From positions 12,276,001 through 12,340,000 of the forward strand of contig NC_135830.1 in assembly GCF_964213995.1 (NCBI RefSeq): a stretch of DNA of 64,000 nucleotides, given 5' to 3'. The position numbers were made by a program, and so were the translations under genes. The notes under the pieces were generated by a model. It did not search any database, was not told the origin of the DNA, and saw only the letters and a list, made by a program, of their open reading frames with translations. Numbering within the stretch: position 1 is the stretch's first letter; every line of letters starts with the position of its first letter. Below are positions 1 through 64,000 of this stretch, piece by piece. The DNA comes from Mustelus asterias. Taxonomy: Eukaryota.

Positions 1-73
1 GAGCCCATCATGAGGATACCAGCTCCCCATGGCAGATCCCGCCAATTGGAGCCAATTTATTTTTTAAAGTCTC

Positions 74-3000
74 TCATAGCAGGAAGGGCTTGGCTCTTAG
101 TGAGCAATTAATGGAGGGGTCACCTGTGGTTGTCCCCCTCCAAAACAAGTATATTGCTTTGGATAGTGTGGAGGAGGATGACTCTCCAGGGGTAAGCCAC
201 AGTGACCAGGTCACTGGCACAGAATCAGGTTCTGTGGCCCGGAAAGGAAAGAGAGGAATTCGGAGAGCAATAGTGGTGGGGGATGCGTCGGTTCGAGGCA
301 CGGATAGGCGATTCTGTGGGTGCGAACGGGACTCCAGGATGGTAGTCTGCCTACCTGGTGTTGGGGTACTGGACGTCTCCGAGCGGATAGGAGGCATATT
401 AAAAGGGGAAGATAAAGAAACGGATGTCGTTGTACACATTGGTGCAAATGACGTAGATAGGAAGAGCAGGGGGATCGTACGAGAGCAATTCAGGGAGTTG
501 GGAAATAGGCGAAAAGGTAGGGCCTCCAGGGTAGCAATAGCTGGGCTGCTCCCAATGTCTCGTGCCAGTGAGGCTAGGAATAGGGAGTTAATACAATTGA
601 ACGCTTGGCTAAAGGACTGGTCCAGGAGGGAGGGCTTCATTTTCCTGGATCATTGGGAAGTTTTCAAGAGAGGATGGCACCTGTACAAGAAGGATGGGTC
701 ACAACTAAATTGGAAGGGCACGAATATCCTGGCTGGGAGTTTTGCTCGTGCAGTTCGGGTGGGTTTAAACTAATATGGCAGGGGGGTGGGGATCAAAAAA
801 TTAGGTCTACAAGTGTAGAGGCTGGGGACGAGCTTGGGGCCAGGACAAGGCTGGCAAAGAAGAAGAGCACTCTGGGGGAGGATGAACTCACTGGGCCTGG
901 AGGTCTGGAGTGCCTCTACTTCAAAGCAAGGAGCGTAGCAGGTAAGACAGACGAACTTAGGGCCTTCATGCTTACGAAGAATTTGGATGTAGTTGCGGTG
1001 ACAGAGACTTGGTTGAAAGAGAGACAGGACTGGCAGCTGAATATTCCGGGGTACAAGTGTTTTAGGCGAGACAGAGGAGGGGCCAAAAGAGGTGGGGGAG
1101 TAGCAGTATTCGTTAGAGAACATATTACAGCGGTGCAGAGGGAGGACAATTCAGAGGGGTCGTGTAACGAGTCACTGTGGGTGGAGCTCAGAAACAGGAA
1201 GGGCGCAGTCACTATGTTGGGGATATACTACAGGCCCTCCAACAGCCCAAGGGAAGTGGAAGAACGGATATGTCAGGAGATACTGGATAGGTGCAGGAAA
1301 AAATAGGGTTGTTGCAGTGGGAGACTTCAATTTCCCTGGTATAGAATGGAAATCGCTTAGAGCTGGGACTCTCAATGGGGAGGAATTTGTAAAATGCGTA
1401 CAGGAAGGTTCTTTGGAACAATATGTAGATAGCCCGACTAGAGAGGGGGCTATACTGGACCTAGTACTGGGGAATGAGCCCGGTCAGGTCTTCAAAGTTT
1501 CAGTAGGAGAACATGTGGCAAATAGTGACCACAATTCTGTTAGCTTTAGGATAGCGATGGAAAAGGATGAGTGGTGTCCCAAGGGTAAGGTGGTGAATTG
1601 GGGGAAGGCTAACTTTAGTGGGATTAGGCAGAAATTGGCAGTTGTTGATTGGGAGAGGCTGTTTGAGGGTAAATCCACAACTGGCATGTGGGAGTCTTTT
1701 AAGGAACAGTTGTTAGGGCTGCAGGACAGGCATGTGCCTGTAAAAAAGAAGGATAGGAAGGGTAGGATTCGAGAACCGTGGATAAACAGGGAAATTGAGG
1801 GACTGGTCAAAAAGAAAAGGGAGGCGTACGTTAGGTCCAGGCAGTTAAAAACGGAGGGAGCTCTGGAGGAATACAAAGAAAGTCGGAAAGAACTCAAAAG
1901 AGGAATTAGAAGGGCAAAAAGGGGTCACGAAATGTTCTTGGCAGACAGGATTAAGGAGAATCCCAAGGCATTTTATTCATACGTTAGGAACAAAAGGGGT
2001 GTCAGGGAAAAAATCAGACCTCTCAGGGACAAAAGTGGGGAATTATGCTCAGAGCCCAAAGAAGTAGGGGAGATCCTAAATGAATACTTTGCGTTGGTAT
2101 TCACAAAGGAGAGGGATGTGTTGACTGGGAGTGTCTCGGAGGGGAGTGTTGAACCATTAGAGAAAATCTCCACTACAAGGGAGGAAGTGTTAGGTTTTTT
2201 AGAGAATATAAAGACTGACAAGTCCCCAGGGCCTGATGGAATCTATCCAAGGCTGCTCAGGGAGACGAGAGATAAAATCGCTGGGCCTCTGACGCAAATC
2301 TTTATCTCATCACTGGACACAGGTGAGGTCCCAGAGGATTGGAGGATAGCTAATGTGGTCCCGTTATTTAAGAAGGGTAGGAAGGATAACCCGGGTAATT
2401 ATAGGCCGGTGAGCTTGACGGCCATGGTAGGGAAGTTGTTGGAGAGAATTCTTAGAGATAGGATGTATGCACATTTAGAAAGGAATAAACTCATTAACGA
2501 TAGTCAGCATGGTTTTGTGAGAAGGAGGTCATGCCTCACTAACCTGGTGGAGTTTTTTGAAGAAGTGACTAGAATGGTTGACGAGGGAAGGGCCGTGGAT
2601 GTCGTCTCTATGGACTTTAGTAAAGCGTTTGACAAAGTCCCTCACGGTAGGCTGGTGCAAAAGGTTGGATCTCATGGGATAAAGGGGGAGGTGGCTAGAT
2701 GGGTGGAGAACTGGCTTGTCACAGAAGACAGAGGGTGGGAGTGGAAGGGTCTTTTACCGGCTGGAGGCCTGTGACGAGTGGTGTTCCGCAGGGCTCTGTA
2801 TTGGGACCTCTGCTGTTTGTGATTTACATAAACGATCTGGAAGAAGATGTAACTGGGGTGATCAGTAAGTTTGCGGACGACACGAAATTGGCTGGAATTG
2901 GCGATAGTGAGGAACATTGTCAGAGACTACAGATGGATATAGATCGGCTGGAAATTTGGGCAAAGAAATGGCAGATGGAGTTCAAACCAGATCAATGCGA

Positions 3001-3778
3001 AGTGATGCATTTTGGTAGAGCTAATGTAGGGGGGAGCAATGCGATAAATGGCAGAATCATAAAGGGTGTAGATACGCAGAGGGACCTGGGTGTGCAATTC
3101 CACAGATCCTTGAAGGTGACGTCACAGGTGGAGAAGGTGGTGAAAAAGGCATATGGCATGCTAGCCTTTATAGGACGGGGTATAGAGTATAAAGGTTGGG
3201 ATCTGATGTTGCAGATGCATAGAACGTTGGTTCGGCCGCATTTGGAATACTGCATCCAGTTCTGGTCGCCACACTACCAGAAGGACTTGGAGGCTTTAGA
3301 GAGAGTGCAGAGGAGGTTTACCAGGATGTTGCCTGGTTTGGAGGGGCTTAGTTATGAGGAGAGATTGAGTAAACTGGGGTTGTTTTCACTGGAAAGACGG
3401 AGGATGAGGGGAGACCTAATAGAGGTGTATAAAATTATGAAAGACATAGATAGGGTGAACGGTGGGAAGCTTTTTCCCAGGCCGGTGGTGACGTTCACGA
3501 GGGGTCATAGGTTCAAGGTGAGAGGCGGGGGGGAGGTTTAACATGGATATCAGAAGGACATATTTTACACAGAGGGTGGTGGGGGCCTGGAATGCGCTGC
3601 CAGGCAAGGTGGTGGAGGTGGGCACACTGGGAACGTTTAAGACTTATCTCGATAGCCACATGAACGGAGTGGGTATGGAGGGATACAAAAGAATGGTCTA
3701 GTTTGGACCAGGGAGCGGCGGGGGCTTGGAGGGCCGAAGGGCCTCTTCCTGTACCGTATTGTTCTTTGTTCTTTGTTG
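74..3778 (+). mobile_element. CR1-clade LINE, 5'-truncated in ORF1; ORF1 esterase part (90-773) and frameshifted ORF2 (APE endonuclease + RT)
   Basis: ORF1 has SGNH/GDSL-like motifs (IVVGDASVRG, VVHIGAND). ORF2 pieces carry VAVTETWL, GDFNFP, SDHN, GVPQGSVLGP and FADD. The 3' tail is (GTTCTTT)n. Confidence 0.95.
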
Positions 3779-4510
3779 AAAAAAGCTTCTGACTACCCAC
3801 TCTGTCCATGCCCCTCATAATCTTGCACATTTTTATCAGGTCACCCCTCAACCTCCGTCGTTCCAGTGAGAACAACGCAAGTTTCTCCAACCTCCCCTCA
3901 TAACTAATGCCCTCCATACCAGGCACCATCCCGGTAAATCTTTTATGTACCCTCTCCAAAGCCTCCACATCTTTCTGGTAGTGTAGCGACCAGAATTGAA
4001 CACTATATTCCAAGTGCGGCCTAACTAAGGTTCTATAAGCTGCAACATGACTTGCCAATTTTTAAATTCAATGCCCCGGCTGATGAAGGCAAGCATGCCG
4101 TATGCCTTCTTGACTACCTTTTCCACCTGGGTTGCCACTTTCAATGACCTTTACACCTGATCCCTCTGCTATCAATACTCTTCAGGGTTCTGCCCTTTAC
4201 TGTATATTTCCTATCTGCATTATACCTTCCAAAATGCATTACCTCACATTTGTCCGGATTGAGCTCCATCTGCCATCTCTCCGCTCAAGCCTGTAACCGA
4301 ACTATATCCTGCTGCATCCTCAGATGGTCCTCATCGCTATCTGCAGGTCTACCAATCCGCAAATCTACCAACCTTTGTTTCGTCTGCAAACTTACTAATC
4401 AATCCGGTTACATTTTCTTCCAAATCATTTATATATATTACAAACAGCAAAGTCCCAGCACTGATCCCTGAGGAACGCCACTTGTCACAGCCCTCCATTC
4501 AGAAACACTT
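3779..4510 (-). mobile_element. CR1 LINE 3' RT fragment (older, degenerate)
   Basis: Minus-strand translation gives RTLVRPHLEYSVQFWS..ERRRLRGDL. It abuts the tail of the previous element. Confidence 0.85.
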
Positions 4511-5204
4511 TTATTTTAGTGGTCTAACCATTATAATGCCGTCCCCCCACTCACATCCTCCCCCACCCCCACCCCCCCCCCCCCCCCCCCGCCCCACCCC
4601 CCTCCCCAACCCGCCGAAAAATATGACAACGAAAAACAATGGAAGTTAAGGTAATTCCTGATAGGAATAACGAATTGAAGAGCTAACTGGTCACCTGGAA
4701 GCGAGAAGAACCCAAAAACGTTCCCAATACCCAAAGCGAAACGCTGCTCCTGTGCCTGGTTTGACTACATTGGCTGCAGCAGTGATTAGGGCCATTTGGA
4801 ATGGGCTATAAACGTTAGCCAGGCCAGCGACTCCCACACACAATGTATTTGTTGCTTCACCCAGCGGTACGTGCATTTCCGGCAGTGCCAGAATGTATTT
4901 CCCATCCCGAATCACCATTGAACCGCGTGGCTTGCATTGACCATGGTGTTGTACTTGAAGTCTCATGTAGTGAACCAGATGGGTTTTAACAACAATTGAC
5001 TCATGGTTCGATTGTTGAATTCCAGGTTGCTTTTATTGAATTCAGATTTCTCCAGTTGCCATGGCAGGAATTCAATCCTCATGTGTGTCCAAAGCTTTAG
5101 CCCTGGCTTTCTGGATTAATCGTCATGCCGTTACAGCACCCCTGAAGGGGGAGGGAGGAACAATTGATCATGGTGGGTTTTGTGCCCGTGTTCACCATAG
5201 AATA

Positions 5205-5530
5205 TAATAATAGAATCGTAAAAACCATACACTGCAGAAAGTGGCCGTTCGGCCCATCGAGTCTGCACTGATTCTCCGAAAGAGAAATCAACCCAGACCC
5301 TCCCCTCTGCCCACGGTCAATCCACCTAACCTGCTCATCTGTGGGCACAAAGGTGCATTTTGCCATGGCCAATCTACCCAATCTGCACATCCTTGGACTG
5401 AGGGAGACCAGAGCACCCGGATGAAACCCACGCAGACACGGCGAGAACGTGCAAACTCAACACAGGCAGCCACCCAAGGCTGGAATCGAACCCGTACCTC
5501 TGGCACTGCAGAGCTAACCACTGTGCCGAG
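5205..5530 (-). mobile_element. HE1-like V-SINE (tRNA-derived head, CR1-like tail)
   Basis: Reverse complement reads GCACAGTGGTTAGC..GGTTCGATTCC (A/B boxes) followed by the V-domain GAGTTTGCACGTTCTC..GTGTCTGCGTGGG. Confidence 0.8.
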
Positions 5531-6439
5531 GACTCTGGATGACTTGCCCAGAGACCGCTCCCCCGAGCAACAAACCCATAAAACTTTCGTGTGACTTCTC
5601 AACCTGTACTTGATATTTTAAGAGGAATGATCCAGCTCTCTAACAGGAATGGCACAAATTACACTTCTCAGTCTCGAAGTCCATGCTCTGAATTTCCTAT
5701 CAGGTGTTGATTTTCTTTTGCTTCTCGGCAGTAGGGGGGTTAATCGACTTTGGCTTGCTTATTTTGATAGAAACTGTTGAGATAAAATGATACATGCGTT
5801 CACTGCTGATTGGGGGAACCAGGGTCTGGTTGACAAGGCGACCAACGGCAGCAGGATGTGGGCCGAGTGTGCGGTTTCAGTCAAGAGGTCGCTGAGCCTC
5901 TCAGTTTACTCAAAGACCAGAACGTGTGGTTTAATCACCCGGGACTGGAAACTCCAGCAGCGAGGTGGCAGTTAGGCAGTGCGGGGGGAGGGGTGAGAGG
6001 CCAGATGTTGCCAACTGTCGACAAGCATGAATCTTTTCAGAGACTTTCCCAGCGACTGAAGCTGCAGTAGATTTCTGCAGACGACAGTTCCAAAGGCACA
6101 CAGGCATCTGAGAGAATAAACAATTATTTTCTTCGCCCTCTTTCCTATCTGTCCCGCAAAGGTTAAACATTCCGTCAGCTTCCACCCTCACACCGCTGGC
6201 CCCATTACCCCTCCGAACCCCCACCTCCCCACAACAACCGCCCCCCCCCCCGCCCAAAAAAGATCATATATGTTTCAAAAAATCATCACTCAATCTTCTG
6301 CACTCCAATGGACTCTGTCCGATCTTTCCTGTATAACCCCATTCCAACTCCCCAATTCAGTCGAGCTTCCCCGCCTTAAGAAAGAAAATCTGCGGTCTTT
6401 ACGCCGTCTGGCTTTCATGACTCCTGACACGCAGTATTG

Positions 6440-6760
6440 TTTATTCATTCATGGAACATGGGCGTTTATTGCCCATCTCCAGTTGCCCTTGGAGGGCAGT
6501 TGACAGTCAACCACATTGATGTGGCTCTAGACTCACGTGTTGGCCAAACCAGGTAAGCACGGCAGATTTCCTTCCCCAAAGGACATCGTGACCCAACTGT
6601 TTTTTTTCTGACAATTGGCAATGATTTTACTGTCATCAGTAGATTCGAAATTTCAGATATTTTTATTGAATTGTGTTTCAAACACGGGACCCCAGAACAT
6701 TAGCTGAGTTTTTGGATTGATACTCGAGCGATAATATCACTACGCCATTCCCTCCCCTGG
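6440..6760 (-). mobile_element. Deu-domain-type SINE (SacSINE1-like), degenerate
   Basis: Shares the GGAAGGAAATCTGCC..CCTGGTCTGGCC..GTGACTCCAG..AATGTGGTTGACT core with copies near 33560-33870, 35040-35395, 40530-40900, 45500-45770 and 52690-52990. Family name is from recall. Confidence 0.6.
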
Positions 6761-6814
6761 GGAGATGGCCATTAGCAAACTATACTGTTCAAGGGAAATT
6801 AGCAAGAGCAACAC

Positions 6815-7005
6815 AAAACCAGAAAATACTGGAAAAGCTCTGCAGCTCTGACATCATCTGTGAAGAGAGAATAGTGTTAGCGTTTCGAGTCCGGATGGCC
6901 CTGACGAATCGTCATCGAGACTCGAAACTTTGGCTCTATTCTCTCTCCACAGATGCTGTCAGACCCACTGAGATATTCCAGAATGTTTTGTTTTTGTTTT
7001 GGATT
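6815..7005. mobile_element. Penelope-like inverted-repeat remnant
   Basis: Imperfect palindrome centred on GTTTCGAGTC..CTGACGAA..GACTCGAAAC with arms (TGACATCATCTGTGAAGAGAGAATAG / CTATTCTCTCTCCACAGATGCTGTCA). Confidence 0.55.
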
Positions 7006-9144
7006 ATAGAATCCGCAGTAATTTGCGTTTCGGACTCGCAACAATTTTTGGCCTTGCGAATAATACTGATAGCCCAATGAATGAAAATTATTGAGAAAGA
7101 ATCCAAGAATTAACAAGTATCTGTTTAACCGATTCTTCAGGAAGCAACTATTAGTGAATCAAATGAAAGTGTTGCACTCCAGTCAATCCTGTCACTCATC
7201 CGGTTCATACATTAAGGAACGAGGCAATTCGGCCTAACGAGCGCATGCTTGCTATCTCAATGAGCTCAAAAAAACCCACTGCATTTGCCGTTGGCACATG
7301 TCCCTCTGCATGTTATACTTTCGATTTTGTAATCATTCTCTTTTGAAAGTCACCACGGAAATGTTTACTCTGGTCTTTGAGACAATGAATCCCAAACCCT
7401 AACAATTGGCAATGTAAACCCGACTTGCTCATTTTCGATTCCAGGAACAGTTCTTGCTCCGTCTCTTACACGTGCGCCTTACCAAGCCGCCGTGAAATTT
7501 TAATATGTATACAGTAACATACAGGCTACTGAGAAGTAGGAGTTGGTCACTTCCGGCCTGCTCTGCCAGTAAATAAGATTATGGCCGATCTCATTATAAG
7601 CTTCTGCCAACACTGATCACCTTTCACCCTCCTTGTTCACTAAGAATCTAGCTCCTTCTGCCTTTAAAAATATTGAAAGACTGCTTCCACTGCCTTCTGA
7701 GGAAGGGACTTCCAGGGACACATGACCCTCTGAGAGGAAAACCTCCCCACTCTTCCTCTCCTAAACGTGCGACCCCTTATTTGTAAAGAGTGCCCTTGGG
7801 GCTTCAGTGGAGCATTGCAGCAGGCTAAGGAGGGACTCGTAGGCAGGAAGAGTGAAGATGAAAACAGGTTGTGCGTTGGAATTCTCGAAATGAGCCACGC
7901 ATTTCTTTTCAGGGAAGAAACCAGCGTGAACGTAAGAGGCCAAAGTGCAGCATTTCTGACAAAAACAGGAAACGCTGCTTGCATCATGCCAGCCAGTAAC
8001 TGTGCAAGTGAGAAACCGAGTTAAGGTTTCAGATTGATGTCTTTGCATGAGGGCTGGAAGATGTAAGAGATGACGAGTTATTTATATTCTTCCGCCCTAT
8101 GTGGTTGCTGCAGCCTCTCGCCTCTTGTCTCACTAAACATTTCAGAAGATAGCTAAATGTCGGCCACATTTCTCTAGGTCTTTTCTCACACATAGTCCAG
8201 GTTGTCGGCAGATTTCCTTTCTGAAAGAACATAAAAACTAGAAGCAGGAATAGGCCATCTGGCCCTCCGAGCCTGATCCGCCATTCAATAAGATTATGGC
8301 TGATTTTTTCATGGGCTCAGCTCCGCTTACCCGCCCGCTCACCATAACCCTGAATTCCTTTACTGCTCAAAAATCTATCTTTACCTTAAAAACGCTTAAC
8401 GATGTAGCCTCAACTGCTTCACTGGGCAGGGATTTATACAGATTCACAGCCATTTAGGTGAAGAGGTTCCTCCTCAACACAGTCCAAAATCTCCTCATCT
8501 TTATTTTGAGGTCTTGTCCCTTAGTTCTAATTTCATTTGCTATGGAAACAACCTCCTTGCTTCTATCTTATCTATTCCTTTCATAATTGTATGCGTTTCT
8601 ATAAGAACCCCCATTTTCTTCCAAACTCCATTGAGCATTGATACAGCATTGCTGCGCAGAATGTGCTTATGCAACAACGGATGACAGTTTTCTTAAGTTC
8701 TCTATTATTCAGCCGAATTTTCAAATCTGCATTTTTATTAATTAAATTTAAATTCCACCTGTCATCGTTGGTGGGATTTGAACTCGTGTTTCCAGAGCAC
8801 CAGATAATACTTCCCCGAGCCACAGCCATTACCACGGTAAAATCACAAGGGCAGTAGATACCTGAGGACACAATCAAAAGGAGATTCACCGTCCAAGTCA
8901 CTCACCATCCCGACTTGGAAATATATCGGCAGTTCCTTCAGTACTGCTGGGTCATAATCCTGGAATTGTCAGAAATGTATATCTTTCAATGAGATCTCCC
9001 ATTCTTCAGAATTTAATTGAATGCACACCTCAATCTCTCCTCAAAGGACAATGCTTACATCCCAAGTATCAGTCTGGTGAACTTGTGGTGCACCCCATCT
9101 ATAACAAGTATGTTCTTTCTCGCCTTCCTATCTAAACCCAGATT

Positions 9145-9450
9145 GGCGGGACATTGACATAGTGGTTAGCACTGCTGCATCATAGCACCAGGGACCCGGG
9201 TTCGATTCCTGGCCTGGGTCACTATCTGTGCGGAGTGTGCACGTTGTCCCCGTGTCTGCTTAGGTTTTCTCCGGGTGCTCCGGTTTCCTCCTACAGTCTG
9301 AAAGATGTACTGGTTAGGTGCATTGACCAAGCTAAATTCTACATCAATGTACTGGAGCAGGCGCCGGAGTGTGACGACTAGAGGATTTTCACAGTGACAT
9401 TATTGCAGTATTAATGTAAGCCTACCTGTGACACAAATAAATAAACTTAA
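9145..9450 (+). mobile_element. V-SINE (HE1-related head, different 3' tail)
   Basis: GTGGTTAGCACTGCT..GGGTTCGATTCC..V-domain, ending AATAAATAAAC. Confidence 0.75.
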
Positions 9451-10054
9451 AAGTTATTGTTGAATGCAAAAATTCACATTGCATTCGGTGCACTGAGGGT
9501 GCTGGGTGGGGAATTGGATTGTACCCGTGTGCCCATAATATTAGTCTGGGACTCTCCAGTGACATGGTCACTGTCCTACGATCTCCACCTTCCAAATATG
9601 TTATTCAGATTTGAATTAATTATTGAGCAACCTATATGAATGCATGAACATTTCTGTTTCAGTGTCCAGATGCGCCCTACGTCCGCCCCCTGCTGACTGC
9701 CCATTGCACAGCGGGAACAGGCGGATGCCACGATTCTCTCTGTCTTTCCTCTGGATGACCAGAGGTGCAGAAAATAATACAACTCAAACATTAGGCTGCA
9801 AACGGCAAGAACCATAAGTACAACTGCAGAGTCCAAAAGCAGAAAGAAAGGCACATTCTGGGCTGTTTCGACGGTTTCAGGACATGGAAATTGATCTGTT
9901 CTTATGTGTGCTGTAGATTTGAACCTAACGGCTCAGCGCTGAAAGAGTTAATCGAAAAGTGAGCATGCGATGAGCAGGAGCTACTGTAAGTGCTTCAGTG
10001 CAAGGGAGCCCCATCAGTAAGACCAGAACCTTGCAGTCATGGAGTATAGTGAGG

Positions 10055-10810
10055 AATCTCTCTCACTCTCTCTCTCAAGCACACATACTCTCACACACGC
10101 ACATACACACACTCAAACAAACACGCACACAGAAAAACGCACACTCAGACATGCACACACACTCAGGTAAACGCGCACACACACTCAGACAATCAGAAAC
10201 AAACACACATACAAACACGCACCCAAACGCTCAGACAAATACACGCACACAAACACACACCCATAGGCATACACACACACTCAGACAAAAATGCAAACTC
10301 TCTTAGACAAAAGCTGACACACACACAATCACAGACGTAGACAAAGACACACAGATTACCTCAGGCAAAATGACACACACACATATATACACGCACACAC
10401 ACAGATACATACATGCACACAAGCACATGCATAGATACTCACACTGTCAGATAAACACACACACAGGCGCACACACACACACATTGACAAGCAAACACAA
10501 ACACACACTCTCAGACAACACAAATATACACACACTCAAACAAGCACATAGAAACACACACACTCTCATAGAGCAGACACAAATGCTCAGACAAACTCAG
10601 ACACACATACACACACGCTGCCTTTCAGCTAAATACACACACTCAGACACACACAAACAGAATCTCAGAAATCATACACACGGATACACCCACACAGAGC
10701 CCCAGACAGACACACACATGCAGTATCAAAAGAACATGCAGAGAAAGATATACACTGTTGCTCAGGGAAAACAAAAAAACATACACAGACCCACACACAC
10801 AGAAACAGAA
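10055..10810. repeat. CA/CAGA-rich low-complexity tract
   Basis: Degenerate (CA)n with recurring CTCAGACA. It accounts for the spurious His/Thr-rich ORFs. Confidence 0.9.
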
Positions 10811-13800
10811 AAAATAGAAACCGGAAAAGGCCTTTCGGCCTTTCGAGCCTTCTTCGCCACTCATTATGATCATGGATGATCATCAAATTGAATATCCTGA
10901 TCGTGCCTTCCCTCCAGATCCCTTGCTCCCTTTAGCCCCAAGAGCTATATCTAATTTCTTCTTGAAATCCAGCAACGTTTTGGTCATAATCACTTCCTGT
11001 GCTAGTGAATTCCACAGATTCACCACTGTCTGGGTGATGAAGTTTCTCTTCACCTCAGTTCTAAAGGTTTTACCCCTTATCCTCAGACTATGACCCCCTA
11101 GTTCTGGACTCCCCAGCCTTCTGGGATAATCTTTCTGAATTTACCCTGTCTAATAAGAACATAAGAACATAAGAAATAGGAGCAGGAGTAGGCCATCTAG
11201 CCCCTCGAGCCTGCCCCGCCATTCAATAAGATCATGGCTGATCTGACGTGGATCAGTACCACTTACCCGCCTGATCCCCATAACCCTTAATTCCCTTACC
11301 GATCAGGAATCCATCCATCCGCGCTTTAAACATATTCAGCGAGGTAGCCTCCACCACCTCAGTGCGCAGTGAATTCCAGAGATTCACCACCCTCTGGGAG
11401 AAGAAGTTCCTCCTCAACTCTGTCTTAAACCGACCCCCCTTTATTTTGAGGCTGTGTCCTCTAGTTTTAACTTCCTTACTAAGTGGAAAGAATCTCTCCG
11501 CCTCCACCCTATCCAGCCCCCGCATGATCTTATAAGTCTCCATAAGATCCCCCCTCATCCTTCTAAACTCCAACGAGTACAAACCCAATCTCCTCAGCCT
11601 CTCCTCATAATCCAAACCCCTCATCTCCGGTATCAACCTGGTGAACCTTCTCTGCACTCCCTCCAATGCCAATATATCCTTCCTCATATAAGGGGACCAA
11701 TACTGCACACAGTATTCCAGCTGCGGCCTCACCAATGACCTGTACAGGTGCATCAAGACATCCCTGCTTTTATGTTCTATCCCCCTCGCGATATAGGCCA
11801 ACATCCCATTTGCCTTCTTGATCACCTGTTGTACCTGCAGACTGGGCTTTTGTGTCTCATGCACAAGGACCCCCAGGTCCCTTTGCACGGTAGCATGTTT
11901 TAATTTGTTTCCATTGAGATAGTAATCCCATTTGTTATTATTTCCTCCAAAGTGTATAACCTCGCATTTATCAACGTTATGCTCCATTTGCCATATCCTC
12001 GCCCACTCACTCAGCCTGTCCAAATCTCTCTGCAGATCTTCTCCGTCCTCCACACGATTCACTTTTCTACTTATCTTTGTGTCGTCTGCAAACTTCGTTA
12101 CCCTACACTCCGTCCCCTCCTCCAGATCATCTATATAAATGGTAAATAGTTGCGGCCCGAGTACCGATCCCTGCGGCACGCCACTAGTTACCTTCCTCCA
12201 ACCGGAAAAACACCCATTTATTCCGACTCTTTGCTTCCTGTCGGATAGCCAGTCCCCAATCCACTTTAACACACTACCCCCAACTCCGTGTGCCCTAATC
12301 TTCTTCAGCAGCCTTTTATGGGGCACCTTATCAAACGCCTTTTGGAAATCCAAAAACACCGCATCCACTGGTTCTCCTCCATCAACCGCCCTAGTCACAT
12401 CTTCATAAAAATCCAACATGTTCGTCAAGCACGACTTTCCCCTCATGAATCCATGCTGTGTCTGATTGATCGAACCATTTCTATCCAGATGCCCTGCTAT
12501 CTCCTCTTTAATAATGGATTCCAGCATTTTCCCTACTACAGACGTTAAGCTGACCGGCCTATAGTTACCCGCCTTTTGTCTCCTTCCTTTTTTAAACAGC
12601 GGCGTAACATTAGCCGTTTTCCAATCAACCGGCACTACCCCAGAATGCAACGAGTTTTGATAAATAATCACTAACGCATCCACTATTACCTCTGACATTT
12701 CTTTCAATACCCTGGGATGCATTCCATCCGGACCCGGGGACTTGTCCACCTTCAGTCCCATTAGTCTACCCAGCACTGCCTCTCTGGTAACATTAATTGT
12801 ATTAAGTATTTCTCCTGCTGCCAACCCTCTATCGTTAATATTTGGCAAACTATTTGTGTCCTCCACCGTGAAGACCGACACAAAAAACTTATTTAAAGAC
12901 TCAGCCATATCCTCATTTCCCACTATTAACTCCCCCCTCTCGTCCTCCAAGGGTCCAACATTCACTCTAGCCACTCTATTCCTTTTTATATATTTATAAA
13001 AACTTTTACTTTCATTTTTTATATTAATTGCTAGCCGAGCTTCATAGCCTATCCTTCCTTTCTTTATCGCTTTCTTCGTCTCTCTTTTTTGTTTCTTAAA
13101 TTTTTCCCAATCACTTGTTTCTCCACTATTTTTGGCCACTCTGTACGCAGCTGTTTTTATTTTAATACTCTCCTTTATTTCCTTCGTTATCCACGGCTGG
13201 TTCTCCCTTTTCTTACAATCCTTGTTTTTTGCTGGAATATATTTTTGCTGAGAACTGAAAAGGATCTCCTTAAAAACCCTCCACTGTTCCTCAGCTATCC
13301 TACCTGCCAGCTTGCTCTCCCAGTCTACCTTAGCCAATTCATCCCTCATCCTATCATATTTCCCTCTGTTCAAACAGAGGACACTGGTTTGGGACCAAAC
13401 TTTCTCCTCTTCCATCTGAATCAGAAATTCGACCATATTGTGGTCACTAGACCCAAGAGGGTCCTTCACAATAAGATCCTTAATTCTACCTACCTCGTTA
13501 CACAATACCAGATCCAAAATAGCTCGTTCCCTCGTCGGTTCCGTAACATGCTGTTCAAGGAAACTATCCCGACAGCATTCTAAGTACTCTTCCTCCATTC
13601 CACCCTTACCGACTTGAGTCTGCCAGTCGATGTATTTTTAGAATTTTATCAGTCTCTATGAGATTCCCTCTCACTCTTCTAAACTCCACATAATATAATC
13701 CTAACTGACTTCGTCTCTCCTCACACGACAGACCAGGAATCAGTCTGGTAAATCTTCATTGCCCTCGCTCTGCAGTAAGGACATCCTTCCTCAGATAAGG

Positions 13801-14760
13801 ACACCAACACTGCACACAATACTCCAGTTGTGGGCTCACCAACGCCCTGTAAAATTGCAGTAAAATATCCCTATCCTTATACTCAAATCCTGTCGTTATG
13901 AAGGCCAGCATACCACTTGCCTTCTTTACCGCCTGCTGAACCTGTGGTGCTTTCTTTCAGCGCCAATACACATGGATGCCAAGCTGTCGCTGAATATTCA
14001 CCGCTCAATTTATTCAAATAATAATCTGCCGTCCTATTGTTGCCTCCGAAGTGGATGATCTCGCATTTGCCCACATTATACTGCATCTTCGATGCATATG
14101 TCCATTCACTCTGCCTGTTTAAATCAGGCTGAAGCATCGCTGCATCCTTCTCAGAGCTCACCCTCTCACCTAACTTTGCGTCACCTGCAAATTGGAGAAA
14201 ACACATTTAGTTCCCTCTTTGAAATCAATTATACACAATAAGAACAGTTGGGCTCCTAGCGTGGATCCCTGCGGTACCCCACTGGTCACTACCAGCCAAT
14301 TGGAAAAACACTCATTTCTGCCAACTCTTTGCTTCCTATCTGCTAAGCAGCTTTCTATCCAGCTCAATACACTATCCATGCCACTTTTATGGTCGTACGC
14401 TATATGAGACCTTGCCGAAAGCATTTTAAAGTCTAAATAACCCATACCCACCAGTTTTCCTTGGTCACCTCTACTAGTTACATTCTCACACAATTCCAAT
14501 AGATTTGCCAAGCATGATTTCCCCTTTGCAAATCCATGTTGACTTCGTCTGATTTTACCACTGCCTTCCAAATGCTGAGTTCTGAAATCCTTAATAATTG
14601 ATTCGAGCAATTTCCTAGTTCTAATGTTCGGCTCTTTGCCTTATGGTTCACCCTATTTCTCTCTACCTCCCTTTTTGAATGGCGGGCGTATATTAGCTAC
14701 CCTCCAATCTGTGGCGACCAGTTTAGAGTCTAAATATTTTTTCGAAAATGCCCACAAATG
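10810..14760 (-). mobile_element. Old CR1 LINE (3' end 10810-11153, body 13634-14760) interrupted by a younger CR1
   Basis: Degenerate RT motifs in ORFs 13883-14206 and 14170-14610. The 3' region continues on the far side of the insert. Confidence 0.8.
11154..13633 (-). mobile_element. Young 5'-truncated CR1 LINE with open 781-aa ORF2 fragment (EN C-terminus + RT)
   Basis: ORF 11253-13598 carries SDHN, QGSVLGP and FADD. The tail reads (AAGAACAT)n on the plus strand. Confidence 0.95.
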
Positions 14761-14984
14761 GATCAACTATTTGTTATGTTTCCCGCCTTCTTACTTTCAC
14801 ACTCTATTTTTTCCCTTCCGAATCAATTCCTGGGTCCTTTTGTGCTGAATTGAAACTGCTCCAAATTCTCAGGTCGATGGATTTATTTACCAATTTGTAT
14901 GTTTCTTCTTCCCTTGTACGCGATGGCTTGGCCACAGTTCCCTTACCAGTCTTCCACATCCGCTGTGCTAATATCTTTCTTCAA

Positions 14985-15305
14985 TATCACATAGGATCCC
15001 TACAGTGCAGAAGGAGGCCACTCGGATTATTGAGTCTGCACCGACCACAATCCCGGCCCTATTTCCGTAACCCAAATTATTTATCCTGTCAATCCCCTGA
15101 CACGAGGGTCAATTTCGGATGGCCAATCAAGCTAACCCACACATCTTTGGACTGTGGGAGGAAACCGAGGCACCCGGAGGAAACCCAAGCAGACACGGGA
15201 AGAATGTGCCAACTCCACACAGGCAGTGATCCGAGTTCGGAATTGTACCCGGGACCCTGCCATTGAGGCAGCAGTGCTAACCACTCTGCCACCGTGCCGC
15301 CCCGC
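14985..15305 (-). mobile_element. HE1-like V-SINE
   Basis: Reverse complement GGCACGGTGGCAGAGTGGTTAGCACTGCTGCC plus the V-domain. Confidence 0.85.
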
Positions 15306-15571
15306 TTTAAGAAACAATGTACTCCATTTTTTTGCTTTCTGTCTGTCCTTCCTAAACATCGAATGGCCCTCAATGTTTAGTTCCCATCCTTGCTAACCTT
15401 GGAGCCATGTCACCATAATGCCAAGTATATCATACATTTCTTTTTTTCAAATGTTCACACACACACACAATGCGAGACCAACACACGCACACACACACAC
15501 ATTCAGAAAAACACACTGAGACAAGCAGACACAAGCAAACTCGCAAACGTACACACACAAACAGACAAATG

Positions 15572-15915
15572 GGCGGCACCGTAGCGTAGTGGTTAGCACT
15601 GCTGCTTCACAGCTCCAGGGACCTGGGTTCGATTCCCAGCTTGGGTCACTGTCTGTGTGGAGTTTGCACATTCTCCTTGTATCTGCGTGGGTTCCCTCCG
15701 GGTGCTCCGGTTTCCTCCCACAGTCCAAAGATATGCGGGTTAGGTTAATTGGCCATGCTAAAAATTGCCCCTTAGTGTCCTGAGATGCGTAGATTAGAGG
15801 GATTAGCGGGTAAAATATGTAGGGATGTGGGGGTAGGGCCTGGGTGGGATTGTGTTCGGTGCAGACTCGATGGGCCGAATGGCCTCTTTCTGTACTGAAG
15901 GGTTTCTATGATTTC
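15572..15915 (+). mobile_element. HE1-like V-SINE inserted in a CA-rich tract
   Basis: GGCACCGTAGCGTAGTGGTTAGCACTGCTGC..GGGTTCGATTCCC..V-domain..TTCTATGATTTCTA tail. Confidence 0.9.
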
Positions 15916-15919
15916 TAGG

Positions 15920-16965
15920 AAACAGTCACGAGCACACACACACAGAAACACACACACAGGATCTCACAAAAATCGATACAGGCAAACTCGCACACACAGG
16001 CCCATACACAGATATACTCGCTCAGACAAACACACGCACGCACCCACAGGCACACACATACTTTCTCTCTCTTTCAGACACACAGACACGCTGTCAGACA
16101 AATACATGCACACACACACACAGACACAAACACACACACGCATTTAGAAAAGTACAGAAAACATACACGCAAACACACAGGCAAATGCAGGCACACTTAT
16201 TTCTGAGACGAACAGACACAGGAAAACTCGCAAACACAGAGAAACGCTCAGAAAAACACAGGCACACACACACTCACAGACAAAGATACAATCACAAGAA
16301 CACACTCAGACAAACACACACAAGCAAACTCTTGCACACAGCCATATACAGAGACAAATTCAGACAAAGAAAACATACACTCTCAGACATGCATGCACAC
16401 ACACAGTCACACTCGCTGGCAAATATACACACACAGACCCACACACAGCTGTACTATCAAACGAACACACAGGCACACACATACAAATTCACTCTGACGC
16501 AAACACACAGATACACACAATCTCTCAGACAAAACACACACACTTAGAGACAAACACATAAGCACTCAGTCAAACACTCAGGCATACATACAATCACAGA
16601 AAAACACGTAGGCACCAACACACACACACAAACACCCAGGCAAACCAAGTCACGCACACAGAAACACACGCACACAGTCCAACATAGGCACACATATGAT
16701 CTCAGTCAAGCAACATAGGCAAGGTTGTAAACTCACAGACACGCACTTTCAGCATAATACACACACATACACACACATGAACAGACAATCAAACAGACAC
16801 AAGCACACACCCACACACACACACACACACACGGACTCAGGCAAAAACAGTCACACAATCTCAGAGAAATAGACACAAGCAAAGTCGCACATACGGACAC
16901 ATACTAATAAATACTCAGACAAAAGCAAACATACACACACTCTCAGATAAACACAGAGACTAACC
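15920..16965. repeat. CA/CAGA-rich low-complexity tract
   Basis: Degenerate (CA)n; also continues at 15455-15570 and 17400-17490. Confidence 0.9.
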
Positions 16966-17829
16966 AAAAAAAATCAGGATGGCGTCGGACCATAGCGACT
17001 TATTGCATGCTGTGCCCCGCATCTCTCTGATGTTATCTTTTACTCTCGGTCTTTGCTTCTAAAACTCTATTCTAATTCTTTTGAAATCTATAACAATGTT
17101 TCAATTAAATTGATCTTTCTCTACACCCTAGCTATGACTGTAACATTACATTCTGCAATCTCTCATTTCCTTCTCTATGTGCGTGTAATGCCGTGTTTGT
17201 GAAACCTACCTTTCCACTCACGTAATGAAGGAGCAGCGCTCCGAAAGCTCGTGATTCCAAATAAACCTTAACCTGGCGTTTTGGGCCTTCTTACTGTTCT
17301 CTATGTGCGGTATGCTTTGTTTGTATAGCGCGCAAGAAACAATACTTTTCACTGTATACTAATACACATGACAATAATAAATCAAATACAACAAAATCAA
17401 AAACATATACTCTCAGAAGAACACACAGAGACACACACACACAGACATACACACTATTACGGACAGTCTCACAAACACAGAGACAGAGACCATAAAGTGT
17501 TGAGGTCAATTTCAGTTTACTCAACCTGCTGGGTAACGGAAGCAAACTTAAAACCAGTGTGTGGGTTTAATTGTGTAATGAGCTAATGTATAAATGTTTC
17601 ACCATAGCCCAGGGTGGGGTTGTAGTTGATCATTTATCTGCTGTCTGTACCCCTGAACAAATGTCAAATTGGAGAGGTTATCAAGTTTGTATTATAATGT
17701 AATGATGTGAAACATGTGGGAGAAGAATTGGTGTGATAAAGGGTGGAAAACAAACTGGGGGATGAGACTGAAGCTGCTGTGCAGACTGAATAGTTCTTGT
17801 TGTGTGAATGGAGGGACACATGTCGGGAC

Positions 17830-17910
17830 GGATGGAGGGAGGAAGGGATGGACGGATGGATGGACCGATGGACCGATCGAGGGAGGGAGCAATGGATGGA
17901 GGGATGGATG
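17830..17910. repeat. (GGAT/GGAC)n microsatellite
   Basis: Directly visible tetranucleotide repeats. Confidence 0.8.
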
Positions 17911-18364
17911 GGGGTGAATCTGAGAAGCTGAAGATTAAATTTAAGAGGTTCCCAGTGTCACTGAACAACTGACCTGGGTGTAGCCATTGGGCAGAGACTA
18001 TGCTTGCTGCTCTTTCCCCTCCTGGCGCCAGGGGTCACTGGGACACTCCCTGCAGCTGCTGCTGCTGCTCATCACAATGTCACATCTTGGCCGTACCCTG
18101 GACCAGCTGCAGCTCTTTGGCGGAACATCAGGAGCCAGTGGTGGGGAAGGACTGGCCGTCCTATTTCAGTGACGCCACCACCAGCCCCGACACCCGCCGT
18201 TTATTTTAAGAAAAAAAACGACTGTTCAGAAATGGAGAAAGTGACTGAAATTCTGAACCAGACAGGCCACCGGGAGGTGATTTATATGTAAATAAAAATA
18301 CAATTATTAATTTAATATGAAAGATGCCGAAGGCGAAACTGCACATGCGCCGTATGTTCTCTGC

Positions 18365-18790
18365 GGGAAGATGGATACAGAACAGGTTTAGCCATAGAAG
18401 ACAGAGGGTAGCGGTAGAGGGGTGATTTTCTGACTGGAAGGCTGTGACTAGCCATGATCCACAGGGATTAGTTCCGGAACCTTTGCTGTTCGTAGTATAT
18501 GTAAATGATTTGGAGGAAAATGTAGCTGGTATAATTGTAAGTTCACAGACGACACACAAATGTGTGGAGTTGCGGAGAGTGAAGAGGATTGTCAGAGGAT
18601 ACAGCTACAGCAAAAGATAAACCGGTTGGAGACTTGGGCGGAAAAATGGCAGATGGAGTTTAATCTGGACAAGTGTGAGATAATGCATTTTGGAAGGTCC
18701 AATGCATGTCGGGATTATATAGGAAAGGTAGAACCCTTAGGCGTATTGATAAGCAGAGAGATCTCGACGTACATATCCACCGATCACTGA
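18365..18790 (+). mobile_element. CR1 RT fragment (old)
   Basis: Translation contains RLETWAEKWQMEFNLDKCEIMHFGRSN. Confidence 0.8.
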
Positions 18791-19439
18791 TAACATCAAA
18801 GGATAGCGGCTGAATGACAGAATCTCCAAGGTTCAAACCCGAAAAAAAGAAATAAGACGGTAGTGGGTTTAAATTTGTGATTCAAACCATGCTTGCGAAC
18901 AGAGAGAAAATGTGCGACATGTTTTGTCCACAATTCCCAGTCTGGTGAGGTGACTGCGAGTAAATGGAAGAACACTGAACTGGGATATAATTAATGTCCT
19001 TATCGGGGCAAGGTGTCCTTTGGTGTTATTCACATCAGAAGAAAATCCTGATCTAGTTATGGTAAGGCCGTAAAAGGTATCAGGAAACAACAAAGCTCTA
19101 AAATTACGCTCGAAATGACAGTGGCATTGTGGGGAAATTCAGTAATATTCGCAAAAAAGCATTCACACAAGCACGCTGTGTACCGACTGTGATCAAATGG
19201 ACCGAGAAACGGAAAGGGGAGATGGGAAAGGGCTGGCCAATAATTGATACAGACTAGGAAATAACACCAAAGACAAAATGTCAGCTGACGCACCACGAAC
19301 TCACTTTGGTGAGTGCCTTCGCTCGGAATTATAATACATTTCTGTTACTCTCGCTTATTATTCCTGTTTTTCGGGTGAGCGCGCCCTCTGCTGATCACTA
19401 ACTGGAACTATCAGTGCGGTGCTTTTGTCTGGGATCCGC

Positions 19440-19697
19440 TCTTTCTCTGCAGCAGAAACACAATCGGAGAGAAGCGTCCTGGTGACATTTGAGGAACAGT
19501 GTTCCTTTGTACAAAGTAGGCAATATTTTTCCACATCCTCCGAGCTATAAATCCTCATTAAATATCTCGGAGTTTCGCTGGGATACAGGAACAGAGTAGA
19601 GAGAGTAGCTGTCGAGTATTTACAATCCAGCATTATGCTCTGTGCTTGGAGAACCCTTAATTCAGATTGATCATTGGACACAGAATCATCACTATTT
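19440..19697 (-). pseudogene. Degenerate TCR V pseudogene
   Basis: Acceptor TTGTTGCAG, then DDSVSNDQSELRVLQAQSIMLDCKYST (FR1 with Cys), LYPSETPRYLMRIYS (FR2-like, WYR lost) and LLSD..FC (FR3 remnant). No clear RSS. Confidence 0.5.
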
Positions 19698-20782
19698 CTG
19701 CAACAAAACACAGAATGTATCAAATATCTGGGAGTGAAAATAACACTTGGAACAAATATTCCCCATTTTTTAGTTCGTTTATGTCTGTTTTGCTGCAGCT
19801 GTTTCTCTGATTGTATCTTCCTCTAAATCTATTCCTGATTCATTCATTTATATCACCGGTTCTTGCTCTGCTTAACTCCAGGTCTCGCCTCCAATTCCAA
19901 TTATTCAATCCCTCTTGTTTTCTTCCCATATTTCCACCTACATTTCTCCCTTGTCTCTCCCTTACAGGTTTCAATAACAGATATCCCGCATAATGGACCA
20001 TCAGCTGGTGCTCAGGTCCATCGTAATATTTTGATACTTTGAAAAAATTCCAGTAGTCAATTTACATTCCACTCCATGGAAGTACTCCAGAATGTGATGC
20101 ATGTTGCTGTTGTTAGGAGTGAGATTAATCAACAACTTGCAGCCAATGCACATAGTACAAATCATGTATATCCAACGCCCAGCATATCGACAGACATATC
20201 AAACACTCCCGCATTAATGTCAAATATTAATTTCCACACCAAATGCCGTTATTAGTCATTTCCTTGGATATAATGAAACACAGGAGGAATTGCAACATTA
20301 AACCGACGGGTATGTTCTCGGTGCCAATATGAAATAATGGATGTCTATGTGTACATATGATAGGGGAGATCTGAAATAAAAACAGAAAATTGCTGGAAAG
20401 ACTCTGTGGAGAGAGAAACTGAGCTAAGCTTTTGCGACTTTGAAACTCCGAGTTGGCTGAGCGAAGGAGATAATTCTGCCTTTTACTGAAAAGGATATAT
20501 GAAAATTCTGTCCCAAGGCAACTAATCGTAAACCACACATCAGTGTTGCATTTCTACTTTGTCCTCGGTGACGACATGAAAGATATTTACCATGGAAGTA
20601 ATATATACGATTACTTATTCCATTAAACCTCCATTGACGTCATTCTCCTTTAATATTCTGGATCGAGAGAATGCAGAAACCAGGAAACGGCAATTAGTGG
20701 AATTGCAGCTTCCCGTTTTGATTTTAAGCGAGCAATTTTTGAAGGAGAGTGTTGACCATAAAAAACAACTTTCGTTTGCATG

Positions 20783-21101
20783 GACAATTATCGGTGGAGT
20801 GTCTGCGATCTCTCAATCACAGCAGATATTAACACAAGAGTGACAATCGATTGAAATCCAATGAAATACAATCATCTGATGCCCTGGGAGCATCCGCTCG
20901 TTCAGCATGCAACAGAACCGTGGCCTGAAATTTGTCATTTCATCTGTTAGCAGAAACGCCACAGACTCTTCAAACTCTTCATTCACTCAACAAGACCTTT
21001 GACCAGTCCTAATGGAGACAGCACATCGGTATCAGGCGCTGGGGTGTGTTACTGTGTCAGTGAGTCACTGAGACACAAAACCCGAACGTAGCAGATAAAC
21101 T
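20783..21101 (+). pseudogene. Degenerate TCR V pseudogene with remnant RSS
   Basis: GGVSAISQSQQILTQE*QSIEIQ* (FR1, stops at the Gly/Cys positions) and SGAGVCYCVSE at the end, followed by CACTGAG (21066-21072), 20 nt, AGATAAACT. Confidence 0.6.
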
Positions 21102-21117
21102 ATCCATTTATATCCCG

Positions 21118-21470
21118 AGGTGATGAGAAGCTTTTTTTATTGGTCGAGGTTCATCCTAAGCAACTCCGTGATGAAGGACTCTGTGCTCTACGAGCTGTTC
21201 CCAGGGACAAACGGAGACAAGCACCAATTGCTGTTGGAGAATTTTCAACTCGGTAAAATACACGATTTGCCTTCCCGAAACGAGTTGATCTTCATGTGCA
21301 AAGAATTGTCCTCGATCGAGTGTTGCAGACAACACATTCCAGGGCACAGGACTACCGATTGAGGGACGCACTAAACCTTGGGGCAGTTGCTGCAAAGGCG
21401 CAATGGGGAAAACGGCGACCTTTCGGCCATTGTGATCTGAGGGGAGCAGAACTCTATATGAACGCCCCAT
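21118..21470 (+). mobile_element. L1/Tx1-like LINE ORF2 3' fragment
   Basis: Translation HSRAQDYRLRDALNLGAVAAKAQWGK resembles the C-terminus of vertebrate Tx1-type ORF2 (from recall). Confidence 0.45.
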
Positions 21471-21851
21471 GCTGTTGGACTCACATTGAATGAATGCAGT
21501 GAATATTACACCTCTCGCAATTCTACTGAAGCACCTGAGAGTGTAACTTGTTCAATGTAGACAACCTAAATGACATCGCCCTTCCTGTATTGACGATCTT
21601 GAAAGATGTATTACGTTCCATTGATTGCACTGAAGCTCTTCAATGTGCAACATTATCTTTGCAGAAAACTTCAGTATCACTGCACTTTCTGAAATGACCA
21701 TTTTGCAACGTTCTGTAATGTTTCATTGAATGCGTTGAAGCGCGTCAGAGTGCAAAATTATCTGTGTCCGAAACATAGAACATAGAACATTACAGCACAG
21801 AACAGGCCCTTCGGCCCACGATGTTGTGCCGACCTTCATCTGAAACCAAGA

Positions 21852-24769
21852 TCAAGCTATCCCACTCCCTACCATCCTGGTGTGCTCCATGTGCCTATCC
21901 AATAACCGCTTAAATGTTCCTAAAGTGTCTGACTCCACTATCACTGCAGGCAGTCCATTCCACACCCCAACCACTCTCTGCGTGAAGAACCTACCTCTGA
22001 TATCCTTCCTATATCTCCCACCATGAACCCTATAGTTATGCCCCCTTGTAATAGTTCCATCCACCCGAGGAAATAGTCTTTGAACGTTCACTCGATCTAT
22101 CCCCTTCATCATTTTATAAACCTCTATTAAGTCTCCCCTCAATCTCCTCCGCTCCAGAGAGAACAGCCCCAGCTCCCTCAACCTTTCCTCATAAGACCGA
22201 CGCTCCAAACCAGGCAGCATCCTGGTAAATCTCCTCTGCACTCTTTCCAGCGCTTCCACATCCTTCTTATAGTGAGGTGACCAGAACTGCACGCAATATT
22301 CCAAATGCGGTCTCACCAAGGTCCTGTACAGTTGCAGCATAACCCCACGGCTCTTAAACTCCAACCCCCTGTTAATAAAAGCTAACACACTATATGCCTT
22401 CTTCACAGCTCTATCCACTTGAGTGGCAACCTTTAGAGATCTGTGGATATGGACCCCAAGATCTCTCTGTTCCTCCACAGTCTTCAGAACCCTACCTTTG
22501 ACCCTGTAATCCACATTTAAATTAGTCCTACCAAAATGAATCACCTCACATTTATCAGGGTTAAACTCCATTTGCCATTTTTCAGCCCAGCTTTGCATCC
22601 TATCTATGTCTCTTTGCAGCCTACAACAGCCCTCCACCTCATCCACTACTCCACCAATCTTGGTGTCATCAGCAAATTTACTGATCCACCCTTCAGCCCC
22701 CTCCTCTAAGTCATTAATAAAAATCACAAAGAGCAGAGGACCAAGCACCGATCCCTGCGGCACTCCTCTAGCAACCTGCCTCCAGTCCGAAAATTTTCCA
22801 TCCACCACCACCCTCTGTCTTCGATCAGATAGCCAGTTACCTATCCAATCGGCCAACTTTCCCTCTATCCCACACCTCCTTACTTTCATCATAAGCCGAC
22901 CATGGGGGACCTTATCAAACGCCTTACTAAAATCCATGTATATGACATCAACCGCCCTACCTTCATCAACACACCTAGTTACCTCCTCAAAAAATTCTAT
23001 CAAATTTGTGAGGCACGATTTGCCCTTCACAAATCCGTGCTGACTATCCCGGATTAATCCGCATCTTTCTAAATGGTCGTAAATCCCATCCCTAAGGACC
23101 TTTTCCATCAATTTACCAACCACCGAAGTCAGACTAACCGGTCTATAATTACCAGGGTCATTTCTATTCCCTTTCTTAAACAGAGGAACAACATTTGCCA
23201 CTCTCCAGTCCTCTGGCACCATCCCCGTGGACAGCGAGGACCCAAAGATCAAAGCCAAAGGCTCTGCAATCTCATCCCTCGCCTCCCAAAGAATCCTAGG
23301 ATACATTTCATCAGGCCCAGGGGACTTATCGACCTTCAGTTTATTCAAAACTGCCAAGACATCCTCCCTCCGAACATCTATTTCCTCCAGCCTATTAGCC
23401 TGTAACACCTTCTCTTCCTGAAAAACATGGCCCCTCTCCTTGGTGAACACTGAAGAAAAGTATTCATTCATCACCTCGTCTATCTCTACTGATTCCATAC
23501 ACAAGTTCCCACCACTGTCCTTGACCGGCCCTAACCTCGCCCTGGTCATTCTTTTATTCCTCACATAAGAGTAAAAAGCCTTGGGGTTTTCCTTGATCCG
23601 ACCCGCCAAGGACTTCTCATGTCCCCTCCTAGCTCTCCTGAGCCCCTTTTTCAGCTCATTCCTTGCTAACTTGTAACCCTCAATCGAGCCATCTGAACCT
23701 TGTTTCCTCATCCCTACATAAGCTTCCCTCTTCCTTTTCACAAGACATTCCACCTCTTTTGTGAACCACGGTTCCCTCACTCGGCCATTTCCTCCCTGCC
23801 TGACAGGGACATACCTATCAAGGACACCCAGTATTTGTTCCTTGAAAAAGTTCCACTTTTCATCAGTGCCTTTCCCTGACAGTTTCTGTTCCCATCTTAT
23901 GCCCCCTAATTCTTGCCTAATCGCATCATAATTACCTCTCCCCCAATTGTAAGCCTTGCCCTGCCGTCCGGCCCTATCCCTCTCCATTGCAATAACAAAA
24001 GACACCGAATTGTGGTCACTATCTCCAAAGTTCTCTCCCACAACCAAATCTAACACTTGGCCTGGTTCATTTCCCAGTACCAAATCCAATGTGGCCTCAC
24101 CCCTTGTCGGCCTATCCACATATTGTGTCAGGAAACCCTCCTGCACACACTGCACAAAAAGTGCCCCATCCAAACTATTCGACCTACAAAGGTTCCAATC
24201 AATATTTGGAAAGTTAAAGTCCCCCATGACAACTACCCTGTGACCCCCACACGTATCCATAATCTGCTTTGCAATTTCTTCCTCCACATCTCTATTACTA
24301 TTTGGGGGCCTATAGTAAACTCCTAGCAATGTGACCGCTCCTTTCCTGTTTCTAACTGCAGCCCATATTACCTCAGTGTGCATATTCCCCTCAAAGTGCT
24401 TTTCCGCAGCCGTTAAACTATCCTTGATTAACAATGCTACTCCTCCACCTCTTTTACCAGCTTCCCTACACTTACTGAAACATCTATACCCCGGAACGTC
24501 CAACAACCATTCCTGTCCTTGTTCTACCCACGTCTCCGTAATGGCCACAACATCGTAGTCCCAAGTAGCAATCCACGCCCCAAGTTCATCCACCTTGTTC
24601 CGGATGCTCCTTGCATTGAAGTAGACACACTTCAACCCATCTTCCTGTCTACCTGTACCCACCCTTGACCTTGATACCTTCCCCAATATCTCACCACCCT
24701 CAACACTGACTTCCGGACTACAACTCCTTTTCCCACTCCCCTGACAAATTAGTGTCAATCCCCCTGAAG
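21852..24769 (-). CDS. CR1 ORF2p: APE endonuclease + reverse transcriptase (no AUG before the first EN motif)
   Basis: Uninterrupted frame with CVYFNARS, AITETW, GDFNFP, SDHN, GVPQGSVLGP and FADD. It lies in the -1 frame relative to ORF1; the start is approximate. Confidence 0.93.
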
Positions 24770-25675
24770 AGCCGTAGCAAATTTCCCTCCCAGGATATTG
24801 GTGCCCCTCTGGTTCAGGTGCACCCCGTCCTGTTTGTAGAGGTCCCACCTTCCCCAGAACGTGTTCCAATTATCCACGTATCTGAAACCCTCCCTCCTGC
24901 ACCATCCCTGCAACCACATGTTTAAGTGCACTCTCTCCCTGTTCCTCAACTCGCTATCACGTGGCACCGGTAGCGTACCAGAGATGACCACATGTTTTGT
25001 CTTTGCTCTCAGCTTCCAGCCCAGCTCCCGAAATTCCTGTTTTAAATCCCCGTCCCTTCTCTTACCTATGTCGTTGGTACCAATGTGTACCACGACTTGT
25101 GACTGTTTCCCCTCCCCCTTAAGAATCCGGAAAACACGGTCCGAGACGTCACGGACCCTGGCATCCGCTAGGCAACAAACCATCCTCGAGTCTCTTTTGC
25201 TGCCACAGAACCTCCTATCTATCCCTCTAACTAATGAGTCCCCAATAACTATTGCCCTCCCGCTCTCCTCCTTACCCTCCTGAGCCACAGGGACGGACTC
25301 AGTGCTGGAGATCCTCTCACTGCGGCTCACCACTGGTATGTCGTCCCCCTCAACCGTATCCAAAGCGGAATACTTGTTGCTAAGGGGAACGACCACAGGG
25401 GATCCCTGCACCGACTGCTTCTTCCCAGCCCCTCTCACCGTCACCGATCTATTTTCATTCCTCGGAGTAACTGTATCCCTGAAGCTTCTGTCTATGGCCA
25501 TCTCTGCATCCCTAATGATCCTAAGTTCCTCCAACTCCAGCTCCAGTTCCCTTACACGGTTTTGGAGGAGCTGCAGATGGATGCACTTCTCACAGGTATA
25601 ATCAGCAGGGACACTGACGTCGTCCCTCACCTCGAACATAGTGCAAGAGGAACATTGCACTGCCTTCACACCCAT
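24755..25675 (-). CDS. CR1 ORF1p: Cys zinc finger, leucine-zipper coiled coil, SGNH/GDSL esterase-like domain
   Basis: CSSC..CEKC; LQLLQNRVRELELELEEL; IVIGDSLVRG; VVHIGTND; DGVHLN. Confidence 0.9.
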   Translation of the reverse strand: MGVKAVQCSSCTMFEVRDDVSVPADYTCEKCIHLQLLQNRVRELELELEELRIIRDAEMAIDRSFRDTVTPRNENRSVTVRGAGKKQSVQGSPVVVPLSNKYSALDTVEGDDIPVVSRSERISSTESVPVAQEGKEESGRAIVIGDSLVRGIDRRFCGSKRDSRMVCCLADARVRDVSDRVFRILKGEGKQSQVVVHIGTNDIGKRRDGDLKQEFRELGWKLRAKTKHVVISGTLPVPRDSELRNRERVHLNMWLQGWCRREGFRYVDNWNTFWGRWDLYKQDGVHLNQRGTNILGGKFATALQGD

Positions 25676-26758
25676 CCCCTCTCGATACCTTGCCAGTACC
25701 AGGTAGAAACAGCAAAAAATGAATTAACTCACCCCTGCTTGCCCAAGCCCTGTGAGCCAAAGCCCTACAGCTTTCACTCTGCCTCCTGCTCACTCTGCTG
25801 CCCGCTAACGACGCTGCCCGCTCAAAAGTGTGGCCTACTTTTAAACCCTCCAAAAACCTTCCCAGACTCCTGCTGGGCCCACTTCCTGTTTTAAAAAAAA
25901 CCTCCGATTTCTTTACACAAATTTAACTTAAAATAAATAAATAAATGTAGTGAACAAACCAACTGCCTTCTCCTCAGCCTGGTCCTGTGGAACAATGAGG
26001 GTTCATATAATAGATGAGGAGGAATTATTTCCATGGTCAACAGGTACGAGAGGATACTAATTAAAGATAACTAGTAAATAGAAATGCTGGGGAAATATAT
26101 GGTTATGTTCAAAGCGTGTCTTTATGATCTTCAAAACGCTGCCTCAGGGATTAGTGGAAACACATACAGTAATAAATGGCTGGTTTCCGATTTGAAATGG
26201 ACAAATGTGCAAGTCCATGGACATAGAATATGTAACTGGTCTGAAGGGACAGCTCTTGCAGACTAGAAGTACAAGCAACTTGGCCGAATGACTTCCTTCT
26301 GTGTCGATTTATCCAGTGATTCCATAAATCATATCCAATCCTAACTCCGGCATAAACAATCGTTCCTGTAGCTATCTCTCGTCCAAAATCCTACAAGCAT
26401 CCCCATAATAACAGCATGGGAGCACATTCAACATTTACACTGGTGTGCTTCAGGAAGACGATTCTCACAATTTGTTTATGTGACGTTAATTATGGACAAT
26501 AAATGATAGTCTTCCTATAGTCGCCGAAAGAGAAAAAATAAAACAAGCAACAAAAAGAATAAAAAGGTGCCTCATTCACGTTTTCCTTTTGGATTTGTGT
26601 TTTGTTCGACCTCCCATTTCTCCTCTATTTCTGGCCTGCTTCGTCTCTGCCAGTTTCTCTCATTCACCATTTTCGTTTCTTTGCATCTCTCATCAAGTTC
26701 AATGGCAGCTTTCATGTCCGAATGTTATATGTTCCGAACAAGTGGCGTGAGGAGAGAT

Positions 26759-26811
26759 GGGGCGGGGCTAAATTCCAAACACAGGCCCTGTCCAGAACAG
26801 TGACATGGTCA
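26759..26811 (+). promoter_or_regulatory. Putative V promoter elements (GC box; CRE/decamer-like AGTGACATGGTCA)
   Basis: GGGGCGGGGC and AGTGACATGGTCA lie about 230-280 nt upstream of the leader ATG. The paralog has AGTGACGCAGTCA at 55302-55314 (minus). Confidence 0.4.
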
Positions 26812-27042
26812 GATGGTGTAACAGGAACGAGAAAAACTATATCTGACCACTCAGACTCTTGTTAACAAGCTGCTACCCAGTTATCGCATTGCTACTTTAT
26901 ATTGGAAAATAATTTCACGAGACTCTTTCTCGCCTTCTGTTTCACCTTTCTGAACAACAGTCGCTTAATTTAAAGGATTACAATAGTAAATATATCCATA
27001 TCTCCACACATGCAATTCAAAGACATCACCGGCCACGAAATA

Positions 27043-28415
27043 ATGAGGCTCTTTTTTTGTCATCTGGTTATATTGTGGCTGGTGTTCGGTATGGAAAACG
27101 ATAACTTTCTTTTTGCTGGCAGTATTGTGATGTTAATGGACTCTCCACTCAGTGTTGATTAAACCTTTCCATATATTTTATTCCAGGGCTGATTCAAGCA
27201 GATTCTGTGTCGCAACCCCAGATTGAACTGTATATTAATGAAGGCGATAGAGTGAAAATGGACTGCAGCTACAGGACAACTTACAGCGATCCTGGTCTTT
27301 ACTGGTATGGACAGCATACGGGCCAAGCTCCGCATTTTATTTTATTTTTTTCGGCCCAACTTGTCCACGTCGCCCTTTTTTGAAACCCCGAAGCTCATGC
27401 CAATTGCCCGTATTTGGCCCATATCCCTCAATACCCATTTTACTCATGTAAGTGTCTAAATGCTTTTTAAAAGACCAAATTATACCCACTCCACCACTAT
27501 CTCTGGCAGCTTGTTCCAGACACTCATCACCCTCTGTGTGAAACAATTGCCCCGCTGAACACTTTTGTATCTCTCCCCTCTCACCTTAGAACTCTGCCCT
27601 CTAGGTCTCGACTCACTTATCTTTGGGAAAATATATTGAATATATTGCTGATCTGTGCCGCTCATTATTTTATAGACCTCTGTAAGATCATCCCTCAGCC
27701 TTCTACGCTCCAGAGAAAAAAGTCCCAGTCTATCCAGCCTCTCCTTATAACTCAAACGATCAAATCCCGGTAGCATCCTAGTAAATCTTTTCTGCACTCT
27801 TTCTAGTTTAATAATATCCTTTCTATAATAGGGTGACCAGAACTGTACACAGTATTCCAAGGGTGGCCTTACCAATGTCTTGTACAACTTCAAGAAGACA
27901 TCCCAACTGCTGTATTAAATGTTCTGACCAATCAAACCAAGCATGCTGAATGTCATCTTCACCACTCTGCCCGCCTGTGACTCCACTTTCAAGGAACAAT
28001 GAACTTGCACCCCTAGATCTCTTTGGTCTGTAACTCTCCCCAACGCCCGACCATTAACTGATTAAGTCCTGCACTGGTTCAATCTATCAAAATGCATCAC
28101 CTCGCATTTACCTAAATTAAACTCCATCTGCCATTCGTCAGCTCACTGGCCCAATTGCTCAAGTTCCCTTTGCAATCGGAGGTAACTTTCTTTACTTTCC
28201 ACTGTGCCACCAATCGTGTTGTCATCTGCAAACTTACTAACCATGCCTCCTATATTCTCATCCATTTTGTATCAAGATAGAAGCAACAGAAGAGACGCAG
28301 CTTTTGCAAAGGGAAAATTGGAGGCCGGCCAGAGGAATGCAGAAAATAACTTTCCTTTAACGATTACTCGAGCAGAAATCCAAGACACCGCTGTCTATTT
28401 CTGCGTGTTGGGAGA
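27043..28415 (+). pseudogene. TCR V-alpha/delta gene disrupted by a CR1 insertion in FR2/CDR2
   Basis: Leader 27043-27088 MRLFFCHLVILWLVF-G|GT. V exon from 27187 reads GLIQADSVSQPQIELYINEGDRVKMDCSYRTTYSDPGLYWYGQHTGQAPHFI, then the LINE, then from 28264 ILYQDRSNRRDAAFAKGKLEAGQRNAENNFPLTITRAEIQDTAVYFCVLG. Confidence 0.93.
27344..28263 (-). mobile_element. 5'-truncated CR1 LINE inside a V exon
   Basis: RT C-terminal ORF 27480-27893, flanked by ATTTT (27339-43 and 28264-68) as a probable TSD. Confidence 0.9.
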
Positions 28416-28454
28416 CACAGAGGTTTAAAACTCATCTGTCGCTGGACAAAAACC
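28416..28454 (+). promoter_or_regulatory. 23-RSS
   Basis: CACAGAG + 23 nt + ACAAAAACC. Confidence 0.9.
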
Positions 28455-29101
28455 TCACCAAACAGAATTGGCACAGGCGATGTCTCTAGTTCAGTCTCTA
28501 TCCACGACTCCGTGTTCACTGTTACTTTTCTCAATTCTATCGCCTGTACTTCAGAAAGCTGTGGTTCAAGTCTCCCTCCGAAGACCTGAGCGCACATTTC
28601 AGCTGCCACTTACACTGCCAGTGCTAATGGAGACCTAGTGTCTCCGCAGTGAATTGCTCAGATAAACTACGAAATAAAGGCTCCGACTGGCCTTTCTGGA
28701 GGATCTTAAACACTTCACCGCACTATCCTCTAAAGCAGGGCAATTCTCCAAGACATTTAAATCTCAGTCGACATCACTGCAACAGACGATCACGTTACGT
28801 GTGATCTTGCTCTGTTCATAGTGAGGTTTCCTACATTACAATAGTGACTTCACTACAGATTTGTCTCATTTTTATTGGGGGCAGGCTGGATGGGCTCGGC
28901 CGTCCTTCTCTGCCTGTCATTGTTGGCAGCAATAGTAAATATTACAACTCGTAGGCCTGTGCACATCTTTTTTCAGTTTCCCACTCAACACTCGCCCAAA
29001 CAATGCCAATTGCCTGACTTTGTCTTAGGTCCGGCCCTGGAGTGCGGAGTTATCAAATAACCTAACTGGGGTTTCTGTATCAATCCAAGGACAGCACCTG
29101 A

Positions 29102-32100
29102 ACAAAGAACAAAGAACAATACAGCACAGGAACAGGCTCTTCGGCCTTCCAAGCTTGGCCACTCATGTGCCCACTGGACCATTCGTTTGTATCCCTCTAT
29201 TCCCAGTCTGTTCATGTGGCTAGCTAGATAAGTCTTAAACGATCCCAGCGTGTCCACCTCAATCATCTTGCTTGGCAGTGCATTCCAGGTCCCCACCAAC
29301 CTCTGTGTAAAATACGTACCCCTGACATCTGTGTTGAACCTTGCCTACATCACCTTGAACCCGTGACCCCTTGCGTTCGTCACCTCCGACCTGGGAAAAT
29401 GCTTCCCACTGTTCACCCTATCTATGCCCTTCATAATTTTATACACCTCTATTAGGTCGTCCCTCATCCTCCGTCTTTCCAGGGAGAACAACCCCAGTTT
29501 ACCCAATCTCTCCTCATAGCTAAGACCCTCCATAACATAGAAACATAGAAACCCTACAGTGCAGAAAGAGGCCATTCGGCCCATCGAGTCTGCACCAACC
29601 ACAATCCCACCCAGGCCCTACCTATTTACCCACTAATCCCTCTAACCTACGCATCCCACGACACTAAGGGGCAATTTTAGCATGGCCAATCAACCTAACT
29701 TGCACATCTTTGGACTGTGGGAGGAAACCGGAGCACCCGGAGAAAACCCACGCAGACACGAGGAGAATGTGCAAACTCCACACAGACAGTGACCCGAGCC
29801 GGGAATCGAACCCGGGACCCTGGAGCTGTGAAGCAGCAGTGCTAACCACTGTGCTACCGTGCCGTCCATACTAGGCAACATCCTGGTAAACCTTCTCTGT
29901 ACTCTCTCCAAAGCCTCCACGTCCTTCTGGTAGTGCGGCGACCAGAACTGGATGCAGTATTCCAAATGTGGCCTAACCATCGTTCTATACAGCTGCAATA
30001 TCATATGCCAACTTTTATATTCTATGCCCCGTCCAATAAAGGCAAACATGCTATATGCCTTCTTCCCCACCCTCTCCACCTGTGCTGCCACCTTTAAGGA
30101 TCTGTGGACTTGTACACCCAGTGTGTCTGTGTCTGTGTGTCTGTACTCCTGATGGTTCTGCCATTTATTGTATCGCCCTCCCTTACATTAGATCTACCGA
30201 AATGCATCACCTCGCATTTATCTGGATTAAATTCCATCTGCCATTCCTCTGCCCAATGTTCCAGCCTATCTATATCCTGCTGTATTCTCTGACAATGTTC
30301 ATCACTATCCCCAACTCCAGCAATCTTCATGTCATCCGCAAACCTCCTGATCACACCAGCTACATCTTCCTCCAAATCATTTATATATATTACAAACAGC
30401 AGAGGTCCCAGTACAGAGCCCTGCGGAACACCACTAGTCACAGCCCTCCAACCGGAAAAAGACCCCTGCACTGCTACCCTCTGTCTTCTATGGCTAAGCC
30501 AGTTCCCCACCCATCTCGCTAGCTCACCTTTTATTCCGTGAGATTTAACCTTTTGCACCAGCCTGCCATGAGAGACCTTGTCAAACGCTTAACAAAAATC
30601 CATATAGACGAGACCCACGGCACTTCCCTCGTCAATCATTTTTGTCACCTCCTCAAAAAACTCAACCAAATTTGTGAGGCATCACCTCCCTCGTACAAAA
30701 CCATGCTGTCTATCGCTAATGAGATTATTCAGTGCTAAATGCGCTTATGTCCTATCTCTAAGAATCAGTTCTAACAACTTCCCTACCACGGACGTCAAGC
30801 TCACCGACCTATAATTACCCGGGTTATCCTTGCTACCATTCTTAAATAACGGGACCACATTTGCTATCCTCCAATCCTCTGGGACCTTACCTGTGTCCAG
30901 CGAAGAGACAAAGATTTCTGTTGGAGGCCCAGAAATTGCATCTCTCGCCTCCCTGAGGAGTCTAGGATAGATGCCATCCGGCCCTGGGGATTTGTCTGTC
31001 TTAATGTTTCCTAAAAAACCTAACACTTCCTCCCTTGTAATTGAGATTTCTTCTAACGGGGCAACACATCTCTCTGAGACAATACCAGTCAACATGTCCC
31101 TCTCCTTTGTGAATACTGATGCAAAGTATTTGTTTAGGATCTCACCTCCTTCCTTTGGTTCTAAGCATAATTCCCCTCCTTTGTCTCTGAGAGGTCCGAT
31201 TCTTTCCCTAACAACCCTCTTGTTCTTAACATATGTATAAAATGCCTTAGGATTCTCCTTAATCCTGTCGGCCAAGGACATTTCGTGACCCCTCTTTGCC
31301 CTTCTAAGTCCCTGTTTGAGTTATTTTCTACTTTCTCTGTTTTCCTCCAGTGCTCCATCTGTTTTTAGCTCCCTGGACCTTATGTATGCCTCTTTTTTCT
31401 TTTTGATTAGACCCATAATTTCACTGGTTATCCACGGCTCTCGAATCCTACCTTTCCTAGCCTTCCTCTTTCCAGGCACATGCCTGTCCTGCAGTCCTAT
31501 CAACTGCTCCTTAAAATACTCCCACATGCCAGATGTGGATTTACCCTCGAACAGCCTCTCCCAATCAACAGCCACCAAATCCTGCCTAATTCGGCTGTAG
31601 TTTGCCTTTCCCCAATTCAGTACCTTACCCATAGGACAACACTCATCTCTTTCCATTACTATCCTAAAGTTTACAGAATTGTGGTCACTATTTGCCACAT
31701 GTTCCCCTACTGCAACTTTGATGACCTGACCGGGCTCATTCCCCAGTACTAGGTCCAGTATAGCCCCCTCTCTAGTTGGACTGTCAACATATTGTTCCAA
31801 AGAACCTTCCTGTACGCATTTTATAAATTCTTCCCCGTCCAGGCCCCCAGCCCAAAGCGATTTCCAGTCTATGCGAGGGAAATTAAAATCTCCCACTGCA
31901 ACAACCCTATTTTTTCTGCACCTGTCCAGAATCTCCTTACATATCCGTTCCTCAACTTCCCGTGGGTTGTAGTATACCCCCAGCATGTGGCCTGTAGTAT
32001 ACCCCCAGCATAGTGACTGCGCCCTTCCTGTTCCTGAGCTCCACCCACAGTGACTCGTTACCTGACCCTTCCATATTGTCCACCCTCTGTACCGCTGTAA

Positions 32101-32830
32101 TATGCTCCCTAACCAGCATTGCTACTCCCCCACCTCTCCTCGCCCCTCCTCTGTCTCGCCTAAAACACTTATACCCCGGAATATTCAGCTGCCAGTCCTG
32201 TCCTTCTTTTAACCAAGTCTCCGTTACTGCAACCACATCCAAGTTCCGGCAAGCATTAAGGCTCTAAGCTCGTCTGTCTTGGCCGTGACGCTCCGTGCAT
32301 TGAAGCAGATGCACTCCAGACCTCCAGGCCCACTGAGGTCATCCTCCCCCAGAATGCCCTTCCTCTTAGATAGCCTTGTCTTGGCCCCAAACTCGTCCCA
32401 AGCCTCTATGCTTATTGACCTATTGTTCTGATCCCCACCCCCCTGCCACATTAGTTTAAACCCACCCGAACCGCACTCGCAAAACTTCCAGCTAGGATAT
32501 TCGTACCCCTCCAGTTTAGGTGCAACCCGTCCTTCTTGTACAGGTGCCACCCTCTCTTGAAGACTTCCCAGTGATCCACGAATTCGAAACCCTCCCTCCT
32601 GCAACAGTCCTTTATCCACGCGTTCAGCTGTGCAGTCTCTGTTCTTAGCCTCACTAGCTTGTGACATTGGGAGTAGTCCAGAGATCGCTACCCTAGAAGC
32701 CTTGCTTTTTAGCCTACCACACAACTCCCTGAATTGCTCTCGCAGGATCCCCCTGCTCTTTCTGCTGACGTCATTTGCACCAATGTGGACAATGACGTCT
32801 GTCTGGTTACCCGCCTTTTTTAGGATGCTT
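29102..32830 (-). mobile_element. CR1 LINE (ORF1 3' part + frameshifted ORF2) with a nested SINE
   Basis: EN/RT fragments in the ORF track; TSD CCTGA (29097-29101 and 32831-32835); the empty site is seen in the paralog near 53700. Confidence 0.93.
29535..29864 (-). mobile_element. HE1-like V-SINE nested in CR1
   Basis: Complete SINE with TSD TCCATA (29529-34 and 29865-70). Confidence 0.9.
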
Positions 32831-33977
32831 CCTGAGCTTAGTCCTATAAGAGGCTCGCCAAATCCTAGCGTGCAATATTTGACTGGACTCCAAACCACTT
32901 TCCCTCACTTTTAAGGTCATGTCTCATTAATCGGCTCAAGCTCTCTCCTCCATCTTCTACTGATCCACATTCGACACAAAAGGGTTTTTAATAACCTCGT
33001 TTCTATTCTTTGAGCGAAGGAAAGTGAAATCCACAGTTATAGCAACCAGACAAAAAAAGCCTGATGAAATATATGCGTTCAGCTAAATTTTATCTGGCGG
33101 TTTAAAAAACATGAGCAATTGTTGCTGACAAATTGTCATTAAGAAAGGGGGAACGTGGCAGCATGAACCGCGAGATTTCCAGCTGTTATGGCTTACCACA
33201 AACAATTTTGTGCTGGTGTTTGGAGTTGAGGAGCAATTGTTGTAAAGCGGCGAGAACAGAGTATAAGATGGAGATCAACAATCATGGAGCTGTTGCAGTA
33301 CATCATAACGCAATGAAATGCAATGCAAAAAGGTTAAGCTCTGAAAGTGACCGGCACAGACAGGTCATAGCGTTCCTAAATGATTTAAACGACAAGAGTC
33401 CTTGGGATTCCATAGCTGATCTGCTCTTTTACTAAAGAGTATTCAGGTTTTTTTTTTCTACCAGTGTTAGTCTCTGAATACTGCTGTCAGGTTTCAGGGA
33501 ATGCAAGTCAACAATTTGCATTTTGATGTAGCAGTTATGCAACATGGTAATGTTTACGTAAAGGCGCCAGTCCAGGAATTCAAATATCCGTGCTGATGAT
33601 GTCAGCACATAGGTTGAATTCTCACCATGGCAGCGGGTGGAATTTAATCACTTCAACGAATTAATAGAAACAATATGGAATTGACAGTAGGATAGTCGCA
33701 GTAATGGTGATAATTGGTTGTCACAAAAGGATCTGCTGCACCAAAATTTTTTGGGAAGGAAATATTGACCTAGTCTGGCCATTATGTGACTGCAGACACA
33801 GAAATGTGATTGCCCCTGAAATGGCCGAGCAAGGTAACTAGCAGGCACACCGGAATCACATGAAACAATTTTATTTTAAAAACTGTGTATTGAACGCATT
33901 AAATTCTCTTCAATATGAATGATCTTTTACTTGAAAGTAGGACTGATCTTTTCATGTTCTAATACATTCTTTATATC

Positions 33978-34157
33978 TGTGTTTTGGAGATCCAGCCACT
34001 GCCCTCTGGAGTGAAATTAAAAACAGGAATGGTAACTTCACAACGTATCTAAGAGAGTGCATGTGGTATCCATCATTTATACTGGTACAAGCAACAACTA
34101 GACACACAGCCCGAATTTACTCTGATGAAATGCACGAGCGAGTATTTAGATAAAGCC
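33978..34157 (+). pseudogene. TCR V pseudogene fragment (FR1 to CDR2)
   Basis: One frame reads CVLEIQPLPSGVKLKTGMVTSQRI*ESACGIHHLYWYKQQLDTQPEFTLMK, with Cys>Arg (CGT) and Tyr>stop. A retroelement tail follows it. Confidence 0.6.
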
Positions 34158-34622
34158 TCAATCAAAGAAACAAAGATACATAGAAACAAGTCGGCCATTC
34201 GGCCCTCGGAACCCGATCCGAAATTCATTGTTATCAAGACTGATCACCAAATTCAATTTTCTGATTCCGCTTCCGCCCCCCCCCCCCCCCCCGCCCATAT
34301 CCCTTGATCCCTTTCGCCCCAATAATTATACCTAATTTCTTCTTGAAATCACACAACATTTGCGTCCAGAGCCCTGACTTTCTCACGGCCTTTCGCTTAT
34401 TTTTATTTCTGTCGCTCTCTATCCTTTTATTTACGTTTCCATGACTTTCTTCCTCCCTATTTTGTTCAATAACTCAGTCATGAAATATCGCTCTTTTACA
34501 TCGATAAACGCTTTATTTCTGATTAAAATCGCACAGCTGTGAACAGTCGGTGGCGTTGTCTACTGTCGCCAGAGGTGAAGATTTAGAATTCAGACACACA
34601 AGTGATGTGAAATTCCAGTGAT

Positions 34623-34661
34623 AGTTTCTGTACGGGGCCTGTATCAGTTTGTATCACGGTG
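34623..34661 (-). promoter_or_regulatory. 23-RSS
   Basis: Minus strand CACCGTG + 23 nt + ACAGAAACT. Confidence 0.9.
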
Positions 34662-36264
34662 AATGTTCAGCGCACAATAATACATGCCACTGTCACTCAG
34701 CTGTGCATCTGTCAGAGTTAAACTGTAGAAACGATTCGATGCTTGTAGTGTTGAAGATAATCGGCCTCCCACACGCCCAGCTTTCTCTGTTTCTCCTTCC
34801 GAATTCCTTCTGGTTAAAAAAAACAGCTCCTCCCCCGGTTTTTGTCGGTACCAGAGCAGGTCATAGCGGCGGCTGTCTGTGGAAAACGAACAGGGCAACA
34901 CCATGCGTTCTTCCTCCAAACATGATACCGATGATGCAAGCTGTTTAACAGCATCAGAATAACACAGTCCTTCAAATACACAATCAACAAAAAATAAATA
35001 GGTGTTTTGATATGGGGCACCATTAAAAAATCTTTCATCTCCTCATCATAATAGGCGGTGGCCCTTTGCTATTATCGCGAGACAATTAATGGAGAAATTC
35101 AGCCAGGAATCCCACCGCGGCAGGATTTGAATACAGTAAAAAAAATCTGGAATTAACAATCTACAATTAAACTATTGTCGATTGTCATATGAACCCATCT
35201 GGTTCACAAATGTTCTTTAGGGAAGGATATCTGCCGTTCTGAAATGGTCTGGCCTATATGTGACTCCAGACAATTGTGGTTGTCTCCCTGCTGCCCTCGG
35301 GCAACGAAGGATGAGCAGGAAGTGCTGGCCAGCCAGCGACGCCCAGTCGCTTCAGGAAAAGAATAAGAATGGAAGCCACGAATGAATGAAAGAAATGAGT
35401 GATTCAGCAAACACATATATCACGTATTGACAGATGACAGATTTATCATTTCCCCCAACCGCTACTCTTTCTGCATAACCTGGAAAATATTTTCCTTCAA
35501 ATATTCATCCTGTTTCCTCTAAGCAGTTACCATGAAATCTGCTTGGACCAACATTTCAAGAAGAAAATTCTTCCTTTGATTGATTTTCCCATTATCTTCA
35601 AACAACCTTCCCTGGTTACCCAGCTTTCTGTCTCTTGAAACAATTTACTCTGTCAAACAGTTCAGGAATATCAACATCGCTTTCAGGTCTCCTGTTACCT
35701 GCCTGTGTTCTGAGAAAGGGGTTCCCGTTACCCAGTGTGCCCTGAAACCTAAGGGCCCTGAACACAGAGACCGTTCCAATAAATTTCCCCCTTACCCTGC
35801 CCAAGACATTGCCGCCGTTCATTAGATTTGATTCCCATAACCGAACACAATACATTAAAAAAGGCCTGAGTATGGATACAGAAATATTTGACTTAATATC
35901 ACTTTACATGTACACTATTCCTATTAATAGAGGTAAGAGTTGGAAATGTTTCCACAAACTTTCAAATTTGCTCTGACGCTTTCATAGCTTTGAATATATA
36001 CAATCCAATGTTTCGCTCTCTTCTCTGCCCCCTTTCAGCTACAACAAACTATTGTAAATCGGAATAATCAAAGTGAATGTTCAAGAAAAAACATACATCC
36101 GTCCATCCTCTGTTATTCCCTTAATCGCCCCCAGCCTCACGTCTTTTTCTACATCCAACCATCCCTCGATATTATTTTTGCAAACCTGCGTTCCAATGCT
36201 AGTTAAATGACTCACCGAGCTTCAGGAAAAGAATAAGAATGGAAGCCGTGAAATCCTGTGACAT
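34662..36264 (-). CDS. Intact TCR V-alpha/delta gene segment (leader 36216-36264, V exon 34662-34969)
   Basis: Leader MSQDFTASILILFLKL-G|GTGAGT. Acceptor TTGAAG, then GLCYSDAVKQLASSVSCLEEERMVLPCSFSTDSRRYDLLWYRQKPGEELFFLTRRNSEGETEKAGRVGGRLSSTLQASNRFYSLTLTDAQLSDSGMYYCALNI. Cys-Trp-Cys are present and the RSS follows. Confidence 0.9.
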
Positions 36265-36579
36265 TTTTCTTTCTCAGAGTTGTATTCCCATGGGGTTTTA
36301 AAGTTTCCAAAAGGCGAGCTGGAATCGAACAGTTGGCAACGCACGAAAGATTCCTCTGTATGTCTGTGCAGTGTTTGTCTGTATGCTTCTATCAGCCACT
36401 ATTTGTGTCTCGTTAATAAGGAGTGCAGACGGATTCAAACAGGAAGTTAATAGACTTGAATGATCCGCGAGTGAAGCTGCCCTTACAATATGATAATGGA
36501 GGTGGTTCTAAAGTTGTACATTGAGACTCTAACTTCGAGGTTGACCTGCCCATGACAAAGTTTGATTGGTACCTATTGC

Positions 36580-36768
36580 CCTCTTTTTAGGTAAAACCAA
36601 ATAAACAAACTCAAATTAAATCAGGACAAAGTAAAAGGGGCAGCTCCCCAAAAAGGAGGGGGAACAGCCCGAACAGAAATCAAAGTACAAAGGAAACTTA
36701 AAAGCATCAAATTAAAATGTGATTATTAGGGTCAATAATGCACCCCAACCCCTGCGGTGCCCAGCGGG
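36580..36768 (-). mobile_element. Tx1-like LINE extreme 3' end with 16-bp TSD
   Basis: TSD GATTGGTACCTATTGC (36564-79 and 36769-84). The minus strand encodes RWAPQGLGCIIDPNNHILI*, then a 3'UTR with an A-rich end. Confidence 0.65.
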
Positions 36769-36914
36769 GATTGGTACCTATTGCACAAACATGCACTCGT
36801 TCCACCACCGATCGACAGTCGCAGCAGTGTGTACAATGTACAAGATGCACTGCAGGAATTCACCAAGGCACCTTAGCAGCAGCTTCCAAACCCAGCACTG
36901 CTATATTCTAGAAG

Positions 36915-37112
36915 ATGGGGAGATGCCGGCGTTGGACTGGGGTAAACACAGTAAGAGTTTTAATAACACCAGGTTAAAGTCCAACAGGTTTATTTGTTAG
37001 GAAATGCCATTAGCTTTCAGAGCGCTGACGAAGGAGCAGCGCTCCGAAAGCTAATGGCATTTGCCACCAAATAAACCTGTTGGACTTTAACCTGGTGTTG
37101 TTAAAACTCTTA
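36915..37112. mobile_element. Penelope-like inverted pseudo-LTR fragment with a minimal hammerhead-like core
   Basis: Inverted arms of about 78 bp around CTGACGAAGGAGCAGCGCTCCGAAA; TSD CTATATTCTAGAAG (36901-14 and 37113-26). Confidence 0.65.
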
Positions 37113-37263
37113 CTATATTCTAGAAGGACAAGGAGAGTAGGCGTATGGAAATTGCACCACAAATCATCCTGATTTAGAACTATATGGGGCGTTTCTGACA
37201 AAACATTGAATATATTCAAGAGGCGGCTGACTAAAGCACGTGGGGCGAATGGGATCAAATGTT

Positions 37264-38072
37264 AGAACATAGAACAGTACAGCACAGAACAGGCCCTTCG
37301 GCCCACGATGTTGTGCCGAGCTTTATCTGAAACCAAGATCAAGCTATCCCACTCCCTATCATCCTGGTGTGCTCCATGTGCCTATCCAATAACCGCTTAA
37401 ATGTTTCTAAAGTGTCTGACTCCACTATCACTGCAGGCAGTCCATTCCACACCCCAACCACTCTCTGCGTAAAGAACCTACCTCTGATATCCGTCCTGTA
37501 TCTCCCACCACGAACCCTATAGTTATGCCCCCTTGTAATAGCTCCATCCACCCGAGGAAATAGTCTTTGAACGTTCACTCTATCTATCCCCTTCATCATT
37601 TTATACACCTCTATTAAGTCTCCCCTCAGCCTCCTCCGCTCCAGAGAGAATAGCCCTAGCTCCCTCAACCTTTCCTCATATGACCTACCCTCCAAACCAG
37701 GCAGCATCCTGGTAAATCTCCTCTGCACTCCTTCCAGCGCTTCCACATCCTTCCTATAGTGAGGTGACCAGAACTGCACACAATATTCCAAATGTGGTCT
37801 CACCAAGGTCCTGTACAGTTGCAGCATAACCCCACGGCTCTTAAACTCCAACCCCCTGTTAATAAAAGCTAACACACTACAGGCCTTCTTCACAGCTCTA
37901 TCCACTTGAGTGGCAACCTTTAGAGATCTGTGGATATGGACCCCAAGATCTCTCTGTTCCTCCACAGTCTTCAGAACCCTACCTTTGACCCTGTAATCCA
38001 CATTTAAATTAGTCCTACCAAAATGAATCACCTCACATTTATCAGGGTTAAACTCCATTTGCCATTTTTCAG
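37264..38072 (-). mobile_element. 5'-truncated CR1 LINE (same subfamily as 21772-25960)
   Basis: ORF 37339-38058 is nearly identical to the C-terminus of ORF2 at 21852; TSD CAAATGTT (37256-63 and 38073-80). Confidence 0.93.
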
Positions 38073-38440
38073 CAAATGTTGTGGGGAAAAAAGCACGATT
38101 AGGCTGAGTGGATGATCAGCCATGACCGTAATGAATGGCAGAGCATGCTCGAAGAGCCAAGTGGTCTCCTCCTGCTCCTATCATCAATGCCTCTCTGATT
38201 CATAGCCGTGTCCCCAGATTGTTACTTGGATTACTAAACCTCTGGATTTCTAATCCAGTGATAATACCTTTATGCCGCCGTCTCCCCAACTACAGTGAAT
38301 AAATGTCGAACACCCTTCAATGAAACACTTACAGCAAAATGGCCAGCTATGGACGCGATTATGTTTCCCCGGGAAAACTAACATGCAAGGCAGGTAAAAG
38401 CATCACAGAAATATTTTGTATTATTTTATAGGTTCTGCAG

Positions 38441-38793
38441 AATCTGGTTTATCTGTGTCACAGAATCCATCTCTCCAAACCTCTACTGCTAAAGACACCA
38501 TTACTTTAAACTTTGAATATCCGGGATTTTGACAACACGCACTCCACTGGTACCGTCACTCCCCAAGACAGACCCCAAAATACCTGCTTAAGAGACACAC
38601 ATCAGGCGAGGCGAGCAAAGAAAACGCTACGGGGGGGGGGGGGGGGGAGAATTTCTGCTTCTGTCGATCCCCTTGAAAAAATCAGCCGGTTAACGATCTC
38701 CAAACTGCAACTGAGTGACTCCGCTGTGTATTACTGTGCACTGAGTGGGCGCACAGCAGTGATGCAGAACACGGTGAGAGCTGTACAGAAACC
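38441..38793 (+). pseudogene. NAR-TCR supporting V-delta pseudogene (inverted copy)
   Basis: Acceptor TTCTGCAG, then SGLSVSQNPSLQTSTAKDTITLNFEYPGF*QHALHWYRHSPRQTPKYLLKRHTSGE. FR1 Cys>Phe, CDR1 Cys>TGA (38530-32), a G17 run frameshift, then RISASVDPLEKISRLTISKLQLSDSAVYYCALS. RSS has a damaged heptamer AGCAGTG + 23 nt + ACAGAAACC. No leader found. Confidence 0.85.
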
Positions 38794-38839
38794 TGAACAT
38801 GGTGAGAAGTACAAGAATCTGTAACCCTAACCATGTTCA

Positions 38840-39000
38840 GGTTTTTGTACAGCTCTCTCCGTGTTCTGTATCACCGTGTCTGTAATTCTCACCATGTTCA
38901 GGTTTTTGAACAAATCTCTCCGTGTTCTGCATCACCGTGACTGTAATTCTCACCATGTTCAGGTTTTTGAACAAATCTCTCCGTGTTCTGTATCAGTGTG
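38840..39000 (-). repeat. Three tandem 61-bp units, each a complete 23-RSS
   Basis: Minus-strand heptamers CACACTG (38994-39000), CACGGTG (38933-39) and CACGGTG (38872-78), each with a 23-nt spacer and nonamers TCAAAAACC, TCAAAAACC and ACAAAAACC. Confidence 0.92.
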
Positions 39001-39306
39001 CTGTGCGCTCACTCAGTTCACAGTAATACACAGCGGAGTCGCTCAATTGTAGTTTGAAGATCTCTAACCGGTTGCTTTTGACTGACGAATGGGTAGAAAC
39101 AGAAATTCCGTCCCCGGCAACCTGGTTCTTATTATCCTCTCCTGAAGTGTGTGTCTGAAGGAGGTATTTCGGAGCCTGTCCTGGGGATTGACGGTACCAG
39201 TGTACTGTATATTGACAGTTCCCTGAATATTCACAGCTTAAAGTAACCGTGTCACCTGCGGCAGACGTTTGGAGAAGTGAACTCGGTGACACAGTTGAGC
39301 TGGAAT
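39001..39306 (-). CDS. Leaderless NAR-TCR supporting TCR V-delta segment, open frame
   Basis: Acceptor CCTGCAG, then SSSTVSPSSLLQTSAAGDTVTLSCEYSGNCQYTVHWYRQSPGQAPKYLLQTHTSGEDNKNQVAGDGISVSTHSSVKSNRLEIFKLQLSDSAVYYCELSERT. The extra CDR1 Cys and lack of a nearby leader are the known hallmarks of supporting V-delta. Confidence 0.88.
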
Positions 39307-41507
39307 CTGCAGGATAGAAATAAAATGAATTGTTTCTTTAGCCACTGTTTACCCCGGGAAAACTTTTCAATCGGGTGAATACCTGTCTGTTGCGGTAATT
39401 TGTTTAACTGAATTTGTTTCAAAAAGCATTGATTATTGGAAATAAACAAGAGTGGCAGATCTTCAGACCTTTTTTCACAGAGAATTGCAGTCACCTGAAG
39501 TGAACAGCGAAAAGGGTGGTGCTGGGAGCTGATTTAACATTGACTTTCAAATGGTAATTGGGGGAGGGCGGGGGGGGGGGGGGGGGGGTGGGGGGGAGAA
39601 CTTCTGGGACAGGACAATATTCCAGTGCCAAGGGGACCAAAGAAGGCCGAATGGGTACATTGGCAGCACCTTCAAATTATTGTCTCCATTGACAGAATTG
39701 TGTTTTGTTGCGGAGTATGATTCTATTTTTATTAGAAAGGTGCCAATAAATATATTGGCGAAATACGAACCAGGAAACGAAATCATAAAGTTCACTCTTC
39801 TCCTCACATAATAATTTGCTGTCTAGGTTTCATTGCTCAAAGGACAATCAGCAGTTTTATGTCCCTGTATGTATCAAGGTTCAGCACGGGGTAGAGATAT
39901 TCGTCCGCATCTATTAATCCAAACTGACAATGTATATCCGTGGGTCAATGATCGACCTTTGGCCGCAGTTCAACACTGCAAGTTAATGTCTGCTATTTGT
40001 CTATTTCCGTCCATCGATTCTACCGTTTTACTTCTAGTAGAAATATTTGCAAGTTGATTTAGTTCTTTTTCTGCATCTGAGTTGTTTCCTGCCTGTTCTT
40101 CGTGGTTTCCAACCGTCATGAGAACTTGCACAAATTTCTCGCAGTTGTCGGTTGGGTTCAGCCTGTTCAATTTCCGCAGTGGTGTTACTGTTACTCACTG
40201 GGCACTGTCTTCAGGGTATGTGAGAATTTCAATCCCTTTAGTACATTGGCTGATTGTCCTTTCCGAACAGAATTGTCTCAAAGTTTTACATTCTACACTT
40301 TCCACTTAAAACGAATAGGCCACTGGGCCCAGCTGGCCGAAGCTTGTTCTTGCCCCTTCTCCTCTCGAACAGGAAATAACAATTTACATCCTGAGCTGTG
40401 TGTCTATTTATTCCTCTCTCCCGCCCATATTTTTCAAGCTTGCCATAAATTCATCACGCCGTTTCTCCAAACAGCGACCTATACATTCTGATGTGTCTCC
40501 GTGTAAACATACCCGAATATTTCTATCTGTTCTGGTCATAATTTCATGTGTAAACGTCTCCTTGCTCTGGGGACCCAGGTTTGAATCCTGCCTCGGCAGC
40601 TGGTAGAATATGACTTCAATAAAAATAAAACCTGGAATTAATAATCTACTGCTGATCATGAAGCCATTCTCGATGGCTGTCAAATTCCATATGGTTCACT
40701 AATGTCCTTTAAGCAAGGAAATATGGCGTTCTTACCCTGTCTGGCCTATATGTGACTCTAGAATCACAGCAATGTGGTGGACTCTTAACTGATCTCTGAA
40801 ATGGACGAGCAAGCCTCTCATTTCAAGGGCGAACAGGGATGCACAATAAATGCTGGCCAAGCAGCGACACCCATGTCACACAAATGAATTAATTAAAAAC
40901 CTTACTCCACTGAAGGATGAGTTTCTGCACATGGAGCTCCTAGAAACTAAAACACAATGTTAAATATTTCTCTGCTGTTTTTTCATGCCTTACAGGTCTA
41001 TAAGAGACAAATGGCAAAGCGTTCCTGAACTTTCGCTATCCATACACATTGTTGATTATTTATTTTCTCAGGAATGTAAGAAATGTAAGCTGATAATAAG
41101 ATACATAAGAAATAGAAACATGGTAGACCGATCCATTTTGGGGACCCGCTGTCCAATTCAGGAAGTTTAGTTCTGATCATCAACCTCAATGAGAACTGCG
41201 TGCTCTATTCCAAAATCCATTGTTTCCATTAGTATTCAAGAATAGAATCTATGGAACGGTTCAGCATCCTCAGCCTCGACACAACCAATCCTTGAGGAAC
41301 TGATTAAGCTTCAATGAGCACAATCCCATGTTTTCGAAATCGAGAAAATATAATGCAAACCGATTTATCCACCGTCAGTGTTCAATATGTGGAAGAGTAT
41401 GCAATTCAAAGTTTTCACAATTCTGCCAAAGCAGAAATTATCGACTATCGGATGAAAATAAAAATCAGGTAGGATATAATTATTGTTAGTCACTGATTGT
41501 GCAAGAA

Positions 41508-44500
41508 TGAACAAAGAACAAAGAACAATACAGCATAGAAACAGGCCCTTCGGCCCTCCAAGCCCGTGCCTCTCCCTGGTCCAAACTAGATCATTCTTTT
41601 GTATCCCTCCATTCCCACTCCGTTCATATGGCTGTCTAGATAAGTCTTAAACGTTCCCAGTGTGTCCGCCTCCACCACCTTGCCTGGCAGCACATTCCAG
41701 GCCCCCACCACCCTCTGTGTAAAATATGTCCTTCTGATATCTGCGTTAAACCTCCCCCCCTTCACCTTGAACCTATGACCCCTCGTGAACGTCACCACCG
41801 ACCTGGAGAAAAGCTTCCCACCGTTCACCCTATCTATGCCTTTCATAATTTTATACATCTCTATTAAGTCTCCCCTCATTCTCCGTCTTTCCAGGGAGAA
41901 CAACCCCAGTTTACCCAATCTCTCCTCATAACTAAGCCCCTCCATACCAGGCAACATCCTGGTAAACCTCCTCTGTACTCTCTCCAAAGCCTCCACGTCC
42001 TTCTGGTAGTGTGGCGACCAGAACTGGGCGCAGTATTCCAAATGCGGCCGAACCAACGTTCTATGCATCTGCAACATCAGACCCCAACTTTTATACTCTA
42101 TGCCCCGTCCTTTAAAGGCAAGCATGCCATATGCCTTCTTCACCACCTTCTCCATCTGTGACGTCACCTTCAAGGATCTGTGGACTTGCACACCCAGGTC
42201 CCTCTGTGTATCTACACCCTTTATGGTTCTGCCACTTATCGTATAGCTCCTCCCTACATTATTTCTACCAAAATGCATCACTTCGCATTTATCAGGATTG
42301 AACTCCATCTGCCATTTCTTTGCCCAAATTTCCAGCCTATCTAGAACCTTCTGTACCTTCTGACAATGCTCCTCACTATCTGCAAGTCCAGCCAATTTTG
42401 TGTCGTCCGCAAACTTACTGATCACCCCAGTTACACCTTCTTCTAGATCGTTTATATAAATCACAAACAGCAGAGGTCCCAATACAGAACCCTGCGGAAC
42501 ACCACTAGTCACAGGCATCCAGCCGGAAGAAGACCCCTCCACTACCACCCTCTGTCTTCTGTGACCAAGCCAGTTCTCCACCCATCTAGCCACCTCCCAC
42601 TTTATCCCATGAGATCCAACCTTTTTCACCAGCCTTCCATGGGGGACTTTGTCAAACGCTTTACTAAAGTCCATATAGACGACATCCACGGCCCTTCCCT
42701 CGTCAACCATTCTGGTCACTTCTTCAAAAAACTCCACCAGGTTAGTGAGGCATGACCTCCCTCTCACAAAACCATGCTGACTATCGTTAATGAGTTTATT
42801 CCTTTCTAAATGCGCATACATCCTATCTCTAAGAATCTTCTCCAACAACTTCCCCACCACGGACGTCAAGCTCACCGGCCTATAATTACCCGGGTTATCC
42901 TTCCTACCCTTCTTAAATAACGGGACCACATTAGCTATCCTCCAATCCTCTGGGACCTCACCTGCGTCCAGTGACGAGACAAAGATTTGCGTCAGAGGCC
43001 CAGCGATTTCATCTCTCGTCTCCCTGAGCAGCCTTGGATAGATTCCATCAGGCCCTGGGGATTTGTCAGTCTTTATATTCTCTAACAAACCTAACACTTC
43101 CTCCCTTGTAATGGAGATTTTCTCCAATGGTTCAACACTCCCCTCAGAGACACTCCCAGTCAACACATCCCTCTCCTTTGTGAATACCGACGCAAAGTAT
43201 TCATTTAGGATCTCCCCTACTGCTTTGGGCTCCAAGCATAATTCCCCACTATCGTCCCTGAGAGGTCCGATTTTTTCCCTGACAACCCTTTTGTTCTTAA
43301 CATATGAATAAAATGCCTTTGGATTCTCCTTAATCCTGTCTGCCAAGGACGTTTCGTGACCCTTTTTTGCCCTTCTAATTCCCCGTTTGAGTTCTTTCCT
43401 ACTTTCTTTGTACTCCTTCAGAGCTCCCTCCGTTTTTAGCTGCCTGGACCTAACATACGCCTCTCTTTTCTTTTTGACCAGTCCCTCAATTTCCCTGGTT
43501 ATCCACGGTTCTCGAATCCTACCCTTCCTATCCTTCTTTTTTACAGGCACATGCCTATCCTGCAGCCCTAACAACTGTTCCTTAAAAGACTCCCAAATGC
43601 CAGATGTGGATTTACCCTCAAACATCCTCTCCCAATCAAGAGCTGCCAATTTCTGCCTAATCCCACTAAAGTTAGCCTTCCCCCAATCCAACACCTTACC
43701 CTTGGGACACCACTCATCCTTTTCCATCACTCTCCTAAAGCTAACAGAATTGTGGTCACTATTTGCCACATGTTCCCCTACCGAAACTTTGAAGACCTGA
43801 CCGGGCTCATTCCCCAGTACTAGATCCAGTATAGCCCCGTCTCTCGTCGGGCTATCTACATATTGTTCCAAAGAACCCTCCTGTACGCATTTTACAAATT
43901 CCTCCCCATTCAGAGTCCCAGCTCTCAGCGATTTCCAGTCTATACCAGGGAAATTGAAGTCTCCCACTACAACAACCCTACTTTTCCTGCACCTATCCAG
44001 TATCTCCTGACATATCCGTTCTTCCACTTCCCTTGGGTTGTTGGGGGGCCTGTAGTACACCCCCAACACCTCAAACTACCTCAAGTCACATGAGCAGCCT
44101 GGGAATGGAGGGATACAAACGAATGGTCTAGTTGGACCAAGGAGCGGCACAGGCTTGGAGGGCCGAAGGGCCTGTTTCCTGTGCTGTACTGTTCTTTGTT
44201 CTTTGTTAGTGACTGCGCCCTTCCTGTTCCTAAGCTCCACCCAGAGTGACTCGTTACACGACCCCTCTGAATTGTCCTCGCTCTGCACCCCTGTAATATG
44301 CTCTCCAACTAATACTGCTACTCCCCCACCTCTTTTGGCCCCTTCTCTGTCTCGCCTAAAACGCTTGTACCCCGGAATATTCAGCTGCCAGTCCTGTCCC
44401 TCTTTCAACCAAGTCTCCGTCACCACAATCACATCCAAATTCCTCGTGAGCATTAAGGCCCTAAGTTCGTCTGTCTTACCTGCTACGCTCCTTGCATTGC

Positions 44501-44910
44501 AGTATAAGCACTCCAGACCTCCAGGCCCAGTGAGGTCATCCTCCCCCAGAGTGCTCTTCTTCTTTGCCAGCCTTGTCCCAGTCCCAAGCTCGTCCCCAGC
44601 CTCGACACTTGTAGACCTAATATTTTGATCCCCACCCCCCCTGCCATACTAGTTTAAACCCCCCCGAACTGCACTAGCAAAACTCCCAGCCAGGATATTC
44701 GTGCCCTTCCAACTTAGTTGTGACCCGTCCTTCTTGTACAGGTGCCATCCTCTCCTGAAATCTTCCCATTGATCTAGGAAAATGAAGCCCTCCCTCCTGG
44801 ACCCGTCCTTTAGCCAAGTATTCAATTGTACTAACTCCCTATTCTTAGCCTCACTGGCACGAAGCATTGGGAGCAGCCCAGAGATGGCCACCCTGGAGGC
44901 CCTACTTTTT
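41508..44910 (-). mobile_element. CR1 LINE (ORF1 3' end 44649-44910, ORF2 to 41586) within the J-to-supporting-V intron
   Basis: 827-aa ORF 41586-44069 with EN/RT motifs; tail (AACAAAG)n on plus; interrupted at 44069-44206 by an antisense CR1 3' tail. Confidence 0.95.
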
Positions 44911-44989
44911 AGTCTAATGAAATGCCATCAACAACTATAAAATGATCTTGAAGATATTTGTGCCATGTTCCCTGGCACGAGCGGCATGG

Positions 44990-45325
44990 ACGGCACGGTA
45001 GCACAGTGGTTAACACTGCTGCTTCACAGCTCCAGGGACCTGGGTTCGATTCCCGGCTTGGGTCACTGTCTGTGTGGAGTTTGCACATTCTCCTCGTGTC
45101 TGCGTGGGTTTCCTCTGTGTGCTCCGGTTTCCTCCCACAGTCCAAAGATGTGCAGGTCAGGTTGATTGGCCAAGCTAAAATTCCCCCTTAGTTTCCTGAG
45201 ATGCGTAGGTTAGAGGGATTAGTGGGTGGATTTGGGGGTAGGGCCTGTGTGGGATTGTGGTCGGTGCAGACTCGATTGGCCAAATGGCCTCTTTCTGCAC
45301 TGTAGGGTTTCTATAGTTCTATAGT
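44990..45325 (+). mobile_element. HE1-like V-SINE
   Basis: GGCACGGTAGCACAGTGGTTAACACTGCTGC..V-domain..TTCTATAG tail. Confidence 0.9.
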
Positions 45326-46146
45326 TCCCGTTTTCCTGTCACTGCAGGTATTGGATCTGTCGCTGCAATGTTGGATTAACTCTCCCGCTACCTGATTCAC
45401 ATTTCCTGGAGCAGAGAGAAATCCTGTGCTTAGTGACTCCGCTGTTTCTCAGCGGAGGGCAGGAAGCAGGGTTCGGAGTGTCCACAATGTGTTTTTTATT
45501 CATTCTTGAGACATGTGCGTCATGGCTGACTGGCTGCCCATCCCTCGTTACCCAAGGGCAGTGGAGAGTCTACCACATTGCTGTGGTTCTGCAGCCACAT
45601 ATAGGCCAGACCAGGTAAGGATCACAGCTTTCCTTCCCTGAAAGACATTAGTGAACCAGATGGATTTTTCTAATAATCGACAATGGTTTCATGGTCATCG
45701 GTAGATTCTCAATTCCACGTATTTTTATTGAATTGGAATTCCGCCATCGGCCCTGGCGGGACTCCCCGAATTCTCCTCTCACCTGGGAAGAAGCAGCGCC
45801 CCGAAAGCTTGTGATTCCAAATAAACCTGTTGGACTTTAACCCGGTGTTGTGAGACTCCTTACTGTTCCTTAAACCAACAATGGTTCAGATGGGGTCAGC
45901 TGACCCTCCTTCCCCATAGGATACCTATCCTTTGGAGACTCACACTGCTTCAATCCGGTCTCAAAGCCCGACCCGATTTCAGTTTCTTATTCTGCTCCCA
46001 AGTCTAAATTTGCAAATGAAGAGCTTCCTTTGCGAACCACCCCGCTTCAGAAGCACAGCAGTGAAGTGTTACTGATAACGAATAATAACTGATGGTGAAC
46101 ACTAACCAGGATAGTGAATAACACAAGGGGACTTGGAATCACTTAC

Positions 46147-46199
46147 GGGCTGTGACAGTCACTACCGCCTCAGACCCATCTGAAAATCTCCATTCACCC
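46147..46199 (-). other. NAR-TCR J segment (degenerate G-x-G-T motif)
   Basis: Minus strand reads GEWRFSDGSEAVVTVTA + C|GTAAGT (phase-1 donor, matching the acceptor at 39306). It resembles the IgNAR-type J motif (D/Y)GxGTVVTV and is preceded by an RSS. Confidence 0.8.
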
Positions 46200-46238
46200 C
46201 ACAGTGACAGAGCTCCCAGTCTGCCCAGCACAGGAATG
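46200..46238 (-). promoter_or_regulatory. 23-RSS 5' of J
   Basis: Reading away from J (plus strand): CACAGTG + 23 nt + ACAGGAATG. Confidence 0.75.
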
Positions 46239-46404
46239 ACTGACACCTCAAACTACTGGGCAACCATTACCGGACTGTCAGCTTTTCTCAATTATTCAGG
46301 GAATTTAGATCAATAATGAACTTGATTGTTTAAAAAAAACCTCATTGAATCAAACGGTGCCTTGTGACTTGCTGAGCTCCTGGAAAAATAGCCCAGGAAC
46401 AGAG

Positions 46405-49191
46405 ACTTGGTTGAAAGAGGGACAGGAGTGGCAGCTGAATATTCCGGGGGACAAGTGTTTTAGGCGAGACAGGGGACGGGCCAAAAGAGGTGGGGGAGTA
46501 GCAGTATTAGTTCGAGGGCATATTACAGCGGTGGAGGGAGGGCAATTCAGAGGGGTCGTGTAATGAGTCACTGTGGGTGGAGCTCAGAAACAGGAAGGGC
46601 GCAGTCACTATGTTGGGGGTATACTACAGGCCCCCGAACAGCCCAAGGGAAGTGGAAGAACGGATATGTCAGGAGATAATGGATAGGTGCAGGAAAAATA
46701 GGGTTGTTGTAGTGGGAGACTTCAATTTCCCTGGTATAGACTGGAATTCGCGTCGGGCTGGGACTCTCAATGGGGAGGAATTTGTAAAATGCGTACAGGA
46801 GGGTTCTTTGGAACAATATGTAGATAGCCCGACTAGAGAGGGGGCTATACTGGACCTAATACTGGGGAATAAGCCCGGTCAGGTCTTCAAAGTTTCGGTA
46901 GGGAAACATGTGGCAAACAGTGACCACAATTCTGTGAGCTTTAGGATAGTGATGGAAAAGGATGAGTGGTGTCCCAAGGGTAAGGTGTTGGATTGGGGGA
47001 AGGCTAACTTTAGTGGGATTAGACAGAAACTGGCAGCTGTTGATTGGGAGAGCCTGTTTGAGGGTAAATCCACATCTGGCATGTGGGAGTCTTTTAAGGA
47101 ACAGTTGTTAGGGCTGCAGGATAGGCATGTGTCTGTAAAAAAGAAGGATAGGAAGGGTAAGATTCGAGAACCGTGGATAACCAGGGAAATTGAGGGACTG
47201 GTCAAAAAGAAAAGAGAGCCGTATGTTAGGTCCAGGCAGCTAAAAACGGAAGGAGCTCTGGAGGAATACAAAGAAAGTAGGAAAGAACTCAAACGAGGAA
47301 TTAGAAGGGCAAAAATGGGTCACGAAATGTCCTTGGCAGACAGGACTAAAGAGAATCCCAAGGCATTTTATACATACGTTAGGAACAAAAGGGTTGTCAG
47401 GGATAAAAATCGGACCTCTCAGGGACAAAAGTGCGGAATTAGAGCCCAAAGAAGTAGGGGAGATCCTAAATGAATACTTTGCGTCGGTATTCACAAAGGA
47501 GAGGGATGTGTTGACTGGGAGTGTCTCGGAGGGGAGTGCTGACCCGTTAGCGAAAATCTCCATAACAAGGGATGAAGCGTTAGGTTTTGTTAGCGAATAT
47601 AAAGACTGACAAATCCCCAGGGCCTGATGGAATCTATCCAAGGCTGCTCAGGGAGACGAGAGATGGAATCGCTGGGCCTCTGACGCAAATCTTTGTCTCG
47701 TCACTGGACACAGGTGAGGTCCCAGAGGATTGGAGGATAGCTAATGTGGTCCCGTTATTTAAGAAGGGTAGGAAGGATAACCCGGGTAATTATAGGCCGG
47801 TGAGCTTGACGTCCGTGGTGGGGAAGTTGTTGGAGAAGATTCTTAGAGATAGGATGTATGCGCATTTAGAAATAAATAAACTCATTAACGATAGTCAGCA
47901 TGGTTTTGTGAGAGGGAGGTCATGCCTCACTAACCTGGTGGAGGTTTTTGAAGAAGTGACCAGAATGGTTGACGAGGGAAGGGCCGTGGATGTCGTCTAT
48001 ATGGACTTTAGTAAAGCGTTTGACAAAGTCCCTCATGGTAGGCTGGTGAAAAAGGTTGGATGTCATGGGATGAAGGGGGAGGTGGCTGAATGCGTGGAGA
48101 ACTAGCTTGGTCACAGAAGACAGAGGGTGGTAGTGGAAGGGTCTTTTTCCGGCTGGATGCCTGTGACTAGTGGTGTTCCGCAGGGCTCCGTGTTGAGACC
48201 TCTGCTGTTTGTGATCTATATAAACGATCTGGAAGAAGGTGTAACTGGGGTGATCAGTAAGTTTGTGGACGACACGAAAATGGCTGGACTTGCAGATAGT
48301 GAGGAACATTGTCAGAGGCTACAGAAGGATCGAGATAGGCTGGAAATCTGAGCAAAGAAATGGCAGATGGAGTTCAATCCAGATTAATGCGAAGTGATGC
48401 ATTTTGCCGAACTAACGTAGGGGGGAGCTATACGATAAATGGCAGAACCATAAAGGGTGTAGATACGCAGAGGGACCTGGGTGTGCAAGTCCACAGATCC
48501 TTGAAGGTGACGTCACAGGTGGAGAAGGTAGTGAATAAGGCATATGGCATGCTTGCCTTTAAAGGACGGGGCATAGAGTATAAAAGTTGGGGTCTGATGT
48601 TGCAGTTGTACAGAACGTTGGTTCGGCCGTATTTGGAATACTGCGTCCAGTTCTGGTCGCCACACTACCAGAAGGACGTGGAGGCTTTTGAGAGAGTGCA
48701 GAGGTGGTTTACCAGGATGTTGCCTGGTATGGAAGGGCTTAGTTATGAGGAGCGATTGGGTAAACTGGGGTTGTTCTCACTGGAAAGACGGAGGATGAGG
48801 GGTGACCTAATAGAGGTGTATAAAATTATGAAACGAATAGATAGGGTGAACGGTGGGAAGCTCTTTCCCAGGTCGGTGGTGACGTTCAGGAGGGGTCATA
48901 GGTTCACGGTGAGGGGGGGGGGGGGGGGTGGGGGGGGGGGGTGCGGGGGATGGGAGGTTTAACACGGATATCAGAAGGACGTATTTTACACAGAGGGTGG
49001 TGGGGGCCTGGAATGCGCTGTCGGGCAAGTTGGTGGAGGCGGACACACTGGGAACGTTTAAGACTTATCTAGATAGCCACATGAACGGAGTGGGAATGGA
49101 GGGATACAAAAGAATGGTGTAGTTTGGACCATGGAGCGGCGCGGGCTTGGAGGGCCGAAGGGCCTGTTCCTGTGCTGTATTGTTCTTTGTT
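46405..49191 (+). mobile_element. 5'-truncated CR1 LINE inserted between the NAR-TCR V and J
   Basis: Frameshifted EN/RT ORFs 46577-48962; TSD GGAACAGAG (46396-46404 and 49192-49200). Confidence 0.93.
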
Positions 49192-49367
49192 GGAACAGAG
49201 GCAGAGATGGAAGATTCTTATTAACGGCGAAAAATCTTGAAGAATTATAACTGATGGGAGGAAATTACAATGAAATTAAACCAAATTGAAGTGGGAGTAA
49301 CATCAACCCGAAAGGTCAAGTTACCGAACTTGGGAATTGCTGGGCATTACTTCTTCGATTGCCATGA

Positions 49368-49395
49368 GCTATTTGTTCTCCTCTCTTCCACTGCG
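49368..49395 (-). promoter_or_regulatory. 12-RSS after the NAR-TCR V (heptamer mutated)
   Basis: Minus strand CGCAGTG + GAAGAGAGGAGA (12 nt) + ACAAATAGC. Confidence 0.65.
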
Positions 49396-49860
49396 GTATC
49401 CCATGTGTGTAGTTCCAGTTCTGAGCTTTGCAGTGTCTTCAACTCTCAAATCCCGATTTTCAAGTGAAAATGTCTTTTCTGCTTTGTTCACCGAGACAAC
49501 AAATCTCCCTCCGCTGGAGATCCGCTCCCTGGTTGTCCCGGTCGGGGTTTTTCTAAAGAAATGGCCATTTTCGAAATCATAAACTCCAGAGAAAACACAG
49601 ATGATGGTGGGAGACTGACACTCCTTCCTGATCACCGCTGCCGGGCTCTGTGTCACTGACTGACTGAAACATCCTGGAAATTAAACACAGAGAGTTTATT
49701 GGACCACCAGAGCCGAACCATACAACGGCGTTAAAATCCTAGGCAGTGCCTGCAATAGGGATGGACTGGGGCAGCACTTTATTCAATCCACAGGATGTGG
49801 GTTAATGTGATCGATACTCACGGGTAAACAGATACACAGGGTGAAAACAAGGATTCCCAT
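49396..49860 (-). pseudogene. NAR-TCR V (IgNAR-like V domain) pseudogene; leader 49822-49860, V exon 49396-49673
   Basis: GCFSQSVTQSPAAVIRKECQSPTIICVFSGVYDFENGHFFRKTPTGTTRERISSGGRFVVSVNKAEKTFSLENRDLRVEDT shows the VNAR-type FR2/CDR2 deletion (ERIS.GGRF), an extra FR1 Cys, and Phe for the core Trp. A frameshifting deletion precedes TGC-AAA-GCT. The leader MGILVFTLCICLP is 39 nt (phase 0) against a phase-1 acceptor. Confidence 0.88.
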
Positions 49861-50370
49861 CGCTCTGCTGCCTGGAGATGATGATTCACATGACAGGGAG
49901 CTGGAGACTGCAGAGCTGGACTGCTTTGGGAGACTGGACATTAAAGCTGCACTGAAATTCTTCACACCCAAACATCTGTAAATCAGGCCATGCCCACCGT
50001 TCAAATAAAGCTCAAGGATTTAAATGGGGATCCCAGATGTGAACTTTCAGTCAAAACGCCCGGGCAGCTAGAATCCAGAGATTCACCCCGCGACCGACAG
50101 TCGTGAATGCCATGCTCTACTTGCTCTCGACTTGATTATTTTTGTTATTAATTCAATGGATGTGGGCGATGCCAGCGAAACCTGACCAACTCGGCCCCCG
50201 GAAATGAATCTCAGACCTCAATAAAGCTACAGTTAAGCACGCTCTCTCGAGTATACTGACTGAGTGACTGATTTCACTCGTCCATATTTAATCCTGTCTG
50301 CCAAAGAACTTCAGCTGTCCAGGGCCCTCATTTGAATCTGATTTAAATATCTGGCGGGTACATTAAGGAT

Positions 50371-50404
50371 TGCGTCACTGCCGGAAAACAAAGGAGAAGG
50401 AAGT
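50371..50404. promoter_or_regulatory. CRE-like (TGCGTCACT) and Ets-like (CCGGAAA, AGGAAGT) motifs in a divergent V promoter region
   Basis: About 95-125 nt upstream of the ATG at 50496. The same AGTGACGCA core occurs upstream of the V pseudogene at 54384. Confidence 0.4.
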
Positions 50405-50495
50405 GATTTTAACCAATTGAACCATGTGTGGGTCTTTGTCCTGTTTCGGGTTTGAAATTATAATCGAAAAGAGCGGTTCGGGCTCGGAAGCAGCC

Positions 50496-50944
50496 ATGCA
50501 GATATTCAGAATCTGTATTATGTTTGGGATAATTATTGTCGGTAAGGATGATTCCAATCATGTTCCATTCAGATTGGCGTTATATTTTATATTAACACGC
50601 GATTTTTTCTTGCTCCCAAACACATGACAGATCAGAGTGATGGAGATTCAGTTACTCAGTCCCAGTCTTCAGAGAGCGGGAGAGAAGGGGAAACCGTGAC
50701 TATAAAATGTACCTATCACACTACAGAAGAAATGTATTATGTCTATTGGTACCTGCAGCTACCAGCGAAGGAGCCCGAGTTTGTTGTGTGGAGACGGTCT
50801 TGGGATGTTGTGGAATGGAAAGGCTCGGCGTTTGGAAACCGTTTTGCTTCAGACCTCCAGCTGTCAGACTCCACCGCAAGTTTAACCATCATGGACTTGC
50901 AGACGACCAACGCTGCCATTTATTACTGCGCTCTCTCTGAGACT
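50496..50944 (+). CDS. Intact TCR V-alpha/delta gene segment (leader 50496-50541, V exon 50631-50944)
   Basis: Leader MQIFRICIMFGIIIV-|GTAAGG, 89-nt intron, then DQSDGDSVTQSQSSESGREGETVTIKCTYHTTEEMYYVYWYLQLPAKEPEFVVWRRSWDVVEWKGSAFGNRFASDLQLSDSTASLTIMDLQTTNAAIYYCALSET. Confidence 0.95.
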
Positions 50945-50983
50945 CACAGTGATTGAAAAGAGTACCGACCCTGTACAAAAACT
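50945..50983 (+). promoter_or_regulatory. 23-RSS
   Basis: CACAGTG + 23 nt + ACAAAAACT. Confidence 0.95.
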
Positions 50984-51397
50984 GTCTTCCGATTGAAACT
51001 GCTGTTCCTGCCTGCTGAGGTTGTCGAGAATCTGGGACAAGTGCAATCACAATGAGGCTGCCAACCCTTCAAACACACACACAGAGGAATCCAATTAACC
51101 TCTGTCAACTGCTGCACTCGTAATCAGTAAACTAGAAGCTGCCTCAGCTTTTATTAATCTCGTCCCTGTATTAGTAATAACTTTATTAGACTTTTCCTCA
51201 GTTTACATTAATCTAGACCCGGCATCAGTAATAACTGTACTAGACCATTTCAGTGTATATTAATCTCGATCCCGTATCAGTAAAATGTTGTGTTTAATTG
51301 TTTGACTTTTGTGTTCTGCTTGAATCATAAATTGTTTCCATTCTTTGGTCAGGAGCATTTCTAACGAATTAATCTGTTTTTATTAATCTCGTCCCTG

Positions 51398-52300
51398 TAT
51401 TGGTGTAGTGGACTGTGAGGAAGGTTTTCAAAGCTTGCAGAGGGATTTGGACCAACTAGAAAAATGGGCTGCAAAATGGCAAATGGAATTTAACGCAGAC
51501 AAGTGTGAGATATTGCACTTTGGAAGGACAAACCAAAGAAGAACGTACAGGGTAAATGGTAGTACTCTGAAGAGTGCAGTTGAACAGAGGGATCTGGGAA
51601 TACAGGTACAGAATTCCCTAAAAGTGACGTCACAGGTGGATAGGGTCGTAAAGAGTGCCTTTGGTACATTGGCCTTTATAAATCGGAGTATCGAGTATAA
51701 AAGTTGGAATGTTATGGTAAGGTTATATAAGTCATTGGTGAGGCCGAATTTGGAGTACTGTGTACAGTTTTGGTCACCTCGTTACAGGAAGGATGTAAAT
51801 AAGATTGAAAGAGTGCAGAGAAGGTTCACAAGGATGTTGCCAGGATTTGAGAAGCTGAGTTACAGAGAGAGATTGAATAGGTTGGGACTTTATTCCCTGG
51901 AGCGTAGAAGATTGAGGGGAGATTTGATAGAGGTGTTTAAGATTTTGATGGGTATAGATAGAGTGAATGCAAGCAGGCTTTTTCTGCTGAGGCTAGGGGA
52001 GAAAACAACCAGAGGGCATGGGTTAAGGGTGAAAGGAGAAAAGTTTAAAGGGAATATTAGGGGGGGCCTCTTCACGCAGAGAGTGGTGAGTGTGTGGAAT
52101 GAGCTGCCGGATAAAGTGGTAAATGCGGGGTCACTTTTAACATTTAAGAAAAACTTGGACGGGTTCATGGATGAGAGGGGTGTGGAGGGATATGGTCCAA
52201 GTGCAGGTCAGTGGGACTAGGCATAAAATGGTTCGGCACAGACAAGAAGGGCCAAAAGGCCTGTTTCTGAGCTGTAATTTTCTATGGTTCTATGGTTCTA
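51398..52300 (+). mobile_element. 5'-truncated CR1 LINE
   Basis: ORF 51408-52220 (RT C-terminus); tail (TTCTATGG)n. Confidence 0.92.
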
Positions 52301-54344
52301 TTGAAATTTAGCCATCAGCTTATTTTGTCTATTTCTCAAAGGTTAACTTCATTCTGTCCCATCGAGATGTTTTGACCATGCAGATGTGAAAACCTGTTCT
52401 CAGCAACTGTAAATGTTGACAGTTCACCTTAGGCACTAATTGCGGTGTGTCAATCATGATTATTAAATGCCCACTGACTGCACACAACATCCAGTGCAAT
52501 GAGAGAATTTTAGATTGAATATGAGGGGGTAAGCGTTGCTGCTGTTGGCGCGAAACTGTCAGTGAGAGTTGATTTAATCGCACCATATTTCTAAATGCTG
52601 CATTCAGACGATAGCAAAATAAACCCAGAAACTTATGTCTGTACATTAGGAGACTGAACGTTCAGAGTGTTCTCTTTGTAATTGTCTCCTGTGATTTAGG
52701 CGTGCCTGGTAGTTTCCTTTCTCGGCCATTACAGGGGGCAATCACATTGCTGTGGGTCTTGAGTCACAGATAGGCCAGACCAGGTAAAGATGCCAGATTT
52801 CGTTCCCTAAAAGACTTCAATGAAGGAGATGAGGTTTTCTTTGCGACAACCAACGAACACCATTATTAAGACTAGCCTGTTGTCAATTACATCATGTTTC
52901 TATTAATTCGTTGAATTGATTATGCTTCACCGGCTGCCATGGTGAGAACTGAACCTCTGCCCTGACATCATCAGGGTCTTTGAATTTCGGAACTAATGGC
53001 ATTGCTGCTGCATCACCATGTTGCATAACTGCTAAATTAAAATGGAAATTGTTTTTTTGCATCTCCGTGAACCTGACCACAGCTTCAGCGTCGAACGCTG
53101 GTTGAAAAAATCTGAAAGTTATTGAAAAAAAGGCAGATCAGGCAAGTAATCCGAAGACCGTTTTGTCACGTACATCATTGTTGATCTGTCGGTGTCGGTC
53201 ACTTTCAGGGGCTTACTGTTTTACATTGCATTTCATTGCTTTATGATATACTGTAACATTTCCATGATTTCTGTTCTCCATATTTTTCTCAGCTCTCACC
53301 ACTTTACAACACTTCCTCTCTAACTCCCACACGAGGGGCACAACAACAGCTGAAAATCTTGAGGTTATTGCTGCCGTCTTCCTGATTTCTTAGCAAGTAT
53401 TTGTCAGAAACCACTGCTCATGTTTGCAAACCGCAAACACTCGGTTCAACTCATATATTTCATCGTTTATTTTTCAAATTGGAATAACTGACATCCTGTG
53501 GTTTTCGCTTTCCTTCGCTCAAAGAATAGCAACGAGGTCATAAAAAACCCTCTTATGTAGAATGTGGATGAGGAGAGACTGAGGATAGAGCTTGAGCAGG
53601 TTAATAAGCCAAATGGCCTTAAAAGTAAAGGAAAGCGGTTTGGAGTCCAGTCAAATTTTGCACGCGAGGAACTGGGGAGCCTTTTAGGGAACTGAGCTCA
53701 AGTGCTGTTATTGGGTTGGAACAGAAACCCCAGTTTGGTTATTTAAAACCCCAGGGCCCCAGGGCCAGGCCGAAGGTCGAGCCAGGCAATTGGCATTACT
53801 TGCGGCGAGAGAGAAACTGAAAAATATGTCTGCAGGCCCGCATAGTGCAATGCTGAATTTACTATTTCTGCCAACAATGATAGACGGAGAAGGGATTTCG
53901 AGTCCATACAGCCTGTCCCACAATGCAAATGGAGTAAATGTGAAGTGCAGTCACTATTGCAATGCAGGAAAGAGTCGCTATGCCCACAACAAGATCCCCG
54001 GTGATGTGACCATCTTTTGCAGCTTGTCGAGTGAGATTTAAATCTCTTTGATAACTGCCCTGCTTTAGAAACTAGTGAGGTGAGCTGTTTAAGAACCTCC
54101 AGAAAGGCCAGGCGGAGCCTCCATTTAGTAGCGTTTCTGAGCAATTCAGTGCGGAGACGATCCGACTCCATTTGCACTGGCAGTGTAAGTACCAGGTGGA
54201 ATATGGTCTCAAGTCTCTGGAGGGAGATGTGAATCCATAACTTTCTGAATTACAGGCGATAGAATTGAGAAATGTAACAGTTACCTCGAAGCCGCGTATG
54301 GAACGTGAACTGGAGACATCAACTGTGTCATTTTTATACGGTGA

Positions 54345-54655
54345 GGTCTTTGTGCAACGACAAATGAATTCTAAACTTCTGTGTCTCTGAACAAGCAGAA
54401 ATAGACTGCGATGTCTTGGATTTATGCTCGAGTAATCGTTAAAGGAAAGTTATTTCCTGAATTCATCTGACCAGCCTCGTAATGTCCCTTGGCAAAATCT
54501 GCGTCTCTTCTGTCGCTTCTATCTCGATACAAAATAAAATATGGAGCCCGTTCCGTGTGCTATCAGTACCAGTAGAGATCGGGATTATAGGATCTTGTTG
54601 TGTAGCTGCAATCCATTTTCACACTATCGCCTTCAGTAATATATAGTGCAGTCTG
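54345..54655 (-). pseudogene. TCR V pseudogene, paralog of the 27043 V; leader and intron deleted; 23-RSS at 54345-54383
   Basis: LYITEGDSVKMDCSYTTRSYNPDLYWY**HTERAPYFILYRDRSDRRDADFAKGHYEAGQMNSGNNFPLTITRA*IQDIAVYFCLF, then CACAGAA + 23 nt + ACAAAGACC. Confidence 0.92.
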
Positions 54656-54834
54656 AGCCAGTAATCTCTTTGAATCAGATGTGTAGAAATACAGATATAT
54701 TTACTATTGAAATATTTTAACTTAAGTGACTGATGCACAGAAAGTTAAAACAGAAGGCGAGGAAGGATCTTATGATTTTCTTCCCAGTACAAAGTAGCTG
54801 TGCAAAAACTGGGAAGCATCATGTTACCCGAGTA

Positions 54835-56011
54835 CTTCAAAACATTGCCTGAAAGACTGATGGAAAGCGTATGCATTGATAAATGACTGGGTGCATGTGG
54901 AAAAAATACAGAAGTGCAGGACGAAGGATATGTAGCTGGTCTGAAGGAATAGCTCTTGCAGACGAGTAGTACGAAGAACGTGGCCGAATGCCTTCCTTCT
55001 GTGTCGTTTTATCCAGTGATTCAATAAATCATATCCAATCCTAACTCCGGCATAAACAATCGTTCCTGTTGTTGTCTCTCGTTCAAAATCCTAAAACTGC
55101 CTCCAGAATAGCACCGCGGAAGCACCTGCACCATTCACACTAACGTGGATCAGGATGAGACCACAATGTGTTTATGTGAAGTTGGCGATGGACAATAAAT
55201 GGTGGTCTTGCTATAATCGCCGATAACTAGAGAACAGATGCAACAAATCAAAAACATATGGCACCTTATAAGAATCAGCTGGTTTCTCTACCTGCACCAC
55301 CTGACTGCGTCACTGCTCTGGGCGGGGCTGGTGTTTGGCATTTCACCCCACCCCCTCCCTCCATACACCGCTTAATCATGAAATATAACATTCGGGCATG
55401 TAATTTGTCATTGAGCTTCTTTCAAGGTGCCGAAAAAGGAAAATGGCGAATGAGAGAATCTGGGAGAGTAAAAGCGGGCCTGAAATAGAGGAAAAATGCG
55501 AGAGCAAACAAGACACAAATAAAAAAAGGAAAGGATGAATGATGCAAACCGAGGAAGAAATTATGTGCTGATTCTTATAAGGTGCCATATGTTTTTGATT
55601 TGTTGCATCTGTTCTCTAGTTATCGGCGATTATAGCAAGACCACCATTTATTGTCCATCGCCAACTTCACATAAACACATTGTGGTCTCATCCTGATCCA
55701 CGTTAGTGTGAATGGTGCAGGTGCTTCCACGGTGCTATTCTGGAGGCAGTTTTAGGATTTTGAACGAGAGACAACAACAGGAACGATTGTTTATGCCGGA
55801 GTTAGGATTGGATATGATTTATTGAATCACTGGATAAAACGACACAGAAGGAAGGCATTCGGCCACGTTCTTCGTACCACTCGTCTGCAAGAGCTATTCC
55901 TTCAGACCAGCTACATATCCTTCGTCCTGTACTTCTGTATTTTTTCCACATGCACCCAGTCATTTATCAATGCATACGCTTTCCATCAGTCTTTCAGGCA
56001 ATGTTTTGAAG
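54835..56011. repeat. 445-bp near-perfect inverted repeat (arms 54835-55279 and 55567-56011; 287-bp spacer)
   Basis: The arms are reverse complements; I could see about three mismatches. Confidence 0.93.
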
Positions 56012-56373
56012 ATCATAACGACACGCTTTGATATATCATACATTTCTCCAGCATTTCTATTTATCGATCATCTTAAATCAGTATCATCTCATTGTCGTCC
56101 CTGTTTCCCATGAAAATAATTTTTACTCATTTGACTCTTTCACAAATTTGGATACCTGATTTAAATTTCAGCTAAAGTTTCTTTTTTTGTCAAGGGAACC
56201 AATTCCGTTTCTCTACTCACTCCGAGTAACTGATGTCTATAATCCTTGACGGCATTTTGCCAGAACAAAAGTATGTTTTTGAATCACTATATGAACGAGG
56301 GATGCTTTTTTTCAAGAGTCGCTGGATTGAAGATGCCTTTGCGAACCTCCCCGGCTTCGTAGTGGTTTGACAA

Positions 56374-56411
56374 GGGTTTTGTACGGGTCACACCCGGTTT
56401 GAGGCACCGTG
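56374..56411 (-). promoter_or_regulatory. RSS (22-nt spacer)
   Basis: Minus strand CACGGTG + 22 nt + ACAAAACCC. Confidence 0.85.
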
Positions 56412-56973
56412 ATCCTCAATCCACTGAAATAGAGGGCACTGTCTTTTGTCTCCACTGCAGAAATTGACAAAGGGAAAATCTTATATAGACTGAAATGCCA
56501 AGCATCGAATTTTCCTTCGGCACACTCGGCTTCCTTGCGTGTGGTGTTATCCCAGTGCAATAATGGCTGGAGTGGCTGGTTCGGGTAAAGCCGGTACCAG
56601 TAGCGATCCAGATCAACAGAAATGGAGTTGTAATTACGGCTCAATTCCAGGTTAGTTCCTTCGGCTACCTTCAACTGACGTTGAATCTGTGTTACCGAAC
56701 TCCCTTGGAATATACCTGCAATATGCAAATAGTATGCAAAACATTCAGGTAACCCCCTGATTGATGACAAGCATCCCCCTCTCCCCTCTTTCAAAATGAG
56801 GAAAATCAATCACAATCTAACTATCACATTTGGATTATTTACACCAGAGGAAAGAATACATTTCAGTATTTAGATAATATAGGGGGAAGAATGACAAGTC
56901 ATATTAAGAAGTGTTTCACATGTTCCAATTTACCGAATAGAAATGAGATCACGAGAAGCTTAACTGGTGGCAT
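56412..56973 (-). CDS. TCR V segment, open frame but lacking both canonical cysteines (leader 56934-56973, V exon 56412-56715)
   Basis: Leader MPPVKLLVISFLF-G|GTAAAT, then GIFQGSSVTQIQRQLKVAEGTNLELSRNYNSISVDLDRYWYRLYPNQPLQPLLHWDNTTRKEAECAEGKFDAWHFSLYKIFPLSISAVETKDSALYFSGLR, with CGT and AGT at the two Cys positions. Confidence 0.85.
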
Positions 56974-59234
56974 CTCTAAAGTGCTGCCACTATATTACAG
57001 AATCTAATGTGCAAGTCTTGTTGACCACGTGCCCACACTGAATTTAACTTCCTTGGAACACGATCACACCAATGATGCTCCGAAACGCTGTTCAGAACAA
57101 ACAGCAGAAATGACTCAGTGAAAGACAGGAACAAGAAACACACAGTGAGCGCCAGTCCTGTTGGCTCACAATGATCAGACTTTGTGCGCGCATCAATAAC
57201 TGATGTAGGATAATTGTAATATAAACAATTGAATGATGTAACCTAATAGATAGAACATTCTCTAGTGCAATATAAACATGCTGCGAACTTGTGTCATATG
57301 ATTAGAGAGACTATCTAGTGCAGCAGAAACTGGGAAGAGCCTCAAGCATTATAAACAGCGGTTTTATCTAGTCCACTAGTAAGTAATGCAGTGTCAAGTG
57401 TAGCATAAGGAGAATAATAATGAATCAGGCTCCACGACAGTACACCTGAACCATAGTTATGGTCCACCTGCCACCAGGTGGACGCAGAATGCTATGACAC
57501 CAGTTTCTCTGACCTCTTCTGCAGCTGGAATTCTCCCGTCCCACTGCAATGAACGTAGATTTGGCTGAGCAACAAATTATCTGTTCTCTTTGGCAGCTGA
57601 ATTCTGACCGAAGTCTTTCACCCATTTTGTGCGATGGTTGCGGGTAAACACACCGGTGTGAAACACATCTGGAACAACTAGACATACAGATGTCGGGTCC
57701 CACCTGAACAATGCCTTGGGATATCTGTGGAATTCAGAATGGAGACCAGCATCTCGTCCCCAGAACATTTCAAGATATTTAAATATAAGGATTAAAATGA
57801 AAACTTGGATGAAATTGGATTAATTGGATTAATAAGAGTACATCTGTCTGAGGGTGCTTGATTTGAGAATTATCAAAGCAGAGGAAAACAAGTATTTATA
57901 TAAGAGACTATGGGTTGAATAATATTGTGTAGAAAAATATGTAAGAACTATAGAAGAAGTGAGTACAAAGTGGAGAGAGGGAATATAAGTTGCAACTATT
58001 TGTAGGGATGCTATTAAGATACCATAACATCAAATAGGAAGACCCCAGTATAACGATAGGAGGGCCGCTGAGCACAGGAGGATAGGAGCAGCTGCTGCTA
58101 TAGCCACACCCATGTAGAGAAAGCAGACTCTCCCAAAAGGGCAATGTGCTGAAAAAAACTGCTCTTTTAAAAACTCAAACAGAGAAGCAACATTACGCTG
58201 AACTGAAGAAGGCTTTCCCAAACTGTAAAATAACCCGCAGATGGTAACTATAATCTGCATTTAACTCATAGCGTTATATAATTTCGGATGTTGCTTGAGA
58301 AAGGGAAAGTTCTCATAGGGCAGATAGCTGTACAGCTGGGATGAGGGTTAACCTCATGAGATACTGTCTGTGTGTAGCCAATTTTGTCGTTACGTCCTCT
58401 GCTGAAGCTTATTATAATCTTTCTTGTGTGCTTGTTTTAAGTGAACAAATTTCCATCATTAATTATTTGCAATAAGACTGGTCCACGTCTCACTATTTTC
58501 CATTTTTTTTACATGATATCAAATTGAAAATTTGCATAATTAAGAATTGGTATTCCAATTCATTCTTCTCGGTTTTGGGATACCCTCCCATTTAACATCA
58601 GCGAGGCTCTTAACAAACACACAGCAGTGGGTGCAGGTACATCTATAGGTTGACCTCCCAGATTCATTGTAATCGAGGAGTTCCATCTAGCTGCTTCAGA
58701 ATGTTGCCAGAGGTCCATTTTCTTTCTCAGGATGTCAACCTTCTGGCTTCAGAATTTCTATTTAACTAAGATGACCACATCCACCACTCTCATCGGCAAA
58801 TGTTCCCGGTTCCTGAGCACACGCTGTGGAAAAATGTTGCTCTTGTATCCGGCCCCCACGCCCCCGTCCAACATTGCCTGTAATCTTAAAAAAAAAACTC
58901 CGCTCCCCGCCTCAAGTTTCGTTAGTACCATCAAATAATGGGAATGCTTTTTCTTTATCTACATGAACAAAGCCTGTCTTAACCTAATCCACCTCGATTA
59001 ACTCTCCCCTCAATCTCTTTCTCTCCCATGAAGGACAACATCTCCACGTTCAAACTTCTGGCTACTTTGTGAACTTCTCAAACTAATCTGACATCAAATA
59101 AATTTCCTCATGGAATTTAAATATAAGTCGTCAACTTTCGAAAAGCTTTTCTATGGAACTTAATTGTGTTATGAAATTCTTAGTGCTATACATAGTTTAA
59201 AGTCAACGACTTCAGGAAGCGCAGCGGAGGACAT

Positions 59235-59961
59235 GCCTTTGTCTATATCAACGGGGATGAATTAGAAATGGTCGAGACTTCAAATTTCTCGGTGTCCAGA
59301 TCACCAACAACCTATCCTGGTCCCTCCATGCCCGCGCTATAGTTAAGAAACGCCTCTACTTTCTCAAGAGGCGAAGGACATTTGGCATGTCTGCTGCGAC
59401 CTTTACCAACTTGTACAGATGCACCATAGAAAGCATTCTTCCTGGTTGTAAAACACCTTGGTATGGCTCTGCTCTATCCTGGACCACAAGAAACTGCAGA
59501 GGGTCGTAAAGGAAACTCAGTCCGTCACGCAAACCAGCCTCCCATCCATTAACACTGCCTGCACTTTCCGCTGCCTTAGAAAAGCAGCCAGTATAATCAA
59601 GGAGCCCTTGCAGACCGGACATACTCCCTTCCACTTTCTTCCGTCGGGCAAAAGATGCAAATGTCCGAGGACACATACTAACCAACTCAAGAGCAGCGTC
59701 TTCTCTGCTTTTCCCTGAAAAGATACAAAAGTCTGAGGACACACACCAACCAACTCAAGAGCAGCACCTTCCCCGCTGCCATTAAAATTTGAATGAACCT
59801 ACCTCATATGAAGTTGATCTTTCTCTAGATATGACTTTAAACTACATTCTGCACCCTGTCCTTTCATTCTCTATGTACGGTATGCTTTGTATGTATAGCA
59901 CGCAAGAAACATTACTTTCCATTGTATACTAATACATGTGACAATAATAAATCAAATCAAA
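59235..59961 (+). mobile_element. Rex1/Babar-like LINE 3' fragment
   Basis: Degenerate FKFLGVQITNNLSWS..RLYFLKR..TNLYRCTIESIL; tail AATAAATCAAATCAAA. A shorter 3'UTR copy lies at about 17100-17400. Confidence 0.6.
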
Positions 59962-60374
59962 CGAACTTTTTAGAAATTGTTGCACCATTTTGAAAAGTAT
60001 TTTTCCATACTACTTACCCTGAAGTTTTTGACGATTTAAAAAGAAGCTTAAACGGATTGAAATATTTTTTCCAAACAATTTGAGAATTCGTCACTTAAAA
60101 AACACGTTTAAACTTTTATGATGAGAAAATTACAGTAGAATCTGACTTTAAAAAAAGCAACATCTGTTGAAAAGCAATTAAACATACATTTGTCGGGCGA
60201 AGCTGACTGAAGTTGATTAACATTTTCCGGAATCGGTCTAAAGTTATCGCAGACCTTTTCTTTAATCGACAGTAACGTGGAGTATGTGAACTACTGATAA
60301 AGTCTTACATCGAGCCAGCCAGGATTCGGGGCTGGAATCTCCTGATCCATAGTCGGGTGCGTTATCGGTTATGG

Positions 60375-63165
60375 AGTCATAGAGTTATAGAGGTTGACAG
60401 CATGGAAACAGGCCCTTCGGCCCAACTTGTCCACGGGGCCCTTTTTTTTTAAAACCCCTAACCTAATTCCAATTAAGAACATAAGAACATAAGAAATAGG
60501 AGCAGGAGTAGGCCATCTAGCCCCTCGAGCCTGCCCCGCCATTCAATAAGATCATGGCTGATCTGACGTGGATCAGTACCACTTACCCGCCTGATCCCCA
60601 TAACCCTTAATTCCCTTACCGATCAGGAATCCATCCATCCGCGCTTTAAACATATTCAGCGAGGTAGCCTCCACCACCTCAGTGGGCAGAGAATTCCAGC
60701 GATTCACCACCCTCTGGGAGAAGAAGTTCCTCCTCAACTCTGTCTTAAACCGACCCCCCTTTATTTTGAGGCTGTGTCCTCTAGTTTTAACTTCCTTACT
60801 AAGTGGAAAGAATCTCTCCGCCTCCACCCTATCCAGCCCCCGCATTATCTTAGAAGTCTCCATAAGATCCCCCCTCATCCTTCTAAACTCCAACGAGTAC
60901 AAACCCAATCTCCTCAGCCTCTCCTCATAATCCAAACCCCTCATCTCCGGTATCAACCTGGTGAACCTTCTCTGCACTCCCTCCAATGCCAATATATCCT
61001 TCCTCATATAAGGGGACCAATACTGCACACAGTATTCCAGCTGCGGCCTCACCAATGCCCTGTACAGGTGCATCAAGACATCCCTGCTTTTATATTCTAT
61101 CCCCTTCGCAATATAGGCCAACATCCCATTTGCCTTCTTGATCACCTGTTGTACCTGCAGACTGGGCTTTTGCGTCTCATGCACAAGGACCCCCAGGTCC
61201 CTTTGCACGGTAGCATGTTTTAATTTGTTTCCATTGAGATAGTAATCCCATTTGTTATTATTTCCTCCAAAGTGTATAACCTCGCATTTATCAACGTTAT
61301 ACTCCATTTGCCATATCCTCGCCCACTCACTCAGCCTGTCCAAATCTCTCTGCAGATCTTCTCCGTCCTCCACACGATTCACTTTTCCACTTATCTTTGT
61401 GTCGTCTGCAAACTTCGTTACCCTACACTCCGTCCCCTCCTCCAGATCATCTATATAAATGGTAAATAGTTGCGGCCCGAGTACCGATCCCTGCGGCACG
61501 CCACTAGTTACCTTCCTCCAACCGGAAAAACACCCATTTATTCCGACTCTTTGCTTCCTGTCGGATAGCCAGTCCCCAATCCACTTTAACACACTACCCC
61601 CAACTCCGTGTGCCCTAATCTTCTTCAGTAGCCTTTTATGGGGCACCTTATCAAACGCCTTTTGGAAATCCAAAAACACCGCATCCACCGGTTCTCCTCC
61701 ATCAACCGCCCTAGTCACATCTTCATAAAAATCCAACATGTTCGTCAAGCACGACTTTCCCCTCATGAATCCATGCTGCGTCTGATTGATCGAACCATTT
61801 CTATCCAGATGCCCTGCTATCTCCTCTTTAATAATGGATTCCAGCATTTTCCCTACTACAGACGTTAAGCTGACCGGCCTATAGTTACCCGCCTTTTGTC
61901 TCCTTCCTTTTTTAAACAGCGGCGTAACATTAGCCGTTTTCCAATCAACCGGCACTACCCCAGAATGCAACGAGTTTTGATAAATAATCACTAACGCATC
62001 CACTATTACCTCTGACATTTCTTTCAATACCCTGGGATGCATTCCATCCGGACCCGGGGACTTATCCACCTTCAGTCCCATTAGTCTACCCAGCACTGCC
62101 TCTCTGGTAACATTAATGGTATTAAGTATTTCTCCTGCTGCCAACCCTCTATCGTTAATATTTGGCAAACTATTTGTGTCCTCCACCGTGAAGACCGACA
62201 CAAAAAACTTATTTAAAGACTCAGCCATATCCTCATTTCCCACTATTAACTCCCCCCTCTCGTCCTCCAAGGGTCCAACATTCACTCTAGCCACTCTATT
62301 CCTTTTTATATATTTATAAAAACTTTTACTATCATTTTTTATATTAATTGCTAGCCTAGCTTCATAGTCTATCCTTCCTTTCTTGATCGCTTTCTTATTT
62401 GGCTCATGTACCTCTATACCCATCGAACCCGTGTAACTATCTAAATGCTTTTTAAAAGACAAAATTGTACCCGCCTCTACGACTGCCTCTGGCAGCTTGC
62501 TCCAGACACTCACCACCCTCTGTGTGCAAAATTGTCCCTCTGGACACTTTTGTATCTCTCCCCTCTCATCTTAAACCTATGCCCTCTAGTTTAAGAATCC
62601 CCTACCTTTGGGAAAAGATACTGACTATCTAGCTGATCTATGGCGCTCATTATTTTATAGACCTGCATAAGATCTCCCCTCAGCCTCCTACGCTCCAGAG
62701 AAAAAAGACCCAGTCTATCCAGCCTCTCCTTATAACTCAGTCCATCACGTCCCGGTAGCATCCTAGTCAATCTTTTCTGCACTCTTTCTAATTTAATAAT
62801 GTCCTTTCTATAATAGGGTGACCAGAATTGCAGACAGTATTCCAAGTGTGGCCTTACCAATGTCTTGTACAACTTCAACAAGACATTCCAACTCCTGTAT
62901 TCAATGTTCTGACCGATGAAACCAAGCATGCCGAATGCCTTCTTCACCACTCTGCCCACCTGTGACTCCACCTTCAAGGAGCTATGAACATGTACCCCTC
63001 GATCTCTTTGTTCTGTAACTCTCCCAACGCCCTACCATTAACTGAGAAAGTCCTGCCCTGGTTCAATCTACCAAAATGCATCACTTCGCATTTGTCTAAA
63101 TTAAACTCCATCTGCCATTCGTCAGCCCACTGGCCCAATTGATCAAGGTCCCGTTGCAATTGATC
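60375..63165 (-). mobile_element. Older CR1 3' fragment (60375-60473 and 62397-63165) interrupted by a young CR1
   Basis: ORF 62591-62977 is an RT C-terminus; the 3' tail lies at 60375-60473. Confidence 0.85.
60474..62396 (-). mobile_element. Young 5'-truncated CR1 LINE, near-identical to 11154-13075
   Basis: Line-by-line near identity at offset 49320; the RT frame is open to 60573. Confidence 0.95.
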
Positions 63166-64000
63166 AAGATCCCGTTGCGCCACTGGCCCACATAGATCGC
63201 AATTGCGACAGTGTTTACCTACTGGTTTGACGCTCTGACATCTGGCAAAAGTTTTGTCAAAACGTATTCGTTTACCCATGCAAAAAGTTGCATCATTGTG
63301 ATTTTTAAAATTAATTTAAAGTCGTCACTCATGGCCCTTGAATTGAGTTGCTGTTGGAATTCAAACTCTAGTCTCTGTACCTGCATCCTTTTTCTCGGCA
63401 TTATAAGTCTGTGACAGTAACACTATGCGGCCAGAAAACACTCCCCCCAGTTAATCAACGAACGAATATTAGCTAAATAGAGTATCTTACAAGCATATGA
63501 CATTGGCTCTTACAGATTCCTCAGAATAAATTCAGGAAAAAATAGAAGAGCTGAAAATTCTCTACACGCTGAGCAGGAACATACATACACCTATTTGGAC
63601 TCAGCGCACATTTTATCAATTCATTCAGTGGCTACAAGAACAAGTCAGAGCCTTTGAATTCTCGCGTTGCAGATTCGTCGAGTTGAGTTGGAACCCAATG
63701 TGAGGAGTGAGAACAAACGTCTGTTGTTTCCGATGGTTCTTTGCACATCAGCAAGCTTCGTGTTTCTATTTCCACTGAGTTAATTGGAACCGAGAAATTA
63801 CGAAACACCGCATTTGGTTCTGAAAACGGATGCCTTGCTATTACTGGGGATGTGCTTGAAGCTGATGTTGCGTGTGGGCCCGGGTCCACATGATTTGTGT
63901 TGTTTTGCTGGCTGCAAATTATTAAATTTCCTTGATAATGAGAGTAACAGTGGGGTACAGAGAGTAAAATACCTACTCAAATAGAAGCGGGAATTCCAGG

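Follow-up and report, generated by a model that had tools for sequence, protein, structure and literature searches.

The ORF1/ORF2 junction of a CR1 retrotransposon in a shark genome carries a conserved slippery heptamer, U_UUA_AAC, at which a fraction of ribosomes is likely to undergo a programmed −1 frameshift that would yield an ORF1-ORF2 fusion protein. Judged from the sequence, the signal is real and conserved, and it is probably a case of programmed −1 frameshifting in the main vertebrate LINE group. An earlier note on this DNA had proposed such a fusion, and the sequence tests described below lend it support. The evidence that counts is the phase and position of the heptamer and its conservation across lineages, not the raw number of heptamers. 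TTTAAAC occurs 23 times in the window (the whole 64,000-nucleotide stretch of DNA that was analysed), compared with 11.2 ± 3.7 times in shuffles, and this excess is weak evidence: four of the sites are counted once per strand, and the majority of matches lie outside junctions.

The host element is an esterase-type vertebrate CR1 LINE. It combines an ORF1 of the SGNH/GDSL type with an ORF2 that encodes an AP endonuclease and a reverse transcriptase. CR1 LINEs end in a 3' hairpin and short tandem repeats, not in a poly(A) tail, and the same kind of 3' end is present here. The esterase ORF1 and the AP endonuclease and reverse transcriptase of ORF2 are also those of canonical vertebrate CR1 elements with a type IV ORF1 (excerpts of PMC13343379 and PMC4120745), and the junctions look, by eye, like rows named CR1 in the available part of the PMC13343379 supplement. 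The CR1 ORF1 proteins of the 3.68 Gb source genome are nearest to shark and ray entries.

The junction and its copies in the window

Read directly from the window, positions 761-800 are GGG TTTAAAC TAA TATGGCA GGGGGGTGGGG. As the earlier note had described, the heptamer is in X_XXY_YYZ phase and abuts the ORF1 stop, ORF1 ends G-L-N-stop, and ORF2 lies in the −1 frame, which reads G-F-K-L-I-W-Q-G-G across the junction (Table 1). In this copy, F-K-L-I-W-Q-G-G-G is followed by a linker and the endonuclease. G-F-K-L is correct as a reading of the −1 frame but not as a product of slippage, which would be G-L-N-L-I-W. The endonuclease motif that had been given as C.YFNARS is present, although this copy reads C-L-Y-F-K-A-R-S.

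Table 1. Features of the four CR1 junctions, with positions in the window
Position	Strand	Feature	Evidence or remark
3..773	+	3' part of CR1 ORF1 (SGNH/GDSL esterase domain), ending G-L-N-stop	Upstream part broken in this copy
761..767	+	Second X_XXY_YYZ heptamer, G_GGU_UUA, overlapping, one codon upstream	Subfamilies A, C and D only
764..770	+	Slippery heptamer U_UUA_AAC in ORF1 phase	Sequence; invariant in 11/11 lineages
764..3541	+	ORF2: linker, AP endonuclease, reverse transcriptase; entry in the −1 frame	
771..773	+	ORF1 stop, TAA or TAG, adjoining the heptamer	TAA in 4 and TAG in 7 of 11 lineages
781..791	+	G-tract starting 11 nt past the heptamer, candidate frameshift stimulator	G invariance in 11/11; ungapped alignment
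911..934	+	First endonuclease motif, C-L-Y-F-K-A-R-S (most relatives: N for K)	Upstream of the first Met
3731..3777	+	3' tail: hairpin and short terminal repeats	Tried as long-range partner of the G-tract; unsupported in sharks
24752..24758	-	Fourth junction, TTGACAC, with two private heptamer substitutions	Subfamily-B copy
32454..32460	-	Second copy, same heptamer, then TAA TG (stop-start overlap) and G-tract	Broken copy
44652..44658	-	Third copy, same heptamer, then TAG TA and a G-tract one base longer	

The copy at the start of the window is itself a broken relic with both ORFs damaged. Its ORF1 matches Lipase_GDSL_2 with an E value of 6.5e-06, under the curated cut-off (Pfam), and its ORF2 consists of three reading-frame pieces and runs on past 3541 in another frame.

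Four ORF1/ORF2 junctions were located in the window by tblastn. The second and third copies carry the same motif and G-tract, just as the earlier note had reported; in the third, the extra G breaks the −1 frame. The note had also listed a varying codon after the junction (ATA, ATG, GTA, ATT); the ATT case belongs to the fourth junction, which lacks TTTAAAC. This fourth copy (21852-25723) is the sole one in the window with both frames open, at 322 and 1,005 codons from stop to stop. Its ORF1 (24758-25723) matches Lipase_GDSL_2 above the cut-off (E 2.8e-12, Pfam), the ORF1 esterase also matches PDB 4c1b (E 6.5e-27), and ORF2 at 21855-24869 matches Exo_endo_phos and RVT_1 (Pfam). We rejected a heptamer-less source lineage as the origin of this copy: TTGACAC is found at just 3 places in the genome, all within duplicated blocks. 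The copy has 19 private changes over 3,930 columns; its sisters are similar, with 13-16, and also contain closely spaced pairs of changes.

Conservation of the heptamer in the source genome

Five subfamilies (A-E) were sampled at 30 loci each. Sets A and B were first fetched with junction-spanning queries, which makes their counts in part circular; C, D and E were drawn from a blind sample of 200 kb and from a third family of the window, followed by searches with queries that end before the heptamer. Both junctions present in the blind sample were TTTAAAC-TAR. Within 50 nt of the anchor, TTTAAACTAR was found in 28/30 copies of A, 27/30 of B, 17/30 of C, 17/30 of D and 28/30 of E, and TTTAAAC is the majority junction in all five subfamilies. 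The exact 10-mer is absent from 13 of the 30 C copies and 13 of the 30 D copies through scattered substitutions, indels or insertions, and we read these misses, which fall in the older sets, as decay after insertion.

Synonymous variants of the heptamer, which the earlier note had named as possible evidence against its proposal, are uncommon. In subfamily B, a search open to any synonymous Leu, Asn and stop codon matched 769 places, 764 of them exact, although B is the youngest subfamily and this count therefore shows only that variants have not spread. The comparison across lineages presented below, where Leu and Asn each keep a single codon, points the same way.

The heptamer in other vertebrates

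A metagenome scan recovered 24 loci at 26-56% identity, 9 covering the junction and 15 stopping short of it; we use the name bird-type for them, since the ends of their ORF1s look like that of a swallow protein. TTTAAAC is present in 8 of the 9 junction-covering loci, at about 30% protein identity. Six of these junctions end ORF1 with TTTAAAC TAG, one has TTTAAAC after an upstream frame break and one has TTTAAAC followed by AAG; the ninth is degraded and lacks the heptamer. The conservation of TTTAAAC-TAR and of the −1 phase that the earlier note had suggested looking for was thus found in all five shark subfamilies, with TTTAAAC in 8/9 bird-type loci.

At the protein level, 37 of 48 homologues reach the C-terminus and 34 of these 37 end in L-N. 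Those that carry a name are from sharks and rays, bar one bacterial entry that is probably contamination, and L-N ends also occur in turtle, snake and swallow proteins. In the available part of the PMC13343379 supplement, in matches that cover the first 400 letters of each row, 17 of 23 matches to TTTAAACTA lie at esterase-to-ORF2 junctions, as judged by eye and without a denominator. The name codes of these junction rows read as alligator, crocodile, bowfin, bullfrog, chimaera, coelacanth, rays, sharks and one ray-finned fish.

More distant proteins vary at this position. Among 101 representatives that reach the C-terminus, 40 end in L-N and 8 in G-N, all of the latter after Gln; K-N, E-N or S-N ends occur in a few, 23 differ strongly in length, and the remainder have other ends. 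In a quick tree built from 86 proteins, all eight Q-G-N ends fall in one supported clade, which also holds S-K-N and F-L-N ends; 12 proteins form a separate clade that has no such end. The Q-G-N and S-K-N ends, known from proteins alone, are compatible with the slippery heptamers G_GGA_AAC and A_AAA_AAC, respectively; a viral scan for DNA of the Q-G-N clade returned one unrelated hydrolase only. Natural in-frame fusions were sought in longer proteins, yielding 2 matches among 207 candidates: a stingray gene model and one unnamed protein, in both of which the esterase is joined to the endonuclease at G-G-F-K-L. Both may be indel copies or annotation choices, and we left them out of the support.

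Probable constraint on the RNA rather than the protein

We compared codon use across 11 lineages, namely the five shark majority sequences and six bird-type loci, which are related and are therefore not 11 independent tests. Over the last 110 ORF1 codons, nine degenerate residues are invariant. Seven of them are encoded by 2-5 codons each; a single codon is kept only by the terminal Leu (TTA in 11/11) and Asn (AAC in 11/11), against a background in which TTA makes up 7-19% of Leu codons and AAC 29-57% of Asn codons. Within the five shark subfamilies alone, a single codon is kept in 6 of 31 such columns and in none of the 8 other Leu columns. The codon before Leu has T as its third base in all 11 lineages while its residue varies. 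Correspondingly, the residue preceding L-N is one without a U-ending codon in just 1 of 71 L-N proteins, compared with 34 (one place earlier), 20 and 5 of 71 at the three positions before it; these proteins are related, so we take this as a pattern and not as a P value. Synonymous positions of the candidate slip site are thus conserved across these lineages.

One could suppose that these bases are kept for the C-terminal Leu-Asn of the ORF1 protein, or as a non-translational RNA or DNA signal, and that ORF2 is expressed from a separate RNA, either spliced or internally started. L-N is indeed conserved at the protein level, and in several copies the site is a palindrome, GTTTAAAC. However, a constraint on the protein cannot fix synonymous codons, and the palindrome is absent in subfamilies B and E and in most bird-type loci, base −7 being G in only 4 of 11 lineages. 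Moreover, a sister clade has Q-G-N, S-K-N or F-L-N at its C-termini, and each of these ends would, as far as proteins alone can tell, fit a slippery heptamer of another kind. The contigs of three runs guessed to be RNA showed no joint at the junction, a result that carries no information on this point. We regard this explanation as highly improbable, and a non-translational constraint fits least of the readings considered.

Start codons, frame overlap and reinitiation

Among copies whose frame is open up to the first endonuclease motif, a Met precedes this motif in 3/22 copies of A, 0/27 of B, 0/3 of C, 0/6 of D and 11/11 of E, where it is codon 19. In the first copy of the window, the first Met is codon 69 of the −1 frame (968-970), beyond the motif. 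The earlier note had placed the first Met downstream of the motif in most copies; this is the usual state in four of the five subfamilies, but an early AUG occurs in E and in four bird-type loci (L088, L089, L094 and L092, all with Met at codon 5), and the copy at 32454 has a UAAUG stop-start. In a further bird-type locus, L095, the Met is codon 23, and one locus has none in 31 codons. No AUG position common to the lineages was found.

At codon 4, the possible site of a UAAUG overlap, just one of the 117 genome copies that carry the heptamer has ATG (1/17 in D, 0/100 in A, B, C and E), so that a conserved AUG overlapping the stop is not present. The −1 frame, in turn, is open over long distances from the heptamer onward (968 codons in L202 and L205, 831 in L094). 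In subfamily E and in L096, a stop closes this frame two codons before the heptamer, and continuous passage into ORF2 is therefore available only at the heptamer. An X_XXY_YYZ heptamer in zero-frame phase lies within the ORF overlap. The lack of an AUG does not by itself force a frameshift, because human L1 starts ORF2 without needing its AUG (PMC5009743, excerpts).

Termination at the end of ORF1 followed by a restart of ORF2 nearby, at UAAUG or at a non-AUG codon, would turn the conserved bases into a context for termination and restart. Consistent with this, the ORF1 stop always adjoins the heptamer and is always TAR, and a UAAUG is present in the copy at 32454 as well as in some consensus rows from dogfish and catshark in the available PMC13343379 supplement. 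There are precedents among LINEs, with UAAUG coupling in SART1 (PMC3894237, excerpts) and AUG-independent initiation of L1 ORF2 (PMC5009743, excerpts). CR1 resembles SART1 and L1 in that ORF2 would be expressed from a bicistronic RNA, with UAAUG in a minority of copies, but SART1 and L1 make a separate ORF2 protein, and in CR1 the AUG is not conserved whereas the upstream heptamer is. In the shark majority sequences, codon 4 is ATA, ATT or GTG, as a non-AUG restart might use; however, D copies mostly have GTT there (11 of 17), and bird-type loci have GGT, GAC, GCT or GAT. The calicivirus-type reinitiation motif is UGGGA. It is absent from the 100 nt upstream in 3/3 bird-type loci tested and has no position common to all sharks. 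Above all, reinitiation leaves unexplained the fixed TTA, AAC and preceding U, all of which lie upstream of the stop. We therefore consider it quite unlikely, and return to frameshifting as the preferred reading.

The downstream G-tract

Counted from the last base of the heptamer, G is invariant at +11 to +14 and at +18 to +19 in all 11 lineages, without gaps. The invariant bases include the wobble positions +11 and +14, and GGG accounts for just 32-41% of Gly codons in these ORF2s. Pseudoknot-free folding of the ungapped alignment gave a consensus RNA structure downstream with an energy of 0 and no pairs, no hairpin was found 5-9 nt downstream, and 7 of 8 single folds had z values above −2. 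The eighth, L088, folds with a z of −2.3, yet its G-tract is unpaired. There was no Rfam match at the junction. What is present is an unstructured sequence signal 11-14 nt downstream, as in protein-stimulated shifts of the PRRSV or cardiovirus type.

A G-quadruplex at the tract is possible. G4Hunter-type scores of 1.24-1.80 fall at the 98.0-99.9th percentile in all 8 elements, although they are exceeded elsewhere in 7 of the 8, and only two G-runs are conserved. Since no RNA structure is predicted there, the tract would most likely act as a protein site or a quadruplex seed, and our analysis favours a bound protein or a quadruplex over a hairpin as the stimulator.

We also looked for long-range partners of the tract. 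In A, B and D copies, a C-rich stretch that codes for Pro and lies about 650 nt upstream turns up repeatedly within the five best partners; we rejected it, as it lies upstream and is explained by its codons. In a variant of the frameshift model, the slip is real and the G-tract pairs with the 3' tail of the same element, which lies about 3 kb further downstream. The bird-type tract makes 8 contiguous pairs (7 of them Watson-Crick) with the tail motif, although the bird tails come from elements other than those that supplied the junctions, and one of the three tails pairs clearly less well. For the best-pairing bird tail, 0-2 other sites give better pairing and 0-24 of 500 shuffles reach the same level; in shark subfamilies C, D and E the tract has few partners that are better than the tail (0-3 sites). 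Against this, 97-394 of 500 shuffles equal the shark pairing, there is no preference for own-family pairs, the tail has 10-127 better-pairing sites elsewhere, and the tail motif lies within its own 3' stem. Pairing with the tail appears unlikely; it does no better than shuffles in sharks and better than most shuffles in bird-type loci.

Comparison with known systems

A review counts U_UUA_AAC among the heptamers most prone to shifting (PMC5009743, excerpts). A counterpart described there is the coronavirus IBV, where an identical heptamer in the same phase precedes a downstream frame that encodes the polymerase. IBV differs in having a structured stimulator 5-9 nt downstream; none is predicted in CR1, where the zero-frame stop also follows immediately. 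Longer spacers are described for protein-stimulated shifts in the same excerpts, and because no hairpin was found, the CR1 spacing recalls protein-stimulated frameshifting in arteriviruses. PRRSV has a short unstructured signal 11 nt 3' of its shift site, and the CR1 G-tract likewise starts at +11. The PRRSV signal, CCCANCUCC, is C-rich and bound by nsp1beta and a poly(C)-binding protein, whereas the CR1 tract is G-rich; PRRSV also uses another shift site and shifts mainly by −2, so that the likeness is geometric only (PMC5009743, excerpts).

Among non-LTR retrotransposons, the APE-type elements TRE5-A and TRE3-A of Dictyostelium have two overlapping ORFs, and a −1 frameshift is stated for their ORF2 (PMC5911963, excerpts). 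They belong to another clade and have another type of ORF1. For some invertebrate CR1-clade elements, 2A ribosome skipping has been stated. The word "frameshift" is absent from the main texts of PMC13343379 and PMC4120745, CR1 was not found in the available excerpts of PMC5009743, and we found no report of frameshifting at the CR1 junction in the full-text literature, a body that leaves out older CR1 papers and most subscription journals.

Proposed mechanism and implications

We infer that ribosomes slip at the heptamer, that a fusion protein results and that the G-tract assists the slip. The majority of ribosomes would terminate at UAA or UAG and release the ORF1 protein. In the slipping minority, tRNA-Leu would move from UUA to UUU and tRNA-Asn from AAC to AAA, and the next codon read would be CUA. 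A variable linker of 35-65 residues would follow, then the endonuclease and the reverse transcriptase. The predicted slip peptide in the subfamily of the first copy is G-L-N-L-I-W-Q-G-G, and the fusion would measure about 1,270 residues (in B, 306 plus about 968). The likely pause signal would be the G-tract that starts 11 nt downstream, acting as a protein-binding site or quadruplex seed.

A more specific version of this model is tentative. In it, the unstructured G-tract at +11 triggers the −1 shift that yields the fusion, through a bound protein (the ORF1 protein or a host binder of G-runs) or through a quadruplex; this regulated recoding switch has been kept from sharks to birds, and the sister clade has swapped its heptamer for G_GGA_AAC or A_AAA_AAC.

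How LINE ORF2 is translated is treated as an open question in reviews (PMC3894237, PMC5009743, excerpts), and CR1-group elements are the dominant retrotransposons in most vertebrates (PMC13343379, excerpts). Natural G-quadruplex stimulators of frameshifting were anticipated yet not known according to a 2016 review (PMC5009743, excerpts), and if the proposed model is true, the G-tract would add a new natural stimulator of frameshifting. ORF2 annotations that begin at the first AUG would then cut off the endonuclease, and the CR1 reverse transcriptase would be made in a Gag-Pol-like manner, as an ORF1-ORF2 fusion.

Slippery sequences at the end of ORF1

Another slippery heptamer, G_GGU_UUA, lies at the CR1 ORF1/ORF2 junction and has a one-codon overlap with U_UUA_AAC (table); it is present in subfamilies A, C and D sampled from the M. 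asterias genome, and absent from B, E and the bird-type loci. In one clade of unnamed esterase ORF1 relatives (P0073, P0076, P0083, P0089, P0091, P0093, P0100, P0124, P0189, P0097, P0146, P0158), ORF1 ends in Q-G-N, S-K-N or F-F-x, and these protein ends are compatible with other slippery sequences.

The sequence TTTAAACTA also occurs within the first 400 letters of two published consensus rows, SquAca_CR1-18 and SquAca_CR1-3 (PMC13343379 supplement), in their 5' part, upstream of the apparent ORF1 start.

Features of the window
Feature	Position	Strand
Second slippery heptamer, G_GGU_UUA	761-767	+
Young subfamily-B CR1 copy	21852-25723	-
ORF with WYRQ and YYC-type motifs	34644-35042	-
ORF with WYRQ and YYC-type motifs	50552-50956	-
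ORF with WYRQ and YYC-type motifs	56312-56809	-

Variant copies and the 3' hairpin

The young subfamily-B copy keeps both the ORF1 and ORF2 frames open and carries 19 private changes, two of them within the heptamer, one of which creates an earlier ORF1 stop. Downstream of two subfamily-A junctions (L223 and L228), the 3' end differs from that of other A copies, and these elements are possibly recombinant.

The bird-type G-tract, 14 to 21 nt beyond the heptamer's last base (+14..+21; loci L088, L089, L094, L095 and L096), is complementary to the pyrimidine run of the CR1 3' hairpin, with seven potential Watson-Crick pairs for two of the three tails compared (L105, L110, L111).

Database entries and genomic setting

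One database entry for a Pseudomonas aeruginosa SGNH hydrolase (P0008), from a 4-kb contig, is in fact a shark-type CR1 ORF1 (70% identical); host contamination is the probable source. The stingray gene model P0209, named hydroxyacid oxidase 2 isoform X1, consists of the CR1 esterase and endonuclease joined at the junction.

Near-identical duplicated blocks of the window region lie at 11.05-11.07 Mb and 12.28-12.30 Mb of C71 and on C111 and C138, all sequences of the M. asterias genome (G000), and several elements are 100% identical at corresponding offsets between blocks. Judged by eye, the three ORFs with WYRQ and YYC-type motifs resemble T-cell receptor V segments, and the window appears to be located within an antigen-receptor locus.

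Follow-up and report, generated by a model that had tools for sequence, protein, structure and literature searches.

On balance, we favour the view that the stacked 23-RSSs found in the window, the whole 64,000-nt stretch of Mustelus asterias DNA analysed here, belong to an old RSS minisatellite behind the supporting V segments of the NAR-TCR, in which the first unit is the one used and the further copies are probably carried along as passengers. The anatomy of the array, its spread through the family, its absence from other V families, its turnover, the joins at the proximal unit, the stop in unit 1 and the dead cassette of the window were established directly; the minisatellite origin and the neutrality of the distal units are what we infer. 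In the ancestor of the supporting Vs, duplication of an RSS together with its 22-nt flank would have founded the repeat. RAG would then cut at unit 1, and the distal units would cost little, since they are lost whenever unit 1 is used in a normal deletional join. Slippage or unequal exchange, perhaps between cassettes as well, could keep the units RSS-like without selection on each copy. The textbook layout is one RSS per gene segment; with two to nine stacked RSSs, this V family offers a naturally occurring test of how RAG selects one signal from several adjacent ones. Inherited joins give a first small readout of that choice, which was unit 1 every time.

The RSS array and its cassette in the window

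Tandem Repeats Finder reported a repeat at 38818-38995 (period 61, 2.9 copies, 92% matches, 0% indels, score 300), and a degenerate heptamer-23-nonamer pattern matched exactly three places in the window, all on the minus strand (38962-39000, 38901-38939 and 38840-38878), compared to none in 100 shuffles. The 61-bp unit repeated three times with heptamer, 23-nt spacer and nonamer, as described in the first-pass annotation, was thus confirmed, and the nonamer of the most distal copy was indeed the consensus ACAAAAACC. Each 61-nt unit consists of a 23-RSS and a 22-nt tail, and the spacers are 23 nt long in all three RSSs. The RSSs start at 39000, 38939 and 38878; the positions 39001, 38940 and 38879 that were named earlier are the last bases ahead of each heptamer. 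The distal units satisfy the RSS layout as well, with a CAC heptamer, a 23-nt spacer and an A-rich nonamer. A search with the exact-consensus RSS pattern gave no match in the window because the heptamer is non-consensus in all three units. Each unit has the full 7-23-9 layout of the canonical V 23-RSS in the available part of PMC2193808, which also treats CAC as the critical part of the heptamer. The V frame ends in ...YYCELSERTAH*, where the TGA is made of heptamer bases 6-7 and the first base of the spacer.

Table 1. Positions of the array, the V segments and the NAR-TCR elements (window coordinates unless a locus is named)
Feature	Coordinates	Strand	Basis
Unit 1 (proximal): heptamer CACACTG 39000-38994, nonamer TCAAAAACC 38970-38962, 22-nt tail	38940..39000	-	pattern match
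Unit 2: heptamer CACGGTG, 23-nt spacer, nonamer TCAAAAACC, tail	38879..38939	-	pattern match
Unit 3 (distal): heptamer CACGGTG, 23-nt spacer, consensus nonamer ACAAAAACC, tail	38818..38878	-	Tandem Repeats Finder and pattern match
Supporting V-delta exon with splice acceptor and open frame, encoding a V-set domain that has an extra CDR1 cysteine	39001..39306	-	sequence and domain search
Facing V from the supporting V family; broken, with a stop/frameshift and a poly-G run	38441..38815	+	sequence
NAR-TCR J segment with its 23-RSS; limits approximate	46150..46238	-	sequence
Multi-copy repeat insertion (2.8 kb) between NAR D and J	46405..49191	.	window copies elsewhere, 93-96%
NAR V with leader, pre-joined to D; limits approximate	49368..49860	-	sequence
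RAG-type inversion in the NAR-TCR cassette of L036, 5.8 kb	L036:2148-7930 (C122)		

The units of the window differ from one another at several positions. Units 1 and 2 have derived bases in common, among them the non-consensus nonamer, which has itself been duplicated. A second genomic locus (L002, 99.7% identical) carries an identical set of three units, and a 98%-identical paralogue (L003) has two units compared to the three of the window, the second being a hybrid of units 2 and 3. The hybrid unit and the nonamer shared by units 1 and 2 are as slippage would give. Unit 2 is likely a recent slippage copy, judging from the derived bases it shares with unit 1 and from the presence of only two units in L003.

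The region is highly duplicated, and the array might have arisen as an assembly artefact or as a duplication private to the window copy; this is very improbable. An artefact is unlikely because the three units recur in L002 and because positions 38900-38990, across the junction of units 1 and 2, agree without a single difference with a 91-nt contig (X4) of another sample. The mutual differences between the units also speak against it, and independent short-read contigs bridge unit junctions. The first-pass annotation had considered that the array could be private to this copy, but it is present in 52 of the 59 unjoined family members, in other samples and under other species labels, and for the family this reading is, by the sequences compared, already refuted.

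NAR-TCR supporting V-delta segments of cartilaginous fish were reportedly described by Criscitiello et al. in 2006. In the available parts of four papers on such segments (PMC1845163, PMC12227049, PMC5931798 and PMC3457774) they are leaderless, carry a CDR1 cysteine, lie downstream of the NAR V-D-J and join a TCR-type 12/23 D, as is the case here; the lack of a leader exon and the extra CDR1 cysteine are given as marks of the NAR-TCR-associated V-delta in the accessible text of PMC1845163. For the window V, a leader scan covering the 900 nt upstream found no leader exon. It did pick up leaders for three other Vs in the window and a weak candidate in 7 of the 36 open family members. The extra CDR1 cysteine (CEYSGNCQYTVHW) is present in all open family members, and the NAR V-D-J is positioned upstream on the same (minus) strand. 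Together, these features support the earlier assignment of the window V as a NAR-TCR supporting V-delta. A PDB search returned generic antibody V matches only. The facing V on the plus strand carries one unit of its own, a fourth and damaged one with a heptamer short by 2 nt, whose tail adjoins the tail of unit 3. Facing V pairs are common in the supporting-V family, and in L080/L081 two whole cassettes converge.

In the NAR V of the window, the a-b loop cysteine is present and the canonical Trp absent, as in the available accounts of the known system. The frame of this V is shifted by a 13-nt deletion ahead of the second cysteine, the heptamer of its 12-RSS is altered to CGCAGTG, and its J motif is worn (DGSEAVVTVT compared to DGSGTVVTVT in intact cassettes). 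With the insertion between D and J, which we take to be a LINE, these lesions mark the NAR-TCR cassette as dead. The intact NAR V, RSSs and J of a functional cassette are missing in the window copy and present in L067/L068, L077, L078 and L080. The array in the window would serve no purpose, since there is no functional NAR V-D-J to which its leaderless V could be spliced. The window copy is a relic, and its value is limited to pointing at the family because its cassette is dead. We also observed that the NAR V is pre-joined to D, with the 12-RSS directly after V, in the window (49395), L032, L034, L043, L077 and L080, and that NAR V and D are separate in L067, L078 and L079; the spacer of the unjoined NAR Vs is 22 nt. 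The Vs at 28416 and 54383 were considered as NAR Vs and rejected, as the intact cassettes place the NAR V in another family, at ~49700. Pfam gave no match for a 79-aa piece of the NAR V.

Five other V segments in the window have single RSSs (27219-28459, 34621-34990, 50641-50990, 54340-54720 and 56371-56800). The first is split by a repeat insertion and the fourth contains stops, and the V at 56411 has a 22-nt RSS spacer. A near-perfect inverted repeat at 54835-56011, with arms of 445 nt at 99% that are 287 nt apart, lies between two V segments.

Spread of the array through the supporting V family

Genome searches and fetched stretches gave a census, probably including haplotype duplicates, of 65 V ends at 46 loci, which fell into 15 subfamilies at 93% identity. 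Six V ends were joined and 59 were unjoined. The 52 unjoined members with an array carry two to nine units. The remaining seven have a single unit and are all broken Vs, three of them truncated at the facing array and four split by a 2.4-kb insertion; the latter (L032, L037, L040 and L042) have the insertion after unit 1, leaving four orphan units. All 34 open unjoined Vs, a class that includes dead cassettes such as that of the window, keep at least two units (2-6). Unit number ranges from two to six within subfamilies and differs between close paralogues, so that these are head-to-tail units with a copy number that varies among close copies, as in a variable-number minisatellite.

The comparison with other supporting V-deltas that the first-pass annotation had proposed thus gave a copy number varying from one to nine among the 59 unjoined members. 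Its null explanation, a neutral slippage duplication, held in so far as slippage fits the turnover in copy number, but not as a duplication of this copy: the array is old and family-wide. In organism E, which carries another species label, at least one contig runs across three units with a 63-nt period, and in organism B, under yet another label, tail-to-heptamer junctions were found among the matches listed. Contigs from organism D were not counted, having fewer than 31 letters on one side of the unit junctions.

The fetched DNA contained 31 distinct other V ends, namely the 6 joined family members and 25 of other families. A canonical V has one 23-RSS, as did all 25 of the other-family V ends, none of which was followed by a downstream RSS copy. 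Unit 1 of the family resembles the canonical 23-RSS in being a shown RAG substrate, with coding joints and one signal joint, whereas the distal units have no coding segment and are placed behind an in-frame stop. Genome-wide, a strict tandem-RSS pattern gave 26 matches, all in the supporting-V unit, compared to none in the control; a looser pattern gave 62, of which 35 were in the supporting-V unit and 27 in one unrelated satellite.

This satellite (G000:C6:115021974-115042145, L092-L094, minus strand) spans 20 kb with a 37-nt unit and contains 303 RSS-like matches. These combine a consensus heptamer, 23 intervening nucleotides and an 8/9 nonamer, and each runs over into the following unit. 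The 59 kb that were read contained no V, J or WYRQ motif, which indicates that the amplification of RSS-like repeats does not require an immune gene; an open frame of 1534 codons lies ~12-16 kb away on the plus strand. The satellite could be a RAG sink or a fragile site, or it could have arisen by chance. RSS-like sites in a tandem repeat are also found in the cryptic RSSs of the mouse gamma-satellite, which in the available part of PMC2193808 are weak chance sites; the present array, in contrast, contains a true V-segment RSS and begins at the coding end.

The kind of gene and its single 23-RSS were already known, and the stacking is new as far as we have searched. The available parts of the papers on the supporting V-delta mention no repeated RSS, whereas here it forms a minisatellite of two to nine copies, and the cassette of the window is a pseudogene. 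The literature searched held no description of stacked RSSs, although the figures or supplements of Criscitiello 2006, Ott 2021 and Deiss 2019 may show them.

Signals cut in the joins of the assembly

Joins of supporting Vs that are already present in the assembly preserve a trace of the RSS at which RAG cut. The six joined family members represent four independent junctions (L033/L035/L039, L038, L041 and L036). L033, L035 and L039 have one common V-D junction, and this join was likely inherited because the junction is shared despite a divergence of 1.4-2.9% over kilobases. L038, with a broken V, and L041 hold two further V-D junctions. In all five of these members a V shortened by 1-3 nt is joined to a TCR-type D, and the array is gone. 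The D-J step is still open in each of them (L033 on C96, L035 on C119, L039 on C436, L038 on C401 and L041 on C850). Inherited RAG-type joins are also found in germline-joined shark Ig genes (Lee et al. 2000, PMC2193156) and in the germline-joined supporting V of marsupial TCR-mu (PMC3457774), according to the available parts of both papers; the joins seen here differ in being V-D joins of a TCR-delta-type cassette with an open D-J. None of the joined members belongs to the subfamily of the window copy, and family members were joined to 12/23 D segments that were followed by J segments.

The fourth junction was of another type. L036 is the counterpart of the unrearranged L067/L068 (99.0-99.5% identical) with an inversion (Table 1). 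The coding joint, which links the V end with the 3′ end of the NAR D, is retained, and the signal joint is perfect, with the 12-RSS of the NAR D placed heptamer-to-heptamer with unit 1 and all four units kept. Thus, the RSS of a supporting V can mis-pair with the NAR D, which is a cost of the layout or of the position of the V. No other such signal joint was found genome-wide, and no contig bridging that of L036 was present among the matches listed.

All four independent junctions, a small sample, were at the first heptamer and none was distal. The 59 unjoined arrays showed no distal join, a D or J followed none of them, and no unit preceded any of the 19 D segments. Equal use of the intact units would give four proximal joins at p ~0.02, if each was a single event. 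In the three deletional joins, the proximal join could have been preceded by a distal one, so that only L036 (1 of 4) shows the first cut directly.

The first-pass annotation had suggested that the distal RSSs act as decoys or permit serial rearrangement. RAG would then cut distal heptamers and make non-productive joins, which would lower the usage of the V or leave unit 1 for a rescue join. Most distal units do have a CAC heptamer and the exact 23-nt spacer (83 of 139 were intact by the rule given below), the heptamer CACACTG recombined in a plasmid assay in the available part of PMC2193808, a deletional distal join would spare unit 1, and serial joining would end in a state resembling the three deletional joins that we saw. 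The absence of distal joins or intermediates from the 59 arrays and the 19 D segments, the bias in the four joins and the sole signal joint, at unit 1 with every unit retained, nevertheless make distal cutting improbable, and in this small sample the suggestion was not borne out. The same annotation had argued that only the proximal RSS can give a productive join, and this was upheld for all open Vs of the family. A distal join cannot be productive because unit 1 contains an in-frame stop, a TGA, in 34 of 34 open Vs, and the same stop excluded a role of the array in lengthening CDR3. More than one RSS close to a segment and the possibility of secondary rearrangement are also features of VH replacement via embedded cryptic RSSs and of human DIR elements with several RSSs. 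Here, in contrast, no secondary or distal join was found, and the extra RSSs are full copies downstream rather than embedded heptamers.

Other D segments and RSSs were noted in the same stretches. One 12/23 D segment occurs in 19 copies (L047-L065) on 16 contigs, including three places on C71, and those that were read are followed by J segments, which suggests several TCR-delta-type D-J clusters in the assembled sequence rather than one, with possible haplotype redundancy. In L057 (C71:11023790), a V of the family of the window's 34661 V is joined to this 12/23 D, and in L050 (C138) two D segments are joined to each other 465 nt downstream of a VH-like V, which carries a 23-RSS of its own. A lone upstream-facing 12-RSS that is not followed by any evident D or J was seen at L069:8520 and ~1.1 kb upstream of the D in L047, L056, L059 and L061-L063; it may represent a decayed D or serve as a target of non-productive joins.

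Constraint on proximal and distal units

RSSs were scored as intact when they had CAC, at most one heptamer mismatch, at most two nonamer mismatches and nonamer A5-7. By this rule, unit 1 was intact behind 34 of 34 open Vs compared to 11 of 25 broken Vs, and when only distinct sequences were counted, 11 of 11 compared to 6 of 12 (p=0.014). The distal RSSs were intact in 52 of 82 cases behind open Vs and in 31 of 57 behind broken Vs. Counted as distinct sequences these were 23 of 41 (56%) and 12 of 31 (39%) (p=0.16), a trend that points towards some constraint. No intact distal RSS at all was present behind 5 of the 34 open Vs. In the internal distal units, the heptamer and nonamer changed no less than the spacer and tail (p=0.84; open Vs only, p=0.45), in a test of low power that found no difference in the proximal units either. 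The nonamer was the most variable class in the distal units.

Rates of change were then compared on a tree of seven open subfamilies with four-fold V sites as the neutral control (23 steps at 23 sites, 1.00 per site). In unit 1 there were 0.29 steps per site in the heptamer, 0.35 in the spacer, 0.44 in the nonamer and 0.27 in the tail. Both the spacer (8 steps at 23 sites, p=0.005) and the tail, which is not part of the RSS (6 steps at 22 sites, p=0.002), had changed less than the four-fold sites. The tail of unit 1 is, on this tree, more conserved than neutral drift predicts, which could reflect either selection on this tail or sequence exchange among arrays. In unit 2 the values were 0.43 for the heptamer, 0.70 for the spacer and 0.89 for the nonamer, none of them significant; the nonamer (8 steps at 9 sites, p=0.48) evolved at the neutral rate, and the identity of the heptamer between subfamilies was 0.88 compared to 0.745 at four-fold sites. 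The tail of unit 2 was left out, its rate being biased low by three of the seven taxa that have no internal tail. Within the limited power of these tests, the distal heptamers and nonamers showed no purifying selection, and the distal units do not clearly appear to be kept as RSSs. Two further candidates were dropped. The upstream intron as a neutral control had an identity of 0.63 compared to a shuffled baseline of 0.58, and the positions of a putative YY1-like site in the tail were among the more variable in the distal units.

The first-pass annotation had also proposed that the distal RSSs increase RAG loading on the V. A selected platform of this kind, in which the repeats serve as binding sites for RAG, or through the conserved tail for another factor, and thereby raise the cutting of unit 1 of a leaderless and promoter-less V, is possible but doubtful. 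The supporting V must rearrange for every NAR-TCR chain, the array is confined to the supporting V family and recurs under other species labels, none of the 34 open Vs has collapsed to one unit, the tail and spacer of unit 1 are conserved beyond the four-fold sites, and joins at unit 1 are what a platform allows. The nonamer is the main binding element for RAG1, and it was in the distal nonamers that variation was greatest, with that of unit 2 at the neutral rate; the five open Vs without an intact distal RSS also count against the proposal. Lineages with a lone unit, 0 of 7 among open Vs compared to 2 of 8 among broken Vs, were too few to show selection, and exchange between arrays could also slow the apparent change of the tail. 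Of the loading proposal, there remains the observation that no open V has fewer than two units, and no RSS-specific constraint on distal heptamers and nonamers was seen. A broader version, in which RSS copy number controls V(D)J recombination and is kept across sharks, we regard as equally tentative. If the stack does boost rearrangement, it would explain how the leaderless V that every NAR-TCR chain needs is picked. If it is a passenger, as our preferred reading has it, the stack nonetheless marks supporting Vs and can mislead annotation.
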